DNA of 64,000 bases from a virus (taxonomy: Duplodnaviria; Caudoviricetes). The notes under the pieces were generated by a model. That model saw only the letters and a program-made list of their open reading frames with translations. It did not search any database and was not told the DNA's origin. Made by a program: the position numbers and the translations under genes. Every line of letters starts with the position of its first letter. Positions within the stretch are counted from its first letter, which is position 1. The DNA is taken from the IMG/VR virus record IMGVR_UViG_3300028797_000005, positions 32,001 through 96,000 of that record; one strand, written 5' to 3'. Below are positions 1 through 64,000 of this stretch, piece after piece.

Positions 1-386
1 GGATTAACAGTTTTATCTTGATTATTAATTGTACTACCTACACTAACAGTTACACTATTAATTAATGTAGTATCATATGTATTATTACTAGTATAAGTTG
101 CTGAAGTCTGCGCGGTCAAAGCACCGCTATGGACTACTTTTCCTTCGTCGGCAGCTACATATGAATTAGGAACTGCCACAGCCGCACTAGCATATTGCGT
201 AACATTATAAGTACCATTAGCGGAGATATTAATGGTCCCGGTTGGTGTAATGCCGCCACCTCCGCTAATGGATAAAATCGCTGCTGCCATCTCTGATGGA
301 TAATAATCTTCAGATAGGCCAGTCTTTGTTCTAATGGCATCAGCAATATCTTCTAAGTATTGTTCAGTAATTGCTACTTTTGCCAT
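1..386 (-). CDS. Virion/tail-fibre-associated protein, 3' end runs off the window (not in ORF track)
   Basis: Manual translation from ATG at 386: MAKVAITEQYLEDIADAIRTKTGLSEDYYPSEMAAAILSISGGGG..., open to position 1. Starts 1 nt after the stop of 388..642. N-terminus is paralogous to 2524..3327. Confidence 0.8.
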   Translation of the reverse strand, partial: MAKVAITEQYLEDIADAIRTKTGLSEDYYPSEMAAAILSISGGGGITPTGTINISANGTYNVTQYASAAVAVPNSYVAADEGKVVHSGALTAQTSATYTSNNTYDTTLINSVTVSVGSTINNQDKTVN

Positions 387-387
387 T

Positions 388-642
388 TTAATACTCCGTT
401 ATATCAGCGTCGGCGAGTGTGCCGACATTTAAAATAACTTCTTTATCTGTAGCATCATATGTTGCTGTAATTGAGGCATATGAACTGATGACGCCATTTG
501 CATCAATCGAAATCCCATCGCCACCTGCCTTTACGCCACCCACATTAGATGCGGTGGCAATTCCATGAAGTGCATTGGCATCTTCTACTTCATATATAAC
601 ATTGTTATATTTAATTTTATCAAATACAGGGTTCGGCATCAT
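388..642 (-). CDS. Small tail-fibre adaptor-like protein
   Basis: 84 aa, RBS GAGGTG. N- and C-termini resemble 3327..3494 (YEVEDANA / ITATYDAT...ADITEY). Confidence 0.65.
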   Translation of the reverse strand: MMPNPVFDKIKYNNVIYEVEDANALHGIATASNVGGVKAGGDGISIDANGVISSYASITATYDATDKEVILNVGTLADADITEY

Positions 643-650
643 TCACCTCA

Positions 651-2513
651 TTAACTTAGACTATGTGTATGACCATTATCGGTTACATTATGAGTCTTAC
701 TTGTGACAACTGTAGTTGCATCTGTATCTTTAATAGGTACTGTTGTATCAGCATCTGCTCTAATCGGAACAGTAACATCAGTAAATGACCAAGTAGATGC
801 ACTACCAGCTGATGTAACATTTGGAATGAAGGTTGCATCATCAGCCCTGATAGGAACGGTAACATCAGAGAAGCTCCATGTTGAAGCACTACCAGCTGAT
901 GTAACATTTGGAATACTTGTAGCGTCATCTGCTCTAATTGGAACGGTAACATCAGAGAAGCTCCATGTTGAAGCTGAACCGGCAGAAGTTACATTCGGAA
1001 TACTTGTTGCACTATCAGCGCGAATTGGAACAGTAATGTCTGTAAAACTCCAAGTAGATGCGCTGCCCGCATCCGTTACATTAGGAATACTAGTTGCATC
1101 ATCTGCACGAATTGGAACAGTAACATCTGTAAAGCTCCAAGTAGGTGCTGTGCCATTTGAACCACTCGCTGCACTTGCGGTAGTAGTTGAACTTGTACCA
1201 GTCTTAACGCCTCTAACAGTTGTTGAACCACTAACACCAGTAACACTCGTTGTATTTTCTTGAACACCATAAATACTAATTGCAGTACCAAGAGTAGGTG
1301 CTGTATGAGTGTGAGTATCAGTACCATGAGTAGCTGGAGAAAAACTAATATTTAACTGCTTCGTATCAGTGCTATCCATGGTCATTGATAAACTGCCGCC
1401 TGTAAAAGCGCCTTGGGTAAAACTACCAGAACCTGCCGCTGTTACATTTGGAATACTAGTAGCATTAGTATTTCTAATAGGAACAGTTGTAGCACTTGAC
1501 GCGGCTGTCGGTACTGTTGTATCAGCATCCGCTCTAATTGGAACAGTTACGCTTGAAAAGCTCCAGGTAGAAGCTGTTCCATTAGAACCACTTGCTTTAC
1601 TTGCTGTAGTTGTACTATTAGTTCCAGACTTAACGCCATAAATGCTAATAGGAGTTCCTAATGTTGGAGCTGTTCCATTAGCTCCGCTTGCTTTTGAAGC
1701 AGTTGTTGTACTATTAGTGCCAGATTTTACTCCGTAAATACTAATTGGAGTACCTAAAGTTGGTGCTGTACCATTTGCACCGCTAGCCTTAGAAGCTGTG
1801 GTTGTACTATTCGTACCAGACTTAACTCCGTATATAGAAATCGGTGTTCCCAATGTTGGCGCAGTTCCATTTGCACCACTAGCTTTACTTGCAGTTGTAG
1901 TGCTATTTGTCCCAGACTTAACACCATATATAGAAATTGGAGTCCCAAGTGTAGGAGCAGTTCCATTGCCACCACTAGCCTTGCTGGCCGTAGTTGTGGA
2001 ATTTTCTCCAGTCTTGACTCCTCTAACTGAAGTAGTACTAGCTTGAACACCAGTAATTGATCCAGTACTATGGTCAGCTATTGAAATGCCAGTTGTATTA
2101 CTTGCCGCGGAAGTTGGAATACTTACCGCTGAGCCATAAGCTGAAATATGGCCATTCTTATCTATTTTAATTGGATAAACAGCTTGAGTAGTTTGTGCAC
2201 TAGTAAGAACATTACTATGTCCTACTGTAATTGTCCCGCTAGTTGTAATAGGACTTCCGCTAACTGTTAAGCCGCCATCTGTTGCATTACTAACTCCAAC
2301 ACTTGTAACTGTGCCGCTGCTGAATCCTGAAATTGCCGCCTGAACAAATGCAGTAGTAGCAATTTGTGTAGTGTCTGTACCACTAGCGGCCGTCGGTGCA
2401 GTTGGAGTACCAGTTAAAGCAGGTGAAGCAAGAGGCGCATATCCACTAGTATTGTCCACTATATCATAGGTTGTTCCTTCAACCGTTAATGATTGTATTT
2501 GCGGATTTGGCAT
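651..2513 (-). CDS. Thr/Ser-rich tail fibre with nested internal repeats
   Basis: APLASPALTGTPTAPT...TQIATTAFV is a common phage tail-fibre motif. Has 32-aa and 29-aa tandem repeats and HxH motifs (THTHT, NGHTH). Confidence 0.8.
   Translation of the reverse strand: MPNPQIQSLTVEGTTYDIVDNTSGYAPLASPALTGTPTAPTAASGTDTTQIATTAFVQAAISGFSSGTVTSVGVSNATDGGLTVSGSPITTSGTITVGHSNVLTSAQTTQAVYPIKIDKNGHISAYGSAVSIPTSAASNTTGISIADHSTGSITGVQASTTSVRGVKTGENSTTTASKASGGNGTAPTLGTPISIYGVKSGTNSTTTASKASGANGTAPTLGTPISIYGVKSGTNSTTTASKASGANGTAPTLGTPISIYGVKSGTNSTTTASKASGANGTAPTLGTPISIYGVKSGTNSTTTASKASGSNGTASTWSFSSVTVPIRADADTTVPTAASSATTVPIRNTNATSIPNVTAAGSGSFTQGAFTGGSLSMTMDSTDTKQLNISFSPATHGTDTHTHTAPTLGTAISIYGVQENTTSVTGVSGSTTVRGVKTGTSSTTTASAASGSNGTAPTWSFTDVTVPIRADDATSIPNVTDAGSASTWSFTDITVPIRADSATSIPNVTSAGSASTWSFSDVTVPIRADDATSIPNVTSAGSASTWSFSDVTVPIRADDATFIPNVTSAGSASTWSFTDVTVPIRADADTTVPIKDTDATTVVTSKTHNVTDNGHTHSLS
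760..1145 (-). repeat. ~4.5 tandem 87-bp coding repeats (ASTWSFSDVTVPIRADDATSIPNVTSAGS)
   Basis: Visible in the translation and in DNA (e.g. recurring ggaacggtaacatcagagaagctccatgttgaagc). Boundaries approximate. Confidence 0.9.
1590..2010 (-). repeat. ~4.5 tandem 96-bp coding repeats (APTLGTPISIYGVKSGTNSTTTASKASGANGT)
   Basis: Near-identical peptide units in the translation; the DNA units differ at many synonymous sites. Boundaries approximate. Confidence 0.9.
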
Positions 2514-2523
2514 TATTCACCTC

Positions 2524-3327
2524 CTATGTTGTTGGGAAAAATTCACTATCAATTAAATCAATTAAATCATCATATCTTTGACGCATACAAGATTGAGCAT
2601 CCATTCTATATAATTGCATTTTAATTGTCCAATATGTATTATCTATATCAATATCACCATATCTAGTAGTATCAAAGTATGACGTACTACATCTTGTATA
2701 TAAAATTGGCGTTTTAGGCGTAATGGTAGGACTGGCTGCGCTTGTACTTGAAAGCGCTGGAGTCGGAACGCCGCTATAAAAACCATAAGAAGATGACCAA
2801 GTATAAGTTAGTTTACTACTTGTATTATAATATTGCATCCAGGCTAATGCGGCAGCATTTGTGTAAACATTAGCGTCATCATCTTTAGCTTGAATATTAG
2901 CTAAGCTACTAGGGCGTCTCATAATCTGTTGATCAAATACATTTATTTGTAAAACAGGTAACGCTGTTAAAGTCGCTGTTTCTTTATGAGCTACATGAGA
3001 GGTTACAATCCAACGAATTAAATAAGAATATTGTGCTAAATCTGTTGCTGTAAAAGTTGTAATAGATGCTGATGATCTAAGTGATTTAGCTGTTGTTGAC
3101 GCTGTCCAAGAGCTATATGTCGAACTTGATAAGTTATATGTTAAACTATAATAATTATCATTTAAACAAGTAACATTACTACCCATCCAATCATACGCAC
3201 CGCCAGGAATTGCTGTAATCGCGGCCGCCATATCATTAGGCGCATATCCTATGGTGGTTCCGCTTTTTGATCTAATGGCATTAGCAATATTGGTCATATT
3301 GCTTCTACTAATTAATACCTCTGACAT
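2524..3327 (-). CDS. Virion/tail-fibre-associated protein (putative receptor-binding head)
   Basis: N-terminal NIANAIRSKSG...MAAAITAIPGG module shared with 1..386; Ser/Thr/Tyr-rich beta-type C-terminus. Confidence 0.6.
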   Translation of the reverse strand: MSEVLISRSNMTNIANAIRSKSGTTIGYAPNDMAAAITAIPGGAYDWMGSNVTCLNDNYYSLTYNLSSSTYSSWTASTTAKSLRSSASITTFTATDLAQYSYLIRWIVTSHVAHKETATLTALPVLQINVFDQQIMRRPSSLANIQAKDDDANVYTNAAALAWMQYYNTSSKLTYTWSSSYGFYSGVPTPALSSTSAASPTITPKTPILYTRCSTSYFDTTRYGDIDIDNTYWTIKMQLYRMDAQSCMRQRYDDLIDLIDSEFFPTT

Positions 3328-3494
3328 TAGAACTCCTCACTATCCGCATTTTCTGCGGTATCGAACACTAACTCTAAGTCTAGGGTAGCGGCTGTATAAG
3401 TGGCAGTTAATTGTTTAGCTCTTGCTGTAGCATCTTTTATATCATATATTGTACCACTTGGTAGTTGAATTTGCTCAATTGTACTATTTGGCAT
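3327..3494 (-). CDS. 55-aa adaptor-like protein (below ORF-track cutoff)
   Basis: MPNSTIEQIQLPSGTIYDIKDATARAKQLTATYTAATLDLELVFDTAENADSEEF*. RBS AAGGAG; TAATG overlap with the next gene. Confidence 0.8.
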   Translation of the reverse strand: MPNSTIEQIQLPSGTIYDIKDATARAKQLTATYTAATLDLELVFDTAENADSEEF

Positions 3495-3516
3495 AATTTT
3501 TCAACTCCTTATATGA

Positions 3517-3554
3517 GTTAAACTTATCCGGAGATAAATCCGGATAAGTTTAAC
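3517..3554. other. Perfect 16-bp inverted repeat (intergenic stem-loop)
   Basis: gttaaacttatccgga-gataaa-tccggataagtttaac; no U-tract on the coding strand. Confidence 0.85.
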
Positions 3555-3563
3555 GAAAATTTA

Positions 3564-5201
3564 TTAATCAGTATCTCCACCACGGAAAACAGATACATCA
3601 GTTGAATTATTAAGAACTGTCTTCTGATCTTTACTATTCCAACTAACAGTTGTTCCAGAGGCTGCCGCACTTGCTTTGGCCTGGGTAACACCACTAATGT
3701 ATTGAACTTCATTAACATCTGTCCATTGGCTACGGTCACTACTAGTAGATAATTGAACTGTTGGTTGAGTTACTGAAGAAATACCAGTGGCAACACTAAT
3801 AACTCCTGTGCCAGCTGTCGCGCCAGTTGCAAGGCCCACAGTAGGTTGAGTAATGGTGAAAGTGGAATCTGCGCCAATAACATTGGCCGTTGTCGGACTT
3901 GAATATCCAGTAACAGCACTAAAAGTATCACCAACACTAACATCAGTAACAATATCTGCTCCACTTCCTGTAGTGGTAGTTGAACCAGTTGCTACAGTCG
4001 TTGCAGAAGATGCTGCAGTTGGAACTGTAATTGTACCAGGAGCATCTGCAGAATATGTTGTTTGCGTATCAAGTGTTGCAGCGCCAATAGTAAGTACACC
4101 ATTCGTAACACTAACACCTTTAAGCCAATCGGTATTAGTAGAGCTTGCTGTACCAGTGCCATCAGCTGTTGTCTGGGAAGTTCTTGATTGTATTACACTT
4201 GGCGTAGTGCTACCACTAACACCAGTAACTGTAGTTGTTGCTAATTTTTTCGTTGTTGGTGTAACTGATTTAACAGCACTTTCAGTACTTGGAGTACCTA
4301 ATGCAGTAATAGCCGCTTTCTGATCTTTACTATTCCAAGCCGTGCTACCGCCACTTGCAGTTGCTTTAATATTAGTAGTGGTTGGAGTAACAGCTGTTCC
4401 ACTCGCCGATGCTGTGAAAAACAGTCCTGTACTACCAGTAAGGATATCAATATCACCTGTTGATCCAGTCGATAAAGTAACTGTTGGATTACTTGCAGTT
4501 AAAGTAGAATTTGCACCAATAACATTATCAGTATATTTAACTAATGATACGTCTGTCACAACAGCTCTTAAATCAATTAAAGTATCTCCGATTTTTTCCC
4601 ATTTTTTACTACCGTCTGCTCCTACCGGAACATATTCTTCATATACATCAATGTAAGAACTTGGTGTTTGAACAATAATTTTAGTAGAACCTGTCGTTGG
4701 AGTACCATCATATTCTATTCCATATGTAGTATATAAATTAACTGGCGTAGTAGTATCAGGCGATAAATACCATGATGTACCAATATACTTAAATTCATAT
4801 AAAGTGTTAACACTATAATTGGTAGCATTAGCAAAAGTTGCTGCATTAACTTGAAGATTAGTAATTGGACCATTAGTGTCTACAATTAATTGCGGTTGTG
4901 TTCCAGATTTAACCAAATAAAACGCGCCGGCTTGTGCATGAGCACCAGCGCCTGTGGTTTCAGCTGATAAAGTACCAGTATAACTAGTATCATTATAAAT
5001 AACTGTGACGCCAGCAGGAATTTGTGCAACTTGAGGAGTACTAGCACCATCCCAAGCAATTATAAAAGATACGCCTCCAGCAACCGTCTGACTTAACGCA
5101 TCCACTACGTCTCTAATTTCTCTGTCTGCAATATAGTAAGAATTACCAGAAGGCAAAGTTATTCTTTCAATAACAGGAGTATTTACATCTGAGTATGACA
5201 T
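3564..5201 (-). CDS. Thr/Ser-rich tail fibre protein
   Basis: 545 aa, low complexity. Shares VTGVSGSTT and VPTAASSATTV with 651..2513; internal repeat WNSKDQK x2. Confidence 0.7.
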   Translation of the reverse strand: MSYSDVNTPVIERITLPSGNSYYIADREIRDVVDALSQTVAGGVSFIIAWDGASTPQVAQIPAGVTVIYNDTSYTGTLSAETTGAGAHAQAGAFYLVKSGTQPQLIVDTNGPITNLQVNAATFANATNYSVNTLYEFKYIGTSWYLSPDTTTPVNLYTTYGIEYDGTPTTGSTKIIVQTPSSYIDVYEEYVPVGADGSKKWEKIGDTLIDLRAVVTDVSLVKYTDNVIGANSTLTASNPTVTLSTGSTGDIDILTGSTGLFFTASASGTAVTPTTTNIKATASGGSTAWNSKDQKAAITALGTPSTESAVKSVTPTTKKLATTTVTGVSGSTTPSVIQSRTSQTTADGTGTASSTNTDWLKGVSVTNGVLTIGAATLDTQTTYSADAPGTITVPTAASSATTVATGSTTTTGSGADIVTDVSVGDTFSAVTGYSSPTTANVIGADSTFTITQPTVGLATGATAGTGVISVATGISSVTQPTVQLSTSSDRSQWTDVNEVQYISGVTQAKASAAASGTTVSWNSKDQKTVLNNSTDVSVFRGGDTD

Positions 5202-5212
5202 GTTTCATCTCC

Positions 5213-5578
5213 CTAATTTCTATTAAAAATTAATGTCCCATCCACTACTTCTTGTGGATCGTAAACATTTAACTTATTATTCCAAAAAAGTCTATCAGCT
5301 TCACTTATGTGAAGATTTGGATTATTAATATGGTTCATTATAGTATCGCGTAATTCATCATCAATAAATGGTAAATCCTGCACATAAGTTCTGCCGTCCC
5401 CAATTTTAATTCCGGGAACAGTAACGATTTGAATGTAACCACCGACTTCTTTTTGATAAGTTTGATAATCATTATAGATAATTAATTCACCTTGTAATGG
5501 AATAAAACCTCTAGCATTATTCCATGCTTGTGTATTATCTCTCTTAAACTTGATTCTTGTATTTACTGTAGCACTCAT
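5213..5578 (-). CDS. Mtd_N/phage hyaluronidase N-terminal-like virion-anchoring protein
   Basis: RIKFKRDNTQAW..PLQGELIIY..KIGDG..DLPF pattern. Start moved to 5578 (RBS GAGGT). Confidence 0.7.
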   Translation of the reverse strand: MSATVNTRIKFKRDNTQAWNNARGFIPLQGELIIYNDYQTYQKEVGGYIQIVTVPGIKIGDGRTYVQDLPFIDDELRDTIMNHINNPNLHISEADRLFWNNKLNVYDPQEVVDGTLIFNRN

Positions 5579-5588
5579 ATCATACCTC

Positions 5589-6149
5589 TTAAATAACTGT
5601 GGTACTTGTGCCACATTCTAAAATTAAATCATCTAAAGAAAATTCATAATCATTGAGAACAAGACCATTACCAGCTGTATAATAATCATGCTGCAAAGCT
5701 GAAATATCATTCATAAATGGTAAATCAATCAATAAAGTCTGTCCATCACCAATTTTGAACCCAGGCTGACCATTAAGTGTATCTGTCGTATAATCAGTAT
5801 ACACATAAATATCACCCTGTTTACTAACTAAACTACTTTGAGCGTTCCAGCCAGCTGTGGTATCATACTTAACATTTGAACCTGCGCCATAAAGGATTGC
5901 CCGCGTAGTGCCGTTTTTGTCAGTTACTATAAATTCTACATAATTTTCATGTTGTACGACAACTGCCGTCGGGGAAGTTGCTATAGCAACCAAACCTTCC
6001 CAGTCACAAAGGATTTCTTTTTCATTATTATAAACTTTATATTCTATTGGTTTGTGTACATCAACCGGTAAACATAAAGCATTTCTTTCTTCTTCAATTT
6101 GCATTCTAATGCAAGGCTCTAAATCAGGAACTCTTGTTTTAATTACCAC
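5589..6149 (-). CDS. Second Mtd_N-like virion protein
   Basis: TTAGWN...GDIYVY...KIGDG..DLPF; C-terminal LILECGTSTTVI. Confidence 0.6.
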   Translation of the reverse strand: MVIKTRVPDLEPCIRMQIEEERNALCLPVDVHKPIEYKVYNNEKEILCDWEGLVAIATSPTAVVVQHENYVEFIVTDKNGTTRAILYGAGSNVKYDTTAGWNAQSSLVSKQGDIYVYTDYTTDTLNGQPGFKIGDGQTLLIDLPFMNDISALQHDYYTAGNGLVLNDYEFSLDDLILECGTSTTVI

Positions 6150-6159
6150 GATGCACCTC

Positions 6160-6486
6160 CTACTCTATTGGAGTAAGAATATCATTAGTAATTGTTTCAC
6201 CAATCTTATAGTTAGAAATACAAGTTTTCCAAGCGGTTCCATCAGCCATAAGGCCGTGGATTTGTACTCTCAATTTTTCCCTTACATTAAAATGAGATGT
6301 TTCTTCTTGAGTCAGCGTCACCATAATAGTGCCCATGTCAGGATTAATGACTACCGAACTATCAACAAAATACTTTTGAATTAGAAAGCTCCCTTGCTGT
6401 ATGTCTATACGGCAATTTGACAAACCAGTAGTATACTTTTGTCCAACCAAACATACGAAGGTCGGAGTAGTTTCAGGCATTATCAT
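6160..6486 (-). CDS. Hypothetical virion protein (BppU-N-like Ig fold possible)
   Basis: TTPTF...LTQEET...VQI pattern; first gene of the fibre operon; RBS GGAGG. Confidence 0.45.
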   Translation of the reverse strand: MIMPETTPTFVCLVGQKYTTGLSNCRIDIQQGSFLIQKYFVDSSVVINPDMGTIMVTLTQEETSHFNVREKLRVQIHGLMADGTAWKTCISNYKIGETITNDILTPIE

Positions 6487-6540
6487 AGATTGCCTCCTAT
6501 AACTATAACATCAAATCCTCTTTTTAATTTATTTCATACA

Positions 6541-6568
6541 TAAGTAAGATTTACGATAAACATTCATA
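6541..6568 (-). promoter_or_regulatory. Candidate late promoter TATGAA-N17-ACTTA
   Basis: Same spacing as the sites at 22318-22345 and 11413-11440; lies upstream of the fibre operon. Confidence 0.45.
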
Positions 6569-6573
6569 TAAAT

Positions 6574-6605
6574 AAAAAAACGGCAATTACTTGCCGTTTC
6601 TTTTC
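6574..6605. terminator. Intrinsic terminator
   Basis: aaacggcaa-ttac-ttgccgttt stem with A-tract (U-tract on minus strand) and T-rich flank. Confidence 0.75.
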
Positions 6606-6736
6606 TTAATTCGAACTTTCTTTTCTGGTTCGTCTTCTTCTTTCTTCGCTCCAAGAGTTTTCATCAATTGCCGGATATAATCTTCACTCCAGCGTTTTTC
6701 AATTCTCTCACTAGCGTTTCTATGACGTCTCGGCAT
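6587..6736 (-). CDS. 49-aa basic hypothetical protein with its own promoter
   Basis: MPRRHRNASERIEKRWSEDYIRQLMKTLG...; RBS AAGGAG; promoter at 6768-6796. Confidence 0.65.
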   Translation of the reverse strand: MPRRHRNASERIEKRWSEDYIRQLMKTLGAKKEEDEPEKKVRIKKRNGK

Positions 6737-6767
6737 TTATCAATTCTCCTTTCTCAATTCTATATAT

Positions 6768-6796
6768 AGTATACCATAATTTTCCAACAAAATCAA
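6768..6796 (-). promoter_or_regulatory. SigmaA-type promoter TTGATT-N17-TATACT
   Basis: Consensus spacing, extended -10 TG, AAAT upstream. Confidence 0.8.
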
Positions 6797-6945
6797 ATTT
6801 TGTTCTTAATCAGATATTTAATGATATCGTAAAGAGTCTTACAAATACCGTAGATTATCCTATCTTGCCAAATGTCTGTTCTATCACCAAGTTTAATCAT
6901 GGAGTTTTCACAAAATTCCATGTCTTTAAGAAGTTGTTCTTTCAT
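6793..6945 (-). CDS. 50-aa hypothetical protein
   Basis: MKEQLLKDMEFCENSMIKLGDRTDIWQDRIIYGICKTLYDIIKYLIKNKI*; RBS AAAGGA. Confidence 0.55.
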   Translation of the reverse strand: MKEQLLKDMEFCENSMIKLGDRTDIWQDRIIYGICKTLYDIIKYLIKNKI

Positions 6946-6957
6946 TAGGAGTCCTTT

Positions 6958-7260
6958 CTAAATGTTTAGTGCCGACGGCTGTCCGTCTGGAGAATCGGTA
7001 ATAAATGTTCGAGTTAATGTTTCTACCATATATTCTCCATGGTCTTCATAAACATCAGTTACATAAGCTGAGCTATAATCTCCAAAAAGTAAGAAAACGG
7101 GAATACCTTGAGTATAAATATCATGAATTTCTTCCCAAGTATCATCTAGAGTTAATATCTCATCATTTTCAGAAACATGAATTTTACAAGCATTTAAATC
7201 AGATGAAGGCTGAGATCCACCGCCAAGTGACTTGGCTAGGAGCACATCAAAATAATTCAT
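6958..7260 (-). CDS. Hypothetical phage protein
   Basis: RBS GGAGG; N-terminal FDVLLAKSLGGG. Confidence 0.6.
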   Translation of the reverse strand: MNYFDVLLAKSLGGGSQPSSDLNACKIHVSENDEILTLDDTWEEIHDIYTQGIPVFLLFGDYSSAYVTDVYEDHGEYMVETLTRTFITDSPDGQPSALNI

Positions 7261-7269
7261 GATTACCTC

Positions 7270-7455
7270 CTATTTAGGATTGTCGCCGTCGTCACCGCCG
7301 CCGCTACCAAACAACAGCCAATCTTCTCCATCAAAATAATAGAAATCACCAGTATCTAATTCAAGGAACATAGCATTAATAGGAACGAATTTATCAGTTG
7401 GCTTGGTATCTTCAGAAGTGCCAACATATTGCTTTACTTCACCAATAGTTACCAT
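7270..7455 (-). CDS. Small hypothetical phage protein
   Basis: GTSEDTKPT...FLELDTGDFYYFD motif; operon context. Confidence 0.6.
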   Translation of the reverse strand: MVTIGEVKQYVGTSEDTKPTDKFVPINAMFLELDTGDFYYFDGEDWLLFGSGGGDDGDNPK

Positions 7456-7461
7456 GTTACA

Positions 7462-8118
7462 TCACTCCACTAAATAAACATCAAGGTATTTAATACCCCA
7501 TTGATAACAAGCTGAAACATCACCTAAGTACATATCCATCCAGTTATCACCATGCCACGAAGCGCCACGGTCTTCTACAACATAATAGCCATAACCTTCA
7601 ATATAAACCTGAGTACCGAGCGGAAGACTATTACAAGCTACAGTATAGCCGCAGGTTGGATAATTTCCATTCGCGCATGGATTACCAGTCCACTCATAAG
7701 CTGTCATTTCAAAAGTCCCAAGATAAGTGAGATTAGATGCAGTTTCTTCAACTACTTCTTCCTCTACTGGTTCTTCTTCGACAACTTCAGGCTCTTCTTC
7801 AACTATTTCTGGTTCAGGCTCAGTTTCAACAACCGGCTCTTCGACAATTACTTCAGCAGCCTCAATTACAACTTCTTCCTCTTTAGTAGCTTCTTCTAAT
7901 TGCGCTTTAAGGTCTTCAACCTCAGCCTCTAGCTCTTCAATCTTCTTTTCATCATCAAGAGTTTGTTCCATGTAGTTATTACGCTCTACAGAAACATCAT
8001 TGAGTTCTTCTTCCAATGCTTTAATTCGCGCCATCTTTTGCTTACTAATAAGGCCAAGACAAATTACACAAAATACAAGTAATACAATAATTGTCTTTTC
8101 AAAATCTTTAATTTTCAT
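7462..8118 (-). CDS. Membrane-anchored 3D-domain (MltA-like) cell-wall enzyme
   Basis: N-terminal TM helix, coiled coil and Glu-rich linker, then TAY...VACNSLPLGT..YVVEDRG...MDMY (3D domain). Confidence 0.8.
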   Translation of the reverse strand: MKIKDFEKTIIVLLVFCVICLGLISKQKMARIKALEEELNDVSVERNNYMEQTLDDEKKIEELEAEVEDLKAQLEEATKEEEVVIEAAEVIVEEPVVETEPEPEIVEEEPEVVEEEPVEEEVVEETASNLTYLGTFEMTAYEWTGNPCANGNYPTCGYTVACNSLPLGTQVYIEGYGYYVVEDRGASWHGDNWMDMYLGDVSACYQWGIKYLDVYLVE

Positions 8119-8120
8119 AA

Positions 8121-9545
8121 TTATCCTTTCTTCGTTAATACCCAGTCCGCAGTTTCATTACTTACGGTGCCTTCGCCGCCTACGACGTAAGCTTTCTTTG
8201 GGCTTAAAGTAGTAACATATCCTTGAGCTTCTCCCCAAGCGCCTGGATCGGCAAGGAGAAGTGGATGTCTTCCTAAGTTGCAAGAGCAAAGACCATCTGG
8301 GAAGCTCTTACCAGTAGCAATTACAATAGTATCAGCTTTAGCAAAGAACCTCTTAGCGATAGCAGCTGAAGTACTGTAACGATTATTACCATAGCAACGA
8401 GTGGTCTTACCATATTTCTTTAACTCTTCCTCAACCTTATCAGTAACTGCCGCGCTTCCACCGATAATGTAGAAAGTTCTATCCATCTTACCATAGTAAA
8501 TTTCCATTTCACTTAAGAATCTTGCCTGGTCTGGTAAAAGGCTTTTGCCTACGAGAAGAATTGGAATCTGTAAAGTAGATGCGCAGAGAGCATCTGGAAA
8601 ACTTTGTCCAGAACAAACTGCAATAGCTTGTCCAATCTCTACGTCCTTAAAAATCTCAAGGTTTGTATAGTAACGATTCTTGCCAGCATAGCGTTTTACC
8701 TTATAAGCAGAAAGTTTTTCTTCCATCGCTTTTGGAATTACGCCTTCACCGCCGCAGATAAATACTTGAGCATCTTCTTCAAGTCTACCTTTTAAATAAG
8801 TAGCTACTGAGTTCATAACTGATTCAGTATTATTGGTAAGAAGAAGTGGCCCGCCAACTCTTGACACGAGATAGCCAGCTGAAAGAGCATCGGCATAATT
8901 TTCACCACTTGCAATAACTGCCGCGGAGAACTTGCCTGGATATGTAATATTAGCTAAAGCCTTAGCTGTTTCATATCTATTATTACCCCAGACTCTTTCA
9001 AACCCCATAACTGGTTTTGGCTCCGGGTTAGGCGGATTAAGTCTAAGATTTACTTGGTTAGCTATATAGTCAAACTTACTTCCTAGATATGGGCCTGGGC
9101 AAAGAGTTGCCGCGAACCAGCAATGCTTTGTTAAATTGCCGGAAGTATCACCAGTATAATTGAGTTTTGCAATACCATTGCGCTGACAAATATCAACTAC
9201 AAGATCAATGCACTTTGCAATTACCTTATCGGCGACATGCCAATTTCCGCCAATCTCATCATTGGCAAGTTCAATAGTAACCGCTCTACGGTCATTATCG
9301 CCATTTGATGACGCCCAAGAGCGATCTTTTTCTTCAACATACATTCCAACTTGGAGGTCATTGTCAATAGCATAATTGGCTGATGCCTCTCTATAACCAT
9401 CAGAGAAAACTCTGCCAACTGTTTCTACTGATAGATCACCAGCCATATGATGGATAGTAATAGTATCAATTTTATGGCCAAGCCGGCTTGATTGATTAGG
9501 GCTGATTCTTGTATAAGTAACCAAAGAACTATTGCTCATAGCCAT
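8121..9545 (-). CDS. N-acetylmuramoyl-L-alanine amidase (Amidase_2) with three CW_binding_2 repeats; endolysin
   Basis: ITIHHMA, ASANY, VTIELAN, H..FAATLCPG, then three R..G.NRY.T / G..F.DAL / IIGG..AV repeats. Start at 9545 has RBS AAAGGGGAGG. Confidence 0.9.
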   Translation of the reverse strand: MAMSNSSLVTYTRISPNQSSRLGHKIDTITIHHMAGDLSVETVGRVFSDGYREASANYAIDNDLQVGMYVEEKDRSWASSNGDNDRRAVTIELANDEIGGNWHVADKVIAKCIDLVVDICQRNGIAKLNYTGDTSGNLTKHCWFAATLCPGPYLGSKFDYIANQVNLRLNPPNPEPKPVMGFERVWGNNRYETAKALANITYPGKFSAAVIASGENYADALSAGYLVSRVGGPLLLTNNTESVMNSVATYLKGRLEEDAQVFICGGEGVIPKAMEEKLSAYKVKRYAGKNRYYTNLEIFKDVEIGQAIAVCSGQSFPDALCASTLQIPILLVGKSLLPDQARFLSEMEIYYGKMDRTFYIIGGSAAVTDKVEEELKKYGKTTRCYGNNRYSTSAAIAKRFFAKADTIVIATGKSFPDGLCSCNLGRHPLLLADPGAWGEAQGYVTTLSPKKAYVVGGEGTVSNETADWVLTKKG

Positions 9546-9665
9546 CGTCCTCCCCTTTACCGTTTGAAAGTTCTTCAACAGTTGATTGAACCGCACATTC
9601 ACTTTCTGGGATTTCTACATCTCCTATTTGGGAGATTTTTTGTTGTTTAAATTCAGTTAACATTG

Positions 9666-10442
9666 TTATGCTCCTAATTTACTTAAGGTAGTTATACGGT
9701 AGGCAACAATTATATCTGACATATCGGTTCCAGAATTTTGAACTAAATTTATATAACGTGTCCTTGCCGCCATATCTGGATTCTTGTAAGTAAAACACAA
9801 GTGACAATAAGTATATCCACCTGTTACTGCAGATCTAATGTCTTGAAATCTATGAGATTCTCTAGTTCCACCAGCAGTAGCTGATACATTAACTCCTCTA
9901 TATCCATTCGCATTGGTTGGAAAACGAACTGCAATTTCAATTAAACAAACTGTTTTAGCCGGAATGCTCATTTCTTTTTTAGACTGCCAGGAGGTCCCAG
10001 TAGTTAAAGTAATAGTTTCATCTCTAACTTCACTTGGACATTTTACTCCACCAATTGTATCTCCGTCTGGATCAAGTATTGTACCCTCATTAGTAAATTG
10101 CCATCGGTAAAGAGAAGAATCATCTACATCTGTCCAATTTTGACATCCTGTCGCAACATAAACATTTGTATCTGCTGTTATATGTGTTGCTTCATTAGTT
10201 GCACTTAAATTTTTTAATGTATTATATTTTGCAGCAGATTCTCCTCCACCAATAACAACTGGTCCAAGCCCTGTAATTATAACTTTTCCAGCATAGCTAG
10301 TACTACTTGGAATTAGATTAATTTGCGGGGGCTCTTTTGCCAATGGATAAGCTGGCTCAGTTCCCATATCATCAGAACGACTATTATTAATAACTGCGTG
10401 TTTTCTAATATATGCTAATATCTGATCTAAACTAACAGCCAT
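9666..10442 (-). CDS. Hypothetical protein, possible virion beta-sandwich C-terminus
   Basis: 258 aa between two lysins; VRFPTNANGYRGV resembles fibre C-terminal domains. Confidence 0.5.
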   Translation of the reverse strand: MAVSLDQILAYIRKHAVINNSRSDDMGTEPAYPLAKEPPQINLIPSSTSYAGKVIITGLGPVVIGGGESAAKYNTLKNLSATNEATHITADTNVYVATGCQNWTDVDDSSLYRWQFTNEGTILDPDGDTIGGVKCPSEVRDETITLTTGTSWQSKKEMSIPAKTVCLIEIAVRFPTNANGYRGVNVSATAGGTRESHRFQDIRSAVTGGYTYCHLCFTYKNPDMAARTRYINLVQNSGTDMSDIIVAYRITTLSKLGA

Positions 10443-10443
10443 A

Positions 10444-11385
10444 TCACAACACCTTATTTAAGAACTTCTGCATAGCTAATGCCGATTCTTCACCGAATAT
10501 TCCGTCAATAACAATATTATATCCCTGTTTCTCTCTCAGCCATCTTTGCCATGCTCTAACAGTATTTTCATCAACATAACCATTCGTGGGAGCTGCAATG
10601 CCTTTCTTAATCAGATAATTTTGAAATACTTTAATCATCTGACTGCCGCCACCGTCAGTATCATATGAAAGAATGGCAGGTGCATATCTCTTAATTGAAC
10701 TTAACTGGTCACTAATAATACCATCTTGAGTAGTTCCAAGCCATTTCTGCATGGCCGCAATACTTAATTTACCAAATTCGCCATCTTCATCTAACTTAGC
10801 TTTATCTTCATAATTGATAGGATTATAAATAAAACCTTGGAAAGTGTACTGGCCGAAATGATAAGGCGGCTTATGAGTGCTTAACCAGAATCTAGTACTG
10901 TAATAAGCTGAGTTAGAACAAGTGATGCTACCATCGGCATTAATCTTTTCAACAATAGCTACATGGCCCATGCCGTCACTATCATCGTAAGCATTTCCTC
11001 TTCTCCAACAAATGACAGCTCCAAGTTTAGGAGTCTTACCACGCTTATAGCCGTCATTAGTATTATACCATCTTTCAGCATCGGCGCGGCTTAGATTATG
11101 CTTTGCTCCAAGTAATTCTCTCCAGCGGCCCCAGGCATAGCCTACACAGTTAGGAAGGCAACTTTTCCCTTCAATTTTAATGCAATAATTGTAGCCGCCA
11201 GCTGTATAATGGATCCAGTTTTTATCAGTCGTACTAGGTGCCTTTAATCTAGGGACCCAGATCGCTCCAATGCCTTCAGGAAGTTCTTCTCCGTCTTGTA
11301 CTTCAATGCCAGCATCAAGACAAGCCTGATAGAAATCATCTTCTATCATTTCTTCCAAAATTTGGCTATTATTATCTTTTTCCAT
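10444..11385 (-). CDS. CHAP-domain peptidoglycan hydrolase with C-terminal PG-binding repeats
   Basis: NCVGYAWGR (catalytic Cys), GHVAIVE (His), DGEFG/DGIFG binding repeats. Likely start 11385 with RBS AAGGAGG. Confidence 0.88.
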   Translation of the reverse strand: MEKDNNSQILEEMIEDDFYQACLDAGIEVQDGEELPEGIGAIWVPRLKAPSTTDKNWIHYTAGGYNYCIKIEGKSCLPNCVGYAWGRWRELLGAKHNLSRADAERWYNTNDGYKRGKTPKLGAVICWRRGNAYDDSDGMGHVAIVEKINADGSITCSNSAYYSTRFWLSTHKPPYHFGQYTFQGFIYNPINYEDKAKLDEDGEFGKLSIAAMQKWLGTTQDGIISDQLSSIKRYAPAILSYDTDGGGSQMIKVFQNYLIKKGIAAPTNGYVDENTVRAWQRWLREKQGYNIVIDGIFGEESALAMQKFLNKVL

Positions 11386-11412
11386 AACTTCCTCCTTAAT
11401 TTTTATCATTAT

Positions 11413-11440
11413 CAAGTAACCTTTCCTTTATATTTATATA
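11413..11440 (-). promoter_or_regulatory. Candidate late promoter TATATA-N17-ACTTG
   Basis: Between the ncRNA terminator and the lysin operon; resembles the sites at 6541 and 22318. Confidence 0.35.
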
Positions 11441-11442
11441 AT

Positions 11443-11476
11443 AAAAAAAGGTTGGCTTTTTATCAAATAGCCAACC
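11443..11476 (-). terminator. Intrinsic terminator ending the ncRNA transcript
   Basis: Minus strand GGTTGGCT-loop-AGCCAACC followed by T7. Confidence 0.85.
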
Positions 11477-11487
11477 CTATATGTTAA

Positions 11488-11546
11488 GAGGTCATAATAA
11501 AGGGGGTGACCTCATAGTGGGCAGTATGATAAGGAGGAAACTGCCC
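11488..11546 (-). ncRNA. Two hairpins with C/U-rich anti-SD loops
   Basis: GGGCAGU-UUCCUCCUUAUCAU-ACUGCCC (11519-11546) and GAGGUCA-CCCCCUUUAUUA-UGACCUC (11488-11513). Confidence 0.6.
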
Positions 11547-11591
11547 CTTATTCAACCCACTAAGGTAGGGTTGCACCAGAAAGGTTTAGTA

Positions 11592-12138
11592 CGTATCATT
11601 GGGGCTTCCCCCTACAACCAATCAAAACTTGATTTAATCAATCACGGTGGAGATAAGTCTGAGCAGAAGGGAGCTACCCTCAAGCTTCTTACCCCGGTCT
11701 CTCGACCTAGTACACCGACAGGATTGGAACCTGCTACTTTCACCCGCTTTCAGAAACCTTCATGTTGTTTAAACATACAACTTTTATCTTGTATGTTGCG
11801 GCTGTTGGGCTACTCGTACCTTCCTTAGTGTCATAGCCGGATTTCACGGCTTCTCCGCAAATTCGATTCTTTGGTATTCCCTTAGGGGCCTTACTTGGTT
11901 ACCAGTCAAGCGGCATAAGGGTTATTCTCCACAGGAGCGTCTATTACTCGAACCACTTCGGAAGTATTTTAATCTTATTAAGTTGGTGCGCTGTTACTAT
12001 ACTTTGAGGTTTGACTCTCTTCAGGACTAAAGGCTTATTCACCTAATCCAGCATCTCACTTAAAGAACTATCGTTCTAAAAGGATTAGCACATAGCCACC
12101 CCGGCAGGTTGCGCCTTCTACACCGGGATAATGATACG
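11592..12138 (-). ncRNA. Large structured ncRNA, ROOL-like (~547 nt)
   Basis: GC-enriched and without a credible ORF. Closed by a 9-bp terminal helix CGUAUCAUU/AAUGAUACG; many GNRA-capped hairpins and a T-loop arm; bracketed by promoters and a terminator. Size, phage/Firmicute context and recalled motifs (GUGGAGAAUAACC, GAGUAGCCCAA, GGGUAGCUCCC, GCUCAGAC) fit ROOL. Not confirmed by a covariance model. Confidence 0.7.
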
Positions 12139-12202
12139 GGAATTTTAGTTCAGCCGAAGCCTTAACAGCTGCGCCACGGGAAGGCAATTCCATGCAGCCA
12201 TC

Positions 12203-12243
12203 GGTCGAGGTTGAAAGGAAAGGAAAGAAACATATCCTCGACC
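12203..12243 (-). ncRNA. 5' leader hairpin with U/C-rich loop
   Basis: GGUCGAGG-AUAUGUUUCUUUCCUUUCCUUUCAA-CCUCGACC immediately after the predicted TSS (~12247). Confidence 0.6.
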
Positions 12244-12253
12244 TTACTTAAAT

Positions 12254-12458
12254 ATTATATCAAAAATTTCAGAAACTTGCAAATTTTCGATTCCGAATTT
12301 TTCGGAAAAATTTTATCTGACTAATCTCTCAACCTTACATAAATATTATATCAAAAATTTCAAAATTAATCAAATTTTCATTTATATCTTTCAGTAAGGA
12401 TTTCGTTCCTCTCTCGACCTTACTTATATAGTATATCAAAAATCTCATTTCTTTTCAA
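12254..12458 (-). promoter_or_regulatory. Three tandem sigmaA promoters driving the ncRNA cassette
   Basis: TTGCAA-N17-TATAAT (12282-12254), TTGATT-N17-TATAAT (12373-12345), TTGAAA-N17-TATACT (12458-12430). Each has TTTTTGA before the -10 and GTAAGGTYGAG after it. Confidence 0.88.
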
Positions 12459-12470
12459 ATTTTCGTAGCT

Positions 12471-13328
12471 TCAAATTTTCAAAAATTCTGGATTCATGGT
12501 AAGATTATAAAGAAGCATATAATCTTCCTTTGTCGGTTCAAACGGCAAGAAAGACAAAAGTTTTCTCCACATATTCATGTTATCAAAGATACTGAATAAA
12601 TCCCAAGATACCCATTGTTTCTTATGATTATTAGGCTCCGCAATAAACTCAGCTAATTTACCAACATAAGGCTTATATAATACTTCTATTTGACTTCTAA
12701 AATCTTCCCAGTCAAATTCATTGACTTTATGATTTAAGATAAGACACTCACCACTCTTTGTACTTAAGATACAATGATCAAAGTTAGGAGCATCTTCTCT
12801 TGTCAAAATAGAGCTACACAATTCACTATCTACTGAACTGCCAGCGCCAAATATAAAGTGGGAATAGTGAACATTCTTACTATAAAAAATTGCCGTACTT
12901 TTATCAACATTATAGCTATGCCATATGATAGATGAATCCATAATTTCACTACTCATATCATGGACATTTGTACTTTTTATAATATGAGAACTATCGAATA
13001 CACTTACACTATCGAAAACTCTTGTAGAATCTATAACATAACTTGAGTTCTTAACCTTGCGGCTGCCGGCGACCATCATACTACCAGTAATTTCACAGCT
13101 TTTATAAATGCCGCTTGACTTTTCATCAATCATGGCGCACCCGCGCAAAAGCTGCTTATCTTCATCTGGCAGCTCAACCTCGAACATCAAGTTGCAAGCC
13201 AGCTGAGGAGAACAGTAATCTTCAATAATGTCCTTAACTTCTTTGCCAACATAATCGCCTTCATACATGGCTTTTCTAGTCCAGTCAGTCACATATTGAC
13301 CTTGTAACATTTCATCAGTTATTACCAT
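12471..13328 (-). CDS. Hypothetical protein with Ser-periodic (beta-helix-like) central repeats
   Basis: S..V..S..I..S periodicity at about residues 90-165. Confidence 0.6.
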   Translation of the reverse strand: MVITDEMLQGQYVTDWTRKAMYEGDYVGKEVKDIIEDYCSPQLACNLMFEVELPDEDKQLLRGCAMIDEKSSGIYKSCEITGSMMVAGSRKVKNSSYVIDSTRVFDSVSVFDSSHIIKSTNVHDMSSEIMDSSIIWHSYNVDKSTAIFYSKNVHYSHFIFGAGSSVDSELCSSILTREDAPNFDHCILSTKSGECLILNHKVNEFDWEDFRSQIEVLYKPYVGKLAEFIAEPNNHKKQWVSWDLFSIFDNMNMWRKLLSFLPFEPTKEDYMLLYNLTMNPEFLKI

Positions 13329-13644
13329 AATTAGTCATCACCGCCAAGTTCAGCTTTGCATTAAGCAAATCAAGCCAAGTAGAAAGATTCTTACCCTTTC
13401 TCCAATACGCGACAGGATAATAAGAACCCTTGCCTTCAATCGTTACATCATCACCAAAGAACAGTTTAATGAAGCGCAGATAATCCACATAAGTCAGACC
13501 AAGCACCCGTGCCGGCGCGACATTATAACTTCCACCATTTTTTGTATTAAAAGGGAAAGTCTCATAATCAGCTGGCACAATAATGCAACGAGTCATATCG
13601 CCAGGAATTGCCTCCCTATATGTAAAATATACTTTCTTCGCCAT
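13315..13644 (-). CDS. Hypothetical protein
   Basis: Likely start ATG 13644 overlapping the upstream stop (TAATG). Confidence 0.65.
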   Translation of the reverse strand: MAKKVYFTYREAIPGDMTRCIIVPADYETFPFNTKNGGSYNVAPARVLGLTYVDYLRFIKLFFGDDVTIEGKGSYYPVAYWRKGKNLSTWLDLLNAKLNLAVMTNYGNN

Positions 13645-13946
13645 TACAGAGACAACTCCTTCCAATACTCTTCCATCTCAACTCTTTCATCGCCAGTTAA
13701 GTCAAGCAGCCACGGGTCTTCCATCAAATTTTTACTCATAACGAAAGTCTCAAGACGCAATCTCATAGCCTCACCATCTATCTGGACAGGCTGAATATCA
13801 GCTTCCGGCACATAACCGGGAATGACATATCTCTTGACAGTCGAAGCTGAAATTCCAAGTTCCCTACCTACGGCGGCATAAGTCTTAAGTTTTAAATATC
13901 TTTCATTAATCTGTTTCTTAATTTCCGGCGTAATTCGCGTAGCCAT
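13644..13946 (-). CDS. Helix-turn-helix DNA-binding protein
   Basis: TYAAVGRELGISASTVKRYV is a typical HTH. Confidence 0.8.
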   Translation of the reverse strand: MATRITPEIKKQINERYLKLKTYAAVGRELGISASTVKRYVIPGYVPEADIQPVQIDGEAMRLRLETFVMSKNLMEDPWLLDLTGDERVEMEEYWKELSL

Positions 13947-14163
13947 ATCTTATCTCCTTATTAAAGAACTTACCTGCGGACTCTGCGCCCATCCAATCAC
14001 GGACAACTCTCTCAGGAATACCCGGATAAGAATATACTCCACCATGAGAGAAAGTTACGCTCAAGATATTGGTTTCTTTGTTGTAAGTAAAGTCTTTAAT
14101 ACAAGCTGAGTTGATTACCTGTGCAATAATTTCTTTGTTATTTTCAAAAATCTGTACGTTCAT
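13918..14163 (-). CDS. KTSC-domain protein
   Basis: S..I....Y...T..L.V.F..GG.Y.Y.G.P.......M.AES.GKFFN.EIR matches the KTSC pattern. Confidence 0.85.
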   Translation of the reverse strand: MNVQIFENNKEIIAQVINSACIKDFTYNKETNILSVTFSHGGVYSYPGIPERVVRDWMGAESAGKFFNKEIRYGYANYAGN

Positions 14164-14252
14164 TTTCTTTTCCTTTCACTAATAATCCAGTCTGTAATTA
14201 AAAATCCACAAGCAAATCCACCTAAACCACAAATAAAATATATCGCCGCCAT
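14160..14252 (-). CDS. 30-aa single-TM peptide
   Basis: MAAIYFICGLGGFACGFLITDWIISERKRK*; RBS GAGGTG; ATGA overlap with the KTSC gene. Confidence 0.5.
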   Translation of the reverse strand: MAAIYFICGLGGFACGFLITDWIISERKRK

Positions 14253-14279
14253 ACCTACACCTCTTTCAATTCTATATAT

Positions 14280-14340
14280 AGTATATCATATATTTATATT
14301 TTTTTCAAATTTTGACTTTTTTTAAAAAATACGATATACT
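14280..14340. promoter_or_regulatory. Back-to-back divergent sigmaA promoters
   Basis: Minus: TTGAAA(14308-14303)-N17-TATACT. Plus: TTGACT(14312)-N17-TATACT(14335-14340). Confidence 0.85.
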
Positions 14341-14345
14341 ATAAT

Positions 14346-14627
14346 TGGTGAGGTGGAAAGTAGTGAAGTCCACATAAAACTCATCGGGAGGCGACGGCTG
14401 AAACCGGCGTGGCATATTCGTAAGGGATATGCTAGTATATTCACGATCCTTGACGGCTCCGGAAGCGGTGCTGCTAAAACGCGTTTTAATCCATAGCTTA
14501 TAGGAAGTTAAAGTAGGTCTGGGCTGGCGTTCAGGCTTATTAAGTGTACCCAAATTCCGATTTTCGATTTGCGATGAGAGGGGTTTGGGGAGAGTATTTT
14601 TCTTAACTTCCTAAGCGGTGGATTAAA
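14346..14627 (+). ncRNA. Unidentified structured ncRNA (~280 nt)
   Basis: Own promoter, GC-enriched, no RBS-led ORF. Stems GGUGAG/CUCAUC, GUGGA/UCCAC, UUUAAUCCA/UGGAUUAAA, UAGGAAGUUAA/UUAACUUCCUA, CCCAAA/UUUGGG. Confidence 0.65.
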
Positions 14628-14628
14628 T

Positions 14629-14657
14629 TTGATTTTTTTATAAATTTATTATATAAT
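14629..14657 (+). promoter_or_regulatory. SigmaA promoter for the rnhA operon
   Basis: TTGATT-N17-TATAAT. Confidence 0.8.
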
Positions 14658-14687
14658 AAATATATAATAGTAAGGAAGGATAAAAGA

Positions 14688-15170
14688 ATGATATGTATTT
14701 ACACCGACGGCGCTTGTAGTTTTAATGGATCATCTGATGCAATAGCAGGATGGTCTTTTTGCGTTGTTAGAGGGAATGAACTATTAGATAAATATTATGG
14801 TACTGTTTATAATGGAACCAATAATATTGGCGAACTTTGGGGTATCCTTAGCGCATTGACTTATATTGATAAATGGGCAGAAGAAGAAACTGAAATTATT
14901 ATTTATTCTGATTCAGCTTATTGTGTTAATGGCGCAAATGAATGGCGGCATAATTGGCGGTGCAATGGTTGGAAAAGAAGTAGTGGAGAACTTAAGAACG
15001 CAGAACTCTGGCAAAGCATTGATTATTTCTTAAATAAACACCCTAATGTAAGAATAGAAAAAGTTAAGGGCCATGCTGGAGTTGATTGGAACGATTATGC
15101 TGACACACTAGCTAAGAAAGGAGTAGAAGATGGAAAAAATAGTCATAGACCTGACGAACTTTACGGATAG
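14688..15170 (+). CDS. rnhA: Ribonuclease HI
   Basis: IYTDGAC, TNNIGEL, YSDSAY, KNAELW, KVKGHAG..WND.AD.LA motifs. Confidence 0.95.
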   Translation: MICIYTDGACSFNGSSDAIAGWSFCVVRGNELLDKYYGTVYNGTNNIGELWGILSALTYIDKWAEEETEIIIYSDSAYCVNGANEWRHNWRCNGWKRSSGELKNAELWQSIDYFLNKHPNVRIEKVKGHAGVDWNDYADTLAKKGVEDGKNSHRPDELYG

Positions 15171-15642
15171 AGAAGACCAGCTTAATTTACTTGCTATGTT
15201 TATTGTAAATAGGGCGGCCATGTATGATGGTACGAAGTATAATAGAATTGCCGTCGAACTTTCAGATGATGCAATCAGTTGTACTGCTTATCATTTCTTA
15301 ACTATTATCAGTAATTATAATAAGATTCCTATTTATGTAAACTGGAAAGCTAGGGCGGCAAGATATGTCAATCATAAAGCATTAAGATTTAGACCGCAGT
15401 TTTGGCTTGAATGGATTAAGAAAAAGGAAGATACGCTTTATCTTGACTGTGTATCTACTACGACATTTGAATTAAGCCATGATGTCCCAAAAATTTTTTC
15501 CGGATTCTCAAAGCAAGAAATTGAAGAAATTGCCGAAAAGCTCTATGGCTGGCAAGATGACTTACAGAGTTACAAAGAATGGAAGAAACAACTTAAGAAG
15601 GAGCTAAAAAATGCACGTAATAACAGTAAGCGGGAAGGCTAG
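15130..15642 (+). CDS. Hypothetical protein
   Basis: 170 aa; RBS AAAGGAG. Confidence 0.65.
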   Translation: MEKIVIDLTNFTDREDQLNLLAMFIVNRAAMYDGTKYNRIAVELSDDAISCTAYHFLTIISNYNKIPIYVNWKARAARYVNHKALRFRPQFWLEWIKKKEDTLYLDCVSTTTFELSHDVPKIFSGFSKQEIEEIAEKLYGWQDDLQSYKEWKKQLKKELKNARNNSKREG

Positions 15643-16147
15643 ACATGGTAAGGATACTGCGGCAGAATACATGGGCGATTGGCTCAAGATGCACGGTTAT
15701 TCATACATGATAGTGCATTATGCTGATTTGCTTAAGTTCATTCTCCGTGAATATTATCATTGGAATGGTTCTAAAGACAAAGATGGTAGAGCGTTACTTC
15801 AGCACGTCGGCACAGATATTGCCAGGAAGAAAGATCCAGACTTTTGGATTAAACAGCTAGAAGCAATTATTAACACTTTCTTCTCCCATGTTCATTTTAT
15901 AATTATCGCCGATGCTCGTTTCCCAAATGAAATTGAACATTGGATAGAGCAAGGTAAATTGGAACTATGCGTTAAAGTAGTGCGGCCTGAAGAAAAACTG
16001 CCCGAACATCTTACTCCGGTAGCTAAGCTGCATGAATCTGAAACCGCACTTGATGATTATAATTTTGACTATACTATTGTAGCTGAAGACTTGAATGAAT
16101 TAAAAGATGCTGTAACTATGGTAATGAATGAGGCAATTGAAGCATGA
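15611..16147 (+). CDS. Deoxynucleoside monophosphate kinase (P-loop)
   Basis: SGKARHGKDT, R.LLQ.VGTD..R, IADARFPNE, H.SETALD. Confidence 0.85.
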   Translation: MHVITVSGKARHGKDTAAEYMGDWLKMHGYSYMIVHYADLLKFILREYYHWNGSKDKDGRALLQHVGTDIARKKDPDFWIKQLEAIINTFFSHVHFIIIADARFPNEIEHWIEQGKLELCVKVVRPEEKLPEHLTPVAKLHESETALDDYNFDYTIVAEDLNELKDAVTMVMNEAIEA

Positions 16148-16479
16148 GTATAGAAAATGCGAAGATTACAGATGTTTCTCTTACGTTTGAAGACCATGGT
16201 TGTTTGACTTTTTACATAACTGTAGAAGGAAACGGTTGGGGAGTCAGTATTGGCGGTTACTGTATTGGTAAAGGCTATCGCGGTGCCAAGGAGTTTACAT
16301 CTACTGATAAAGGTTTAGTAGCTATGATGAAAATTATGGATGTCATTGGTGTTGATAAATGGGAAGACATTAAAGGAAAATATTGCAGAATAGAAATAGG
16401 TAACTGGGGTGACACAGTTCATAAAATTGGTAATATTATAACAGATAAATGGGTAGATTTGAAAGAGGAATTTAAATGA
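16144..16479 (+). CDS. Hypothetical phage protein
   Basis: 111 aa, coupled to both neighbours. Confidence 0.7.
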   Translation: MSIENAKITDVSLTFEDHGCLTFYITVEGNGWGVSIGGYCIGKGYRGAKEFTSTDKGLVAMMKIMDVIGVDKWEDIKGKYCRIEIGNWGDTVHKIGNIITDKWVDLKEEFK

Positions 16480-16637
16480 CAATAGGAGAAGTAATTGCAT
16501 TATTAACAACTTATTGTTCTGATGAAGATTATCTACTTATGTGTAGATCAATTTATAGTATTGAAGTAGATGATGATTCAATAATTATATATACAAAAGA
16601 TGGTAAATCTGATATTATAATTAAAAGAGGAATTTAA
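16476..16637 (+). CDS. 53-aa hypothetical protein flanked by 18-bp direct repeats
   Basis: MTIGEVIALLTTYCSDEDYLL...KRGI*; aaagaggaatttaaatga at 16462-16479 and 16624-16641. Confidence 0.6.
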   Translation: MTIGEVIALLTTYCSDEDYLLMCRSIYSIEVDDDSIIIYTKDGKSDIIIKRGI

Positions 16638-17741
16638 ATGAATGGAATAATTAGTGGATTTGATTTTTATAATGCAGAGGCTCAGAAATATTGGTCGTTC
16701 CCTGCATCATATGATAACAAGAAAAGAACAGATACTCTGAACTCAATGCTTTACTCTAATGATTATATTGCTTCAGAGAAGCGCGATGGTTACTTCCAAT
16801 TTGTTATTAAAGACGATGAGGGAGATGTCTTAATGCGCGCTCGTTCTAAAGGCGTCAATGGCTGGGTCTTTAAACAAGACTGGGTGCCGCATCTTAATCC
16901 ATTCTTTGAAGCACTTCCTAATGGTACTTGCCTTGTCTGTGAAGTCTATATTCCTGGTAAGACGAGTAAGAATATTACTACTATCTTAGGCTGTTTGAAA
17001 GAGAAAGCTATTCAGCGGCAAGAAAAAGGTGACAAACTGCGTCTTAGTGTATTTGACGTATTAGCTTGGGATGGTGAGCTGCTCTATAATAAACCTATTA
17101 TTGAGCGTGTGAAATATTTACATGAATTACCTACTCCAGAATATGTCGATGTTGTAACATATTGGGATGGTCCCGAAAATATCACAGAGAACTGGCTTAA
17201 TATCTTATCAAGGGGCGGTGAAGGTGTAGTCCTTACGCGCAAGGATAACAAGTACGAGTTCGGTAAAAGAACAGCAAAGCATACTCTGAAACTTAAGAAA
17301 GAGCTGTCCGATACACTTGATGTATTCCTTACCGGTCGCTGGAAAGAACCAACTGTTCAGTATAGTGGTACTGAATTAGCCACTTGGCCATATTGGTACA
17401 ATGTACTGAAAGATGAGCGTGTTTATGGCGACATGAGTACAAGAGTTCATAATAATGAGTTTATTCCTGTTACCAAACTCTTCTTTAATAAATGGGCGGC
17501 CGCAGTTGAAATTGCTATGATTATTGATGGTAAAGAAACTCCTATTGGTTGGATTTCCGGTGTAAGTGATGATGTTCGAGAAGAGATTGTTAAAATGCCG
17601 GAAGAATATATTCATCAAGTAGTTGAGCTTCAGGCTATGGAAATTGATACAAGTGGAAAAACTCCTACTCTGCGCCATGCTAAAATTGTAAACTGGCGTA
17701 GTGATAAAAATTGGCAGGATTGTATTTGGCATGAGAAGTAA
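16638..17741 (+). CDS. ATP-dependent DNA ligase
   Basis: EKRDG (motif I), FDVL, EGVV, LKLK, LRH...WRSDK. Confidence 0.9.
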   Translation: MNGIISGFDFYNAEAQKYWSFPASYDNKKRTDTLNSMLYSNDYIASEKRDGYFQFVIKDDEGDVLMRARSKGVNGWVFKQDWVPHLNPFFEALPNGTCLVCEVYIPGKTSKNITTILGCLKEKAIQRQEKGDKLRLSVFDVLAWDGELLYNKPIIERVKYLHELPTPEYVDVVTYWDGPENITENWLNILSRGGEGVVLTRKDNKYEFGKRTAKHTLKLKKELSDTLDVFLTGRWKEPTVQYSGTELATWPYWYNVLKDERVYGDMSTRVHNNEFIPVTKLFFNKWAAAVEIAMIIDGKETPIGWISGVSDDVREEIVKMPEEYIHQVVELQAMEIDTSGKTPTLRHAKIVNWRSDKNWQDCIWHEK

Positions 17742-18120
17742 AGGTGAGCAATTAATTGCTACTCTTCTTAATAAGAGTAATATTAAGTTTAGGACAGAAG
17801 CTACTCTGCGCGGCTGTAAGGGATATAGAGGTAAACTATTACGTTTTGACTTTTATATCCCAAGTAAGAATTGCTGTATAGAATGGCATGGCGAACAGCA
17901 TTATCAGTTCGTTAAGCATTTTAGCAAGAGTCAAAAAGAGTGGTTATATAGGAGAGAGATGGACTTGAGAAAAGCCCAATATTGTCTTGAGCATAATATT
18001 GCTCTTTATGTCATTCCTTATACAGATTATGATTTACTAAAAACTGCCGACGATATATTTCAAGACAAGTATAGGGTAAAAAGTAAGTGGTATCTTTATG
18101 AGCAAAATAATAAAAGCTAA
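17731..18120 (+). CDS. PD-(D/E)xK endonuclease (Vsr/DUF559-like)
   Basis: SKGE, LRFDFY, IEWHGEQHY motifs; likely ATG at 17731. Confidence 0.75.
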   Translation: MRSKGEQLIATLLNKSNIKFRTEATLRGCKGYRGKLLRFDFYIPSKNCCIEWHGEQHYQFVKHFSKSQKEWLYRREMDLRKAQYCLEHNIALYVIPYTDYDLLKTADDIFQDKYRVKSKWYLYEQNNKS

Positions 18121-18280
18121 GTATTGCCAATTTTGTGGAAAACTTTTTCCATGGAATTATCCGTATAATAAATGTGATCAATGCGGTCGAGATAATTTGA
18201 AAATCGCCATAGCTGAAGTTAATAAGTTTTATATAGCGCAAGATGCAGAGATAATAAGTAGTGAGCCGATTAAAAAATAA
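18098..18280 (+). CDS. Small Zn-finger protein
   Basis: CQFC...CDQC. Confidence 0.55.
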   Translation: MSKIIKAKYCQFCGKLFPWNYPYNKCDQCGRDNLKIAIAEVNKFYIAQDAEIISSEPIKK

Positions 18281-18292
18281 CGGCTCTTTTTA
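18263..18292 (+). terminator. Intrinsic terminator
   Basis: gagccg...cggctc followed by a T-run. Confidence 0.65.
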
Positions 18293-18302
18293 TTTGAGAA
18301 AT

Positions 18303-18330
18303 TTGCAAATTTCTACATTTATGTTATAAT
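18303..18330 (+). promoter_or_regulatory. SigmaA promoter
   Basis: TTGCAA-N16-TATAAT with TG extension. Confidence 0.7.
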
Positions 18331-18351
18331 ATAATTAAATGGAGGTAAAAT

Positions 18352-19293
18352 ATGTATTTATACACTACAATTTTGCTTCTAATTTGTTGTATTGTAATTA
18401 TTATAAAAACACAAGTAGACAAGAAAAATGTAGAAAAAATTCAACACAAACGCCAAGTACTTCAAGAATTAGAACAAGATTTAATTGTTAAAGAAAATGC
18501 TTATCTTACATTAGGCGAATTAGAAGCAGAAGAACAGCAACGCTTAAGAGATATAGAATCTCAAGTAAAAAATTATAACAATACTTTAGAGCAACTTGCG
18601 CGTGATGGCAGAAGAACAATGGCTGAGCAACTTGGACAAGAAGAAATTGCACGCCGCAACTTGCTCAATGAAAAAATGAATAAAGAGGAAGAAGCCCTCT
18701 GGGAAGAATATCTGCAAAGAAAACAGACATATGAGGATTTGCTTGGCCCAATTAAAGCTGAATTAGCTGAATATCAAGCAAAAAAAGAAGCAACTATTGA
18801 GGCTATGAAGCGCGAGCAGGAACTGCAAGATAATCTGAACTTCCATCGCATATGTCTAAAAGAAGCAGATATAGAGGACATCGCCTATCTTAATTCAATC
18901 TTAAACAAATTATCCAATAAAACTGCTATTGCAAAGGTGATTTATGACGTTTACATCGCGGGGCCAGCTAAAGAAATGCTTACAAGAGTTGTCGGATCAA
19001 CTACTAAATCCGGTATATACCGTATTACTGATGTTAATACTCAAGAGTGTTATGTGGGCCAATCAACGGACTTGAAGGCACGCTTAACACAGCATATACG
19101 CGGTAGTCTAGGTATTCAGACTATTGCTGACCAGCGGATTCACCATGCGATGGCTGAACGTGGTATTCAGAATTGGACTTTTGAAATCCTTGAAACTTGT
19201 GATAAAAAGGATTTAAATAACAGAGAAAAATATTGGATTAACTATTACAAGAGCAACGAGTTTGGCTTTAATAATACAAAGGGTAATAAATAA
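18352..19293 (+). CDS. Membrane-anchored coiled-coil protein with C-terminal GIY-YIG nuclease
   Basis: N-terminal hydrophobic helix, ~140-aa coiled coil, then GIYRIT...YVGQS...R..QH...E..WI...GFN. Confidence 0.85.
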   Translation: MYLYTTILLLICCIVIIIKTQVDKKNVEKIQHKRQVLQELEQDLIVKENAYLTLGELEAEEQQRLRDIESQVKNYNNTLEQLARDGRRTMAEQLGQEEIARRNLLNEKMNKEEEALWEEYLQRKQTYEDLLGPIKAELAEYQAKKEATIEAMKREQELQDNLNFHRICLKEADIEDIAYLNSILNKLSNKTAIAKVIYDVYIAGPAKEMLTRVVGSTTKSGIYRITDVNTQECYVGQSTDLKARLTQHIRGSLGIQTIADQRIHHAMAERGIQNWTFEILETCDKKDLNNREKYWINYYKSNEFGFNNTKGNK

Positions 19294-21176
19294 TGCAATT
19301 TAGTGATGAACAGATGGCAATTATTGAGGCGCCACTTGATGAAAAGACCATTGTAATGGCTAGTGCGGCCTCAGGGAAAACAGCCACATTAACAGAACGA
19401 ATTAAATATGTAATTAGTCATGGTATTGACCCAGCTAAAGTTGTGGTCTTAACCTTTACTAACAATGCCGCCGCAGAAATGAGAGATCGGCTTGGAGCGC
19501 ATTATTACCCAGGAATGTTCATGGGTACTATTCACTCTTATGCCAATTTCCTCCTCACTTCACGTGGCTTTAATACAGCTATGATTCGTGATGATGAAGA
19601 TTTTGATAGACTTTTTGAAATGATAGAAGAGAATCCGGAGGTAGTGCGACCTGTGGATTATTTGCTTTGCGATGAAAGTCAAGACTTGAATAAAGAGCAA
19701 TTCCTCTTCATCTCTGAAGTAATTGATCCATTAGCATCATTAATTGTAGGAGATATTCGTCAATGTCAACCGAAAGGCACAAAAATTTTATTAAGGAATA
19801 ATATTGAAAAAAATATTGAAGATATTTTACCAGGTGACTCAATAGTTTATTATGAGCCAGAAAAAGGAAGAGCTTGCAGTTTAGGTAACAAGGCATATAA
19901 TTCAATTAATAAAACTGTTAAAAAAATTGAAAAAAGTTATACTAACGATTTAATTACTATTGTAACTGAAGATAATAAAATTAGTCAATATACTCCAAAT
20001 CATCGTACATATGTAAAATTAAATAATGATTTAGATAAATATGCTGTTTATTTAATGTGTGATGATAATTACAATTTTAGAATTGGCATGATTGCTATTC
20101 GTGGAACAGAGTGTTCTGTTGCTTGGCGCGTAAAAATGAAAAATGAAGGATGCTCAAAAATTTGGATAGTTAAAATTTGTAATACAAGAAAAGAAGCACG
20201 AGTTGAGGAAGCTCGGATGTCTTATCAATATGGAATCCCTCAAATTTGTTGGCAGACGGATAAAGTAAGCTGGACTAATGAAGACATTCAATATATATAC
20301 TCAAAAATTAATACTAAAGAAAGAGCAAAAAAATGTTTAGAAGATAATGGATTATTTTTAGAATATCCTTTATTAGATTTAAATATTGAATGGTCTAAAA
20401 ATAATCATTTTGCTGGCAATGCGAGTATTCAGATTTTTGCTGCAAATATTTTCCCAGAATATATGGATGCCTTATGTTATGATGGCTTTATGAAGACTAA
20501 CCATAGTAATAAATATTTTAGTACTATTATTCATGTAGAAAAAGAAAAAACTGAATCTCGGGTAGAGGTATATAGTCTTCAGGTAGAAGGTGGTAATTAT
20601 GTTGCAGATGGAATAATTACTCATAATTCTATTTATGGATTCAGAGGGGCTGAGCCTAAAATGCTCCTACGCCTTATGAGTAAACCTGAGTATACTGTGC
20701 GCGAACTAACTCAAAACTATCGTAATGGTAAGAAGATTATAGATTTCTCCAATAAATTTATTGAGAAAATGAAGAACGTTCCAAAGACCTTTGTAAAAGG
20801 TATGAGAGGCGAACAAGGTAAAGTTCAACTTATTACACAATTCGACATTCTTAACACAATAAAAAAAGACCCCGAATGGGGTCATTGGGCAATTCTATGT
20901 AGAACCAACAAAAAAGTTGATCAAATAATGGGATTGCTAGTTCGTCAAGGCATACCTTGCATAACTTTTAGACAAGCGCAAGGTAGCCTTGACGACCTAA
21001 AGGAGAAAATGAATGAAGATGCTGTTAAAGTTTTGACCATCCATTCATCTAAAGGGCTAGAATTTGATAAGGTCATTGTTTGTGACACCTTCAGTAAGGG
21101 CCAAGATAATATTAGATTAAATTATGTTGCTGTCACGCGTGCACGTGACGAATTATATATTGTAGCTAAGAACTAG
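19293..21176 (+). CDS. uvrD: Compact UvrD/PcrA-family SF1 helicase containing an intein
   Basis: AASGKT, LTFTNNAA, TIHS, DESQD, GDIRQ|SIYGFRGA, NYRN, TIHSSKGLEF, YVAVTRA. Confidence 0.9.
   Translation: MQFSDEQMAIIEAPLDEKTIVMASAASGKTATLTERIKYVISHGIDPAKVVVLTFTNNAAAEMRDRLGAHYYPGMFMGTIHSYANFLLTSRGFNTAMIRDDEDFDRLFEMIEENPEVVRPVDYLLCDESQDLNKEQFLFISEVIDPLASLIVGDIRQCQPKGTKILLRNNIEKNIEDILPGDSIVYYEPEKGRACSLGNKAYNSINKTVKKIEKSYTNDLITIVTEDNKISQYTPNHRTYVKLNNDLDKYAVYLMCDDNYNFRIGMIAIRGTECSVAWRVKMKNEGCSKIWIVKICNTRKEARVEEARMSYQYGIPQICWQTDKVSWTNEDIQYIYSKINTKERAKKCLEDNGLFLEYPLLDLNIEWSKNNHFAGNASIQIFAANIFPEYMDALCYDGFMKTNHSNKYFSTIIHVEKEKTESRVEVYSLQVEGGNYVADGIITHNSIYGFRGAEPKMLLRLMSKPEYTVRELTQNYRNGKKIIDFSNKFIEKMKNVPKTFVKGMRGEQGKVQLITQFDILNTIKKDPEWGHWAILCRTNKKVDQIMGLLVRQGIPCITFRQAQGSLDDLKEKMNEDAVKVLTIHSSKGLEFDKVIVCDTFSKGQDNIRLNYVAVTRARDELYIVAKN
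19764..20627 (+). mobile_element. Intein (288 aa) in helicase motif III
   Basis: Starts CQPKGT, block B TPNH, ends NYVADGIITHN followed by Ser. Removing it restores GDIRQSIYGFRGA. Confidence 0.95.
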
Positions 21177-21628
21177 CCTACTGTATTTCCATTACCTTCT
21201 TCAGCTGGCGGTGTGTCTCCACCATTATCTGCTTCTGGCTCAGTATTACTAAATACCCAATATTCTTCTTCGCTATCATAAACTAAATAAGAATTTAAAC
21301 TAATATAATAGTCTCCTGTGCCAGATAAAATGAAGCAATCTAATCCATCACTTGGAGCAGTAGGTGTTGCATCTTCAAGAAGCATAATTCTATATAAAGA
21401 ACTTGCACTTGGAGCTGCGAGACCATCTACATAGCTAACGTGTGCTTCAGTCTGTTTAATTTCATAAACAGGAACTTCTACATTCTTTAATGCACCTTCT
21501 GGTACTCTGGCAGCTTCATCGGCTGCCTCTTTTTCTGCCGCATACTGTGCAACCATAGATTCAATCTGATTAGGATTGCTATTATATGGTGTTTTTACGA
21601 CATACTGTCTAATTTCTTGTAAAGTCAT
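21173..21628 (-). CDS. Hypothetical acidic protein in the holin cassette
   Basis: 151 aa; RBS GGAGG; stop overlaps the helicase stop (CTAG). Confidence 0.65.
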   Translation of the reverse strand: MTLQEIRQYVVKTPYNSNPNQIESMVAQYAAEKEAADEAARVPEGALKNVEVPVYEIKQTEAHVSYVDGLAAPSASSLYRIMLLEDATPTAPSDGLDCFILSGTGDYYISLNSYLVYDSEEEYWVFSNTEPEADNGGDTPPAEEGNGNTVG

Positions 21629-21631
21629 TGA

Positions 21632-21826
21632 TTATTCCTCCACTTCAGGTAAGCCTGTTGCTACTGAAGTAAGAAGTGATAAAATACCTGCTAAAACAGA
21701 AGCTGAAGCAACGACTACCCAATTTACATCGGTAAGCACATATGCAGTACCGATAGATGCAATAGCGGTTTGGCAAATTGTTTTAATAGCACGAATACCA
21801 GCCGCTTTCCAAAATTCTTTATTCAT
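21632..21826 (-). CDS. Holin (phage r1t family-like)
   Basis: [14 protein letters not shown]...DVNW..V.SAS.LAG.LSLLTS...LPE; two TM segments. Confidence 0.88.
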
Positions 21827-21835
21827 GGCTTTCTC

Positions 21836-22249
21836 CTATAAAAAATCATTATTTGTTAATGCAGCATGGTAAACTTCATTAACATATTTAATTGCATGAG
21901 CCGCTTTATTATTCTTAAATCCCTCATGCTCTTTACAATAGGTTTCATAAAGAGTAATATCTTCATTAAGCTGATCAAAATACTCTTCTGAATGTTTAAT
22001 TGTACTGTGTCTGATACCATCGGCGGCCTGAAGGATTCTAACTCTAGCATTTATTGCTTCATTCTTATCAATCATTTCAATAATGCCCTTGATTTCCTTA
22101 CGAATTGCATCTAATTCTTCAGACACTTTTTTATCATCTTTGGCATTATCGTCCTTCCGTTTGATTAAGAATTGTATAAAATTGAATAATCCTGTGGCCC
22201 CTATAACAGACCCAGCTATCGTGACAACCAATTCCCAATTCATTGTCAC
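21836..22249 (-). CDS. Holin-associated membrane protein (TM plus coiled coil)
   Basis: N-terminal TM; R.RIL...D...YE.YC..H..FKN motif; adjacent to the holin. Confidence 0.65.
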   Translation of the reverse strand: MTMNWELVVTIAGSVIGATGLFNFIQFLIKRKDDNAKDDKKVSEELDAIRKEIKGIIEMIDKNEAINARVRILQAADGIRHSTIKHSEEYFDQLNEDITLYETYCKEHEGFKNNKAAHAIKYVNEVYHAALTNNDFL

Positions 22250-22317
22250 AACCTCCTAGAAAATGCTAACAATATTAAGTTCAAATCGAGTAGGAGCCTA
22301 CTTCCCTATTCTTATTG

Positions 22318-22345
22318 TAAGTGAGATTTTTCATATAACTTTATA
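22318..22345 (-). promoter_or_regulatory. Candidate late promoter TATAAA-N17-ACTTA
   Basis: Shares AAATCTYACTTA with the 6541 site; upstream of the holin cassette. Confidence 0.45.
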
Positions 22346-22362
22346 ATACTTCAAATTAAAAT

Positions 22363-22391
22363 TTGACTTTTAAACATATTTATTATATAAT
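22363..22391 (+). promoter_or_regulatory. SigmaA promoter
   Basis: TTGACT-N17-TATAAT. Confidence 0.8.
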
Positions 22392-22438
22392 AAATTATAA
22401 GAAAAATTGAGTGTAGATATACGGATTGGAGTATAAAA

Positions 22439-22672
22439 ATGACCGACAGAGAAATCGAAATGGTAAATGACGAGGATTGCTGGATTGAATATCTTGGAAA
22501 TCTTTATGAGTTTGTTGGAATGTTAGGTATGCACTTTGTATTCTCCGATGTTAATAACGGAGATGCGATTGCGCTTAGCAGAAATACTCTTCATAATAGC
22601 TGTTTCATTATCCATCCGTCTGAATTAGAAGAAATCGAAAGAGGAGACCATATTCATGCCAGCGGGATTTAA
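22439..22672 (+). CDS. Hypothetical protein
   Basis: RBS GGAG; first gene after the promoter. Confidence 0.6.
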   Translation: MTDREIEMVNDEDCWIEYLGNLYEFVGMLGMHFVFSDVNNGDAIALSRNTLHNSCFIIHPSELEEIERGDHIHASGI

Positions 22673-22907
22673 TTATGTTGATACAGAAGTTAAACTTATA
22701 GAAAGGCAATATCGTTGCCCAGAATGTAAAAGGGGATTTCTTATATTTCAAAGTGATGAGGTTGTCGTTACAACTTGGCCTCCACTTTATCCTCATAGAT
22801 GTAATAAATGCAGATATGAAGTAAAGTTACAAGGTAATACTTATCCTTCATTTTATATTCAAGATTCAAACGGTGAAAGAAATGTCTATCTCACAAGCAA
22901 AGTATGA
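22656..22907 (+). CDS. Zn-ribbon protein
   Basis: CPEC...PP.YPHRCNKC. Confidence 0.65.
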   Translation: MPAGFNYVDTEVKLIERQYRCPECKRGFLIFQSDEVVVTTWPPLYPHRCNKCRYEVKLQGNTYPSFYIQDSNGERNVYLTSKV

Positions 22908-24738
22908 TGCTAATTCAATAGAGCAACTCACCTTTAGAGAAGGGGTGCGTGCTCGTGTAGGCATTTATCTTGGGTCAGCAGATCACACAGGAGTGATTGC
23001 TGGCCTTTTGGAGTTAGTCAATAACGCCACCGACGAGTATTTGGTCTGCCCACGCGCCAATCATATCCAGATTACTCTTGGAAAAGATTACGTCAAGGTA
23101 AGAGACTTTGGTCGTGGTATGCCACATGGTCCGAATGATTTTTCAGAAGAAGTTATGATTAACCTCTTAACTGAAAACCACAGTGGTGCAAAGTTTAATG
23201 ACAACGCTTATGGTGGAAAATCTCGTGGGCTTAATGGTACAGGCTCTGCGGCGACCTGTTGCTCTAGTGATTGGTTTACAATTTGCTCTTATCGTGACGG
23301 CGCTGGCTGGAAAATGGAGTTTGAAAAGGGTATTCCTAAATATCCAAAATGTATCAAGTTAGATACTTCTAGTCCGGAAGGTACGGAAATTATTTACTGG
23401 CCAAGTCAAGAAGTTTTCTCAGCTGAACCTATTTATTTTGACTTCAATGAAATTTGCGACATTCTTAAAGAATACTCCTATTTTAATAAAGGCATTGTCT
23501 TTAGCGTTCACGAGCCAAGCTCGGATAGCTTCAAAAGTTTTCACAGCGAGAATGGTCTCATCGACTTCGCAAAAGAGAAAGTAGTCAATCCTATTCATAG
23601 TAAGCCTATTTATATCAAGGCTTCTGAAAATGACATTGATATAGAGCTTATTATGCAATGGACTACCGGTAAAGAAAAGTTTTACCTATTCTCTAACGGT
23701 GGTGAGAACCCCATTGGCGGCACTCCAATCACAGGTATTCGTACAGCCCTCACTAACTTCTTCAAGAAATATGTTGATGATAGTAAGGATATTGTACGAA
23801 GCGGCCTGGTGTATATCTGCTCAGTTAATCTTAAGAATCCAATCTATGACGGACAGACTAAAGGGAAGATTACAAATCCAGAACTACGCGGCCTCTGCCA
23901 AAAATTAACTACTCAAGCCTTGACCGAGTATGCTGAAAAAGAGAAAGCGTCTTTTAATCAGATTATTAATTTTATAGAAAAAAATAACAAGGCAGAAATA
24001 GCGGCTCAAAAAGTTCGCAACTCTATCCTTAAAGCCAACAAGGATATTGAGAAGAACATTAAGAAGAAAGTTTTTGCTTCAGACAAGCTGAAAGATGCGC
24101 GTAAGCTGGGTAAAGATAGTATTCTTCTTATCTGCGAAGGTGATTCAGCGCTTGGTTCTTTGGCACAGGCTAGAGATCCTAATGTATATGGATTACTTGG
24201 TATTCGTGGTAAGATTATCAATGCTCTCTCTAATCCTCTTGACAAAGTAATGGAAAATGAAGAAGTTCAGCTTATTTTTGCGGCGCTTGGAGTGACACCA
24301 AATAACTATAATAGCAAGAAATTGCGCTATGGCCAAATTGGTATTGCTTCAGATGCTGACCAAGACGGCAACCATATCGCCCTCTTACTCCTAAGTATGT
24401 TTGCCGAATTAATGCCTGAGCTTCTTCATGAAGGCCGCGTATTTAGATTGGATGCTCCGACTCATGTGGTGAAACGTGGCGGCAAGGATTATTATTTCTA
24501 CAACTCAGCTGACTTCCTTAATCGCACCGTTACTGGTGATGTATCTTTCCTCAAAGGTATCGGTGAAATGTCAGCTAAGCAGGAGAAAGAATCCATGTTT
24601 GGCATTAATCAGCGCCGCACTTACTTCACATGGGACAACGAAGCAGATAAACAGTTAAAATTATTAATGGGTGAAAGTGCAGAACCAAGAAGAGAATTTT
24701 TATTTAATAGAGTAGATTTTTCAAGGATTACAGAGTAA
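22873..24738 (+). CDS. gyrB: Type IIA topoisomerase subunit B (GyrB/ParE-like)
   Basis: ELVNNATDE, DFGRGMP, GLNGTG, EGDSA, IRGKIIN, DADQDG, KGIGEM. Confidence 0.93.
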   Translation: MKEMSISQAKYDANSIEQLTFREGVRARVGIYLGSADHTGVIAGLLELVNNATDEYLVCPRANHIQITLGKDYVKVRDFGRGMPHGPNDFSEEVMINLLTENHSGAKFNDNAYGGKSRGLNGTGSAATCCSSDWFTICSYRDGAGWKMEFEKGIPKYPKCIKLDTSSPEGTEIIYWPSQEVFSAEPIYFDFNEICDILKEYSYFNKGIVFSVHEPSSDSFKSFHSENGLIDFAKEKVVNPIHSKPIYIKASENDIDIELIMQWTTGKEKFYLFSNGGENPIGGTPITGIRTALTNFFKKYVDDSKDIVRSGLVYICSVNLKNPIYDGQTKGKITNPELRGLCQKLTTQALTEYAEKEKASFNQIINFIEKNNKAEIAAQKVRNSILKANKDIEKNIKKKVFASDKLKDARKLGKDSILLICEGDSALGSLAQARDPNVYGLLGIRGKIINALSNPLDKVMENEEVQLIFAALGVTPNNYNSKKLRYGQIGIASDADQDGNHIALLLLSMFAELMPELLHEGRVFRLDAPTHVVKRGGKDYYFYNSADFLNRTVTGDVSFLKGIGEMSAKQEKESMFGINQRRTYFTWDNEADKQLKLLMGESAEPRREFLFNRVDFSRITE

Positions 24739-24887
24739 TGGGACAGTTTTTATTAGGTTTACTTAGCTTATTTTATATCGGTGGGTTGTTATTCTTCCTT
24801 CTTTGGATTTTTACAGCATTTTTCCACACGATATTCAGTTCAATTATTAAGACCTTAGATGATTGGGACAGAACAGATGACTACTAA
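24738..24887 (+). CDS. 49-aa membrane protein between the topoisomerase subunits
   Basis: MGQFLLGLLSLFYIGGLLFFLLWIFTAFFHTIFSSIIKTLDDWDRTDDY*; TAATG-coupled to subunit B and overlapping the subunit A start. Confidence 0.6.
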   Translation: MGQFLLGLLSLFYIGGLLFFLLWIFTAFFHTIFSSIIKTLDDWDRTDDY

Positions 24888-26688
24888 AAATGTAATAGAT
24901 GAATATTTTGAAGGGTACGCTGCTGCTGTCGCTCAATCGCGTGCTCTTATTTCCGTGGAAGATGGTCTTAAGCCATCTATGCGCATGGCTCTATATGCTA
25001 ACTATACTGATAAATTTGTTGAACCTAAGAAAACAGCTAAGTTTATCAAACTCGTAGGTTCTGCGGCTCGCTTTTGCTGGCATGGTGATGCTTCAACTTT
25101 TGGTATGCTTATTCGTGCCGCCAAGCCTTTTGCTATGCGTTATCCGCTCTATGACACCCAGGGCAGCTATGGTACTCTTATGTCACCAGATTCTCACGCT
25201 GCACCTCGTTATGTTGAAGGCAGGCTTAATAGCCTAGCCAAGCAGCTTTTCAAAGGCATCCAAAAAGATGTAGTATCGGAGTGGCGTGATAATTATGACA
25301 ACACGGAACAGTATCCTGGCCTTTTACCGAGTTTTGGCTTTTGGAATCTTTGTAACGGTACTCAGGGTATCGGCACGGGCGTATCTAGCAGTATCCCACA
25401 ATTCAACCTCAGAGAAATGAATGAGGCGCTTGCCCATCGTATTTTGGGTGAAGCATATGAAATTCCTCTTCCAGATTTTGCAACTGGTGGAATCCTTTTA
25501 AACACAAAAGAAGTCAAGGAATCTCTACTTAATGGAACTGGTGCTGCTTGTAAACTTCGTGCAAAAATTATTTATGACCCAAAAGGCAATCTCTTTAAGG
25601 TAACTGAACTTCCTTACGCAACATATACAAATACGATTTGTAATGAGCTGGAAGAATTGCGACAAGATGAAAGTAGTGGAATTGATTATTTCAATGATGC
25701 TACTGGTGAAAAGGTAGACCTTGAGATTTATCTTACTAAAGATGCTAACCCAAACCAAGTATTGTCCTTGCTTTATAAAAAAACTTCTCTTCAAAATAGT
25801 TATCCTATTAATATGACTATGTTGGAGAATTGCCGCCGGCCAAGACTTTATACAATCCATGAAGCTATGGAATGTTATTGTAATCATCAGATTAAAATGT
25901 ATCGGCGCGGCTATGAATATGATTTAAATGACGCATTAGCGCAGAAGCATATTCTTGAAGGTTATATTATTGCTTGTAATGATATTGAAAATGTAGTCCA
26001 GATTATTAAGAATAGTAGAACGAAAGAAATTGCAAAACAAAATCTTTTATCACATTATCCACTTGATGCTAAACAAGTAGATGCCATTCTTAAGTTAACC
26101 CTTAGTAGACTGGCCGCATTTGAAATTGATAAATTCGTACATCAAATTGAAGATTTAGAAGCATTAATTGTTGAGTTAGAAAAACTTTTAGCCGACGAAA
26201 GTAAAATTAGACGAATCATAGCCGACGATCTTCGCGCAACTGCAATCGGCTTTGGTGACGCACGTCGGACTGAATTATTAAATGTAACAGAGGAACAAAT
26301 GGAAAAATTAATGTACTTTACTGAGAGCGGTAAGCTGTGTTTAACTCCTCCTAAAAATGAGCCAATTTTGACTACGCTTACTTATGGTATTCCTTACTTC
26401 TGTGTTACTCAAAGCGGTATTGTATATCGTAGCTCTGAAATCCCAAAACGCGCGAAGCAAATTTTTAAATTTGAAAATGACAAGATATTAGGTATTTTCC
26501 CTGATGCACCAGAAAAATTCCTTGTCTTTATTGACCAAGAAGGACATTTCAGATGCAAAGAGATGTCTACTCTTAATAAAATAAAGACACAACTTACCTT
26601 GTCTAATTTAAAATTTGTCGGAGTAACTTCAGAGCGTGCGACGAAACAAAACTATAAACAATTAATTTCTGAAGAAATCAAAAGTTGA
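24859..26688 (+). CDS. gyrA: Type IIA topoisomerase subunit A (GyrA/ParC-like), short CTD
   Basis: DGLKP, HGD, AAPRY (catalytic Tyr), NG..GIG.G.SS.IP.FN, PDFATGG. Start may be 24877. Confidence 0.93.
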   Translation: MIGTEQMTTKNVIDEYFEGYAAAVAQSRALISVEDGLKPSMRMALYANYTDKFVEPKKTAKFIKLVGSAARFCWHGDASTFGMLIRAAKPFAMRYPLYDTQGSYGTLMSPDSHAAPRYVEGRLNSLAKQLFKGIQKDVVSEWRDNYDNTEQYPGLLPSFGFWNLCNGTQGIGTGVSSSIPQFNLREMNEALAHRILGEAYEIPLPDFATGGILLNTKEVKESLLNGTGAACKLRAKIIYDPKGNLFKVTELPYATYTNTICNELEELRQDESSGIDYFNDATGEKVDLEIYLTKDANPNQVLSLLYKKTSLQNSYPINMTMLENCRRPRLYTIHEAMECYCNHQIKMYRRGYEYDLNDALAQKHILEGYIIACNDIENVVQIIKNSRTKEIAKQNLLSHYPLDAKQVDAILKLTLSRLAAFEIDKFVHQIEDLEALIVELEKLLADESKIRRIIADDLRATAIGFGDARRTELLNVTEEQMEKLMYFTESGKLCLTPPKNEPILTTLTYGIPYFCVTQSGIVYRSSEIPKRAKQIFKFENDKILGIFPDAPEKFLVFIDQEGHFRCKEMSTLNKIKTQLTLSNLKFVGVTSERATKQNYKQLISEEIKS

Positions 26689-26713
26689 AAATAAATAAAA
26701 ATTATTATATAAT
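26685..26713 (+). promoter_or_regulatory. SigmaA promoter
   Basis: TTGAAA-N17-TATAAT. Confidence 0.75.
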
Positions 26714-26777
26714 ATTTATATCAAAGGAAATGAAAGTTTCCTAAAATTAGTATACTTAAAAATAAGGAGAATTTGTA

Positions 26778-27077
26778 ATGGCGAAATTAACTGAAAAGAC
26801 CAGAGCTGTGTTCGAATATGTACGTGACTTTGATGGTGGTAACGGTGTTACTTTTGAAGACATCGCTGCAGCAACCGGACTTGGCACTAAATCTATCGGC
26901 CCCATCGTTTGGATGAGCCTCAACACCAAGAAAGATAAGCAGGGTAATATCCTCCGTGAAGCCCTCGTATCTTATGAAAAGAGAACCATTAAGGGAGAAG
27001 ATAAACCCGTTGGTTATGTTCACATTACTGAAGCAGGAAAAGTTTACGAAGACCCAGAAGAAGAAGTAGCAGAGTAA
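26778..27077 (+). CDS. Winged-helix DNA-binding protein
   Basis: TFEDIAAATGLGTKSI HTH and C-terminal ITEAG wing. Confidence 0.7.
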   Translation: MAKLTEKTRAVFEYVRDFDGGNGVTFEDIAAATGLGTKSIGPIVWMSLNTKKDKQGNILREALVSYEKRTIKGEDKPVGYVHITEAGKVYEDPEEEVAE

Positions 27078-27102
27078 GAATTTAAAAGAAGGAGAAAATA
27101 TA

Positions 27103-27996
27103 ATGGCTAATATGATGAATAATGGTATTATTGAAGGCGTTCTCGCTGAGATTGATCTTCAAGAAAGAGTTTGGAACGGAAGCGACGTAATTAGTGGTAA
27201 AGTTGTTGTCAGAGTTAAAGCACCTATCGTTAAGGGTGGCCCTGTTGTAGAATGTGATACTCCGGTGCAGTTCTTCACAAAGAAACTCACCAATAGTGGT
27301 AATCCCAACCCATCTTATAATGATGTTTCTACTATTCTCCACGAAGGAAAGTCCATCGCGACGGTTGGAGAAGCTGATGCAGATGGAGTAAGGCTTACTG
27401 GTATCCGCGTCACCATGAACGATTATTATGGTAGAGATGGTCGTTATATTTCCTTCCCAAGAATTAACGGTTCCTTTATCCGTGTAGTTCCGAAGAGTCA
27501 GCTTAATCCTGTGGCAAAAGTTGACCTTGACCTTATCATTCGTGATATGAAGCATGAAGTGGACAAGGACGGAATCGAAACTGGTAGATTCTTCATTAAT
27601 GGTATCAATATTGGTTTCAATGATTATACTGATATCATTCCAATTGTGACAGAAAATCCTGAGTATATCGCCTCTATTGGTGCTGTTTATCAGCCGGGCG
27701 ATGCAATCACCGCATCTGTAAGACTCAACTTCACCCAGAAAACTACTACCACTTATCAGGAAGTAGAAATTGGTGAACCGATTGAGAGAACTCGTACCGT
27801 TACTGTCAGCGACCTCGTAATTGCGGCTATTAGTCGTAACGACAGAATCGTTGAAATGTATAGCAGCGAGCAGGTTAAGGCTTGCCTCGAGAAGCGCAAT
27901 CAGCGCATTGAGGGCAAGAAAATGGCCTCTCAGCAGTCTGCTAACGCCGAGAGAACTCAGAACGTTGCGCAGAGCAGAATTGACCTCGGATTTTAA
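27103..27996 (+). CDS. Putative single-stranded DNA-binding protein (tandem OB-fold type)
   Basis: Beta-rich, IEGVL.E start, C-terminal DLGF tail, upstream of a Sak4-like ATPase. Confidence 0.6.
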   Translation: MANMMNNGIIEGVLAEIDLQERVWNGSDVISGKVVVRVKAPIVKGGPVVECDTPVQFFTKKLTNSGNPNPSYNDVSTILHEGKSIATVGEADADGVRLTGIRVTMNDYYGRDGRYISFPRINGSFIRVVPKSQLNPVAKVDLDLIIRDMKHEVDKDGIETGRFFINGINIGFNDYTDIIPIVTENPEYIASIGAVYQPGDAITASVRLNFTQKTTTTYQEVEIGEPIERTRTVTVSDLVIAAISRNDRIVEMYSSEQVKACLEKRNQRIEGKKMASQQSANAERTQNVAQSRIDLGF

Positions 27997-28014
27997 TATA
28001 GGTGGTGAGGTTGT

Positions 28015-28989
28015 ATGGCAATTTTAAATCTTCTTGACCTACAGCCTACCACTATTTCAAGGGATTTAAAAGATAAGTATTTGCTGTTATATGGACCAGC
28101 AAAATGCGGTAAAACTTCATTCGCAGCGCAGATTCCAGATAATCTTATCTTTTCCTTTGAAAAGGGTACAAATTTCTTAGGCGGCATTTATGCTGTGCCG
28201 ATTGAGAAATGGTCAACCTTTAAGTTAATGTTAAAGCAGCTCAGTAAGCCAGAAGTGCAGAAGAAATTTAAGACTGTCACAATAGATACACTGTCTATTG
28301 CGTGGTCTCTCTGTGAACAGTACATTTGCGATACCGCTAATGTAAGTTCAATCTCCGATATTCCTTGGGGCAGAGGCTATGCACTTCTGAAAGATGAATT
28401 TTCAGATGCTCTTCGTCAAATCTCTATGATGGGTTATGGTATTATTCTAATCACTCATGCTAAGGTTAAATCAACCAAGATTGATGAAGATACTACTATT
28501 GACACTATGGCGCCTAATATTCCGGAAAGGGCGCAGGATGTTGTCAATGCTCTTGTAGATATTATCGGCTGCATCAAAGTAACTCCCCATGCGGACGGTA
28601 CATCTGATAGAACTCTTATTACTCGCTCTACGCCTTATATCGTAGCTGGATCAAGACTTCGCTATTTGCCGAGTGAAATTCCCTTCGGTTATAAGGAATT
28701 AGTAGAAGCCATGAACGAAGCTATTAATCGACAAGAAGCTGATGGCGATGTAGTTGTTGATCGTACAGAAAAACAACAAATCGTTTCGCAGCGTACATAT
28801 GACGAAGCTCTCGCAGAAGCCCGCGGTATTTGGGAAAGTCTTTTAAACAGGCCTAACCCAGAAGAGGCCGTTGAGAAAGCAAGTAAAATTATTGAAAAAA
28901 TAATGAAAAGACCTTGCCGCATCTCAGAAATTAAGCCTGAACAGCTTGACCTGCTAGAACTAGTTATCGACGAACTTCATACGCTTTAA
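28015..28989 (+). CDS. AAA_24/Sak4-like ATPase (ssDNA annealing/recombination)
   Basis: YGPAKCGKT, FEKG, TIDT, WGRGY, ITHAK, AGSR. Confidence 0.85.
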   Translation: MAILNLLDLQPTTISRDLKDKYLLLYGPAKCGKTSFAAQIPDNLIFSFEKGTNFLGGIYAVPIEKWSTFKLMLKQLSKPEVQKKFKTVTIDTLSIAWSLCEQYICDTANVSSISDIPWGRGYALLKDEFSDALRQISMMGYGIILITHAKVKSTKIDEDTTIDTMAPNIPERAQDVVNALVDIIGCIKVTPHADGTSDRTLITRSTPYIVAGSRLRYLPSEIPFGYKELVEAMNEAINRQEADGDVVVDRTEKQQIVSQRTYDEALAEARGIWESLLNRPNPEEAVEKASKIIEKIMKRPCRISEIKPEQLDLLELVIDELHTL

Positions 28990-28993
28990 CAGG

Positions 28994-29025
28994 ATTGCGA
29001 GGTGTGATATTGCACCTCGCAATTT
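28994..29025 (+). terminator. Stem-loop terminator overlapping the next promoter
   Basis: ttgcgaggtg-tgatattg-cacctcgcaa then ttt. Confidence 0.7.
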
Positions 29026-29052
29026 GCATTTTTAGGAAATTTTTGGTATACT
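29024..29052 (+). promoter_or_regulatory. SigmaA promoter
   Basis: TTGCAT-N17-TATACT. Confidence 0.8.
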
Positions 29053-29072
29053 ATATTTAGAGAGGTATACCA

Positions 29073-29588
29073 ATGAGACAAAATGTTCATTGTAGAATTT
29101 GTAAGAAAGAGATTAATAGAGATTTAGAGAAGGAAGGAGTCGACTGGATAATGCGTTCTGAAGGATGGTATTATCATAAATCATGTTGGGAGACATATGC
29201 TAAGCAGAGTATTCCCAAGACAGATGAAGAATGGTTCGACCTTCTTTTTTATATCATCACTAATGATCTCCATAGTTCATATAATTACTTCCAGATAAAG
29301 AGCCAATGTGAGAAGATGAAGGCAGAGGGCAAGACAATGAAAGGCATCTACTTCACGACATATTGGTATTTTGTGTTACAGAAAAAAGAGTATAAACCAG
29401 AGTATGGCTTAGGTATCATTCCTTATGTGTACGACCAATCAATTGAGTATTGGGCAGAGCGTGAAAAGAAAGAAAAAGGTATCTTAGCCGAAATCACAAG
29501 ATTAAAAAGAATCGAAGCAGGAGAAGGGCGCAATGTAGCTGCGCGCAGAACAAACCGAAAGAAAGTTACAGCTGAACCAGTTATATAG
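29073..29588 (+). CDS. Zn-binding protein upstream of the helicase (possible loader)
   Basis: CRIC...YYH..C, GIIPYVYD; gene context. Confidence 0.55.
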   Translation: MRQNVHCRICKKEINRDLEKEGVDWIMRSEGWYYHKSCWETYAKQSIPKTDEEWFDLLFYIITNDLHSSYNYFQIKSQCEKMKAEGKTMKGIYFTTYWYFVLQKKEYKPEYGLGIIPYVYDQSIEYWAEREKKEKGILAEITRLKRIEAGEGRNVAARRTNRKKVTAEPVI

Positions 29589-29601
29589 AAAGGAGTCGGC
29601 A

Positions 29602-31161
29602 TTGGCACAACAGAATACTGAACAGTTGCTGATAGGTAGCTTAATGCACGAGCCGAAATTATTATTGCAGACGGATCGGTATCAGATTACATCTGCTGAT
29701 TTTGAGAACCCTGTATACAAATATATCTTTTGGGCAATAGAGAATCTAGCACCTGGGGCAACTAAAGAATTAACTCCATATGAAATTGAGAAATGGATGT
29801 TTAATAGTCCATCTGCGAAAGCAATATATGAATCAAGGAATGGACGTCAAGCATTAGTTGATTGTGAAGCTGTTCCAGTTGGTTCATTTGATGGTCTTTA
29901 TTCATCATTTAAAAAAGAAAACTTGATACATGATTTATCGAGTAAAATGAAAATTGATACAAGTGATCTCTATGTAGAAACACCTGTAACAGAATATGAG
30001 AAAAAAGTTGATGAAGTATTTGCGAACTCAACAACTCAAGACATAATTGATAGAATTGATAAAGAATTTGTCCAGTTAAAGAGTAAGTATATTCTAAATG
30101 ATACAAGTGAAAGTCAGACATTGTATGAAGGAATGGAAGATATGTTGGCCGACCTTGAAGTTAATCCAGAAATTGGACTGCCGCTTCAGGGTAAGATATT
30201 TAATCATGCAGTAAGCGGCGCAATTAAAGGTCGTTTTTATCTTCGTTCTGGTCAAAGCGGTCTTGGTAAAACTCGTTCATTAATGGCAGATGCGTGTGAA
30301 TTGGCATTTCCTGTGTGTTTTTCATGGGATCAAATGAAATGGGTACAAAGTGGCTGCTGTGAAAAAGTAATGATTATCATTACAGAGCAGAACTTTGATG
30401 AAGTTAGGAAGATGGCAATAGCTTATCTTACTGGAATTAATGAATCCAAGATTAAGCGTGGACTTTGTAATGCACAGGAAAAGGCAGTCATAAGTCAAGC
30501 ACTGTCAGTATTTAAGTATTATGAAGATAACTTTAGAGTAATCAGAGTACCTAGTCCAAGTATCTCACTTATTAAGCAATTAGTAAGAGAACAGGTCATG
30601 ATGTATGATATTGGATATGTGTTCTACGATTACATTTTTGTGTGTCCGTCATTATTATCTGAGTTTAAAGGAGTAAACTTGAGAAACGATGAAATTTTAT
30701 TAATGTTCTCAGATGCGCTCAAACAATTAGCTGTCGAACTTGATGTGTTCGTAATGTCAAGTACACAAGTTAATGCAAATGCAGATAATAATAAAGATAT
30801 TAGAAATGAAGCATCAATTGCAGGCAGCCGCGCAGTAATCAATAAAGCTGACATGGGCTGTATTATGGCGCGACCTACAAAAGATGAATTAGAGGTTATC
30901 GGTAGAGTAAATGATAGCGGTTGGACGCCGAATATTGTAACAGACATCTATAAGCTACGAGGTGGAGAAAACACGCAGATAAGAATTTGGTCTATCATGG
31001 ATTTAGGCACCTTGAGGAAATGTGATTTATTTGTAACAGATTCAAGATTAAATATAGTAGATATTGGTTATGAGAAAATTGAATATACATTATTAGAAGA
31101 AGATTATGATAAGTTAATGAAAATCTTGGGTGAACTAAACGAAGGAGTGATGATTGAATGA
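29602..31161 (+). CDS. dnaB: Replicative DNA helicase (DnaB-like)
   Basis: GQSGLGKT, TEQ, FYDYI, LKQLAVEL, STQ, IAGSRA..NKAD, YKLR. TTG start with RBS AAAGGAG. Confidence 0.88.
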   Translation: MAQQNTEQLLIGSLMHEPKLLLQTDRYQITSADFENPVYKYIFWAIENLAPGATKELTPYEIEKWMFNSPSAKAIYESRNGRQALVDCEAVPVGSFDGLYSSFKKENLIHDLSSKMKIDTSDLYVETPVTEYEKKVDEVFANSTTQDIIDRIDKEFVQLKSKYILNDTSESQTLYEGMEDMLADLEVNPEIGLPLQGKIFNHAVSGAIKGRFYLRSGQSGLGKTRSLMADACELAFPVCFSWDQMKWVQSGCCEKVMIIITEQNFDEVRKMAIAYLTGINESKIKRGLCNAQEKAVISQALSVFKYYEDNFRVIRVPSPSISLIKQLVREQVMMYDIGYVFYDYIFVCPSLLSEFKGVNLRNDEILLMFSDALKQLAVELDVFVMSSTQVNANADNNKDIRNEASIAGSRAVINKADMGCIMARPTKDELEVIGRVNDSGWTPNIVTDIYKLRGGENTQIRIWSIMDLGTLRKCDLFVTDSRLNIVDIGYEKIEYTLLEEDYDKLMKILGELNEGVMIE

Positions 31162-32201
31162 TAGATGCCAAGAAACTAAAAGAATCATTAACTCCGGAAA
31201 TGATAATCAACTTAATGCGGCTCCTGGGAGCTACACAGTATGAAGATAAAGGTGAATATATTATGTTCCCGACTATCTGTCATAATGTACATGAAGAAGA
31301 TGCTGGCTTCAACTTAAGCTATTACAAAGATAGTCACAGATTTTATTGCTTCAGTAACTGTCATGCTATGGATATATTCCAATTAATTGAGAGGCGCTGG
31401 CGGCTTATTGATAGTGACGAAGACCTGCACTTTGAAAATATCCTATACTGGGTAATGAACCATTCCAAGATAGACCTTGACAACTATCAACCGGAAGATT
31501 TCAAAAGCCCAATAAATATTAAAGATTATCAGACAAAAACTACTGAAGTCGTGCTTCCAGAAAAAGACCCAACTGTATTAGATGCCTTTTCTAATTATCA
31601 TGCAATAGAATGGCTTAATGATGGCATTTCTGATGAAGCTATGGACAAGTATAACATTAAGTATTCACAACTGCGCAATGCCATAATTATTCCACACTAT
31701 GATATTCATAATAGATTAGTCGGAATTAGACGGCGCGCGTTAGATGAAGAAGAAGCTAAGAAAGGCAAATATAAGCCTATTTATATAGAGAATGTCAGTT
31801 ATTCTCACCCATTAGGCTATAACTTATATGGTCTTAATAATGTATGGGAAGAGATTAAAAGACAAAGAAGAGTATTCGTAGCTGAAGGTGAGAAGTCAGC
31901 GCTGCAAGCATATACATTATATGGTGATAGGAATGTCGTTGTATCGGTATGCGGCAGCCGGATTAACCGTTGGCAGATACATCTCTTAATGAAATATTGC
32001 CGGCCGAATGAGATAATTATTTCTTTCGACCAGGGTTTGGATTATGACATCATTCACAAGATGTGTCAAAAATATAGTTGTTATTGTCAAATGTCTTATT
32101 TATGCGATGTAAGCGGTAAGTTATTAGGCGAAAAGCAAAGTCCTTTTGATGTGCCGGAAGCATTAGACGAATTAATAGATAAAAGGATTAAGGTCAAATG
32201 A
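31158..32201 (+). CDS. dnaG: DNA primase (Zn finger plus TOPRIM)
   Basis: CHN...FYCFSNC, IIIPHYD...VGIRRR, NLYGL, AEGEKS, ISFD. Confidence 0.85.
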   Translation: MIDAKKLKESLTPEMIINLMRLLGATQYEDKGEYIMFPTICHNVHEEDAGFNLSYYKDSHRFYCFSNCHAMDIFQLIERRWRLIDSDEDLHFENILYWVMNHSKIDLDNYQPEDFKSPINIKDYQTKTTEVVLPEKDPTVLDAFSNYHAIEWLNDGISDEAMDKYNIKYSQLRNAIIIPHYDIHNRLVGIRRRALDEEEAKKGKYKPIYIENVSYSHPLGYNLYGLNNVWEEIKRQRRVFVAEGEKSALQAYTLYGDRNVVVSVCGSRINRWQIHLLMKYCRPNEIIISFDQGLDYDIIHKMCQKYSCYCQMSYLCDVSGKLLGEKQSPFDVPEALDELIDKRIKVK

Positions 32202-33916
32202 ATATTAAATTAAAGTATAATGTAGAAGCTCCATATGATATTAATTTAATTAAGGCTCGCGGCATTAAAGATGTGGAGGCTTTTCTTAATCCAAGTAGAG
32301 ATAACCTTCAATCTCCGTGGGATTTAGATAATATGGAAGATGCCGTCGAAACTGTTAATGTCAATGCTCATTTTAATACTCTGGTTGTAGTTGATAGCGA
32401 TGCTGATGGTTATAATAGCGCCAGTATGCTGATTAGCTATTTGCAAGATTGTTTCCCAACTTGGAGTATTGATTATTTTATTCATAGTAAGAAGCAGCAC
32501 GGATTACAAGACGTAGTATTGCAGACTGATTTAAACAATTATGCTCTTGTGTTGCTCCCAGATGCTGGCAGTAATGATGATGAATATTTTGAGCAGTATC
32601 CTGAAACTAACTTTGTAGTGCTTGACCACCACTTGCGCGAAGGCTATAAACCGATTCCTGAAAATGCAGTTATTGTGAATAACCAAAATTCTGAAAAATA
32701 TTTGAACAAAGCGCTCTGCGGAGCTGGAGTAACTTGGCAATTCTGTCGTGCTTTTGATGATTATTATGGTTTCGATAATGCTTGGAAGTATATTGACCAG
32801 GCGGCCTTTGCAAATATCGGTGATGTGATGGATATTACTACTCCGGAAAATGCTTATATCATTAAAGAAGGCTTGACTAATCTTCATAATCAGTTCCTCA
32901 AATTACTCTGTAATAATGCAGCATATAGTTTAGGGGTTGAGCTTACGCCGATAGGGGTTGCCTTTTATGTAATCCCCATGATAAATGCCATGTGCCGCAC
33001 TGGTAAAATGGACGAAAAGGATAGAATGTTTACAGCCTTTACTTGGCCGGAAACAATGGTGACTTCTCATAAACGTGGCGTTGCGCCTGGTACTAAAGTC
33101 GAAGTCGGCATTGAGAGTGTAAGAGAATGCACCAATGCTAAATCTAGACAGAAGCGTGAGGGCACAAAAATGGCAGAGCTGTGTGATAAGAAGATTATTG
33201 AAGAAGACCTGTTAAGAAACAAGATAATCATTATTGTGCTTGACGAAACCTTTGACGATATTCCATCTGAAATGAACGGCCTCGCCGCCACCCAGCTGTC
33301 GAATAAATATAATCACCCTGTCTATATCTTGCGTGAGAATGAAGATGGAGAACTCAAGGGTTCTGGCCGCGGGCTAGAGACTCTTGATATGCCACCGCTT
33401 AAGGAGTTTGTTGAACAGAGCGGCCTCATTGAGTTCGCACAAGGCCATAACAATGCTCATGGCTTAGGGTTGAGAGCCAAAAATTTGGAAAAATTTATCG
33501 AATGGACTAATGAGCAGCTGAAAGATTTAGATATCGACTCAAAACTTTGGAATGTTGACTTTAAGCTGAAGGGCAATAGTACAGAAGTCAGGGACGTAAT
33601 TTTCGCAACTGAGCATTTGCAGCCATACTTCGGAACAGGTTTCCCAGAGGTTGAAATAGCTGTAACTGATATTGAAGTACCACGCTCTGATATTAAAGTC
33701 ATGGGTAAGCTGGGTGATACAGTTAAGGTAACATATAATGGAATCTCTTATATGTTCTTTAAACGCGATATTGAGGAGGTTAAGAAGTTAATTGAATATC
33801 CTCGTGCTAAATTCACTATCGTTGGCAAACCAAATCTTAATTACTATAATGGACAGGTACTCCCACAGATATTTGTGGACGACTACACCATCGAAGACGC
33901 AAGATATAGTTTTTAA
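32198..33916 (+). CDS. recJ: ssDNA exonuclease RecJ (DHH family)
   Basis: DSDADG, HGL, DHH, LCGAGV, GSGR, GHNNAHG. Confidence 0.92.
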   Translation: MNIKLKYNVEAPYDINLIKARGIKDVEAFLNPSRDNLQSPWDLDNMEDAVETVNVNAHFNTLVVVDSDADGYNSASMLISYLQDCFPTWSIDYFIHSKKQHGLQDVVLQTDLNNYALVLLPDAGSNDDEYFEQYPETNFVVLDHHLREGYKPIPENAVIVNNQNSEKYLNKALCGAGVTWQFCRAFDDYYGFDNAWKYIDQAAFANIGDVMDITTPENAYIIKEGLTNLHNQFLKLLCNNAAYSLGVELTPIGVAFYVIPMINAMCRTGKMDEKDRMFTAFTWPETMVTSHKRGVAPGTKVEVGIESVRECTNAKSRQKREGTKMAELCDKKIIEEDLLRNKIIIIVLDETFDDIPSEMNGLAATQLSNKYNHPVYILRENEDGELKGSGRGLETLDMPPLKEFVEQSGLIEFAQGHNNAHGLGLRAKNLEKFIEWTNEQLKDLDIDSKLWNVDFKLKGNSTEVRDVIFATEHLQPYFGTGFPEVEIAVTDIEVPRSDIKVMGKLGDTVKVTYNGISYMFFKRDIEEVKKLIEYPRAKFTIVGKPNLNYYNGQVLPQIFVDDYTIEDARYSF

Positions 33917-33918
33917 AT

Positions 33919-33947
33919 TTGACAAATGAACAAAATAATGGTATACT
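33919..33947 (+). promoter_or_regulatory. SigmaA promoter
   Basis: TTGACA-N17-TATACT. Confidence 0.85.
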
Positions 33948-33971
33948 AATATAAGAGAAAAGAGGTAAAAG

Positions 33972-36900
33972 ATGAGTTATAGTACATTACATATCCATAC
34001 CGAAGCAAGTAACTTGCGGTTGCTTGATTGTATTAGTAAACCATCTCAGATATTAGACAAAGCTCATGATTTAGGTTTGCACGGAGTTGCTTTCACAGAC
34101 CATGAGTCTTTGTCATCTTTTATTAAAGGTGAACAATATCTTGAAAGTAAAAGAGAAGTAGATGAGATTTGGAAGAATATGAAGTTCATTAGAGGTAATG
34201 AGATTTATCTTTGCCGGAATGGACTTAATAAAGATAATTATGATAGGTCTATTGATAGATATTATCACTTTATTTTATTAGCAAAAGATTATGAAGGTTA
34301 TTTGCAATTATGTGAATTAAGCCGGCGCGCATGGACGAGAATGTTTAAGCAGTATCAGACAAGGGTGCCAACTTATTATAGTGATGTGATTGAAGTAATC
34401 GGAAGTAATCCAGGTCATATTATTGGTAGTACAGCTTGTATTGGTAGTCAGATTGGTAATAAGTTTCTTCAAGTATTAGATGAAAATATTGAGTTGCATG
34501 AAGCGATAGATTATAACGCGGCATGGCTTAATAGAATGAAAGAAATCTTTGGAGAAGATAACTTATACATTGAGCTACAGCCGGGATTAACAAAAGAGCA
34601 AATATTTGTTAATGAGAATCTTGTCGAATTGAGCAAGATTGTTAATCTTCCAATGATTATCACAACAGATGCTCATTATATTAATAAAGATGATAGAATC
34701 ATTCATAAAGCATTTTTAAAGAGTAAAAATGGTGAAAGAGAAGTTGATTCATTCTATGAAGCAACATATATGATGAGTGAAGATGAGATTCATCAGAGAA
34801 TGGACAAATATCTTGGAAAAGATGTTGTTGATGAATGTCTGGAAAACACAAACAAGATTGCAGACAGCATTGAAGATTATAGTTTGCTCAAGCCTTTGTC
34901 AATTCCTTATCTTCCAAAGAAAGAATATGATGAAGAATTGAGTAGTGAAGCGATTGAAAATTTATGGCAAATTGTTGGTGTGGTTCCAAGTTTAAAAAAA
35001 TATATGACGCAGGGGCCATACATCACAGCAAACAATCAATTTGCGATTCGTATTATTAACTTCATTAATAATAATAAGATTTATCTTGATGAAAAGAAAT
35101 GTCAACAGATTGAAACAGAATTAAGTATTATTTGGGATTCGGGAGTAAAGCAAAATGTTGAATGGTCAAAATATTTTTTGCAGGTAGCAGATTATATTAA
35201 GATTTATTGGACATTAGGTGATTCGTTAACAGCTCCAAGCCGCGGTTCAGCTGGTGCATCATATATATGTTATATCTTGGGGATTACACAGATTGATCCA
35301 ACAAGAGAAGCGGCGCCGATGATCTTCCAGAGATTCATGAATCCAGATAGAGCGAGTGTTCTTGATATTGATACAGATATTCAGTCAAATAGACGGAATC
35401 AATGTATTAAAGCACTTCAGTCAGTTTATGGTGAAGACAGAGTAACTCGTGTTGCAACATTTAAGACAGAGAAGGCAAGGTCAGCAATCTTAACTGCGGC
35501 AAGAGCATTAGATATTGACGTAGACACAGCAAGATATATTAGTAGTTTGGTTCAAGCAGAAAGAGGTATTCAATATACTTTAACTCAAACCTATTATGGG
35601 GATGAAGAAAATGATATTAAACCTAATAAGACTTTCATTCAGGAAATGGAAAAGTATCCTGAATTATGGAAAATTGCGAAGGGAATTGAGGGTCTAATAT
35701 CTGGGCTTGGGAGTCACGCTGGAGGCGTTATTATAACTGAAGAACCAATCACAGTAACCTGCGGTGTAATGAGAACCAGCTCTGGTGATATCGTAACGGC
35801 ATATGACTTACATGAAGTTGAAGCGCAGAGTTTGATTAAGATTGACTTGTTAGCAACAGAAGGTTTGACAAAAATTAGAACTTGTATTGATATGTTATGT
35901 GATTATGGATATGCAAAGAAGTATCCAACATTGAAAGAAACTTATGAGAATATTGTAGGTATTTATCATATCAATAGAATGGAACCGAAAATGTGGCAGA
36001 TGGTTTGGAATAATGAGATTACATCATTGTTCCAGATGGAGCAACAGAGCGGTATCCAGGGTATTAGATTAACGAAACCAAGTTCATTGGAAGACTTAGC
36101 AACTCTTAACTCAGTTATTCGGTTAATGCCGCCGGATAGGAAATCAGAGCGGCCGCTTGAAAAGTTCGCGAGATTTAAGGAAGATCCAACAGCGTGGGAA
36201 GATGAAATGAACGCAGCTGGATTGACAGAAGAACAGAAAAAGTTATTACATTCAATGTTTGATTATTCTAACGGTATCTCAGCTCAGCAAGAAGACTTGT
36301 ATCAGTTAATGAGATGTGAAGATATTGTAGGATATTCATTCGGTCAAGCAGACAAATTAAGAAAAGCGGTAGCAAAGAAGAATCCAAAAGATTATGATGC
36401 GTTTGAAACACAATTTTGGAAAGATGTAAAAGAGCGCGGCAGCGATTTTAACTTATGTCATTATATTTGGAATGAGATGGTTAAGCCGCAGAAAGGATAT
36501 TCGTTTAACCTCGCTCATTGTTTATCTTATAGTATGGTTGCGTTGCAGGAAATGAATCTTGCATATTATTATCCTATCATCTTTTGGAACACGGCAAACT
36601 TAATAGTTGATTCTGGGTCAGAATATAAGATGTATTATAATGATGAGCCAGATGAAGAAGTTGACGAAGAAGAAGTTGACGAAGATGAAGAAGATAACAA
36701 AACAAGTAACTATGGCAAGATAGCAACGGCAATAGGGAAGATGCAACAAAAAGGCATTTATGTATTGCCGCCGAATATAAATGATTCTCAGTTCACATAT
36801 ACAGTTAATGTCAAAAAGAATGAAATCCATTATGGATTAAAAGGAATTGAAAAAGTCGGTAATAAAGTAATTAATGATATTATTAACAATCGTCCATATA

Positions 36901-37916
36901 AGTCAGTTGATGATTTCTTAAACAAAGTTAAGGTAAATAAAACACAGATGGTCAATTTGATTAAGTGCGGCGCATTTGATCAATTTGGAGACAGAGTACA
37001 GATAATGAAGAATTATCTTGTTACAGTATCTGGCGGCAAGATGAGATTAACTTTGCAGAATGTTGGAACATTAATTGAGAATGATTTAATCCCGAAAGAT
37101 GAGTATGGATTTAACATTAGTGTGTTTAAGTTCAACAAGTATCTTCGTAAGTTTAAAGATAAAGAAAATAATGCAATTTTATTAGATGAAAATGCGTTTC
37201 CGATTTTTGAAGAGCATTTTGATATTGATAAAATAATCGCAGGTTCAGATGGTAAATCATATATTGATGCAAATTATTGGAAGAGTGTGTATGATTCATA
37301 CATGGCACCATTAAGAGATTATATAAAGAAGAATCAAGATGAATTGATTTTTGCTTTAAATAGTAAGTTAATGGGAGATATTTATGAAAAATATGCAAGT
37401 GGTAATTTGGCGAAATGGTCGATGGATTCAGTAAACTTCTATCAAGGTGACCATGAGTTGAAGAACGCAAAATTGAGTAGATATAATATAAAAGATTTTT
37501 ATAGTCTGCCGGTTGAACCAGTAGTAGATAGAAGTTTCACAGCAAAAGATGGACATATTGTAAATATGTATAAGCTGGATAAAATTGCGGGCACAGTAAT
37601 TGATAAAGATAAGTTAAAAAGTCAGATTACATTGTTAACATTAAATGGTGTTGTAACGGTTCAAGCATATGGTGTGTTCCCACAGTATGACAAACAGGTT
37701 AGCGAAATGGGAGCAGATGGACATAAGCACGTTGTAGAAAAGTCATGGTTTAGTCGAGGAAACAAGATAATCGTGAATGGTATGCGGCGTGGAGAGTCGA
37801 CATTTGTTGCAAAAAAATATGCAAGTGATTTAGGTCATCATTTTATGTTGATTAAAGAAATATTGCCGGATGGAGATTTAATCATTCAAGAGGAACGTAT
37901 AGAGGTTGAGGAATGA
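33972..37916 (+). CDS. dnaE: DNA polymerase III alpha subunit
   Basis: PHP domain (HIHT, TDHE, TDAHY), SRGSA, DIDTD, HAGG, KIDLL, YSFN.AH. Confidence 0.95.
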   Translation: MSYSTLHIHTEASNLRLLDCISKPSQILDKAHDLGLHGVAFTDHESLSSFIKGEQYLESKREVDEIWKNMKFIRGNEIYLCRNGLNKDNYDRSIDRYYHFILLAKDYEGYLQLCELSRRAWTRMFKQYQTRVPTYYSDVIEVIGSNPGHIIGSTACIGSQIGNKFLQVLDENIELHEAIDYNAAWLNRMKEIFGEDNLYIELQPGLTKEQIFVNENLVELSKIVNLPMIITTDAHYINKDDRIIHKAFLKSKNGEREVDSFYEATYMMSEDEIHQRMDKYLGKDVVDECLENTNKIADSIEDYSLLKPLSIPYLPKKEYDEELSSEAIENLWQIVGVVPSLKKYMTQGPYITANNQFAIRIINFINNNKIYLDEKKCQQIETELSIIWDSGVKQNVEWSKYFLQVADYIKIYWTLGDSLTAPSRGSAGASYICYILGITQIDPTREAAPMIFQRFMNPDRASVLDIDTDIQSNRRNQCIKALQSVYGEDRVTRVATFKTEKARSAILTAARALDIDVDTARYISSLVQAERGIQYTLTQTYYGDEENDIKPNKTFIQEMEKYPELWKIAKGIEGLISGLGSHAGGVIITEEPITVTCGVMRTSSGDIVTAYDLHEVEAQSLIKIDLLATEGLTKIRTCIDMLCDYGYAKKYPTLKETYENIVGIYHINRMEPKMWQMVWNNEITSLFQMEQQSGIQGIRLTKPSSLEDLATLNSVIRLMPPDRKSERPLEKFARFKEDPTAWEDEMNAAGLTEEQKKLLHSMFDYSNGISAQQEDLYQLMRCEDIVGYSFGQADKLRKAVAKKNPKDYDAFETQFWKDVKERGSDFNLCHYIWNEMVKPQKGYSFNLAHCLSYSMVALQEMNLAYYYPIIFWNTANLIVDSGSEYKMYYNDEPDEEVDEEEVDEDEEDNKTSNYGKIATAIGKMQQKGIYVLPPNINDSQFTYTVNVKKNEIHYGLKGIEKVGNKVINDIINNRPYKSVDDFLNKVKVNKTQMVNLIKCGAFDQFGDRVQIMKNYLVTVSGGKMRLTLQNVGTLIENDLIPKDEYGFNISVFKFNKYLRKFKDKENNAILLDENAFPIFEEHFDIDKIIAGSDGKSYIDANYWKSVYDSYMAPLRDYIKKNQDELIFALNSKLMGDIYEKYASGNLAKWSMDSVNFYQGDHELKNAKLSRYNIKDFYSLPVEPVVDRSFTAKDGHIVNMYKLDKIAGTVIDKDKLKSQITLLTLNGVVTVQAYGVFPQYDKQVSEMGADGHKHVVEKSWFSRGNKIIVNGMRRGESTFVAKKYASDLGHHFMLIKEILPDGDLIIQEERIEVEE

Positions 37917-39145
37917 TTGGATTATATGACTGGGATCTCCTCAAATGGAGATCCCCAGTTGTGTTTAATCTTGAATTAATGAAATTGGCCACTTATTATA
38001 AGACTAGAGAGCGGCAGATAATTAAGATGATTCGAGATATTGATGGAGATATTGAGGCATTTAATAAAGTTGTCATAAGAAAAGATTATGATGATTTTTA
38101 TTATCCAAGCCATTTAACTACTAATCAGAGGATTGAATGGGGCGGCCTGGCGATGACTAATAATATCTATGTTCCATTACCTCCACAAGTAGAAGCTTGC
38201 GTGCCCGATACTAGCATCTATCAGAAATGCGGCTTTGTCTATGACGCTTCTCCTAAGCTGCGGAAAACATTTAAAACCATGATGACGGCGGAGCATTACC
38301 GCATTAGTAATGATGAAATAGTTATTAAAAAAGAAGATGAATTAAAATCTCGTTATTTAATTATTCACGATAATGATTTATGTTTTAATGATGAAATAAA
38401 AAGAAAAATATCAGCACTTCGTAATAACAACTATAAATCTAATATAGTAATTGGAACCAAATATCCTGTAGATATTTATAACGAAAATGATTTTATCTTT
38501 TGGGCAGATATAAAGAAAATAGCTGACTTAAATTGTATGAATATATATTGTAAACTTGCCGATTCTGCCCTCGCGGTTTTAATTAAGAAGCCGCAAGAGA
38601 TAAATTTCATAATAAATGACATTACTCTCAATTTTAAAGATGAATTATTACATCTTTTACTTCAATCTAACTTCGCGGCCTGCTGTGGTTGTAATACTAA
38701 AATCCATGTTGGAAAGGAAAGCCCATTAAGTGATGAATGGATACAGTTTATAAAATTTTACAATCGCTATTTACTTGATACCAAATTAAAACATAATTTT
38801 CTCGTTTATTCACCCTATCGTTTCTGTAAACGAGACAAATTCCTAAGCCGTGATGAGAAATATGCTCTTTTCCATTTTCTTGAAAAAGAAAGTGTTGATA
38901 TATATGACCTAATGTTTAACATGGAATATACCAAGTTAAACAATGGAAAAATTGAAAAACATATGTATACCCCTTTAGAAATAGATAAATATGGAGGTTA
39001 TCATGACGCAAAAAGAAATTTTGGACAAGATTCAGAAGAACAATTTAACTATGCGACAATTACTGAACCCGAACGAGTTTACATTAAACAACACGATTTC
39101 AGAACTTCTGAACGAGAACAGAAAATTACAGCAGACCTGTGGTGA
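37913..39145 (+). CDS. Hypothetical protein, possible degenerate radical-SAM-family homolog
   Basis: N-terminal IGLYD...NLELMKLATYYK; no CxxxCxxC; ATGA-coupled to dnaE. Confidence 0.5.
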   Translation: MIGLYDWDLLKWRSPVVFNLELMKLATYYKTRERQIIKMIRDIDGDIEAFNKVVIRKDYDDFYYPSHLTTNQRIEWGGLAMTNNIYVPLPPQVEACVPDTSIYQKCGFVYDASPKLRKTFKTMMTAEHYRISNDEIVIKKEDELKSRYLIIHDNDLCFNDEIKRKISALRNNNYKSNIVIGTKYPVDIYNENDFIFWADIKKIADLNCMNIYCKLADSALAVLIKKPQEINFIINDITLNFKDELLHLLLQSNFAACCGCNTKIHVGKESPLSDEWIQFIKFYNRYLLDTKLKHNFLVYSPYRFCKRDKFLSRDEKYALFHFLEKESVDIYDLMFNMEYTKLNNGKIEKHMYTPLEIDKYGGYHDAKRNFGQDSEEQFNYATITEPERVYIKQHDFRTSEREQKITADLW

Positions 39146-39203
39146 AATAGGTCATGTATTTGACGGCGGCTATTGTATTTTTTGCATGAAACAAGAGGAT
39201 TAA
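39003..39203 (+). CDS. Small hypothetical protein (C..GH.F..GYC.FC)
   Basis: RBS GGAGG before ATG 39003; ends 1 nt before nrdJ. Confidence 0.55.
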   Translation: MTQKEILDKIQKNNLTMRQLLNPNEFTLNNTISELLNENRKLQQTCGEIGHVFDGGYCIFCMKQED

Positions 39204-39204
39204 G

Positions 39205-41463
39205 ATGAGAGTAGAAGACTGGCTGGGTAAAGACAATCAACTTGGTATAGATATTTGGAATAAGAAATATCGTCATGGTAACGAAACATTTGACGAATGG
39301 ATTGAACGTGTTAGTGGAGGCAATAAAAGTATTGCTAAACTAATCAAAGAAAAGAAATTCCTCTTCGGTGGCCGTATTTTAAGCAACAGAGGATTAGCCA
39401 AAGAAGGCCGCAAGATTACATATAGTAACTGCTATGTTATTCCTGCGCCGGAGGATAATCTTGAATCTATTTTTGATACAGCTAAATCTCTTGCGCGTAC
39501 TTATTCCTATGGTGGCGGCTGCGGCGTTGATCTCGGTAAACTTGCGCCGGCAGGAGCTAAAGTAAGAAATGCAGCTGAGACATCTAGTGGAGCAGTATCC
39601 TTTATGGATTTTTACTCTACCGTTACTGGTCTCATTAGTCAGAATGGTCGTCGTGGCGCGCTCATGCTTTCATTGCCGATTAATCACCCCGATATTGAGA
39701 AGTTTATTCATATCAAATCTGATCTTGGCGCAGTAACTAAAGCCAATATCTCTGTAAGAATTACTGATGATTTTATGGAAGCAGTTGGGCTTAATAAACC
39801 ATATAAATTGTCATTCACAAGAGAAGCAACTGGCGAAACCATTGAAAAAGAAATAAATGCTAAAGAGTTCTTTACAGAACTTTGCCGCATGAATTGGGAT
39901 TATGCCGAACCTGGTATCTTATATTGGAATACGATTGAACAACACAATTTCCTTCGTGGCTATGAAGAATTTGAATATGCTGGAACGAATCCTTGTGCAG
40001 AAGAGCCATTACCGGCCGGCGGTTCCTGTTTGCTTGGTTCAATTAACCTAGCTGAGTTTGTAAATGATAAAGGTCAGTTTATGACTGATGATTTTAGATT
40101 TGCGGTTCAAGACGCTGTAATTGCTTTAAATGAAGTATTAGACGAAGGCCTCCCACTCCATCCGCTTAAAGTGCAGCAAGATTCTGTACGAGATTGGCGT
40201 CAAATTGGTCTAGGTATTATGGGTCTTGCTGATACTCTTATTAAACTTGGTATAAAATATGGTGATAGAACAGCTGTTGAGTTCTCAAGTCGTGTTAGCG
40301 CAATTATGATGACAGCAGCTATAAAAATGTCTATTGATTTAGCTGCGATAAAAGGTTCATTCCCAAAATATAACTATGCCAAGACTCTTGACTCAATGAT
40401 AATTTCTTATCTTGATACTAAAACTTACCGTCATTTGAAACAAAACGGAATAAGAAATTCTCAGCTTCTTACCTGCGCTCCAACTGGTAGTATTAGTACC
40501 ATGCTTGGCGTGAGCGGCGGCATTGAACCAATTTTTGCAAATTATTATACAAGAAAAACTGAGTCGTTACATGGTCACGATGAGTATTATAAAGTTTATA
40601 CTCCAATTGTGGCAGATTACATGAAACGGAATAACTTAACAGATGATAGTCAGCTTCCAGACTACTTCGTGACTGCCCATGAAATCGCTCCTAAGGATCG
40701 TATTTTAATGCAGGCGGCATGGCAGGCTAATATTGACGCTAGCATTAGTTCAACAGTTAATCTTCCTAATGAAGCAACCGTGGAAGAAGTTATAGATCTT
40801 TACCTGGACGCTTGGCATTATGGTTTAAAAGGCTTAACAATCTTCCGTGATGGCTGTGCTAGAGTTGGTATTCTTACTACCGATAAGCCAAAAGAAGAAA
40901 AGAAGAAAGTAGTAAAACCAGCTGGCCGAGTTCTTCGGAGAGGCGAAATTATTGCCGTTGATGATGACCTTATAGGAGTTAAAAAGAAACTCATGTCAGG
41001 CTGCGGCACTCTCCATTGTGAAGCCTTCTTCGACAAATATGATGGAAGTTTTAGAGAAATTTATCTAAGCAAAGGCTCTACTGGCGGCTGTAACAACTTT
41101 ATGATTGGCTTAAGCCGCATGATTTCTCTTGCTGCTCGTGGTGGAATTGCGCTCGAAGATATTATTGATCAATTAATGTCAACTGGTGTTTGCCCATCAT
41201 ATAGAGCAAGAACAGTTACCAAACATGATACTTCCCAAGGTTCATGTTGTCCAATGGCTGTCGGCTATGCGCTCAGAGAAATGCAGGAAGAAATTCTTGA
41301 ATATATTATAAACAGACCAGTAGCTGATGAACCAGTTAGTGATACTGATATTAACAATGATAGTGAAAAAATTATTGCCAAATGTCCGGATTGCGGCGCT
41401 GATCTCGAATGGAGTAATGGCTGCGTGCATTGTCCAGAGTGCGGCTATAGTAAATGTGATTAG
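39205..41463 (+). CDS. nrdJ: Class II (adenosylcobalamin-dependent) ribonucleotide reductase
   Basis: SNCY, GGGCG, RRGALM, TNPCAEEPL, CLLGSINL, APTGSIS, C-terminal TSCPD-like domain and Zn ribbon. No beta-subunit gene nearby. Confidence 0.92.
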   Translation: MRVEDWLGKDNQLGIDIWNKKYRHGNETFDEWIERVSGGNKSIAKLIKEKKFLFGGRILSNRGLAKEGRKITYSNCYVIPAPEDNLESIFDTAKSLARTYSYGGGCGVDLGKLAPAGAKVRNAAETSSGAVSFMDFYSTVTGLISQNGRRGALMLSLPINHPDIEKFIHIKSDLGAVTKANISVRITDDFMEAVGLNKPYKLSFTREATGETIEKEINAKEFFTELCRMNWDYAEPGILYWNTIEQHNFLRGYEEFEYAGTNPCAEEPLPAGGSCLLGSINLAEFVNDKGQFMTDDFRFAVQDAVIALNEVLDEGLPLHPLKVQQDSVRDWRQIGLGIMGLADTLIKLGIKYGDRTAVEFSSRVSAIMMTAAIKMSIDLAAIKGSFPKYNYAKTLDSMIISYLDTKTYRHLKQNGIRNSQLLTCAPTGSISTMLGVSGGIEPIFANYYTRKTESLHGHDEYYKVYTPIVADYMKRNNLTDDSQLPDYFVTAHEIAPKDRILMQAAWQANIDASISSTVNLPNEATVEEVIDLYLDAWHYGLKGLTIFRDGCARVGILTTDKPKEEKKKVVKPAGRVLRRGEIIAVDDDLIGVKKKLMSGCGTLHCEAFFDKYDGSFREIYLSKGSTGGCNNFMIGLSRMISLAARGGIALEDIIDQLMSTGVCPSYRARTVTKHDTSQGSCCPMAVGYALREMQEEILEYIINRPVADEPVSDTDINNDSEKIIAKCPDCGADLEWSNGCVHCPECGYSKCD

Positions 41464-41471
41464 GTGATACA

Positions 41472-41723
41472 ATGAAAAGAGCTAAAGGTAAAAAACCAGT
41501 AGATTATGATTTAGGTGGCGTTCATTTAAGTGAAGTTAAGAAAATGATTGCCAGCCTTGAAGCAGGGCCGCTAGATGACCCATATCTGACCTTCACCTTT
41601 TTAATCAATTCTCTTTTCAAGGAAGTGCCTAAGAATATGGAAAGGAATTTGCGGAAGGAATATGATAGAGGTTTCAGAGAAGGCTATGCGGCTGCGCTCG
41701 AAGAAACAGTTAAATTGCCGTAG
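41472..41723 (+). CDS. Hypothetical protein
   Basis: 83 aa; RBS AGGTG. Confidence 0.6.
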   Translation: MKRAKGKKPVDYDLGGVHLSEVKKMIASLEAGPLDDPYLTFTFLINSLFKEVPKNMERNLRKEYDRGFREGYAAALEETVKLP

Positions 41724-41731
41724 GTGATAAT

Positions 41732-42376
41732 ATGATAGAGATTAAAAATGTAGAAGTTGCTGGTATTGAAACGGCAATTAGAGGAATGAGGAATCCTCTT
41801 AAGAGTTGGGATAAGGCAGACAGCTGGGAAGAAGTACATGAGTACAAGGTTGGTGAAAAGGACTTAAGTCTTGCCGCAAAACTCGCGGCCGCAGGTCCAG
41901 ACCATGGTAAGCTGTTAAGGCAAATTTATGTTGGTGCAGATATTAATGCCCCACTTTATTGGTGGAAACAGATGGACCAATACAAAGTTGGAACTACGAC
42001 CAATTCTGAAAGTACAATGCACCGCTTAACGAAAGATCCAATATCTGTTGGAAACTTTTCGATAGATGAAGACACTATTCATATCGCTCTTGATGGTGCT
42101 TATACCGTTGGCGACGCATGGCTTGATATGGCTACTAATCTTGAATTATTAAGATTAAAATGCCTATTCGACCCAGATAATAGTGAGCAATATTGGCGCG
42201 CACTTAATCAACTCTTACCGCAAGGCTACTTACAAATGAGAACATGGACTGGTAATTATGCCGTCCTTAAGAATATATATCATGCAAGAAAACATCATAG
42301 GCTAGAAGAATGGCATGATTTCTGCCATTGGATTGCTACTCTACCTTATGCAAAAGAATTAATCATAGGAGAATAA
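41732..42376 (+). CDS. ThyX-like (flavin-dependent thymidylate synthase fold) protein, non-canonical
   Basis: AIRGMRNP..SW, H.K.LRQ, APLYWWK..D.YKVG...NS.STMH, LP.GY.Q.RT...NY, R..HRL.EW. Confidence 0.65.
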   Translation: MIEIKNVEVAGIETAIRGMRNPLKSWDKADSWEEVHEYKVGEKDLSLAAKLAAAGPDHGKLLRQIYVGADINAPLYWWKQMDQYKVGTTTNSESTMHRLTKDPISVGNFSIDEDTIHIALDGAYTVGDAWLDMATNLELLRLKCLFDPDNSEQYWRALNQLLPQGYLQMRTWTGNYAVLKNIYHARKHHRLEEWHDFCHWIATLPYAKELIIGE

Positions 42377-42377
42377 A

Positions 42378-43274
42378 ATGGGTAAAGTATTAGATTTTAA
42401 AAGTAAAGAACAAGTAAAAGTACCTAACTTCAAAGAAATCGAAGAAGCACTTTCTAATCTTCAAAATGATGAGAAAAGTATCGCTGTTATTGCTTCCTGC
42501 TTAGCCTTGCCAGAAAATGAGTTTGCGTTTATTAGTGAAACTATTTTACATGAACTCGAAAAGTCAATGAATGACCCTGATAGCCGCTATAAGTTGGTCC
42601 AGGCCCTTAATGCTAATGGTATGAAAGCTGAAGACTTAATTGGTATTTATAAAGATATTCTTGACGTAGTGGAGCAAGAAACCAAGAACCAGCTTAGCCC
42701 GCAGAAGCGCAGTTTTGTAAAAAAATTCTTCGGCATGATTATTAATTCTATTGAGGAAACTGAGGGTATTCCAAGACGGATTATTACTATTCCGATTGAG
42801 CTTTGCCATGAGAAAGCTAAAATTCCACAATATGCGAGACTTGGTGACGCTGGCATGGATGTTTATGCGGTTGAAGATACAAAAATTGATCCCGGTCAGA
42901 CAGTTATTGTTAAAACTGGATTGAAATGCGCGCTTCCGCTCGGCTATGAATTTGAAGTTAGACCTCGTTCTGGCTTAAGCGTTAAAACACCACTTCGGGT
43001 AGCTAATGCACCAGGTACTATTGACAGCGGTTATCGTGATGAAATTGGCGTTATCATTACTAACATTGATCCGCCAATTAAGAATATTGATGTAGATGTA
43101 GAGAGCGGCAAGACAACTATTGAGTATGGTCAGAGCTATACCATTACTGAGGGAATGAGATTTGCTCAGCTAGTATTAAAAGAAGTGCCGACCTGCAGCT
43201 TTTATGAGGTGACAGATGTATCAGATATTGGAATCGACAGAGGGTCCGGTTTTGGCGGAACAGGCACTAATTAG
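42378..43274 (+). CDS. dut: Trimeric dUTPase with ~135-aa N-terminal extension
   Basis: AGMDV, RPRSG, GTIDSGYRDEI, RFAQLV, RGSGFGGTG (motifs I-V). Confidence 0.92.
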   Translation: MGKVLDFKSKEQVKVPNFKEIEEALSNLQNDEKSIAVIASCLALPENEFAFISETILHELEKSMNDPDSRYKLVQALNANGMKAEDLIGIYKDILDVVEQETKNQLSPQKRSFVKKFFGMIINSIEETEGIPRRIITIPIELCHEKAKIPQYARLGDAGMDVYAVEDTKIDPGQTVIVKTGLKCALPLGYEFEVRPRSGLSVKTPLRVANAPGTIDSGYRDEIGVIITNIDPPIKNIDVDVESGKTTIEYGQSYTITEGMRFAQLVLKEVPTCSFYEVTDVSDIGIDRGSGFGGTGTN

Positions 43275-43461
43275 TCCATGCACATATTGCATTAACAGAT
43301 TAAATGGAAGTGGTTTTTGTCATTGTATATTAGGAGACCCGCAATATTGGAGACGCTATCCTGTTTGGGTTACAACAACGACAACAGTACCTACATGGTA
43401 TTATATTCCTACAGCAACAACCGTTACAGTAGGAGAAGGGTCATGGGCAAAATCACTTTAG
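43216..43461 (+). CDS. Small Cys-rich hypothetical protein (start uncertain)
   Basis: CTYC...GSGFCHCILG; fills the gap between dut and ruvC. Confidence 0.45.
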   Translation: MYQILESTEGPVLAEQALISPCTYCINRLNGSGFCHCILGDPQYWRRYPVWVTTTTTVPTWYYIPTATTVTVGEGSWAKSL

Positions 43462-44174
43462 AAGAAATTCAGCGCAAGCTACAGCTTTACGGCTGGGAAT
43501 GTCTTGATACTGAATATAAGAATCTCCAAGCACCAATGCGTTTCCATTGTAACGAAGGTCATTTGGTTGAAAGCACATGGGGCAAATTAAGAAATAAATT
43601 AATTTGTCCTGTGTGTATTAACAATGTAACTCGCAAAATAGCTAACATATCTGCTCAGCCTAAGACGGAAGCATTTAGAGTTCTTGCCTTAGATCAGTCA
43701 AGCCATAAAACAGGCTATTCAATCTATGATGGCAAGAAACTCATTAGCTATGGAGTGTATGAAACACAGAATGGAACGCAGCTGGAACGTATCGTTGAAG
43801 TATGCGATTGGCTTAATTCCATGATTAACAACTGGAAGCCCGACCTAGTAGGAATGGAAGAAACGCAGTATAACTCCACTGGCGGCGTTGGTCATGACGT
43901 CTTTAAACTCTTATCTCAAGTAATGGGTGCAATCATGTTGACGGCTGCACGAAATAAATGTGAAGTTGCGTCCGTCTTGATTCCCACTTGGCGGCACTAT
44001 TGCGGAGTTAAGGGAAATAAAAGAGCTGACCAAAAGCGATCAGCACAGATGTTAGTCAAGCAATGGTATGATATTACAGTTACAGATGACGAAAGTGATG
44101 CCATTTGTATTGGAAAATATTTTGCTGAAACAAGAGCAGATAGAGAAGATTTGATTGGAGATTCATCATGGTAA
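43443..44174 (+). CDS. ruvC: RuvC-like Holliday junction resolvase with N-terminal Zn-ribbon
   Basis: LALDQS...TGY, GMEE, W....G, K, DESDAICIG; C..GH...CPVC N-domain. ATG 43443 with RBS AGGAG. Confidence 0.82.
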   Translation: MGKITLEEIQRKLQLYGWECLDTEYKNLQAPMRFHCNEGHLVESTWGKLRNKLICPVCINNVTRKIANISAQPKTEAFRVLALDQSSHKTGYSIYDGKKLISYGVYETQNGTQLERIVEVCDWLNSMINNWKPDLVGMEETQYNSTGGVGHDVFKLLSQVMGAIMLTAARNKCEVASVLIPTWRHYCGVKGNKRADQKRSAQMLVKQWYDITVTDDESDAICIGKYFAETRADREDLIGDSSW

Positions 44175-44175
44175 T

Positions 44176-44207
44176 AAAAAAGAGCGGTTAAACCGCTCTT
44201 TTCTTTT
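44176..44207. terminator. Bidirectional terminator between the convergent arms
   Basis: aaaagagcggtt-a-aaccgctctttt with A- and T-tracts. Confidence 0.88.
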
Positions 44208-44586
44208 ATTCCATGATAATTGATTTGAGAGAAGCTGCTTCTTGAACGGTAATTTCAATACCATCAAGCTCATCAAGTGTAAATTTAATTTCTGGAATTT
44301 CAACTGGAGTACTGAGAAGGTCTGTCATATCGGCAGTATACTTTTCAGTATTTTCTTTTTCTACGATAAAATCTCCGGAATCATTAATAAATAAGCTGCC
44401 GTCTTCATTCTTATTGCAATACTTAAATAAGATTTCACGATACTTTTCTTGGAAGAACTTGAAATCCGACTCGAAAGAAGTTAAGAGCTTATTAAACTTA
44501 TAAGCTGTCTTAATCGGCATTTTATCATTACGATGCTCATTAAGAACTTGATTGATTGCCGCCATGTCATTCATTGTAATTTGCAT
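44206..44586 (-). CDS. Hypothetical phage protein (DUF1617-like)
   Basis: Helical, .P.K.AYK..K pattern; own promoter and RBS AAGGAG. Confidence 0.55.
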   Translation of the reverse strand: MQITMNDMAAINQVLNEHRNDKMPIKTAYKFNKLLTSFESDFKFFQEKYREILFKYCNKNEDGSLFINDSGDFIVEKENTEKYTADMTDLLSTPVEIPEIKFTLDELDGIEITVQEAASLKSIIME

Positions 44587-44620
44587 CTATCCATATCTCC
44601 TTATTATCTATTCTATATAT

Positions 44621-44649
44621 AGTATAGCAGATTTTTTAAAGAAATGCAA
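44621..44649 (-). promoter_or_regulatory. SigmaA promoter
   Basis: TTGCAT-N17-TATACT. Confidence 0.75.
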
Positions 44650-44652
44650 ATT

Positions 44653-45954
44653 TTATGAAGAAATTAATGTTGACCAAGCAGTAGCTTCGTCGGCCGAAAG
44701 ATAAAGTATAAAGTATTTATTACTTCCATTATAAAATCCAATACTTGGAATATTATCGGCATTTGTGCCATATCCGACTTTACTACCACTTTTATATAAT
44801 GAAATAGTATCTACTAAACTAGCATCAGTTGTTGAATTATCAACAATTAATGGTGCATTTTCAGTACAATCTTTAAGGCGAGTTACTGTAATAGTATGCT
44901 CACGCATTTGCATAATAGGTGTTGGAGGAGTAATTCTTGTCGTTAATGTAGTACCCAAGTATGCTTTTCCATTTTTCGAAGTAGTATTATTATATACTTG
45001 AATATAGAGATAATATGATGTTGATTGGTTTAATGCTTTAACAGATGCGCTTGTTCCATTTTTATAATAATAAGTAAGACCCTTTACCTCAACAATTAAA
45101 TTTGAATTGTCAGTATCAAAACTTACTTTAACATTATAAGGATCATAATTAGTAATTGATCCTCCACTATAATATGGAGTAAAAACTAAAGTTTGCCCAC
45201 TGCTAACATTATTAGTTGTCCCATTTTGAAAAAAACAATTTGGAAAAGCACTTTGCGATACACCAATTACTCCGCGGATAGTCGGATAAGGAGCATCACT
45301 TGGTAATTCTGATAAAGTCAATTTACTGGTACTAATAAAAATATCAGTAAAATATGTTGACCAGCCATTTAACATACCATAATCATACCAATAATGATAA
45401 TCATAAGTTTGCGGACCAGACTCTAATCTTGGGCCAGTCATTGTAAATTGATATTGAATACTTAAAGCATTATTTTCCCAACCAGCTGAATTTAACTTTG
45501 GTATTAAAGTTCCATAATAATAAGCATAAACTATTACCTTATTACTATAAACGACTTTCCCACTATAATCATCATTAACATATACTGTAAAACGAAACGC
45601 TGAATCACATTCAACTTGAGGAATATTAGTAGTCCAATAATTAGTATATCCACTTGTAGTTGCTTTTGTTAAAGTCACGTTAGTAGCTTTAGGTTTAAAA
45701 GAATTATTATACCTATAATGAACTACATTGTTACTATCTTTATAAGAAGAAATTGGACTTGCTTCTATATCACAAGTATAAGTAAATGAATAAGTTGAAG
45801 CTACTGTTTTATCTGTTGGAGGTTGAATATCAAGGTATACTGGAAAGCCCTGTAAATAGAATTGAGATTGTTTTGTTTTATATTCAGCTGAACTTGTGTC
45901 TGGAGAACCACCACTCTGTGGCACAATTACGTCTATTTCTGTATAAGTTGCCAT
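44653..45954 (-). CDS. Tail-associated beta-rich structural protein
   Basis: S/T/Y/N-rich 433 aa at the end of the tail operon. Confidence 0.6.
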   Translation of the reverse strand: MATYTEIDVIVPQSGGSPDTSSAEYKTKQSQFYLQGFPVYLDIQPPTDKTVASTYSFTYTCDIEASPISSYKDSNNVVHYRYNNSFKPKATNVTLTKATTSGYTNYWTTNIPQVECDSAFRFTVYVNDDYSGKVVYSNKVIVYAYYYGTLIPKLNSAGWENNALSIQYQFTMTGPRLESGPQTYDYHYWYDYGMLNGWSTYFTDIFISTSKLTLSELPSDAPYPTIRGVIGVSQSAFPNCFFQNGTTNNVSSGQTLVFTPYYSGGSITNYDPYNVKVSFDTDNSNLIVEVKGLTYYYKNGTSASVKALNQSTSYYLYIQVYNNTTSKNGKAYLGTTLTTRITPPTPIMQMREHTITVTRLKDCTENAPLIVDNSTTDASLVDTISLYKSGSKVGYGTNADNIPSIGFYNGSNKYFILYLSADEATAWSTLISS

Positions 45955-45967
45955 ATCTCACTTCCTT

Positions 45968-48289
45968 TTATGCCTTTAAAGGCAAAGTCACAGTTTTTCC
46001 AGTAACATTAGGTAACGCTGTTGCTGTTAAAGTTTTCGTCACAGTTTTTGTTAATGTCGTAGAAAAATTATTATTTGTATTACTGTAATTGGTCCAAGTT
46101 GTAGTTTTTGTACTAGCAAATAATTCTCGAACACTTACAACTATTTTTAAAGTATTATTTGCATTAATATTTATTGATGGCGTACTAATTGTGCTTATAG
46201 AATGATTATTCCAAGTTATTCCAGATATTTTATAACCATTTGTTGGTTTATATCCACTGTCACTACTTGTAATAGTAATAGTTAAATTTTTAACATTTGG
46301 ATTACCGCCATCTTCTGCTTTTACTTTACTAATAGTTTCTGTAGCAAATTTTGTATCATTTAAATAGAAATCTATTGTTGCCTGATAAACTTGAAGACCT
46401 ACATTAAATGAATATGTACCTTCTACTCGATTAATATTAGAATTTGGAACAATAAAAAATTCACTATCTGTCATATTTAAACTACTTGTTAATCCGCTAC
46501 TAATTTGTACCGCTAGATAAAAACTTGAATCAGTAATCGTTCCACTTTTTAATAAAACACCAGTGCTTTTTTCATATATAGAATAAGATACATTGTAAGT
46601 TTTTGAACGAGTTAGCGTAGAAACATTCAAACTTGTTGTACTATTGGCAGTTGTTGGCGTGACTGTTTTTGTAACAGAACTACAAGTAAATACATATTTT
46701 AATTTTTGTGCTGCAGTATCAGTAGTATTAATTATTTGAATACCAACAGATGAGTTAATACATCTCCCCAATGGAGAACCTCCATTGTATCTATAAAGTG
46801 TAGTAGTCCAATTCATTGTAGGAATAGCATAACTAGGAAATTCAATAGATAAGTTTTTTACACTTGTATATACAGTATCAAATCCATTAATCGAATGAGA
46901 AGCTTTAAAATAAACTTTACTACTGATACTACTAGGATTACCTAATTTACTAATAATAGCAGATCGTGTTATACCGCTAGTAAACATTATACCATTATTG
47001 CCAGTATAAGTTGAATTTACTAATTCTTTAAATCCAGAAGATGAAGAATAGCTAATATATAATTTAACTGTCGTTGTTACTCCAGAATATGGACTATATC
47101 CATCAATAAGAACTGGCGGAACATTAACAACTAAAGATATATCATTATAAGGTATTATTGTACTTCCATCAAAATTTAACGCTGGAGCTGATAATGTTTT
47201 TCCACATTGATAAGTCTTACTTGTTGAAGTTGTGGCAAAACCGTCGTTTACTTTAGCATATAAAGTAACATTAGAACCCGCGCGACTAGTCAATAAACTA
47301 GCAACATTTTTTATATATGTAAAAGTATTTGTATAAGTTCCAGTTGAACTGTTTTCCCAATCAGTAGAACTAGAAGAAGTAGTAAGCGAAAATCTTAAAT
47401 ATGAGTTACCATTATTATAATAACTTGTGCTAGTGTCTTTTGCACTAATTTTAACATTAACAGTGCTTCCAAGAGTTAATGGAGAAGATGTATTAAAAGT
47501 TGGAGCATCTGGAGTTGAATTCATCGTTTGGAACCCTTGAGTAGCTACCGTAGTATCCCAAACTGCAGTTTCAACTACTTCCACCGTATCACCCATTTTT
47601 CCAGTAGCAATTACTTTTAATTTTACAGCATCTCCTGCCGCAACAGATCCTCCATACGGGACTTCAGCATAACTATTGCTTCCAAATACGCTTGCTGCAA
47701 ATTCATTTTGTTTAGTCCATCCCAACCATTTAGAAGTTGATTTTTGATACCTATTATAATAAGTTGTATATTTAGAAATTGCGTTACTAGTGCCATCTGT
47801 ACCTTTATATATATACCATTTAATATCACTAGCACTTCCGCGCCACGGATATGTTGTTATTTTTGGCTTCGGTGCCTTACTGTAACTAATTCCCGTCCAT
47901 CCTACTGGAAAAGTAATTGCTTCTTCTGCACTACCTGAGCTAGCATTATTAGTATGATTAATAGTAACTCTCATACCGACACTTGTTTGGTTTGCATTTA
48001 CAGAAAAACTCTGTTCGTAACTCGCAGCCCTATTAAAAATACTTGAGCCACTATCACTAGCTTTAATAACTATACTTTTCTTTACATCTCCGCCCCACAC
48101 TAGCGTACAATTAATAGCATAAGTTGAATTAAAAGAGTATGGGCCAGAATCTGTCGTTACTTTTCCAGTCACAGTTACGGTATTACCACTCCGGGTGGTT
48201 GACCATGCGGCCGTCGCACCCAGAGAGTAATCATAACCGCCGGCGGAAATTGGAATATTTGTTATTCTAATTGATCCGCTTGCCATCAT
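45968..48289 (-). CDS. Tail-associated protein with Ig/FN3-like repeats
   Basis: 773 aa, S/T-rich beta protein directly after the large tail protein. Confidence 0.6.
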   Translation of the reverse strand: MMASGSIRITNIPISAGGYDYSLGATAAWSTTRSGNTVTVTGKVTTDSGPYSFNSTYAINCTLVWGGDVKKSIVIKASDSGSSIFNRAASYEQSFSVNANQTSVGMRVTINHTNNASSGSAEEAITFPVGWTGISYSKAPKPKITTYPWRGSASDIKWYIYKGTDGTSNAISKYTTYYNRYQKSTSKWLGWTKQNEFAASVFGSNSYAEVPYGGSVAAGDAVKLKVIATGKMGDTVEVVETAVWDTTVATQGFQTMNSTPDAPTFNTSSPLTLGSTVNVKISAKDTSTSYYNNGNSYLRFSLTTSSSSTDWENSSTGTYTNTFTYIKNVASLLTSRAGSNVTLYAKVNDGFATTSTSKTYQCGKTLSAPALNFDGSTIIPYNDISLVVNVPPVLIDGYSPYSGVTTTVKLYISYSSSSGFKELVNSTYTGNNGIMFTSGITRSAIISKLGNPSSISSKVYFKASHSINGFDTVYTSVKNLSIEFPSYAIPTMNWTTTLYRYNGGSPLGRCINSSVGIQIINTTDTAAQKLKYVFTCSSVTKTVTPTTANSTTSLNVSTLTRSKTYNVSYSIYEKSTGVLLKSGTITDSSFYLAVQISSGLTSSLNMTDSEFFIVPNSNINRVEGTYSFNVGLQVYQATIDFYLNDTKFATETISKVKAEDGGNPNVKNLTITITSSDSGYKPTNGYKISGITWNNHSISTISTPSININANNTLKIVVSVRELFASTKTTTWTNYSNTNNNFSTTLTKTVTKTLTATALPNVTGKTVTLPLKA

Positions 48290-51200
48290 TCGCCTCCTAT
48301 GTAGTTGAAGGTAATCCCATTATTTTCTATTTCAATTTGTATTTTATCAGAGAAATTTAATACATCTTTAGTCTGCGAGCCGACTATAACACTATTCTTA
48401 GTATCATTATGTATAATCATAGCTGACTGACCAGTTGCATTAGCAAAAGTAAAGGTATTTGTAACAGCACCAATAATTTCTGTATTATTTAAATCACCTA
48501 AGTAGATATGTCCGATAGAAAATAATTTATTATTTTCATCAGATGGATTCCAAAGAGCATCGGCAATAGTATCATAGTTAGCATTGTTAATATTTATGCT
48601 ACTAGAATCATCAGAATCGCCACCAATAGGAATAGAATATTTCGTGAATGTAATATGATCACTATTTAAATTAATACCATATATTGGGCTAGGATTTGGA
48701 TTTGTTAATACATTATAAAAAGAATTATCAGAAGCAGCCCAAAGCTGTAAATTTGTTGCACTTATACGAGGCTGAATCGTTTGAAGATCTTTCGTTCTAT
48801 CTAATATTGTAAATATTGGGAACGGACAAGCATTATCTCTCCAATAACCTTTTTTAATGAAATCCGCTTGATTAGTATTATCATTCCAATAATCATACCC
48901 ATATTTAGTATATTCGGTCGCAGTATAAAGATCAGGACTATATATCCAATTATCATTATCATCTTTATAAAATCCATTATAATATCTTGAAAATATCGTC
49001 AATGAATCCCACATATTTAATCCGTATCTATTGAAATCAGCGATATAATTATGAACATCAGTATCAATATTCGAATTATCTATATCATCTCCAGCCCAAG
49101 CATAATAGAAATGACTAAAATCTGGAGTTTCCTTATTTCCTAATAATACACCAGATGCTTTAATATGACCAGAAAATTCACTATCAGAAGCTTCAATTTT
49201 ACCTTTAAACACGCCTTGACTGGCATATAAAGTACCATCTTGAGTTACAATAAATGGAGCATTTTGCATATCTGCATAACCTGCACCTGCCCAAATACGA
49301 ACCTCACTTCCAGTCCCTTTTGTAACTTTTTCTTTTTGATCTACATCGCCAGTTCCATCCCAACTAGCAAGAACTTGTAACTCTTCATTAGTAATACCGG
49401 CTTTTGGCAAGTATACACGCCCTTCAATGAAAGCACTTTGGCTATATAATCCATAATAAGTTTGCTCTTCTAATATGCTTTTAAATATACTATTTTCACT
49501 AATTCTAGTCGGATCAAGGAACCCAATCATTGTAGATTTAAAGCTATCGCCATCATTACTTGTCATATAAATAGTAGATCCAGCTGGTTGCATAGCTGAC
49601 AATGAAATACTATTATGAGTAAGATTAATATTAATAAGAGAAGTACCTTTCGGTAATGTTGCATAACTTCTTCCATCTATAAACTCTGGAACTATATGAT
49701 AAATACGATTAAGTGCTTGTGCCACATCACTTTCATTGCTAGGAGCATCATGAAGAATTAAATAATTTTTATCTATTTCTTCTACGGCAATATCCCATTG
49801 TTCAGTTAAAACTTGATATGTTCCTCTCCAAGAAAAATGTAGAATTTTAGTAACGTCATCATAGGAATACTCTTGATTAGAAACAGACATCTCCTGGGTA
49901 GAAACCCAAATGTGTTCATCATTACCATCCCATAAAGGAAGTTCGCCAGAAGGAACCCATTTATCATTCGTTGTATTATATTGTAAAAATAATATTTTTT
50001 CTATAATTGCGCCGTCTTCATCAACCCCACCGTTAAATATTATCTTATATTCAGTTACAATCTGTTGATTATTTTCCATAGAAATAACAGAAGGCTTAAT
50101 TGATAATATTTCTGGAGGGTTTGGATCAATCTGAGGATTTATTGACGTAGGCGATCTAGTAATAGACCATGTATTAATTGAAGAATCATTTAAATCATCT
50201 TTAATTGTAATAATACTACCATGTATATATACTTCTTCTGAAACTTGACCTTCTAATTCCGATTCCTTTTCTACCAATACGCTAACTAAAACATCGTCTC
50301 CATCATGCCACAAATCTAAATCTGTTGAGACGGTTTCAAAACCATTCTTTCCATCAATAATAACGGTTGAAATACATTCTTCTACCAAAAAAGCGCTAGG
50401 AGTAATAGCAATATTACCACCGACAGCTGAAATTTTATCATATTCAAATACTGTTGTAGCAATTTTCCCTCTTGCTTTTACATTATTAAACTCAGCGCTG
50501 CCATCTTTATTAACCCACCATACATCACCAAAATCATTATTAGCATAAATTCTACCATTGTCTCCGTCGATGACAATTCTATTTGAATCATCTTCTCCGT
50601 GTACTTTTAATGCACCAGTTAGATCTAATCCATTAGCAAATAACGTGCCTGCCATTTCAATAGATCCGTTATCTCGAACGCCAAAGATAAGATTTTTATT
50701 ATTAATTTCAGTATTTGGATTATAAACTGTAAAGAAATAAGAAGTATAATTTTCATTCTCATCAATAATTTGATTTGGTCCAACTACTATATTATAATAA
50801 TCACCATAATTTAATGCAGTAGATTGCGTAAAGTCTGGATGACCAATTCCATACCAATTAGTATTTCTAACAAGGAATAATTTTTCACCATAGAAATATC
50901 CTCGATTATCTACAGCAAAGTCTCCAGCATGAATATTAATGTAAACTAAACCGGCATCAGACTCACCACTTCTTCCTTCTATACCAGTATTAGCACCAAT
51001 ATAACTTGTAATTGAACTGTTATCCTCTGGAGAATTATTTAAAAATAATCTATTGATTCTTCCTTGATTTGCAAAAATAGTCCCCTCAATGGTACTATTC
51101 CCACGAATCATTGAATCATTTGCAATCATTTGACCATTTGGAGAAACAGAAAAAGTTGGCTCTGTACTATCACCATTTCCTGCATAAAATACATATGCAG

Positions 51201-54200
51201 AATTAGAATCGCCATTTATTCCAGCAGTATTGCCGATTTTGATTGCACCAGAGAAATATCCATCAGTTGCATTAATAGTACCAGTAATATTTGCTCGTTT
51301 AGCTATAAAAGTTCCATCTGCATGAATTTTAAACGGCGCTTTTTCATATTCAGATGATTTTGTGGTCTCAAACGCTGGAGAATAACCGGCATAAAATACT
51401 ATTGGATTATCGCCAATACCATCTCCATTAAGACCAACATACGGCATGATAGTTTCGGTGATTATATAATGTGTGAAATAAAAACCATTACTAATTGGAA
51501 TAGGATTAATTTCTTGTTGAGAGAACTGATCAATTTGACGACTTGTCCAATAAGTATTGGATTCAGCATCATAGTTCCAATCATTAGAAGGCGTATGGCT
51601 GTCTGCTCCGACATTAAATTCTATAACTGGATTATTGAAATCATTCGTTATATTAGCAACTGTAACGACAGTATTTGGTGCCGGAGTATTTTTTAAAGTA
51701 ATCCTATAAATAACATAATCAATATAACCGCCAAACTCATCATTAACTCTATTATAAGTCTTTAAGATATATGCTGTTTCTTCTACTTGATGGGTATAAT
51801 TTCTTTCAGCTCCAAATTCACCAACTCTTAATTGATTCCTTAAAATTAAATTACCAGTATTACTAGTCTCCATTGTAATATAACCATCATTATTACGAAG
51901 ACGTAATCCATATACTGGACTAACTGCGGAATAAGGAAGACCAAGCCGGCCAAGTGTTACTAGTGGAACAGCATCGTTTTTCGTATATTTTTCACCAAGA
52001 CCATCATAAATATAATCATATGATTTTAATGTAGCAAGTGGCCATTTAACTCCAGAGTAAATTTCAAGACCACGCTGCGGATCAAGCTTTAAATTACCGT
52101 TATCAGAATTAAGATATAGACCGTCCCAAGTAAGGAAAAAAGTTGTATAATCTTTAATAGCCTTAATTTTTTCAGCTTCATTTTTATCACCAATTAAATT
52201 AAGCGCGGTATCAATTTGTTCCCCTTTACTAGTTCCATAGATACCAAGATTGTTGTATCTTACATATACTTGACCATCAATACCTTGATTTTTATTAGAC
52301 GCATTTTTAAGATAAGCATTGAGTCCTGCTGCATCCCAGGTAAAAGCATAATCATTAGCAGCTGATGTAATATTAATAGTATCTACATCAATTTGACCAA
52401 CTAAACTATTAATTGTAACTCCTGTATAAAGATTTTCGCCCATGTTTACAGTAAAACCAGATGTAGTTGTAACTGACTCAATTTTTTGACTAGTTGTATT
52501 AATTTTATTTAATGCTTCTAATACTTTATTAACTTTTAATTGACCAGTTTCATCTACAAGATTTGCTGCCCGTTGATAGCCACCAGAATTAAAACTTAAA
52601 GTTTGTGTCGCTGCCGTTAATTTTGAAAATAAATCTTTCCATTGATTACGATAAGTTTGAACAGTAATTTTAGATTTACTTGCATCATCAAAATTTCTAG
52701 TCCTTTCAGAAATAATAACTTCTTTCTTAAAAGGAGTTTTCCAATTTCCAAGATCTTCAACACCTTGAGAGTCTGTATAGATCCACCCAAAGAAATCAGT
52801 ATCTTCTAAATAAGTCCGCTGGCCAACTTTAAAAGTATACCCTGCATATTTTTTAATACCACTAATGTCCACAACACTAATCGTATAAGTAACTTTTGGA
52901 TAAGCTGATTGGGCTAAAATCTTTTTAGCATCAAAGAAATAACTATTATCATTTATATAGCTGCTGTCTGACCAAGTACCCTCTTGAATAAATCTGCTAT
53001 ATTTTTTATAAAATTGCTCATCTAATATGCGCTTGTCATCAGATAATACCAAGGATTTATTATATAATGTTTTACTAGCTTTAGTTTTAGTAGAGGTTTC
53101 CCAATATTTATCATCATTTCCACCAGTGGGCTTTTTATTAACGTTGGTTTGCTTTGCCTTATAAAATTGACTACCAATTCTAACAAATGTACCTTCTGAA
53201 TAACTATTTGCACTATTCCAAAATCCTTGATATGTAATAGTTTTATCAGAATTGCCATAAACCTTTTTATAACATTCATTAGCTTTATCAAGATAGCCAT
53301 TCAAACCTTTCTGAAAACTATTTTTTCTAGCCTTCATTGTCTTTAAAGTTTGCTCTAATCCTTCTTTATATGGTGTATTATCTAATCCTTCAGCCGACTC
53401 TACTAAACGTTGTTGCTCATCAATTTCTGAACTTAAGCTAAGCATTGCTGCAGAATATTGATTATAATATTCTTCATAACGATCGCCGTCTGTAATAATA
53501 GTTTGAATCTTTTCATTAAGTGGAAGAAGATCTTTATTAATTTTCCCCAGTTTTGCTAAATAACCATTTTTAGCATTATATAAATCATAAGTCATCTGAC
53601 TTTGACTTAATAATCCTTGATTCACGTAATAGTCAAAATTAAATAAATTTCTTTCTCCACTAATATTGTCTGATGCCCTTACGATAGAACAAATGCCATC
53701 TTTTGCAAATTCATTAACATTATCATTAACAATAATTTTAGTTGAAATTGAATCACTTACAGTGTTACGCTTGATATCATCAACATTAATACCGTATTTA
53801 AAACCAGCCCAATTTTCTTGGTCAAATGGAGAAAATTTAGAAAAAATAACTTGTTTTTTTGGCTGTCCATTTACTTTAAATATCTTTCCATCTTTTTGAT
53901 GCGCAACTCTATAACCAACCCATACTTCAAATAATTCTGCTAAGCTATTAATATTATTAAAATAATTACTCTTTTCAATCTCTAAGTGTCTAACAGCCGC
54001 ATAATTTGATCTTTTGCATACCTGATAATTGTTTGGCTTAGCTGGAAGAATAACTGTATTCCCATTATTAACAGTATAAAAATGCGTTTCTACATTATAG
54101 GTTGCTTCTGGTAAATCTCCTGGGAATAATGGAATCATATGTCCATTATATTGTTGTTCTTTATATTCAAAAAATTGAATATCTTCAAATAGCCAAGATG

Positions 54201-55884
54201 CCTGAGAATTATTTTTTGTAGTTGAAATAGTAACTCCAACTGGATGCATATTTGTCGCTGATATACTTTCTCCAGCTTGAAGAATAACATAAGTATATCC
54301 AGCTTCATCAGCATGACATTTATTTATAGTGATTAATCTTTCTTCTTTTTTAACTGGAGTTACAAAACCATATCCTGTATAATTACTCGCTGTTGATTCT
54401 GACGTATTTGGATATTTAACCAAAAATTTCATACCTTTAATAAATCCATAATTAGAATCAGAATCAGCTCTTTTATTCCAATCACGAATACCTACATATA
54501 GTTTACCTTCAGTCGGAAGTGTTAAATCAACTTCATTTTTAGGATTAACTTTCCCTTTGTTTAAATTAACAGCTCTTGCCCTAAATCTAATAACATATTT
54601 TTTATTTTCTTCAATAGTAATATGTCTATCTATTAAACCACTATTCCAAACCCTAGTAGTTTTCTTACTGTTATTCTTAATAATTAAACAATTTTTTGCA
54701 TATCCGCTAGCTTTTGTAGAATTAGGATAGGTAATTAAATCTTTAGCATCTACATCATCGTCACTAAGCCAACCAGTAGTTGATACAAAATTTGAACTAT
54801 TAGTTACGTAATTTTGAACGCTTTCTGAATTTAAATATTCAGCTGTTTCATATCCGTATACAACTGCGCCAACTTTCGCGCCATTTACTGATTTAATTAC
54901 CTTATAATCAGTAACGTATCTATTATTAACTGACTCATAATGAGTTACATTTGATTCAACAATTCTTTTACCTTGAATACCAGAATCTAATGGTGTCCAA
55001 ACTAAATCAGTACTAATTCCATTTGTATCAGTAACTAAATAGTTATATTCATCATTTTCATCAATAATTACTCTTTCGTCATCAGCATCGTCAGTAGAAA
55101 AACCATCTTCTTTATAATACACTTGTGGTTTATCAGTCGTTAAATGCCATTCTCCATCAATATTTTCTAATTCGCTATAAAAAGCGTAAAGCTTTAATTG
55201 ATTTACTTTTTTACCCGCTCCCGTATTATTCCCAACCATTTTGGTAATGCTAACTTTAGTATTTGCTTGAGTCTGAACTGGAATAAATAAAATCTCTTTA
55301 CTATATTCTTTTGGAATATAGTTACTGCCAATTGTCCAACCGCTGTGTTCTAAGATTCTTGCGGCTAATTCATTTAAAGTGCCATAATTATTTTCAAGTT
55401 CAGTTTTTAGGGTAGTAGCATAACCATTTTTTCCTAGTTCTGTCACATAAGCTTCTTTACAGGTAAAAGTATTGACATAGCTTTTCTTATTTTCATCAAC
55501 TGTTTTAATAAGAAAATCTATCCATCTATCTTCTTTATCTTCTTGAATAGGAATTGTATCGTCATATACTCCTTTATCATTATAAAAATTATATGGTTCT
55601 CCAATTCTTAATTTTATTTTTCTCTCATTCGTAAGGATAGGAATAAATGGATTATCCATTAACTCACCTTTATCATTACGATATTTTCGAAGAATATTAA
55701 AGGTTAAAGTTTTTTCTCCATTAATATTTTCTGTTAAAGTAACATTATATGCTTTAATTGGAGAATCCCATCCACTAGCTCCTATAATAGCAATCTTTTG
55801 TTCATCTAGATATTCTTCATTTTTAGAAAGCACAACATCTTCCCATACAGAAAGTTCATATTTTTCTATAATATTATTTTCCAT
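48286..55884 (-). CDS. Large baseplate hub/tail spike (Tal-like, host-specificity) protein
   Basis: 2532 aa after Dit. ENINGEKTLTF N-terminus, coiled coil, repeated APF.V..DG...A..G.F.G.I.A spike motifs. Confidence 0.8.
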   Translation of the reverse strand: MENNIIEKYELSVWEDVVLSKNEEYLDEQKIAIIGASGWDSPIKAYNVTLTENINGEKTLTFNILRKYRNDKGELMDNPFIPILTNERKIKLRIGEPYNFYNDKGVYDDTIPIQEDKEDRWIDFLIKTVDENKKSYVNTFTCKEAYVTELGKNGYATTLKTELENNYGTLNELAARILEHSGWTIGSNYIPKEYSKEILFIPVQTQANTKVSITKMVGNNTGAGKKVNQLKLYAFYSELENIDGEWHLTTDKPQVYYKEDGFSTDDADDERVIIDENDEYNYLVTDTNGISTDLVWTPLDSGIQGKRIVESNVTHYESVNNRYVTDYKVIKSVNGAKVGAVVYGYETAEYLNSESVQNYVTNSSNFVSTTGWLSDDDVDAKDLITYPNSTKASGYAKNCLIIKNNSKKTTRVWNSGLIDRHITIEENKKYVIRFRARAVNLNKGKVNPKNEVDLTLPTEGKLYVGIRDWNKRADSDSNYGFIKGMKFLVKYPNTSESTASNYTGYGFVTPVKKEERLITINKCHADEAGYTYVILQAGESISATNMHPVGVTISTTKNNSQASWLFEDIQFFEYKEQQYNGHMIPLFPGDLPEATYNVETHFYTVNNGNTVILPAKPNNYQVCKRSNYAAVRHLEIEKSNYFNNINSLAELFEVWVGYRVAHQKDGKIFKVNGQPKKQVIFSKFSPFDQENWAGFKYGINVDDIKRNTVSDSISTKIIVNDNVNEFAKDGICSIVRASDNISGERNLFNFDYYVNQGLLSQSQMTYDLYNAKNGYLAKLGKINKDLLPLNEKIQTIITDGDRYEEYYNQYSAAMLSLSSEIDEQQRLVESAEGLDNTPYKEGLEQTLKTMKARKNSFQKGLNGYLDKANECYKKVYGNSDKTITYQGFWNSANSYSEGTFVRIGSQFYKAKQTNVNKKPTGGNDDKYWETSTKTKASKTLYNKSLVLSDDKRILDEQFYKKYSRFIQEGTWSDSSYINDNSYFFDAKKILAQSAYPKVTYTISVVDISGIKKYAGYTFKVGQRTYLEDTDFFGWIYTDSQGVEDLGNWKTPFKKEVIISERTRNFDDASKSKITVQTYRNQWKDLFSKLTAATQTLSFNSGGYQRAANLVDETGQLKVNKVLEALNKINTTSQKIESVTTTSGFTVNMGENLYTGVTINSLVGQIDVDTINITSAANDYAFTWDAAGLNAYLKNASNKNQGIDGQVYVRYNNLGIYGTSKGEQIDTALNLIGDKNEAEKIKAIKDYTTFFLTWDGLYLNSDNGNLKLDPQRGLEIYSGVKWPLATLKSYDYIYDGLGEKYTKNDAVPLVTLGRLGLPYSAVSPVYGLRLRNNDGYITMETSNTGNLILRNQLRVGEFGAERNYTHQVEETAYILKTYNRVNDEFGGYIDYVIYRITLKNTPAPNTVVTVANITNDFNNPVIEFNVGADSHTPSNDWNYDAESNTYWTSRQIDQFSQQEINPIPISNGFYFTHYIITETIMPYVGLNGDGIGDNPIVFYAGYSPAFETTKSSEYEKAPFKIHADGTFIAKRANITGTINATDGYFSGAIKIGNTAGINGDSNSAYVFYAGNGDSTEPTFSVSPNGQMIANDSMIRGNSTIEGTIFANQGRINRLFLNNSPEDNSSITSYIGANTGIEGRSGESDAGLVYINIHAGDFAVDNRGYFYGEKLFLVRNTNWYGIGHPDFTQSTALNYGDYYNIVVGPNQIIDENENYTSYFFTVYNPNTEINNKNLIFGVRDNGSIEMAGTLFANGLDLTGALKVHGEDDSNRIVIDGDNGRIYANNDFGDVWWVNKDGSAEFNNVKARGKIATTVFEYDKISAVGGNIAITPSAFLVEECISTVIIDGKNGFETVSTDLDLWHDGDDVLVSVLVEKESELEGQVSEEVYIHGSIITIKDDLNDSSINTWSITRSPTSINPQIDPNPPEILSIKPSVISMENNQQIVTEYKIIFNGGVDEDGAIIEKILFLQYNTTNDKWVPSGELPLWDGNDEHIWVSTQEMSVSNQEYSYDDVTKILHFSWRGTYQVLTEQWDIAVEEIDKNYLILHDAPSNESDVAQALNRIYHIVPEFIDGRSYATLPKGTSLININLTHNSISLSAMQPAGSTIYMTSNDGDSFKSTMIGFLDPTRISENSIFKSILEEQTYYGLYSQSAFIEGRVYLPKAGITNEELQVLASWDGTGDVDQKEKVTKGTGSEVRIWAGAGYADMQNAPFIVTQDGTLYASQGVFKGKIEASDSEFSGHIKASGVLLGNKETPDFSHFYYAWAGDDIDNSNIDTDVHNYIADFNRYGLNMWDSLTIFSRYYNGFYKDDNDNWIYSPDLYTATEYTKYGYDYWNDNTNQADFIKKGYWRDNACPFPIFTILDRTKDLQTIQPRISATNLQLWAASDNSFYNVLTNPNPSPIYGINLNSDHITFTKYSIPIGGDSDDSSSININNANYDTIADALWNPSDENNKLFSIGHIYLGDLNNTEIIGAVTNTFTFANATGQSAMIIHNDTKNSVIVGSQTKDVLNFSDKIQIEIENNGITFNYIGGE

Positions 55885-55893
55885 ATGTGCCTC

Positions 55894-57849
55894 CTAGAGA
55901 TAATTAATATCCCATACAACTCGTTGAGCTGCCCAAGAATAATCCGTTTCTGGAGTATTCGCTTCAAAATGTTTACTTGTCCATATAAAAGGTCCTACAC
56001 AGGCTGCCGCAGCACTATTAAATGCAATTAAATATCTTCCTGGTTTAACTTTTCTACCTTTCCATTCTTCCAATTCATATGGAGGAATTTCAAAAAAATC
56101 TCCTGCGATTATAGCATTGTTACGAATATCATTTGTAGGAACAAAAGTTGTATTATAATATTTATATGGGTTGGGGATACCGCTTGATGATCTTGCCGGA
56201 CCCCATCCTTGGTCTGGATTTGTATCAAAAGTAGATATCCTATAAAGAAGTCTTAATTCGCAATCAATTACATAATTATAATTAGTAGGCTTGCCATCAA
56301 TTGTAATCGTAGTTCCACTAGTAGTCGCATTATCTCTTTCTGAAGATTTGGGTGTTAATTTTGTTAAGTCTAAACTGATTCTACCAATAACATCATCTTC
56401 AGTAAGCTTCGCAGTAGAAAAATCTACCTCGTCATAGTATGGATAAAGAGTAATCGTTGCATATCTCCAATCGCTATAATTACCCAAACCTTTATTAATT
56501 AATGTATAAGTTCCATTATCATTTTTAACAATACTTGCTAAATTATAATTACAACGACTTCTTGTAATCATACTTCTCTTATCTAATACACTAATAATAA
56601 TCTTAGGACTAGTTTTATAATTTCCAGGATTATATACATGACACCATTTTCCAGTAATACCTCTAACTGGCCCAATTTTTCCTGCCCAATTATCAGTAAC
56701 TGTAACACTTCCACCCAATCCTCCACGAGAAGTAGAAATATCAGAATAAGCAATTGATGTTTGGACATAAGCATTAGGATTATTAGGATTTCTTGTTAAT
56801 TTTCTTCTATAATCTACATCTTTAATATTTTGATTAGCATAAGCCCAACCAGTATCTGTCGTACCACCCTGTTTCTTTTCTGTTTTATAGCGATTAGCAT
56901 TTGGAGCGTCTAATAAAATTTTATAACTATCTTTAGAATAATCAGAAAGACCGCCAAAAATTGTTTCAGACAAATATCCATAACGACGATATAAATAATC
57001 ACTAACTAAAATATCATCTTGATTAAAAGGTGGCGTACCAGTCCAACTAAAATTTTTACCATAAGATGCCTTGTAAATCTTTAATCCGTTCGCCGTACCT
57101 GTCTGATCTGCACTTAATTTTTGACCATTTGAGATACTTTCCCAACCGCTTGCTTTTAAATCTAAATCTTTTTGAGCTTTTAATCTTGATGTTCCCTTCC
57201 ATTCATCAAAATTATTCCAACCAGTAGGGACCTCTATAGTTGGATTATTTCCAAGAATCCTTGAATCCAATGTTTTTATTGCCTGTAATTGTAATTCACT
57301 TTGATCCTTAGTATTATTCCTATCTGTTTTATAATATTTATTATTAATATAATCCCAATTATATGCTTCTAAAAATGGAAATGGGGCTTTTGCAATAATA
57401 GAATAACTAATAAAATTAACTATTCCTTCACCTTTATAAATACGAGTATTCATTCCACCTAATATCTCATCAAAACAAATAAATTTAATATTAGGAGCAT
57501 TATTTATTTTAACAGTCCAAGATTTATAAGGCTCTTCATCAAAGATTAACTGAGCAGGTTCTTTAGTATTTAACCAATATTGCATAGCTCTAAAATCATT
57601 TTCTCGTAAATCATCAAAAGCAAAATTTATACTAAAAGTTCTATTCCCATAAGTTGAATTATAATAATAAGATCCATCTACTCCAGTCACCTGAGCAGTA
57701 ACATCTTTAGGGGAAGGAAGTATTTCCTTCCCCATTCTATTTCCATTAGAAACTTGTATAATGTTAAACTCAGATGAATGACGACCATTAAAGGTAAACC
57801 CTATAAAATCACCTCGTCCGTTTAGTCCGGCGCGGTTTATCATCGCCAT
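55894..57849 (-). CDS. Distal tail protein (evolved Dit with insertions)
   Basis: GFTFNGRHSSEF.I, G.DG.YY, R.F.I.F, LIFDE.PYK, YNPG; follows the tape measure gene. Confidence 0.8.
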   Translation of the reverse strand: MAMINRAGLNGRGDFIGFTFNGRHSSEFNIIQVSNGNRMGKEILPSPKDVTAQVTGVDGSYYYNSTYGNRTFSINFAFDDLRENDFRAMQYWLNTKEPAQLIFDEEPYKSWTVKINNAPNIKFICFDEILGGMNTRIYKGEGIVNFISYSIIAKAPFPFLEAYNWDYINNKYYKTDRNNTKDQSELQLQAIKTLDSRILGNNPTIEVPTGWNNFDEWKGTSRLKAQKDLDLKASGWESISNGQKLSADQTGTANGLKIYKASYGKNFSWTGTPPFNQDDILVSDYLYRRYGYLSETIFGGLSDYSKDSYKILLDAPNANRYKTEKKQGGTTDTGWAYANQNIKDVDYRRKLTRNPNNPNAYVQTSIAYSDISTSRGGLGGSVTVTDNWAGKIGPVRGITGKWCHVYNPGNYKTSPKIIISVLDKRSMITRSRCNYNLASIVKNDNGTYTLINKGLGNYSDWRYATITLYPYYDEVDFSTAKLTEDDVIGRISLDLTKLTPKSSERDNATTSGTTITIDGKPTNYNYVIDCELRLLYRISTFDTNPDQGWGPARSSSGIPNPYKYYNTTFVPTNDIRNNAIIAGDFFEIPPYELEEWKGRKVKPGRYLIAFNSAAAACVGPFIWTSKHFEANTPETDYSWAAQRVVWDINYL

Positions 57850-57852
57850 TCC

Positions 57853-60800
57853 TTACCTCCTACCAAAATCTAATGATTGAACATTTCTATAACCGGCATT
57901 TTCATAAATTTTTCTTTGCATTTCATCCCACATACTGTCTACATCATAATCAGATGCAATTTCATTACTCATAGAAATGTTATAATACGTATCTCCTATT
58001 AAAGTAGAATTATCAGTAGTTCCTATATCTCTTGTAAAATCAAGTAAATCAAAGAATTTCTCAGTTTGTTCAGCATTAAGAACATACTCTGGTTTTGATT
58101 TAGTACCGTCAAGCCAAGCTGGACCAGTAAAATCAGCAAGACCGCCAGTGGCAAATGCAGAATATCCATAGCGCTCTGACATCCATTTTACATCTCCTGC
58201 ATAATGCGTCGGTAAAGACCCCGCTTTTTTATTATATATACTCTCTATAATCTGTAAAACTCTTAAAGCACCGCCATCTCCTAATTTTTCTGATAATTTT
58301 TTAGTTAAAGCTGGAATATCCCCTCTATTACCCCAGCCTGCCTGGCTAGGATACTGAGCAATAAATTCTGCAATCCCGCGATAAGTATCTTCCGCTTCTA
58401 CACTAACACCAGACGGTCTATTGAGATCTGGATACATCGCGGCAGTTTTTTGCCCAGTTTTTAATCTTAATTCAGCTCCTTTTCCTGAGGCGAAAGTATC
58501 TTTATATGGATCAGTGTTGGATAACTTTGTAGTTCTATTTAAAGCATCTATCGCTTCTGGTACAGTTGTTGCTCCTGCAAGTGCTGCTTCCTTAGTAGAT
58601 TGACGTGCTTTATCTTGATCTATAGCATCTTGTTTTCTTGCAGCTGTCTTCCTTGCTTCTTCTCGTGCCTCTTCTTGCTTTTGCGCTTTTTTAGCTGCTT
58701 CTTGTTTTTCTGCTTCTTCTTTTGCCACTCTTGAAGTATAAGTTAATCCATTCCTATTAGCATATGTATACGCTTGCTCAAATGAATTTTTCAATGTTTC
58801 TGTCCATTGTTCTTTTGTTGCAAATCCCATAGATTTAATACCATCAACTTTTCCAAAAAGTTGAAGTAAAAGTGAAGAGTCTCCTCTATTAAAACAAGCA
58901 TCTAATAATTCTTGCGCTTCTTTTGCTATTATACCATTTTTTAAGTCATATTTAAGCTGCTCTTCCATTAATTGGATTTGTAGCTCTCTTTGTTTCTGAG
59001 CTTCTTCTGCCTGTTTAGACATATTATCAATAGCCTTGTCTATTAAACTATCGGTATAATTTTGTCTAGCATCGTCTAAACTTTTTTGAGCATTTAATAT
59101 ATCTAATTGATTTGCTTGAGACGTATCTGTCATCATTAATGCAAGTTTACGTTCTTGCTGACCAATATCCTTAAGTGCATCATCTTGCTCTCTTTGATTT
59201 CTATATTCTTCAATACCAGCGTTTAAAGCATCAATAGTTGCTTGATTACCATTATTAATAGCATTATAAACCGATTGTAATTCATCAATTTCTTCTTGTC
59301 TTAATGTTTCTAATGCTTTAATAGTATCTTGTTCAAATTGAATATACTCATCTCTTCCAAGTTTCTGATTTTCAACAACAGCATCTTGAAGATCACCAAT
59401 CTGATCCTCGATACCTTCTAAATCTTTTTGAATATTTTCTAAATAAGATACATATCCTTCAAAAGCTTTTCCTATATCTTCAGTCCAATCTAACTGAGAG
59501 ATTGTATCATAATCAATTACAGTATATCCAAGATTTGGATCATATGAAGCATATTTAGTAAAATCATAAGTTTTTCCATTCTCTGCTTTATATTTAGAAT
59601 ATTGATCTTCTATTGCATTTAATTCTTCTAACCTTTTTACTTGCAATAATTGCTGATCTGCTAATTGTTTTTGAAGTAAGCGTTCTTCTTCTTTAGCCAT
59701 TTCTAGCATCTTTTTTGCATCATTTTTATTATTATTAATTAATCTATTACGCTCTTTTTGTAATTTATTAACATTTCTTTCTAATTTATTAATTTCTTGT
59801 AATAAATTATAAAGCCAGTCATAATTTTGAACCCATTTTTCAGCATCTTTTCCAGAGCCACCACCGCCTCCGCTGCTTCCAGAGCCGCCAGAACCAGTAT
59901 TTTTAGTTTTATCAGCTAATTTTTTATTAGCTTGTTTTCTAAGACCTTCAATAGTAGCAATTTGAGCGTTAATATCAGCCAAGGTAGCTTGAGCATCAGC
60001 TAAACGAGATGCTGCATCAGCTTTAAATTGATTCCTAAAAGCTTCGCTGTCTAATAATTGTTTTGCTATTTTTGCTGCACTTGTTGTACTTAAATCTACT
60101 TCGCCGCTAAGCATTTCTGGTCCGGTGACCGATGCTTTTCCTTTTTGGTGACGATTAGCGTAAGCCTTATCTACACTTTGATAATCAACTGAACTATCAG
60201 TAGGTAATGGTGTTAAGCTACTTGGATGTTCAACTAATCCTTCTTTCTCATCATAAGTAAAAGATTTTTTAGCAACTTTATTAACTGCTTGTGCCAATCT
60301 ATTTAAATATGCTACAGCATTAGAAGCTGCTTGATACCATGCAGTATTAGTTATTCCTGCAGCTTCACCATGAGCTTCAGCAACGGCGCCAGCTGATAAA
60401 TCACCTTCCTCTGCGATAGCATCTAAGTTATCTATAACATTAGTAGCCATACGTTGGCCATTCGTCATAGCCGTGTTTCCAGCGGCCGCAGATGCTTCGC
60501 CTATATTAGTCGCTGTATTTTCAGCCTGTTCAGTTACTCCTTCATTGGTTTCATTAGCATAATTAACAACAGCTTGAGCTAATAGATGTTCTAAATTATT
60601 AATTGCTTGTGTTTTATCTTCTTCTGTATTAACTTCTGCTTCAGCCGCTTTATCTGCTGCATCAACTAAAGCTTTATAGTAATTAACAGTAGCTTGGGCC
60701 GCAGCCTGCTGCATTTCTAATTCAGCAATTTTTGCATCTGCCATTGCATCAATTTGACCTTGACCAGCTTCTTGAGCTGCTTTAACCGAGTCTTCACTAA

Positions 60801-63800
60801 GTTGAATCATACCATCGTCAAGTACCTCAATACCTTCAGCTAATTCTGGAAAAACATCAACTAAATCTAAAAAGTCAGACGCAGTAACCTGCAAATTTTC
60901 ATTAATTACATCAAAAGCATCTGCAAAATGATTAATATCATTTGTTAATTCAGAGATATTCTGACGGCCTTCTGCTTTAATAGCAACTTTTACTTCAAAC
61001 TCAGCTTTATCCAAATCATCTTGTAACGCTTTATACTCTTTAGAAGGAACTTCTAATTTTAATTCACCTGGATTTTTCTTCAAATAGTCATCAATCGCAT
61101 CTTTTGCTTTTTGTACATTATCTTGCAATTGTGAAATATTCATTTTTGCAAGATAATTTTGAGCAATTTCTAACGCTTGAGTATATTCTTCTGTACCTAT
61201 TAACCATTCTTTATTAAGAATACTAACCTCGTCAGTAATGTCTCCATAAGTATCTGAGACCTGGTTTAAATAAATTAATAATTCTTTATAGGCATCTGCA
61301 TTATTATAATCTTCAAGACTAGTAAATTTCCCAGTCTGCAAATCCTCAATTGCTTGTACAGCAGTTTTATTATTTTCTCCAGCAAATTGCTTGATAGCTG
61401 AAACAATTTCTTGATAATCTATACCATTAATTGCATTAGCTAAATCTGTCATACTTATTCCGGCATCTTCTAATGCAGAAATACCTTCTGGACCTAATAA
61501 TTGTAATAAATCTTCATCTTGCAATTTAATAATAGCTTCTTCATTAAGCATTAAGCTAGAAAAATCTAATTTCCCGTTTGCTAATCCATTTATAATAGCC
61601 TCAGCCAAACCATCATATTGCTGCACATTCTTATTATTTAAAATAGATTCAATCGCATTAGTATAAATTCTTTCTAAACGTGAAAAATCAGCATTTTCTA
61701 TTGCGGCCAAGTATTCTTCAGACCCGACTTCTAAGTCCTTTACAGTAACTGCAAATAAACTAGAATTTGAAATTAAAGTATGTAATGCCCCTTCTATATT
61801 ATATTGAAGTCCTATATCTGTTTCACCTTCACTATTGGTTGCAATTCTTTGAGCTTCATTTTCTGTTTCTTTTTGAATTTTACTTCTTAATTTTTCAGAA
61901 ACATAATACTCTATCATATCAGCAGCATTTTTTTCACCATCTGCCAATTCTCGTAAAGCATCTAAGTGATCCTCTATATATTTTTTTTCAAAATCAGTTG
62001 CAGAATCTCCAAAAACGTCTGCTAATATTTTATTAACTAAGCTCTCATCAACTTCATAGTCTGCATCACTCATATGATTAACCATAGATTGAAGCATTTT
62101 ATCAATATTTTCTTGATTTATTTCATAAAAATTATATAATGCTTCAGTATCATAACCCATTATTGGGTCTAAATCATTTTTAACATATGAAGATGTTTGT
62201 GATTTTTGAATTAAATCAGTTTTTCTTGCTTGCTGTTGCTTCAAAATATTATCAATTTCACCATTATATTGATCTTGCAATGTTTGATAATAATTATCTT
62301 GCAACCTTTTTTGAGCATCTGCTAATGCGTTTTCATCAATTTGAATTATTCCATTTTCATCAATAGTATACGCACTTGCTAATCCAAGAGTATTAATTAA
62401 TTCTTTTGCTTGTTCATTCGTTTTTTCCAACGTATCAGCATATTCAGAAGTAGTTTTATCTAATTCTTTTAAAGATTCCACTCCAGTTGAATAATCTGAA
62501 GATAATTGCTTCATTTCTTCTAACTGAGTACTTGCTTCATCTGCTGCTTCTTGCAATTCTTTTAATTTTTCAGCAGATTTTTCAGCAGCTTTTGCATCAG
62601 CTTCAAGAGAATTTTTAATAAGAACAAAAGCAGCAACTGCAGCCCCCGCTAGTAACAAATATGGAAACGCTGCCTTAAGAGCAGTTCCAAGTGCATATGC
62701 GCTCGCTGCTGCTTTTCCTTGCGCGGCTGCTAAAGCTTCATTTCCAGCGGCCGCAGTAGCTTTTGCAGCTGCATCTTGTGCCTCAGCTGCTGTAACTCCT
62801 CTAAAACCAAGTATTAATTGTTTTAAGAGTTGTGGGAAAAACATTATATTTTTTTTGAGTACGCTAAACGAAGCTGCTAATTTTAATGTTCCAATACTTC
62901 CCACTGTAGCACTTTTAGATTCTGCCTCTATTGCTGCAGCTAATCCAACTACTGAACCGGTTGCTTTATCAGCCGCACCCTTAATTGCCATTAACGCTAG
63001 TCTAAATCCAATAGCGATAACACCAATTTCAATTAATGCACCGCTTAAATTTGCCAATATGTTTTCTGAATTAGCTAATGGTTCAATTAATTGATTAAAT
63101 CCATGTATTAAATTAGTAATTAAATCTACTAAATCTTTAACAACTCTATTATTAGCTAAATTAGTATAAAATATATCTAATTCATTACGTAATTTAGCTA
63201 TTTTACTTTCAAAACTTTCTAAAGTTTTATTAAATTGTTCTTGAGATTTCCCAGCGCTATTTGTTGCATAACCTGTTAATTCAAGTAAACGTTCATTATT
63301 ATCTAATAATGCGATGAAACGGGATTGTTGTCTTGAACCTGCAGCTGTTGTAGCAATATAACGTTGAGTCATTTTATCAAGTTTATCCCATTTACTAGAT
63401 AATTCTAAAATTACATCATCGAAATCTCTAAACTGTCCATTCGCATCTCTAAGAGCTACTCCGGCACTTTTTAATGCTGTTTCAATTTTATTGGCATCAA
63501 CAACTTCGCCTTCAACTTCACCAATTTCTTCTAATGGCTTCTTTAATTCTTGAAAACGAGCAATAATCGTTTTCATTGCTGTACCAGCGGTCTCTGGGGC
63601 TTCTTGAGTCGTTTCAATAATTTGTGCTAAAAACGCTGACATATTTTCAAAAGAAGCGCCTGAGTTATATGCAATAGATGCTGTTTTAGACATAGCTGTT
63701 GCTAATTGCTCTTGGTTTGAAGCAGATTTTGCAGCTAAGTTAGAATAAACATCATTAACGTGTTGCGCTTCTGTTAATTCCATATTATAACCACGGAGCG

Positions 63801-64000
63801 CCGCCGTCATTTTTTCTGTTGCATCAGCACCATCAAGACCTGCTATACGTCCCATTTTCATGGTTTCTACAGCGACTTGCATCGCATCATTTAAATTTAA
63901 GCCTTGCTGTACATATAAAGTTGTAGCATTTACTAAATCTAAGGTAGATACACCAAGTTGAGTTGCTTGCTGAGAAAAATCAGATCTCATGCCCCAAATA
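57853..64000 (-). CDS. Tail tape measure protein (TP901-like), 5' end outside the window
   Basis: More than 2045 aa, helical and Ala-rich; GTAMKTIIAR, AGSRQQSRFIAL core, C-terminal FATGG...PEYVLN. Frame is open to the window edge. Confidence 0.92.
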   Translation of the reverse strand, partial: IWGMRSDFSQQATQLGVSTLDLVNATTLYVQQGLNLNDAMQVAVETMKMGRIAGLDGADATEKMTAALRGYNMELTEAQHVNDVYSNLAAKSASNQEQLATAMSKTASIAYNSGASFENMSAFLAQIIETTQEAPETAGTAMKTIIARFQELKKPLEEIGEVEGEVVDANKIETALKSAGVALRDANGQFRDFDDVILELSSKWDKLDKMTQRYIATTAAGSRQQSRFIALLDNNERLLELTGYATNSAGKSQEQFNKTLESFESKIAKLRNELDIFYTNLANNRVVKDLVDLITNLIHGFNQLIEPLANSENILANLSGALIEIGVIAIGFRLALMAIKGAADKATGSVVGLAAAIEAESKSATVGSIGTLKLAASFSVLKKNIMFFPQLLKQLILGFRGVTAAEAQDAAAKATAAAGNEALAAAQGKAAASAYALGTALKAAFPYLLLAGAAVAAFVLIKNSLEADAKAAEKSAEKLKELQEAADEASTQLEEMKQLSSDYSTGVESLKELDKTTSEYADTLEKTNEQAKELINTLGLASAYTIDENGIIQIDENALADAQKRLQDNYYQTLQDQYNGEIDNILKQQQARKTDLIQKSQTSSYVKNDLDPIMGYDTEALYNFYEINQENIDKMLQSMVNHMSDADYEVDESLVNKILADVFGDSATDFEKKYIEDHLDALRELADGEKNAADMIEYYVSEKLRSKIQKETENEAQRIATNSEGETDIGLQYNIEGALHTLISNSSLFAVTVKDLEVGSEEYLAAIENADFSRLERIYTNAIESILNNKNVQQYDGLAEAIINGLANGKLDFSSLMLNEEAIIKLQDEDLLQLLGPEGISALEDAGISMTDLANAINGIDYQEIVSAIKQFAGENNKTAVQAIEDLQTGKFTSLEDYNNADAYKELLIYLNQVSDTYGDITDEVSILNKEWLIGTEEYTQALEIAQNYLAKMNISQLQDNVQKAKDAIDDYLKKNPGELKLEVPSKEYKALQDDLDKAEFEVKVAIKAEGRQNISELTNDINHFADAFDVINENLQVTASDFLDLVDVFPELAEGIEVLDDGMIQLSEDSVKAAQEAGQGQIDAMADAKIAELEMQQAAAQATVNYYKALVDAADKAAEAEVNTEEDKTQAINNLEHLLAQAVVNYANETNEGVTEQAENTATNIGEASAAAGNTAMTNGQRMATNVIDNLDAIAEEGDLSAGAVAEAHGEAAGITNTAWYQAASNAVAYLNRLAQAVNKVAKKSFTYDEKEGLVEHPSSLTPLPTDSSVDYQSVDKAYANRHQKGKASVTGPEMLSGEVDLSTTSAAKIAKQLLDSEAFRNQFKADAASRLADAQATLADINAQIATIEGLRKQANKKLADKTKNTGSGGSGSSGGGGGSGKDAEKWVQNYDWLYNLLQEINKLERNVNKLQKERNRLINNNKNDAKKMLEMAKEEERLLQKQLADQQLLQVKRLEELNAIEDQYSKYKAENGKTYDFTKYASYDPNLGYTVIDYDTISQLDWTEDIGKAFEGYVSYLENIQKDLEGIEDQIGDLQDAVVENQKLGRDEYIQFEQDTIKALETLRQEEIDELQSVYNAINNGNQATIDALNAGIEEYRNQREQDDALKDIGQQERKLALMMTDTSQANQLDILNAQKSLDDARQNYTDSLIDKAIDNMSKQAEEAQKQRELQIQLMEEQLKYDLKNGIIAKEAQELLDACFNRGDSSLLLQLFGKVDGIKSMGFATKEQWTETLKNSFEQAYTYANRNGLTYTSRVAKEEAEKQEAAKKAQKQEEAREEARKTAARKQDAIDQDKARQSTKEAALAGATTVPEAIDALNRTTKLSNTDPYKDTFASGKGAELRLKTGQKTAAMYPDLNRPSGVSVEAEDTYRGIAEFIAQYPSQAGWGNRGDIPALTKKLSEKLGDGGALRVLQIIESIYNKKAGSLPTHYAGDVKWMSERYGYSAFATGGLADFTGPAWLDGTKSKPEYVLNAEQTEKFFDLLDFTRDIGTTDNSTLIGDTYYNISMSNEIASDYDVDSMWDEMQRKIYENAGYRNVQSLDFGRR

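Follow-up and report, generated by a model that had tools for sequence, protein, structure and literature searches.

The stem-loops that flank the ROOL RNA of this phage are, to judge from their composition and conservation, probably a functional, lineage-specific set of generic anti-Shine-Dalgarno-like elements attached to ROOL. The window analysed here, 64,000 nucleotides long, comprises positions 32001-96000 of a viral contig of 123,246 bp that carries direct terminal repeats, and the public runs that contain the stretch are bovine and sheep gut metagenomes. The unit runs, on the minus strand, through three tandem promoters, hairpins H1, H5 and H6, ROOL, a CU-rich linker, hairpins H4, H2 and H3, and an intrinsic terminator (Table 1). 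We tentatively read the hairpins as conserved accessory stem-loops of this single ROOL unit that would place generic Shine-Dalgarno-complementary sites on a very abundant RNA, a reading that we regard as plausible rather than probable. The unit is confined to a small lineage of phages from rumen and gut, whose hosts are probably clostridial.

Table 1. Elements of the ROOL unit and neighbouring genes, in the order of transcription within the unit; positions are those of the window.
Feature	Position	Strand	Sequence, fold or assignment
100-aa protein gene, 5' of ROOL	13644-13946	minus	weak Sigma70_r4 match, E 8e-4
Promoter P3	12430..12458	minus	TTGAAA-17-TG-n-TATACT; conserved in relatives
Promoter P2	12345..12373	minus	TTGATT-17-TATAAT, TG-extended
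Promoter P1	12254..12282	minus	TTGCAA-17-TATAAT, TG-extended
H1	12203..12243	minus	8-bp GGUCGAGG/CCUCGACC stem, 25-nt loop with CUUUCCUUUCCUUUC; z -2.3
H5	12164..12202	minus	9-bp stem; inner 3-bp stem GCC/GGC in the loop closes UUCCCGU
H6	12152..12161	minus	small UUCG-tetraloop hairpin directly before ROOL
ROOL RNA	11584..12151	minus	RF03087, 273.3 bits, E 1.9e-61, model positions 1-574 (full length)
CU-rich single-stranded linker	11574..11583	minus	reads CCUUUCUGGUG with C11584 included
H4	11553..11573	minus	CAACCC/GGGUUG stem, loop UACCUUAGU
H2	11519..11546	minus	7-bp GGGCAGU/ACUGCCC stem, loop UUCCUCCUUAUCAU; z -2.8
H3	11488..11513	minus	7-bp GAGGUCA/UGACCUC stem, loop CCCCCUUUAUUA; z -4.0
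Intrinsic terminator	11443..11477	minus	10-bp G+C-rich stem and U7; -14.8 kcal/mol, z -3.6
CHAP lysin RBS	11389..11398	minus	UAAGGAGGAA
CHAP/PG_binding lysin	11385-10444	minus	Pfam CHAP domain; start codon ATG at 11385
Amidase_2/CWB2 RBS	9549..9559	minus	UAAAGGGGAGG; sits within the 44-aa upstream gene
Amidase (Amidase_2/CWB2) gene	8121-9545	minus	three CWB2 cell-wall-binding repeats

The covariance-model score of ROOL compares with a gathering threshold of 99.1, and the match does not include H1, H2 or H3; when 11380-12480 was scanned against Rfam by E-value, ROOL alone was returned, all other matches being at chance level. As far as can be read from the DNA, the hairpins are co-transcribed with the large RNA, as the initial annotation had claimed, since they lie between the promoters and the terminator of the ROOL unit. 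Three strong tandem host-type promoters would drive an RNA reading H1-H5-H6-ROOL-linker-H4-H2-H3, and the terminator would end it before the lysis genes. The terminator falls between H3 and the lysin gene, the unit ending about 50 nt before the lysin ribosome-binding site (RBS); its stem and U-tract are kept in relatives and its loop is variable. H2 and H3 have no U-tract and are therefore not terminators. Contigs from an RNA library are identical to the window over 11743-12171, within ROOL; none identical was found over the flanks or the lysin gene, and such contigs cannot show transcript ends or absence. Two competing features of the 3' flank were rejected: a promoter-like site inside H4-H2 (11555-11526), which is not conserved in relatives, and an antisense ORF with a strong Shine-Dalgarno sequence (+11517..11828), which on inspection of the alignment stops after 11 codons in the related contig L143.

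P1-P3 belong to a set of 34 TG-extended sigma-70-type promoters in the genome, whose leaders are purine-rich and RBS-like (for example GUAAGGUUGAGAGAGGAA and AAAGGAAAGGAG). Many of the 34 lead into a conserved initial transcribed sequence, GTAAG(G/A)T(T/G)(G/A)AGAG (for example at window 12430-12458 and 14308, and at genome position 15377), and related phages carry many copies of the same promoter-plus-leader unit. Two to three tandem consensus promoters also stand immediately 5' of ROOL in the unrelated loci L120, L121 and L131, and promoter stacking may be a general route to very high ROOL levels.

The genes around ROOL are all on the minus strand. On its 5' side lies a small operon that ends in a gene for a 285-aa protein. 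The 100-aa protein encoded on this side is 87% conserved in relatives and adjoins the KTSC-domain gene; it could be a transcription regulator of the phage. Between the 285-aa gene and the ROOL promoters, relatives have one more gene, of 59-60 aa and under a promoter of its own (L143:2752-2931; L150:5922-6104), which the window lacks. On the 3' side follow the CHAP/PG_binding lysin, a 258-aa gene, a 44-aa gene and the Amidase_2 protein, whose CWB2 repeats point to a clostridial-type host, one with an S-layer or cell wall of the clostridial type. The lysis cassette encodes two different peptidoglycan hydrolases, to which relatives add a 3D-domain protein. ARAGORN found no tRNA in the window and no tRNA-like element at the flanks.

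H1, H2 and H3 all fold on the minus strand where the initial annotation had placed them, and their loops are C/U-rich, as it had said, and resemble the anti-Shine-Dalgarno tail of the ribosome; H4, H5, H6 and the linker had been missed. The 148-nt 3' flank as a whole reaches a z of -4.0, and none of 200 shuffles fold equally well. The loops of H1 to H5 and the linker expose C/U motifs: CUUUCCUUUCCUUUC in H1, UUCCUCCUUA at the beginning of the H2 loop with its anti-Shine-Dalgarno-like core CCUCCUU, CCCCCUUUA in H3, ACCUUAG in H4, CCUUCCC in H5 and CCUUUCU in the linker. CCUUUC occurs twice in H1, and seven CCUU-type tracts lie in unpaired parts of the flanks. The two flanks together (199 nt) hold 9 CCUY words, which is the genome maximum over all 199-nt windows on both strands; the fraction of such windows reaching 9 is 7e-5.

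The 3' tail of Firmicute 16S rRNA reads GAUCACCUCCUUUCU, a sequence that we assume for the host rather than read from it; the H2 loop, the linker and, with its two CCUUUC words, H1 repeat parts of this tail. Typical RBSs and leaders of the phage (AAAGGAAAGGAG or GUAAGGUUGAGAGAGGAA) are the complement of the loops, and duplexes between the loops and RBSs of the phage itself attain energies of -16 to -20 kcal/mol. Because the loops are complementary to this common RBS and leader type, we read them as generic anti-Shine-Dalgarno-like elements. The loops and linker would then pair broadly with purine-rich sequences of the RBS type. Candidates are the ROOL transcript's own mRNA-derived leaders, whichever strong RBSs come first on a read-through RNA and, possibly, RBSs in trans. 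At the other end of the transcript, the 5' arm of H1 is promoter-proximal leader sequence, and the P1 start predicted from the -10 hexamer lies 3-5 nt 5' of the hairpin. H1 is formed by this Shine-Dalgarno-like leader, GGUCGAGG, together with its complement and stands only a few bases away from the predicted start, so that it would cap the 5' end of the RNA and mask the leader. The leader of P3 also folds into a hairpin, AGUAAGG...CCUUACU.

Pairings of the loops within the transcript itself gave no consistent alternative. An alternative fold of UAAGGGG with CCUCCUUA was set aside in favour of the H2 fold, as a duplicated copy of the region breaks the former pairing and preserves H2 on inspection of the alignment; the ROOL tract ACUAAGG was likewise rejected as a partner of H4, since the ROOL tract changes in relatives and H4 does not. 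No intramolecular partner site for the loops is common to both lineages.

Five close relatives (L143, L144, L150, L158 and L159), which come from different samples and are all syntenic, were reached through homologues of three proteins: the lysin, the 285-aa and the 100-aa protein. They form one clade, with 96-99% mutual identity and about 76% identity to the window, so that the comparison is effectively one of two lineages, plus one paralogous copy. All unit elements are kept in 5/5 of these contigs, and the C/U-rich character of the loops, on which the initial annotation had staked its proposal, is retained at each of the homologous loci. Conservation is uneven along the unit. Identity to L143 is 81% in the promoters, 85% in H1, 78% in H5-H6, 68% in ROOL, 91% in linker-H4-H2, 59% in H3, 65% in the terminator region and 56% in the spacer from terminator to ATG. 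The core of the H1 loop, UUCCUUUCCUUUCA, is invariant in relatives, as are the linker, H4 and the UUUCCUCCUUA portion of the H2 loop; nothing in the H4-H2 block differs apart from a 3-nt indel and the 3' portion of the H2 loop. The H3 stem is kept and its loops differ (CCCCCUUUAUUA, GUUUCCUUCGU, GUUCCUUUGU), yet all of them are C/U-rich.

Several stems change in a way that preserves pairing. H5 has a compensatory G-C to C-G change in the L143 clade, its arms reading GCUGC/GCAGC in the window, GCUCC/GGAGC in that clade and GUCAC/GUGAC in the more distant L131, and H6 changes from GGC/GCU to GCC/GGC in relatives. The inner loop of H5, GCC-UNCNCGU-GGC, is common even to L131 (1430-1465), where the homologous loop is GCCUGCUCGUGGC; H5 and H6 may extend ROOL at its 5' end in this group of phages. 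L144, L158 and L159, each from a different sample, carry a tandem 82-nt duplicate of the linker-H4-H2 module (L144:372-453) that keeps both stems through one compensatory G-C to U-A change in H2 and two wobble changes, with C-G becoming U-G in H4. The H2 stem of this duplicate is 11 bp long with a loop shrunk to UUCUU, and its loop sequence has drifted to UUUCUUCUUG, losing the CCUCC core (CUUCU). Covariation is statistically weak, 100 of 500 shuffles reaching the observed values, because there are few distinct sequences, effectively those of two lineages plus the paralogous copy.

A sheep-gut contig is identical over 11506-11584, and its other 86 nt do not fit the window. No INPHARED phage matched the whole cassette, and exact patterns for the H4-H2 block, for hairpin H2 and for a ROOL block specific to the lineage had no match in viral, metagenome and genome collections. 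When a covariance model of H4-H2 was searched, it recovered its own locus alone, with nothing significant in 18 other phage records; the best other match (E 0.013 on a rough calibration) is distant from any ROOL. The more distant homologues of the lysin (P0004, P0005, P0006, P0008 and P0010) proved to lie in unrelated small-phage contexts without ROOL and were set aside.

The flanking hairpins are not a general property of ROOL but, as the compared loci indicate, lineage-specific. Thirteen ROOL loci on viral contigs share only about 50% identity with this ROOL, and their flanks are tRNAs, bare promoters or simple terminators; across 14 other ROOL loci, each 110-nt flank holds 0-2 CCUY words, and homologous hairpins are absent. 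L131, the nearest of the relatives that bear ROOL, was found through a DnaE search (56% DnaE identity). It shares the promoter type, in two tandem copies, and the H5 homologue, and its leader also makes a start-proximal hairpin; in place of H4-H2-H3 it has a tRNA-Thr and a terminator, after which, on our reading of the sequence, a different gene follows. The tRNA-Thr begins right after the last ROOL base and the terminator comes next (L131:2075-2150), an arrangement that fits tRNA-guided 3' processing of ROOL in that phage.

The initial annotation had proposed a more specific role, in which the loops of H2 and H3 bind the RBSs of the CHAP lysin and the amidase, either in cis on read-through RNA or in trans, and so restrain translation of the lysis genes. 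The complementary sequences do exist. The lysin RBS UAAGGAGGAA, at 11398-11389, is a perfect 10-nt match to H2, and the complement of H1 reported before the KTSC gene, GAAAGGAAA, is present; UAAAGGGG is likewise found at 9559-9552, but the amidase RBS that contains it is not unusual, reading UAAAGGGGAGGA with a canonical GGAGG, and the H1 complement near the CHAP gene, AAAGGAAAGG, lies one base away from where it had been placed, at 11430-11421. We scored each loop against positions -30 to +6 of all 164 genes of the whole genome, called by a simple ORF and Shine-Dalgarno heuristic with heuristic starts; the resulting energy ranks ignore accessibility. For the H2 loop the lysin RBS comes 2nd among the 164 (-16.0 kcal/mol) and gives the only perfect run of 10 nt, with the amidase 7th, and for the H3 loop the amidase RBS comes 1st at -14.7, the next best being -11.9. 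The ranking thus favoured the proposed pairs for H2 and H3 but not for H1, which is unspecific: the KTSC gene is at rank 18 and the lysin at rank 89, and runs of at least 9 nt occur in 11 genes. Composition-matched shuffled loops place the lysin at rank 2 or better in only 3% of trials and the amidase at rank 1 in only 4.3%, which speaks for a lysin-directed role. Within one genome the H2-lysin and H3-amidase matches are somewhat better than composition alone, for pairs picked post hoc and with three other loops showing nothing. In relatives, too, H2 finds its two best local partners in the lysin and amidase RBSs. Between the terminator and the lysin gene, the alignment of relatives shows no evident conserved promoter of the host type, so read-through from the ROOL promoters could matter, and on such read-through RNA H2 alone could lock the lysin RBS in cis. 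The comparison with relatives, however, showed no co-variation of loops and RBSs for H3-amidase, H2-lysin or H1. The amidase RBS, AAAGGGGAGGA, is invariant, in part owing to its position within the 44-aa gene, whereas the H3 loop is altered (GUUUCCUUCGU or GUUCCUUUGU); the best amidase duplex reaches only -8.4 kcal/mol there and loses its top rank. The lysin RBS becomes AAAAGGAGGAUU, and its match to H2 shrinks from 10 nt to the canonical 8-nt AAGGAGGA core, past which nothing is kept. The purine tract near the lysin gene that matches H1 is also altered. Position argues in the same direction: H2 lies about 130 nt 5' of the lysin Shine-Dalgarno sequence with a strong terminator between them, which is not the layout of a cis sequestrator, and the amidase RBS is 1.9 kb from the hairpins. 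Both targets score best because they are among the strongest G-rich Shine-Dalgarno sequences, favoured by any C-rich loop (with shuffled H3 loops, the median rank of the amidase is 16), plus a few extra bases that relatives lose. Custom anti-lysin sRNAs are not supported by these alignments, the loss of the matches and the intervening terminator speak against the proposal of lysin-matched, RBS-occluding modules, and we consider a lysin-specific lock improbable.

Two further explanations dispense with Shine-Dalgarno pairing altogether. The hairpins may serve only as structure, H1 guarding the 5' end and H4-H2-H3 with the terminator guarding the 3' end, aiding ROOL folding and insulating the RNA from the lysis genes, with loops that have no partner. 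Stem-loops close to the start are known in Firmicutes to stabilise RNAs, and H1 and the P3 leader hairpin resemble them in beginning only a few nucleotides from the predicted start, as does the leader hairpin of L131; the stems, moreover, are kept in all relatives and the H3 loop is free to vary. Yet the H1 loop is long, C/U-rich and conserved, none of which a simple stabiliser needs, the loops of the H4-H2 block and the linker stay invariant while ROOL diverges by about 30%, and end protection alone calls for neither the C/U-richness of all loops nor a CCUY density at the genome maximum. We think it unlikely that structure is the whole role. The high conservation of the loop sequences argues instead that the loops contact something, and the conserved loops could equally be protein, processing or docking sites. 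Such a module, in which a phage or host protein binds the H4-H2 block and the CCUU loops or the block docks on the ROOL cage, is to our minds no likelier than a purely structural one; candidates are a pyrimidine-tract binder, a nuclease that replaces tRNA-guided trimming by RNase P/Z, and the neighbouring KTSC-domain protein. It would account for an H4-H2 block that is ultraconserved, loops included, and for the conserved KTSC/HTH operon upstream. The tRNA of L131 sits exactly at the position of H4-H2-H3, several other ROOL loci have an adjoining tRNA, and a tRNA at that position suggests that the flank has a role in end processing or as cargo. Against recognition of this kind, no intramolecular partner is consistent in both lineages, the ARAGORN search gave no tRNA-like element, and the flanks match no Rfam family.

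The generic anti-Shine-Dalgarno reading that we tentatively prefer has a bacterial precedent. C/U-rich loops that bind Shine-Dalgarno regions are an established mechanism in low-GC Gram-positive bacteria, where LhrC1-5, RNAIII, RsaE, SprD and FsrA carry redundant UCCC-type C/U motifs and one RNA could bind several RBSs (PMC4132741). The flanks described here are like these RNAs in having C/U motifs in loops and single-stranded linkers that are complementary to G-rich Shine-Dalgarno sequences. They differ in being the flanks of a 568-nt nanocage-forming RNA rather than independent small RNAs, in that the pairing is a candidate one only, and in having no sequence homology to these families by the Rfam scan.

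In its gene order, the locus also recalls phage lambda, where the late promoter PR' is followed by the 6S RNA, the tR' terminator and the lysis genes. Here too a strong promoter, a non-coding transcript, an intrinsic terminator and a lysis cassette follow one another on the same strand. Unlike in lambda, the RNA is the large, structured ROOL, there is no evidence of antitermination, and the association with lysis genes is confined to this lineage, L131 having a different gene.

Among ROOL cassettes (RF03087) of phages and prophages, this one is ordinary in its full-length ROOL, its strong promoters, tandem as in some loci, its phage context and its rumen origin, and it differs in the six extra C/U-loop stem-loops outside the Rfam model that this lineage carries. 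Several other ROOL loci have a tRNA adjoining ROOL or run directly from promoter to terminator (PMC5737381, PMC12286853). ROOL itself assembles into an octameric nanocage and is frequently encoded near tRNA islands; pull-downs with the related GOLLD RNA have recovered ribosomes (PMC12286853). It is tempting to speculate that in this lineage the octameric cage displays, at the place taken by a tRNA in L131, several mimics of the 16S 3' tail per chain, hence tens of anti-Shine-Dalgarno sites per particle, and captures the ribosome-binding regions of mRNAs or competes with the 30S subunit, although we hold this to be very unlikely.

The structure of ROOL as an RNA-only nanocage is solved, and its tRNA neighbours already hint at translation. 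What is new here is a conserved, lineage-specific module beside ROOL whose loops copy anti-Shine-Dalgarno sequence, and this raises the hypothesis that ROOL particles touch ribosome-binding sites. If the cage does carry such anti-Shine-Dalgarno sites, this would be the first functional link of the ROOL cage to translation initiation; if the loops bind a protein or a nuclease instead, that molecule would be the first ROOL partner.

Follow-up and report, generated by a model that had tools for sequence, protein, structure and literature searches.

ROOL and GOLLD are abundant RNAs that form RNA-only cages and, to our knowledge, what these cages do is known to nobody. Both (ROOL, RF03087; GOLLD, RF01998) are encoded by phages, fold intricately, do not code for protein and are expressed from host-type promoters, with no obligatory protein partner known and no established function, and in all of these respects they resemble the RNA described here, whose promoter is predicted. 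ROOL and GOLLD oligomerize (bioRxiv 10.1101/2024.12.08.627333). The new RNA differs in its size (~290 nt versus ~580 or ~800 nt), in lacking sequence or covariance-model similarity to either family, in having no tRNAs nearby, and in its restriction to one narrow phage clade. Three other described systems invite comparison. 6S RNA (RF00013) belongs to a similar size class, and a closing stem around an open region is seen in the fold of the sequence analyzed here; however, the 6S model gives no match, and the new RNA has two domains with a three-way junction and no conserved rod. RNA II of ColE1/pMB1, which in ColE1 requires a defined fold, is a folded transcript of a few hundred nucleotides (as predicted for the new RNA) with its promoter beside replication functions, and an RNase H gene alongside is a further likeness of the two loci; in contrast, the new RNA has no homology to RNA II and no antisense partner of the RNA I type, and it is absent from sister phages that share the replication genes. 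The put RNA of phage HK022 (~70 nt) and the EAR element (~120 nt) lie directly after a promoter that heads a long operon and have no terminator behind them, as is the case here, but the new RNA is much larger, is followed by a second promoter, and shows no Rfam model similarity.

The locus belongs to an uncultivated phage known from a record of 123,246 bp. The DNA analyzed, hereafter the window, is a stretch of 64,000 nt that corresponds to bases 32001-96000 of this record. A direct repeat of 127 bp at the two ends of the record (genome 1-127 and 123120-123246) looks more like the overlap of a circular assembly than like genuine long terminal repeats. Cultured phages are distant, with the ligase at most 32% identical to the ligases of Bacillus and Brevibacillus phages. 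The RNA occupies a gene-free gap of 435 nt at a divergent strand switch. To its left lies a minus-strand operon for a 30-aa peptide, a KTSC-domain protein, a Sigma70_r4-like helix-turn-helix (HTH) protein and two unknown proteins, and to its right a plus-strand replication cluster of ~31 kb which begins with RNase HI, dNMP kinase and ATP-dependent ligase and also encodes a helicase. ROOL is the only Rfam family that reaches its gathering score across the whole window, and no tRNAs were found within it. In the window the KTSC/HTH operon sits between the two RNAs, an adjacency that varies among relatives. The main features of the locus are as follows.

11584-12151, minus strand: ROOL RNA (Rfam RF03087, 273 bits), 2.2 kb from the new RNA
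13644-13946, minus-strand operon left of the gap: Sigma70_r4-like HTH protein
13918-14163, minus-strand operon left of the gap: KTSC-domain protein
14312-14340, plus strand: putative promoter of the RNA, TTGACT-17-TATACT, 10 of 12 consensus positions
14346-14627, plus strand: the new RNA
14629-14657, plus strand: predicted second promoter, for rnhA and the plus-strand replication genes, TTGATT-17-TATAAT, 10 of 12 consensus positions
14688-15170, plus strand: RNase HI gene (rnhA; Pfam RNase_H, E 4.7e-29), the first gene of the cluster here and outside the RNA

The tract at 14346-14627 contains 41-46% G+C compared with 29-37% in its flanks, and no conserved open reading frame was found in any frame, with stops falling at differing places across homologues and indels that are not multiples of three. 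The preliminary description had reported a GC-enriched non-coding tract folding into a structured RNA, and both parts of that claim are borne out. The plus strand folds with a minimum free energy (MFE) of -102.2 kcal/mol (z -4.94), which none of 200 dinucleotide shuffles equals, and the minus strand with a z of -1.95. Among the five sequence types of the family the plus-strand z values are -4.5, -5.0, -2.4, -6.3 and -1.7, each of them better than that of its own minus strand. The RNA is assigned to the plus strand because of these folding energies and of its G-U pairs. Together with the covarying 5' domain of the relatives, the folding argues strongly that this is a genuine family of structured RNAs encoded on the plus strand, a conclusion in which we have high confidence.

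Relatives were reached through RNase H homologues of 55-66% identity on syntenic contigs, all of which conserve the gap, and then through the members of 90% clusters, with one more copy from a motif scan of metagenomes. This collection of homologues upstream of rnhA, a check suggested by the preliminary description, yielded 13 distinct full-length sequences on syntenic metagenomic phage contigs and a conserved, covarying structure in the 5' domain. The sequences fall into five types: 1) the window; 2) L002, L004 and L008; 3) L022 and L026-29; 4) L006; and 5) L005 and L030-34. Blocks that are invariant throughout the family include GACGGCUCCGGAAGCGGUG, AAACGCGUUU, GGCGAC, AGGCUUAUUA and AACUUCCUAA. 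Constant features of the family are the position of the RNA at the strand switch, heading the plus-strand cluster, and a ROOL RNA at a distance of 2-4 kb wherever the locus is long enough to show it (window, L002, L005, L006 and L032). Direct adjacency to rnhA was implied by the preliminary description and does not hold as a rule: an open reading frame of 43 aa in L002 and of 65 aa in L030, L031 and L034 intervenes between the unit of RNA plus promoter and rnhA. Adjacency to the KTSC gene is broken in L030-L034 by DUF5758 and pentapeptide-repeat genes, which makes the KTSC side of the switch a variable accessory region. These inserts lie on the minus strand at 1959-3750 in L030 and L031, 2851-3666 in L032, and 2621-3436 in L034.

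Wider searches recovered few further members. Motif scans of JGI metagenomes and GTDB genomes gave one true match, L008, which is a copy of L002/L004; the remaining matches, in unrelated bacteria, were attributed to chance. Exact-motif scans of IMG/VR gave no match, nor did BLAST of the RNA and of ROOL against 50,697 GenBank phages. A search of IMG/VR with the single RNase H protein as query found no relative, and a search with an RNase H alignment found 80 loci whose RNase H is 34-46% identical; within 3 kb of the gene in these 80 phages, the best result was one match at chance level (11 bits, E 0.9). A covariance model of the 5' domain (R1) applied to 151 Clostridia genomes produced one 21-bit match, which lies inside a 723-aa open reading frame and was taken as chance, and ROOL was not found in the 101 of these genomes that were searched for it. 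Three syntenic contigs with an RNase H of 45-46% identity (L018, L019 and L020) do not carry the RNA; the gap at its position in L019 is just 206 nt. Together with the 80 IMG/VR phages, these contigs speak against the specific link to RNase H that had been proposed for the RNA. In L019 a gene for a 488-aa DUF2828/DUF7788 protein (2328-3794, minus strand) lies between the KTSC operon and rnhA. A 103-kb IMG/VR phage, L050 (RNase H 42% identical), has a divergent gap of 430 nt before rnhA (2559-2988) which was considered and rejected as a homologue (z -2.4). The L050 gap carries a TG-extended promoter of the same type and a central hairpin.

Comparison with catalogued families gave no assignment. 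All 4227 models of Rfam 15 were run on 14100-14800 at E<=10 and returned two opposite-strand matches of ~20 bits, which are meaningless; the RNA of the window, of L002 and of L006, scanned at gathering thresholds and at E<=10, gave only mutually inconsistent matches at chance level, below 21 bits. The ROOL model matches at 11584-12151 on the minus strand and not in the region of the new RNA. A retron or DGR-type RNA was considered and dismissed, as no RVT_1 match, and so no reverse transcriptase, was found across the 123-kb genome. The suspicion that the family had not been recognized before, for which an Rfam scan was the proposed check, is thus upheld. In its compensatory changes and its lack of coding potential, the RNA resembles the stand-alone structured non-coding RNAs ROOL, GOLLD and raiA, and it is a new, rare and uncatalogued phage non-coding RNA family that accompanies ROOL.

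The structure was drawn by hand from the sequences, built into covariance models for the 5' domain (R1) and the 3' domain (R2), and the members were realigned. The 5' domain comprises the following elements.

14346-14385, plus strand: P1/P1a, a two-part hairpin with GGUGAG/CUCAUC as outer and GUGGA/UCCAC as inner helix and a conserved loop UAGU
14391-14410, plus strand: P2, a short hairpin whose base, GCG/CGU, is invariant and whose tip varies, with a conserved A-G mismatch
14411-14433, plus strand: P3, a hairpin with the GNRA tetraloop GUAA at 14420-14423 (GCAA in one relative)
14434-14441, plus strand: J3/4, which precedes P4 and reads GGCUUAUU in relatives
14442-14484, plus strand: P4, an irregular long hairpin that contains the invariant 19-mer GACGGCUCCGGAAGCGGUG (14452-14470) and AAACGCGUUU

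Evidence for this domain comes from 11 distinct sequences, in which pairing holds in 96.7% of cells and 15 of the 38 pairs are changed on both sides. Such double-sided changes affect 6 of the 11 pairs of P1/P1a (94-95% of cells paired), two pairs of P2 (98.6% paired) and all seven pairs of P3, the loop of which, GUAAG, is invariant save in L026 (GCAAG). As P4 is nearly invariant, covariation is mute on this hairpin (100% paired). In 500 column shuffles none reached the observed pairing, the number of doubly changed pairs or cells, or the covariation score, and two matched the count of further pair types; when partners were slid by 1-3 columns as a control, pairing fell to 31-48%. The stems GGUGAG/CUCAUC and GUGGA/UCCAC and the GUAA-capped hairpin, all of them named in the preliminary description, are present and covary in relatives. 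Its further stem CGUG/CACG has two invariant sides and competes with other invariant pairings. RNAalifold also suggested that the 5' end pairs over a long distance with AACUUCCUA; this was set aside, as P1 covaries and the proposed partner does not vary, and neither the L005 group nor the window can form these pairs.

The 3' domain is organized around a closing helix and two hairpins.

14485-14493, plus strand: 5' arm of P5, UUUAAUCCA, with its partner at 14619-14627
14497-14513, plus strand: 5' arm of P6, CUUAUAGGAAGUUAAAG, with its partner at 14602-14615
14514-14539, plus strand: P7, a hairpin with a conserved base AGUCU/AGGCU and a variable tip, with the second GGCUUAUU motif on its 3' arm
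14549-14589, plus strand: P8, a long hairpin, CCCAAAUUCC/GGGGUUUGGG in the window, drawn from independent MFE folds
14602-14627, plus strand: 3' strand of P6 with the invariant AACUUCCUAA, the second AAGCGGUG motif, and the 3' arm of P5 with UGGAUUAAA at 14619-14627

Folded alone, each of the five types adopts the same plan of P5 followed by P7 and P8 on a three-way junction, and P5 closes the domain in the MFE folds of all five. The relatives form P5 from UUUAAUCAAAU/AUUUGAUUAAA, ~8 nt farther 3'; the window helix UUUAAUCCA/UGGAUUAAA is a register-shifted replacement, with the -35 box of the next promoter unchanged in position. P6 is long and nearly perfect in the window alone and is 65% paired across the family, with its 3' strand AACUUCCUAA invariant. 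Two tip pairs of P7 are doubly changed. In the relatives P8 is formed by CC(C/U)UUCUU(C/U) (CCCUUCUUC) with GAAGAGGGG, plus an inner helix UCCCC/GGGGA; nine pairs of P8 and P8a show C/U exchanges opposite G, which preserve pairing on the plus strand only. The domain (P5-P8) is kept mainly by G-U/G-C exchanges and, in the window, by a shifted P5 and a rebuilt P8, and its covariation in the column alignment does not exceed that of shuffles. Its last ~60 nt, which overlap a promoter, are almost invariant among relatives, and part of this conservation may reflect a function of the DNA. The 3' half had been described as a long rod with a ~20-bp closing stem and a central bubble. The closing stem and two hairpins of that description stand, arranged on a three-way junction rather than along a rod; a closing stem of ~20 bp is specific to the window, since the family as a whole keeps P5 and pairs only 65% of P6.

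Two short motifs recur between the domains. AAGCGGUG (AAGCGGUGUC in most relatives) occurs once per domain, at 14463-14470 and 14613-14620 in the window, and in relatives GGCUUAUU likewise occurs once per domain and in the same order. These conserved repeats could be two binding sites for one partner; they are too short to be significant alone. Several further resemblances were examined and rejected. An internal duplication of the two domains was not accepted, as the shared 8-10 nt are not significant and R1 gives no match in the 3' domain. Resemblance to the P4 of RNase P (AAGUCU...GGCUUA) reflects a local hairpin here, with no RNase P model match, and resemblance to an 11-nt tetraloop receptor (UAUGG...CCUAAAG) is non-canonical, with a variable 5' strand. 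No credible additional pseudoknots were found by covariation.

The two separate promoters of the preliminary description were both found, and consensus scans show that these sigma-70-like elements flank the RNA in all five sequence types. P1 starts 6-7 nt past the -10 hexamer in every type (TTGAnn-17-TATACT). At the other end, the -10 element of the second promoter is scored as TG-extended in the four relatives scanned (L002, L005, L006 and L022) and not in the window, and the -35 box of these relatives falls within the 3' arm of P5. Scans of the window and of the same four relatives scored no canonical intrinsic terminator after the RNA. The window alone has a U-rich run (14628-14640) after its AU-rich P5. 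The 3' boundary is thus marked just by P5, which abuts or overlaps the second promoter, and the RNA ends at least 45 nt upstream of the rnhA ribosome-binding site; neither a terminator/antiterminator alternative nor a sequestered ribosome-binding site is visible. Transcription from the upstream promoter probably continues into the replication genes, and this would also fit a leader. Between the divergent promoters of the relatives (L002, ~3435-3455; equivalents in L005 and L006 at columns 95-125 of alignment A1) lies an alternating purine-pyrimidine tract, ACGCGCACGCACG or GCGTGGGCGCGTGTATGTGCGCG. The window does not have this tract, and its two divergent -35 boxes are 3 bp apart.

We tentatively favor the explanation that 14346-14627 on the plus strand encodes a structured non-coding RNA with two domains and a length of ~285-300 nt, which is separately expressed and acts in trans. 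Such an RNA would be synthesized early from its own host-type promoter and released as a discrete molecule through weak termination or cleavage near P5. By analogy, its invariant unpaired junctions, GNRA loop and invariant P4 tip may bind a protein or another RNA in trans, and it would probably belong to the same accessory module as the neighboring ROOL RNA. A stand-alone RNA is favored because 1) the fold starts where transcription is predicted to start; 2) P5, the conserved closing helix, has been kept independently of the promoter that overlaps it; 3) a promoter intervenes before the first open reading frame, so that control in cis would be bypassed; 4) the first downstream gene varies, being rnhA, the 43-aa or the 65-aa open reading frame; and 5) invariant junctions, a GNRA loop and variable tips typify RNAs that serve as docking partners of proteins or of other RNAs. 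Against it stand the absence of a terminator, the 3'-domain covariation that does not rise above shuffles, and the small number of close relatives.

The main rival, which owes its weight to the lack of a terminator between the RNA and the operon, is a cis-acting 5' leader of the ~31-kb replication cluster that modifies RNA polymerase or the mRNA. It could do so by processive antitermination in the manner of HK022 put or EAR, by stabilizing the mRNA, or by ligand- or protein-sensing control, with the second promoter yielding unregulated transcripts. Such a role would suit an RNA that always heads the plus-strand cluster at the strand switch, that has no intrinsic terminator before the downstream genes in relatives, and whose junction nucleotides are as highly conserved as those of a riboswitch; judged by its sequence, the invariant pyrimidine-rich AACUUCCUAA could also pair with purine-rich ribosome-binding sites. 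We nevertheless consider a leader unlikely, if still a serious possibility, since the conserved promoter between the RNA and the first open reading frame in all five types would let most transcripts bypass the RNA, the RNA ends at least 45 nt before the ribosome-binding site with no visible terminator/antiterminator alternative, the first downstream gene is inconstant, phages with the same gene order and without the RNA exist, and ~290 nt is far above the sizes of put and EAR. Replication offers a different role next to the same genes: on the model of ColE1 RNA II or of T4 oriF/oriG, the transcript would form an R-loop at the AT-rich tract downstream and, trimmed by RNase HI, prime the leading strand. 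The divergent strand switch beside an AT-rich tract and replication genes (rnhA, dNMP kinase, ligase and helicase) fits this proposal, and so does the cumulative GC skew, which reaches a local minimum near 46 kb on the genome, or ~14 kb in window coordinates. However, the skew does not single out the RNA site, because it reverses at each change of gene orientation (46, 77 and 118 kb), and its global minimum lies at 118 kb. Related phages with the same replication genes do not have the RNA, which would be odd for an origin; no iterons, promoter for an antisense regulator or conserved G-rich/C-rich hybrid pair were seen in the window and the scanned relatives; and the AT-rich tract is simply a promoter. 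An origin or primer RNA thus appears improbable.

Two further explanations would assign the folding a smaller or a different part. The tract might be mostly a DNA-level control region in which RNA folding is incidental, made up of operators for the HTH protein, repeated AAGCGGTG and GGCTTATT boxes and promoter-upstream elements, and the near-invariant last ~60 nt that overlap the downstream promoter, the two conserved copies each of AAGCGGUG and GGCUUAUU, and the nearby Sigma70_r4-like HTH gene are all in keeping with this. We regard it as very unlikely nonetheless: the 15 compensatory pairs in P1, P1a, P2 and P3 are inexplicable by DNA, folding is strand-asymmetric, with G-U pairs that become A-C on the other strand, and P5 of the window has been rebuilt in a new register with the -35 box unmoved. 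The preliminary description had also raised the idea of a decoy of host RNA polymerase, in which a 3' rod like that of 6S RNA would mimic an open promoter. The window, and it alone, does have a P5+P6 stem of ~24 bp around an open junction. RF00013, however, is unmatched at E<=10 in all three members scanned (window, L002 and L006), P6 is only 65% paired in the family, where the conserved shape is a multi-hairpin fold with a three-way junction and the rod is specific to the window, and a separate multi-hairpin domain makes up half of the RNA, so that such a decoy is hardly to be expected.

The new RNA and ROOL are co-conserved around one small operon, and a second, smaller structured RNA travels with ROOL in one phage lineage. 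A functional partnership with the ROOL nanocage, in which the RNA would serve as cargo or cap or would help the cage to assemble or open, is in our estimation a long shot; if true, it would provide the first experimental handle on the function of the ROOL cage. A global RNA-RNA duplex with ROOL scores no better than shuffles. Separately, the invariant AGGCUUAUU (window 14533-14541), which occurs twice in the RNA of relatives, exactly complements AAUAAGCCU in the ROOL of the same phage in the window, L002 and L006. AAUAAGCCU has two sites in the ROOL of L002 and is absent from that of L005, and the chance expectation for such a 9-mer complement is estimated at ~0.6 per RNA pair. The RNA offers sharp predicted boundaries and a compact invariant core, made up of the 19-nt P4 tip, the GNRA loop and the two repeated motifs, and its size suits direct structure probing, cryo-EM and binding tests. 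Even as the leader of a phage replication operon, it would be unusual in its size and elaborateness. Rarity limits its value, with five sequence types, probably one habitat, and no cultured host or phage.

Contig labels such as SHIW14-1_SAMN0214423x and AUXO01 are presumably those of sheep-rumen metagenomes. The family is a small and closely related one, with five types that probably come from one habitat, likely the rumen. Such an origin of the contigs would fit that of ROOL, which was first found in rumen data (PMC5737381). A minor observation concerns the KTSC gene, whose product is 81 aa in the window phage. In L024 the deposited call for its homologue (192-575) is 127 aa long and translates only if TAG is read as Gln, which hints either at an artefact of a gene caller reading through a stop or at stop-codon recoding in a relative.
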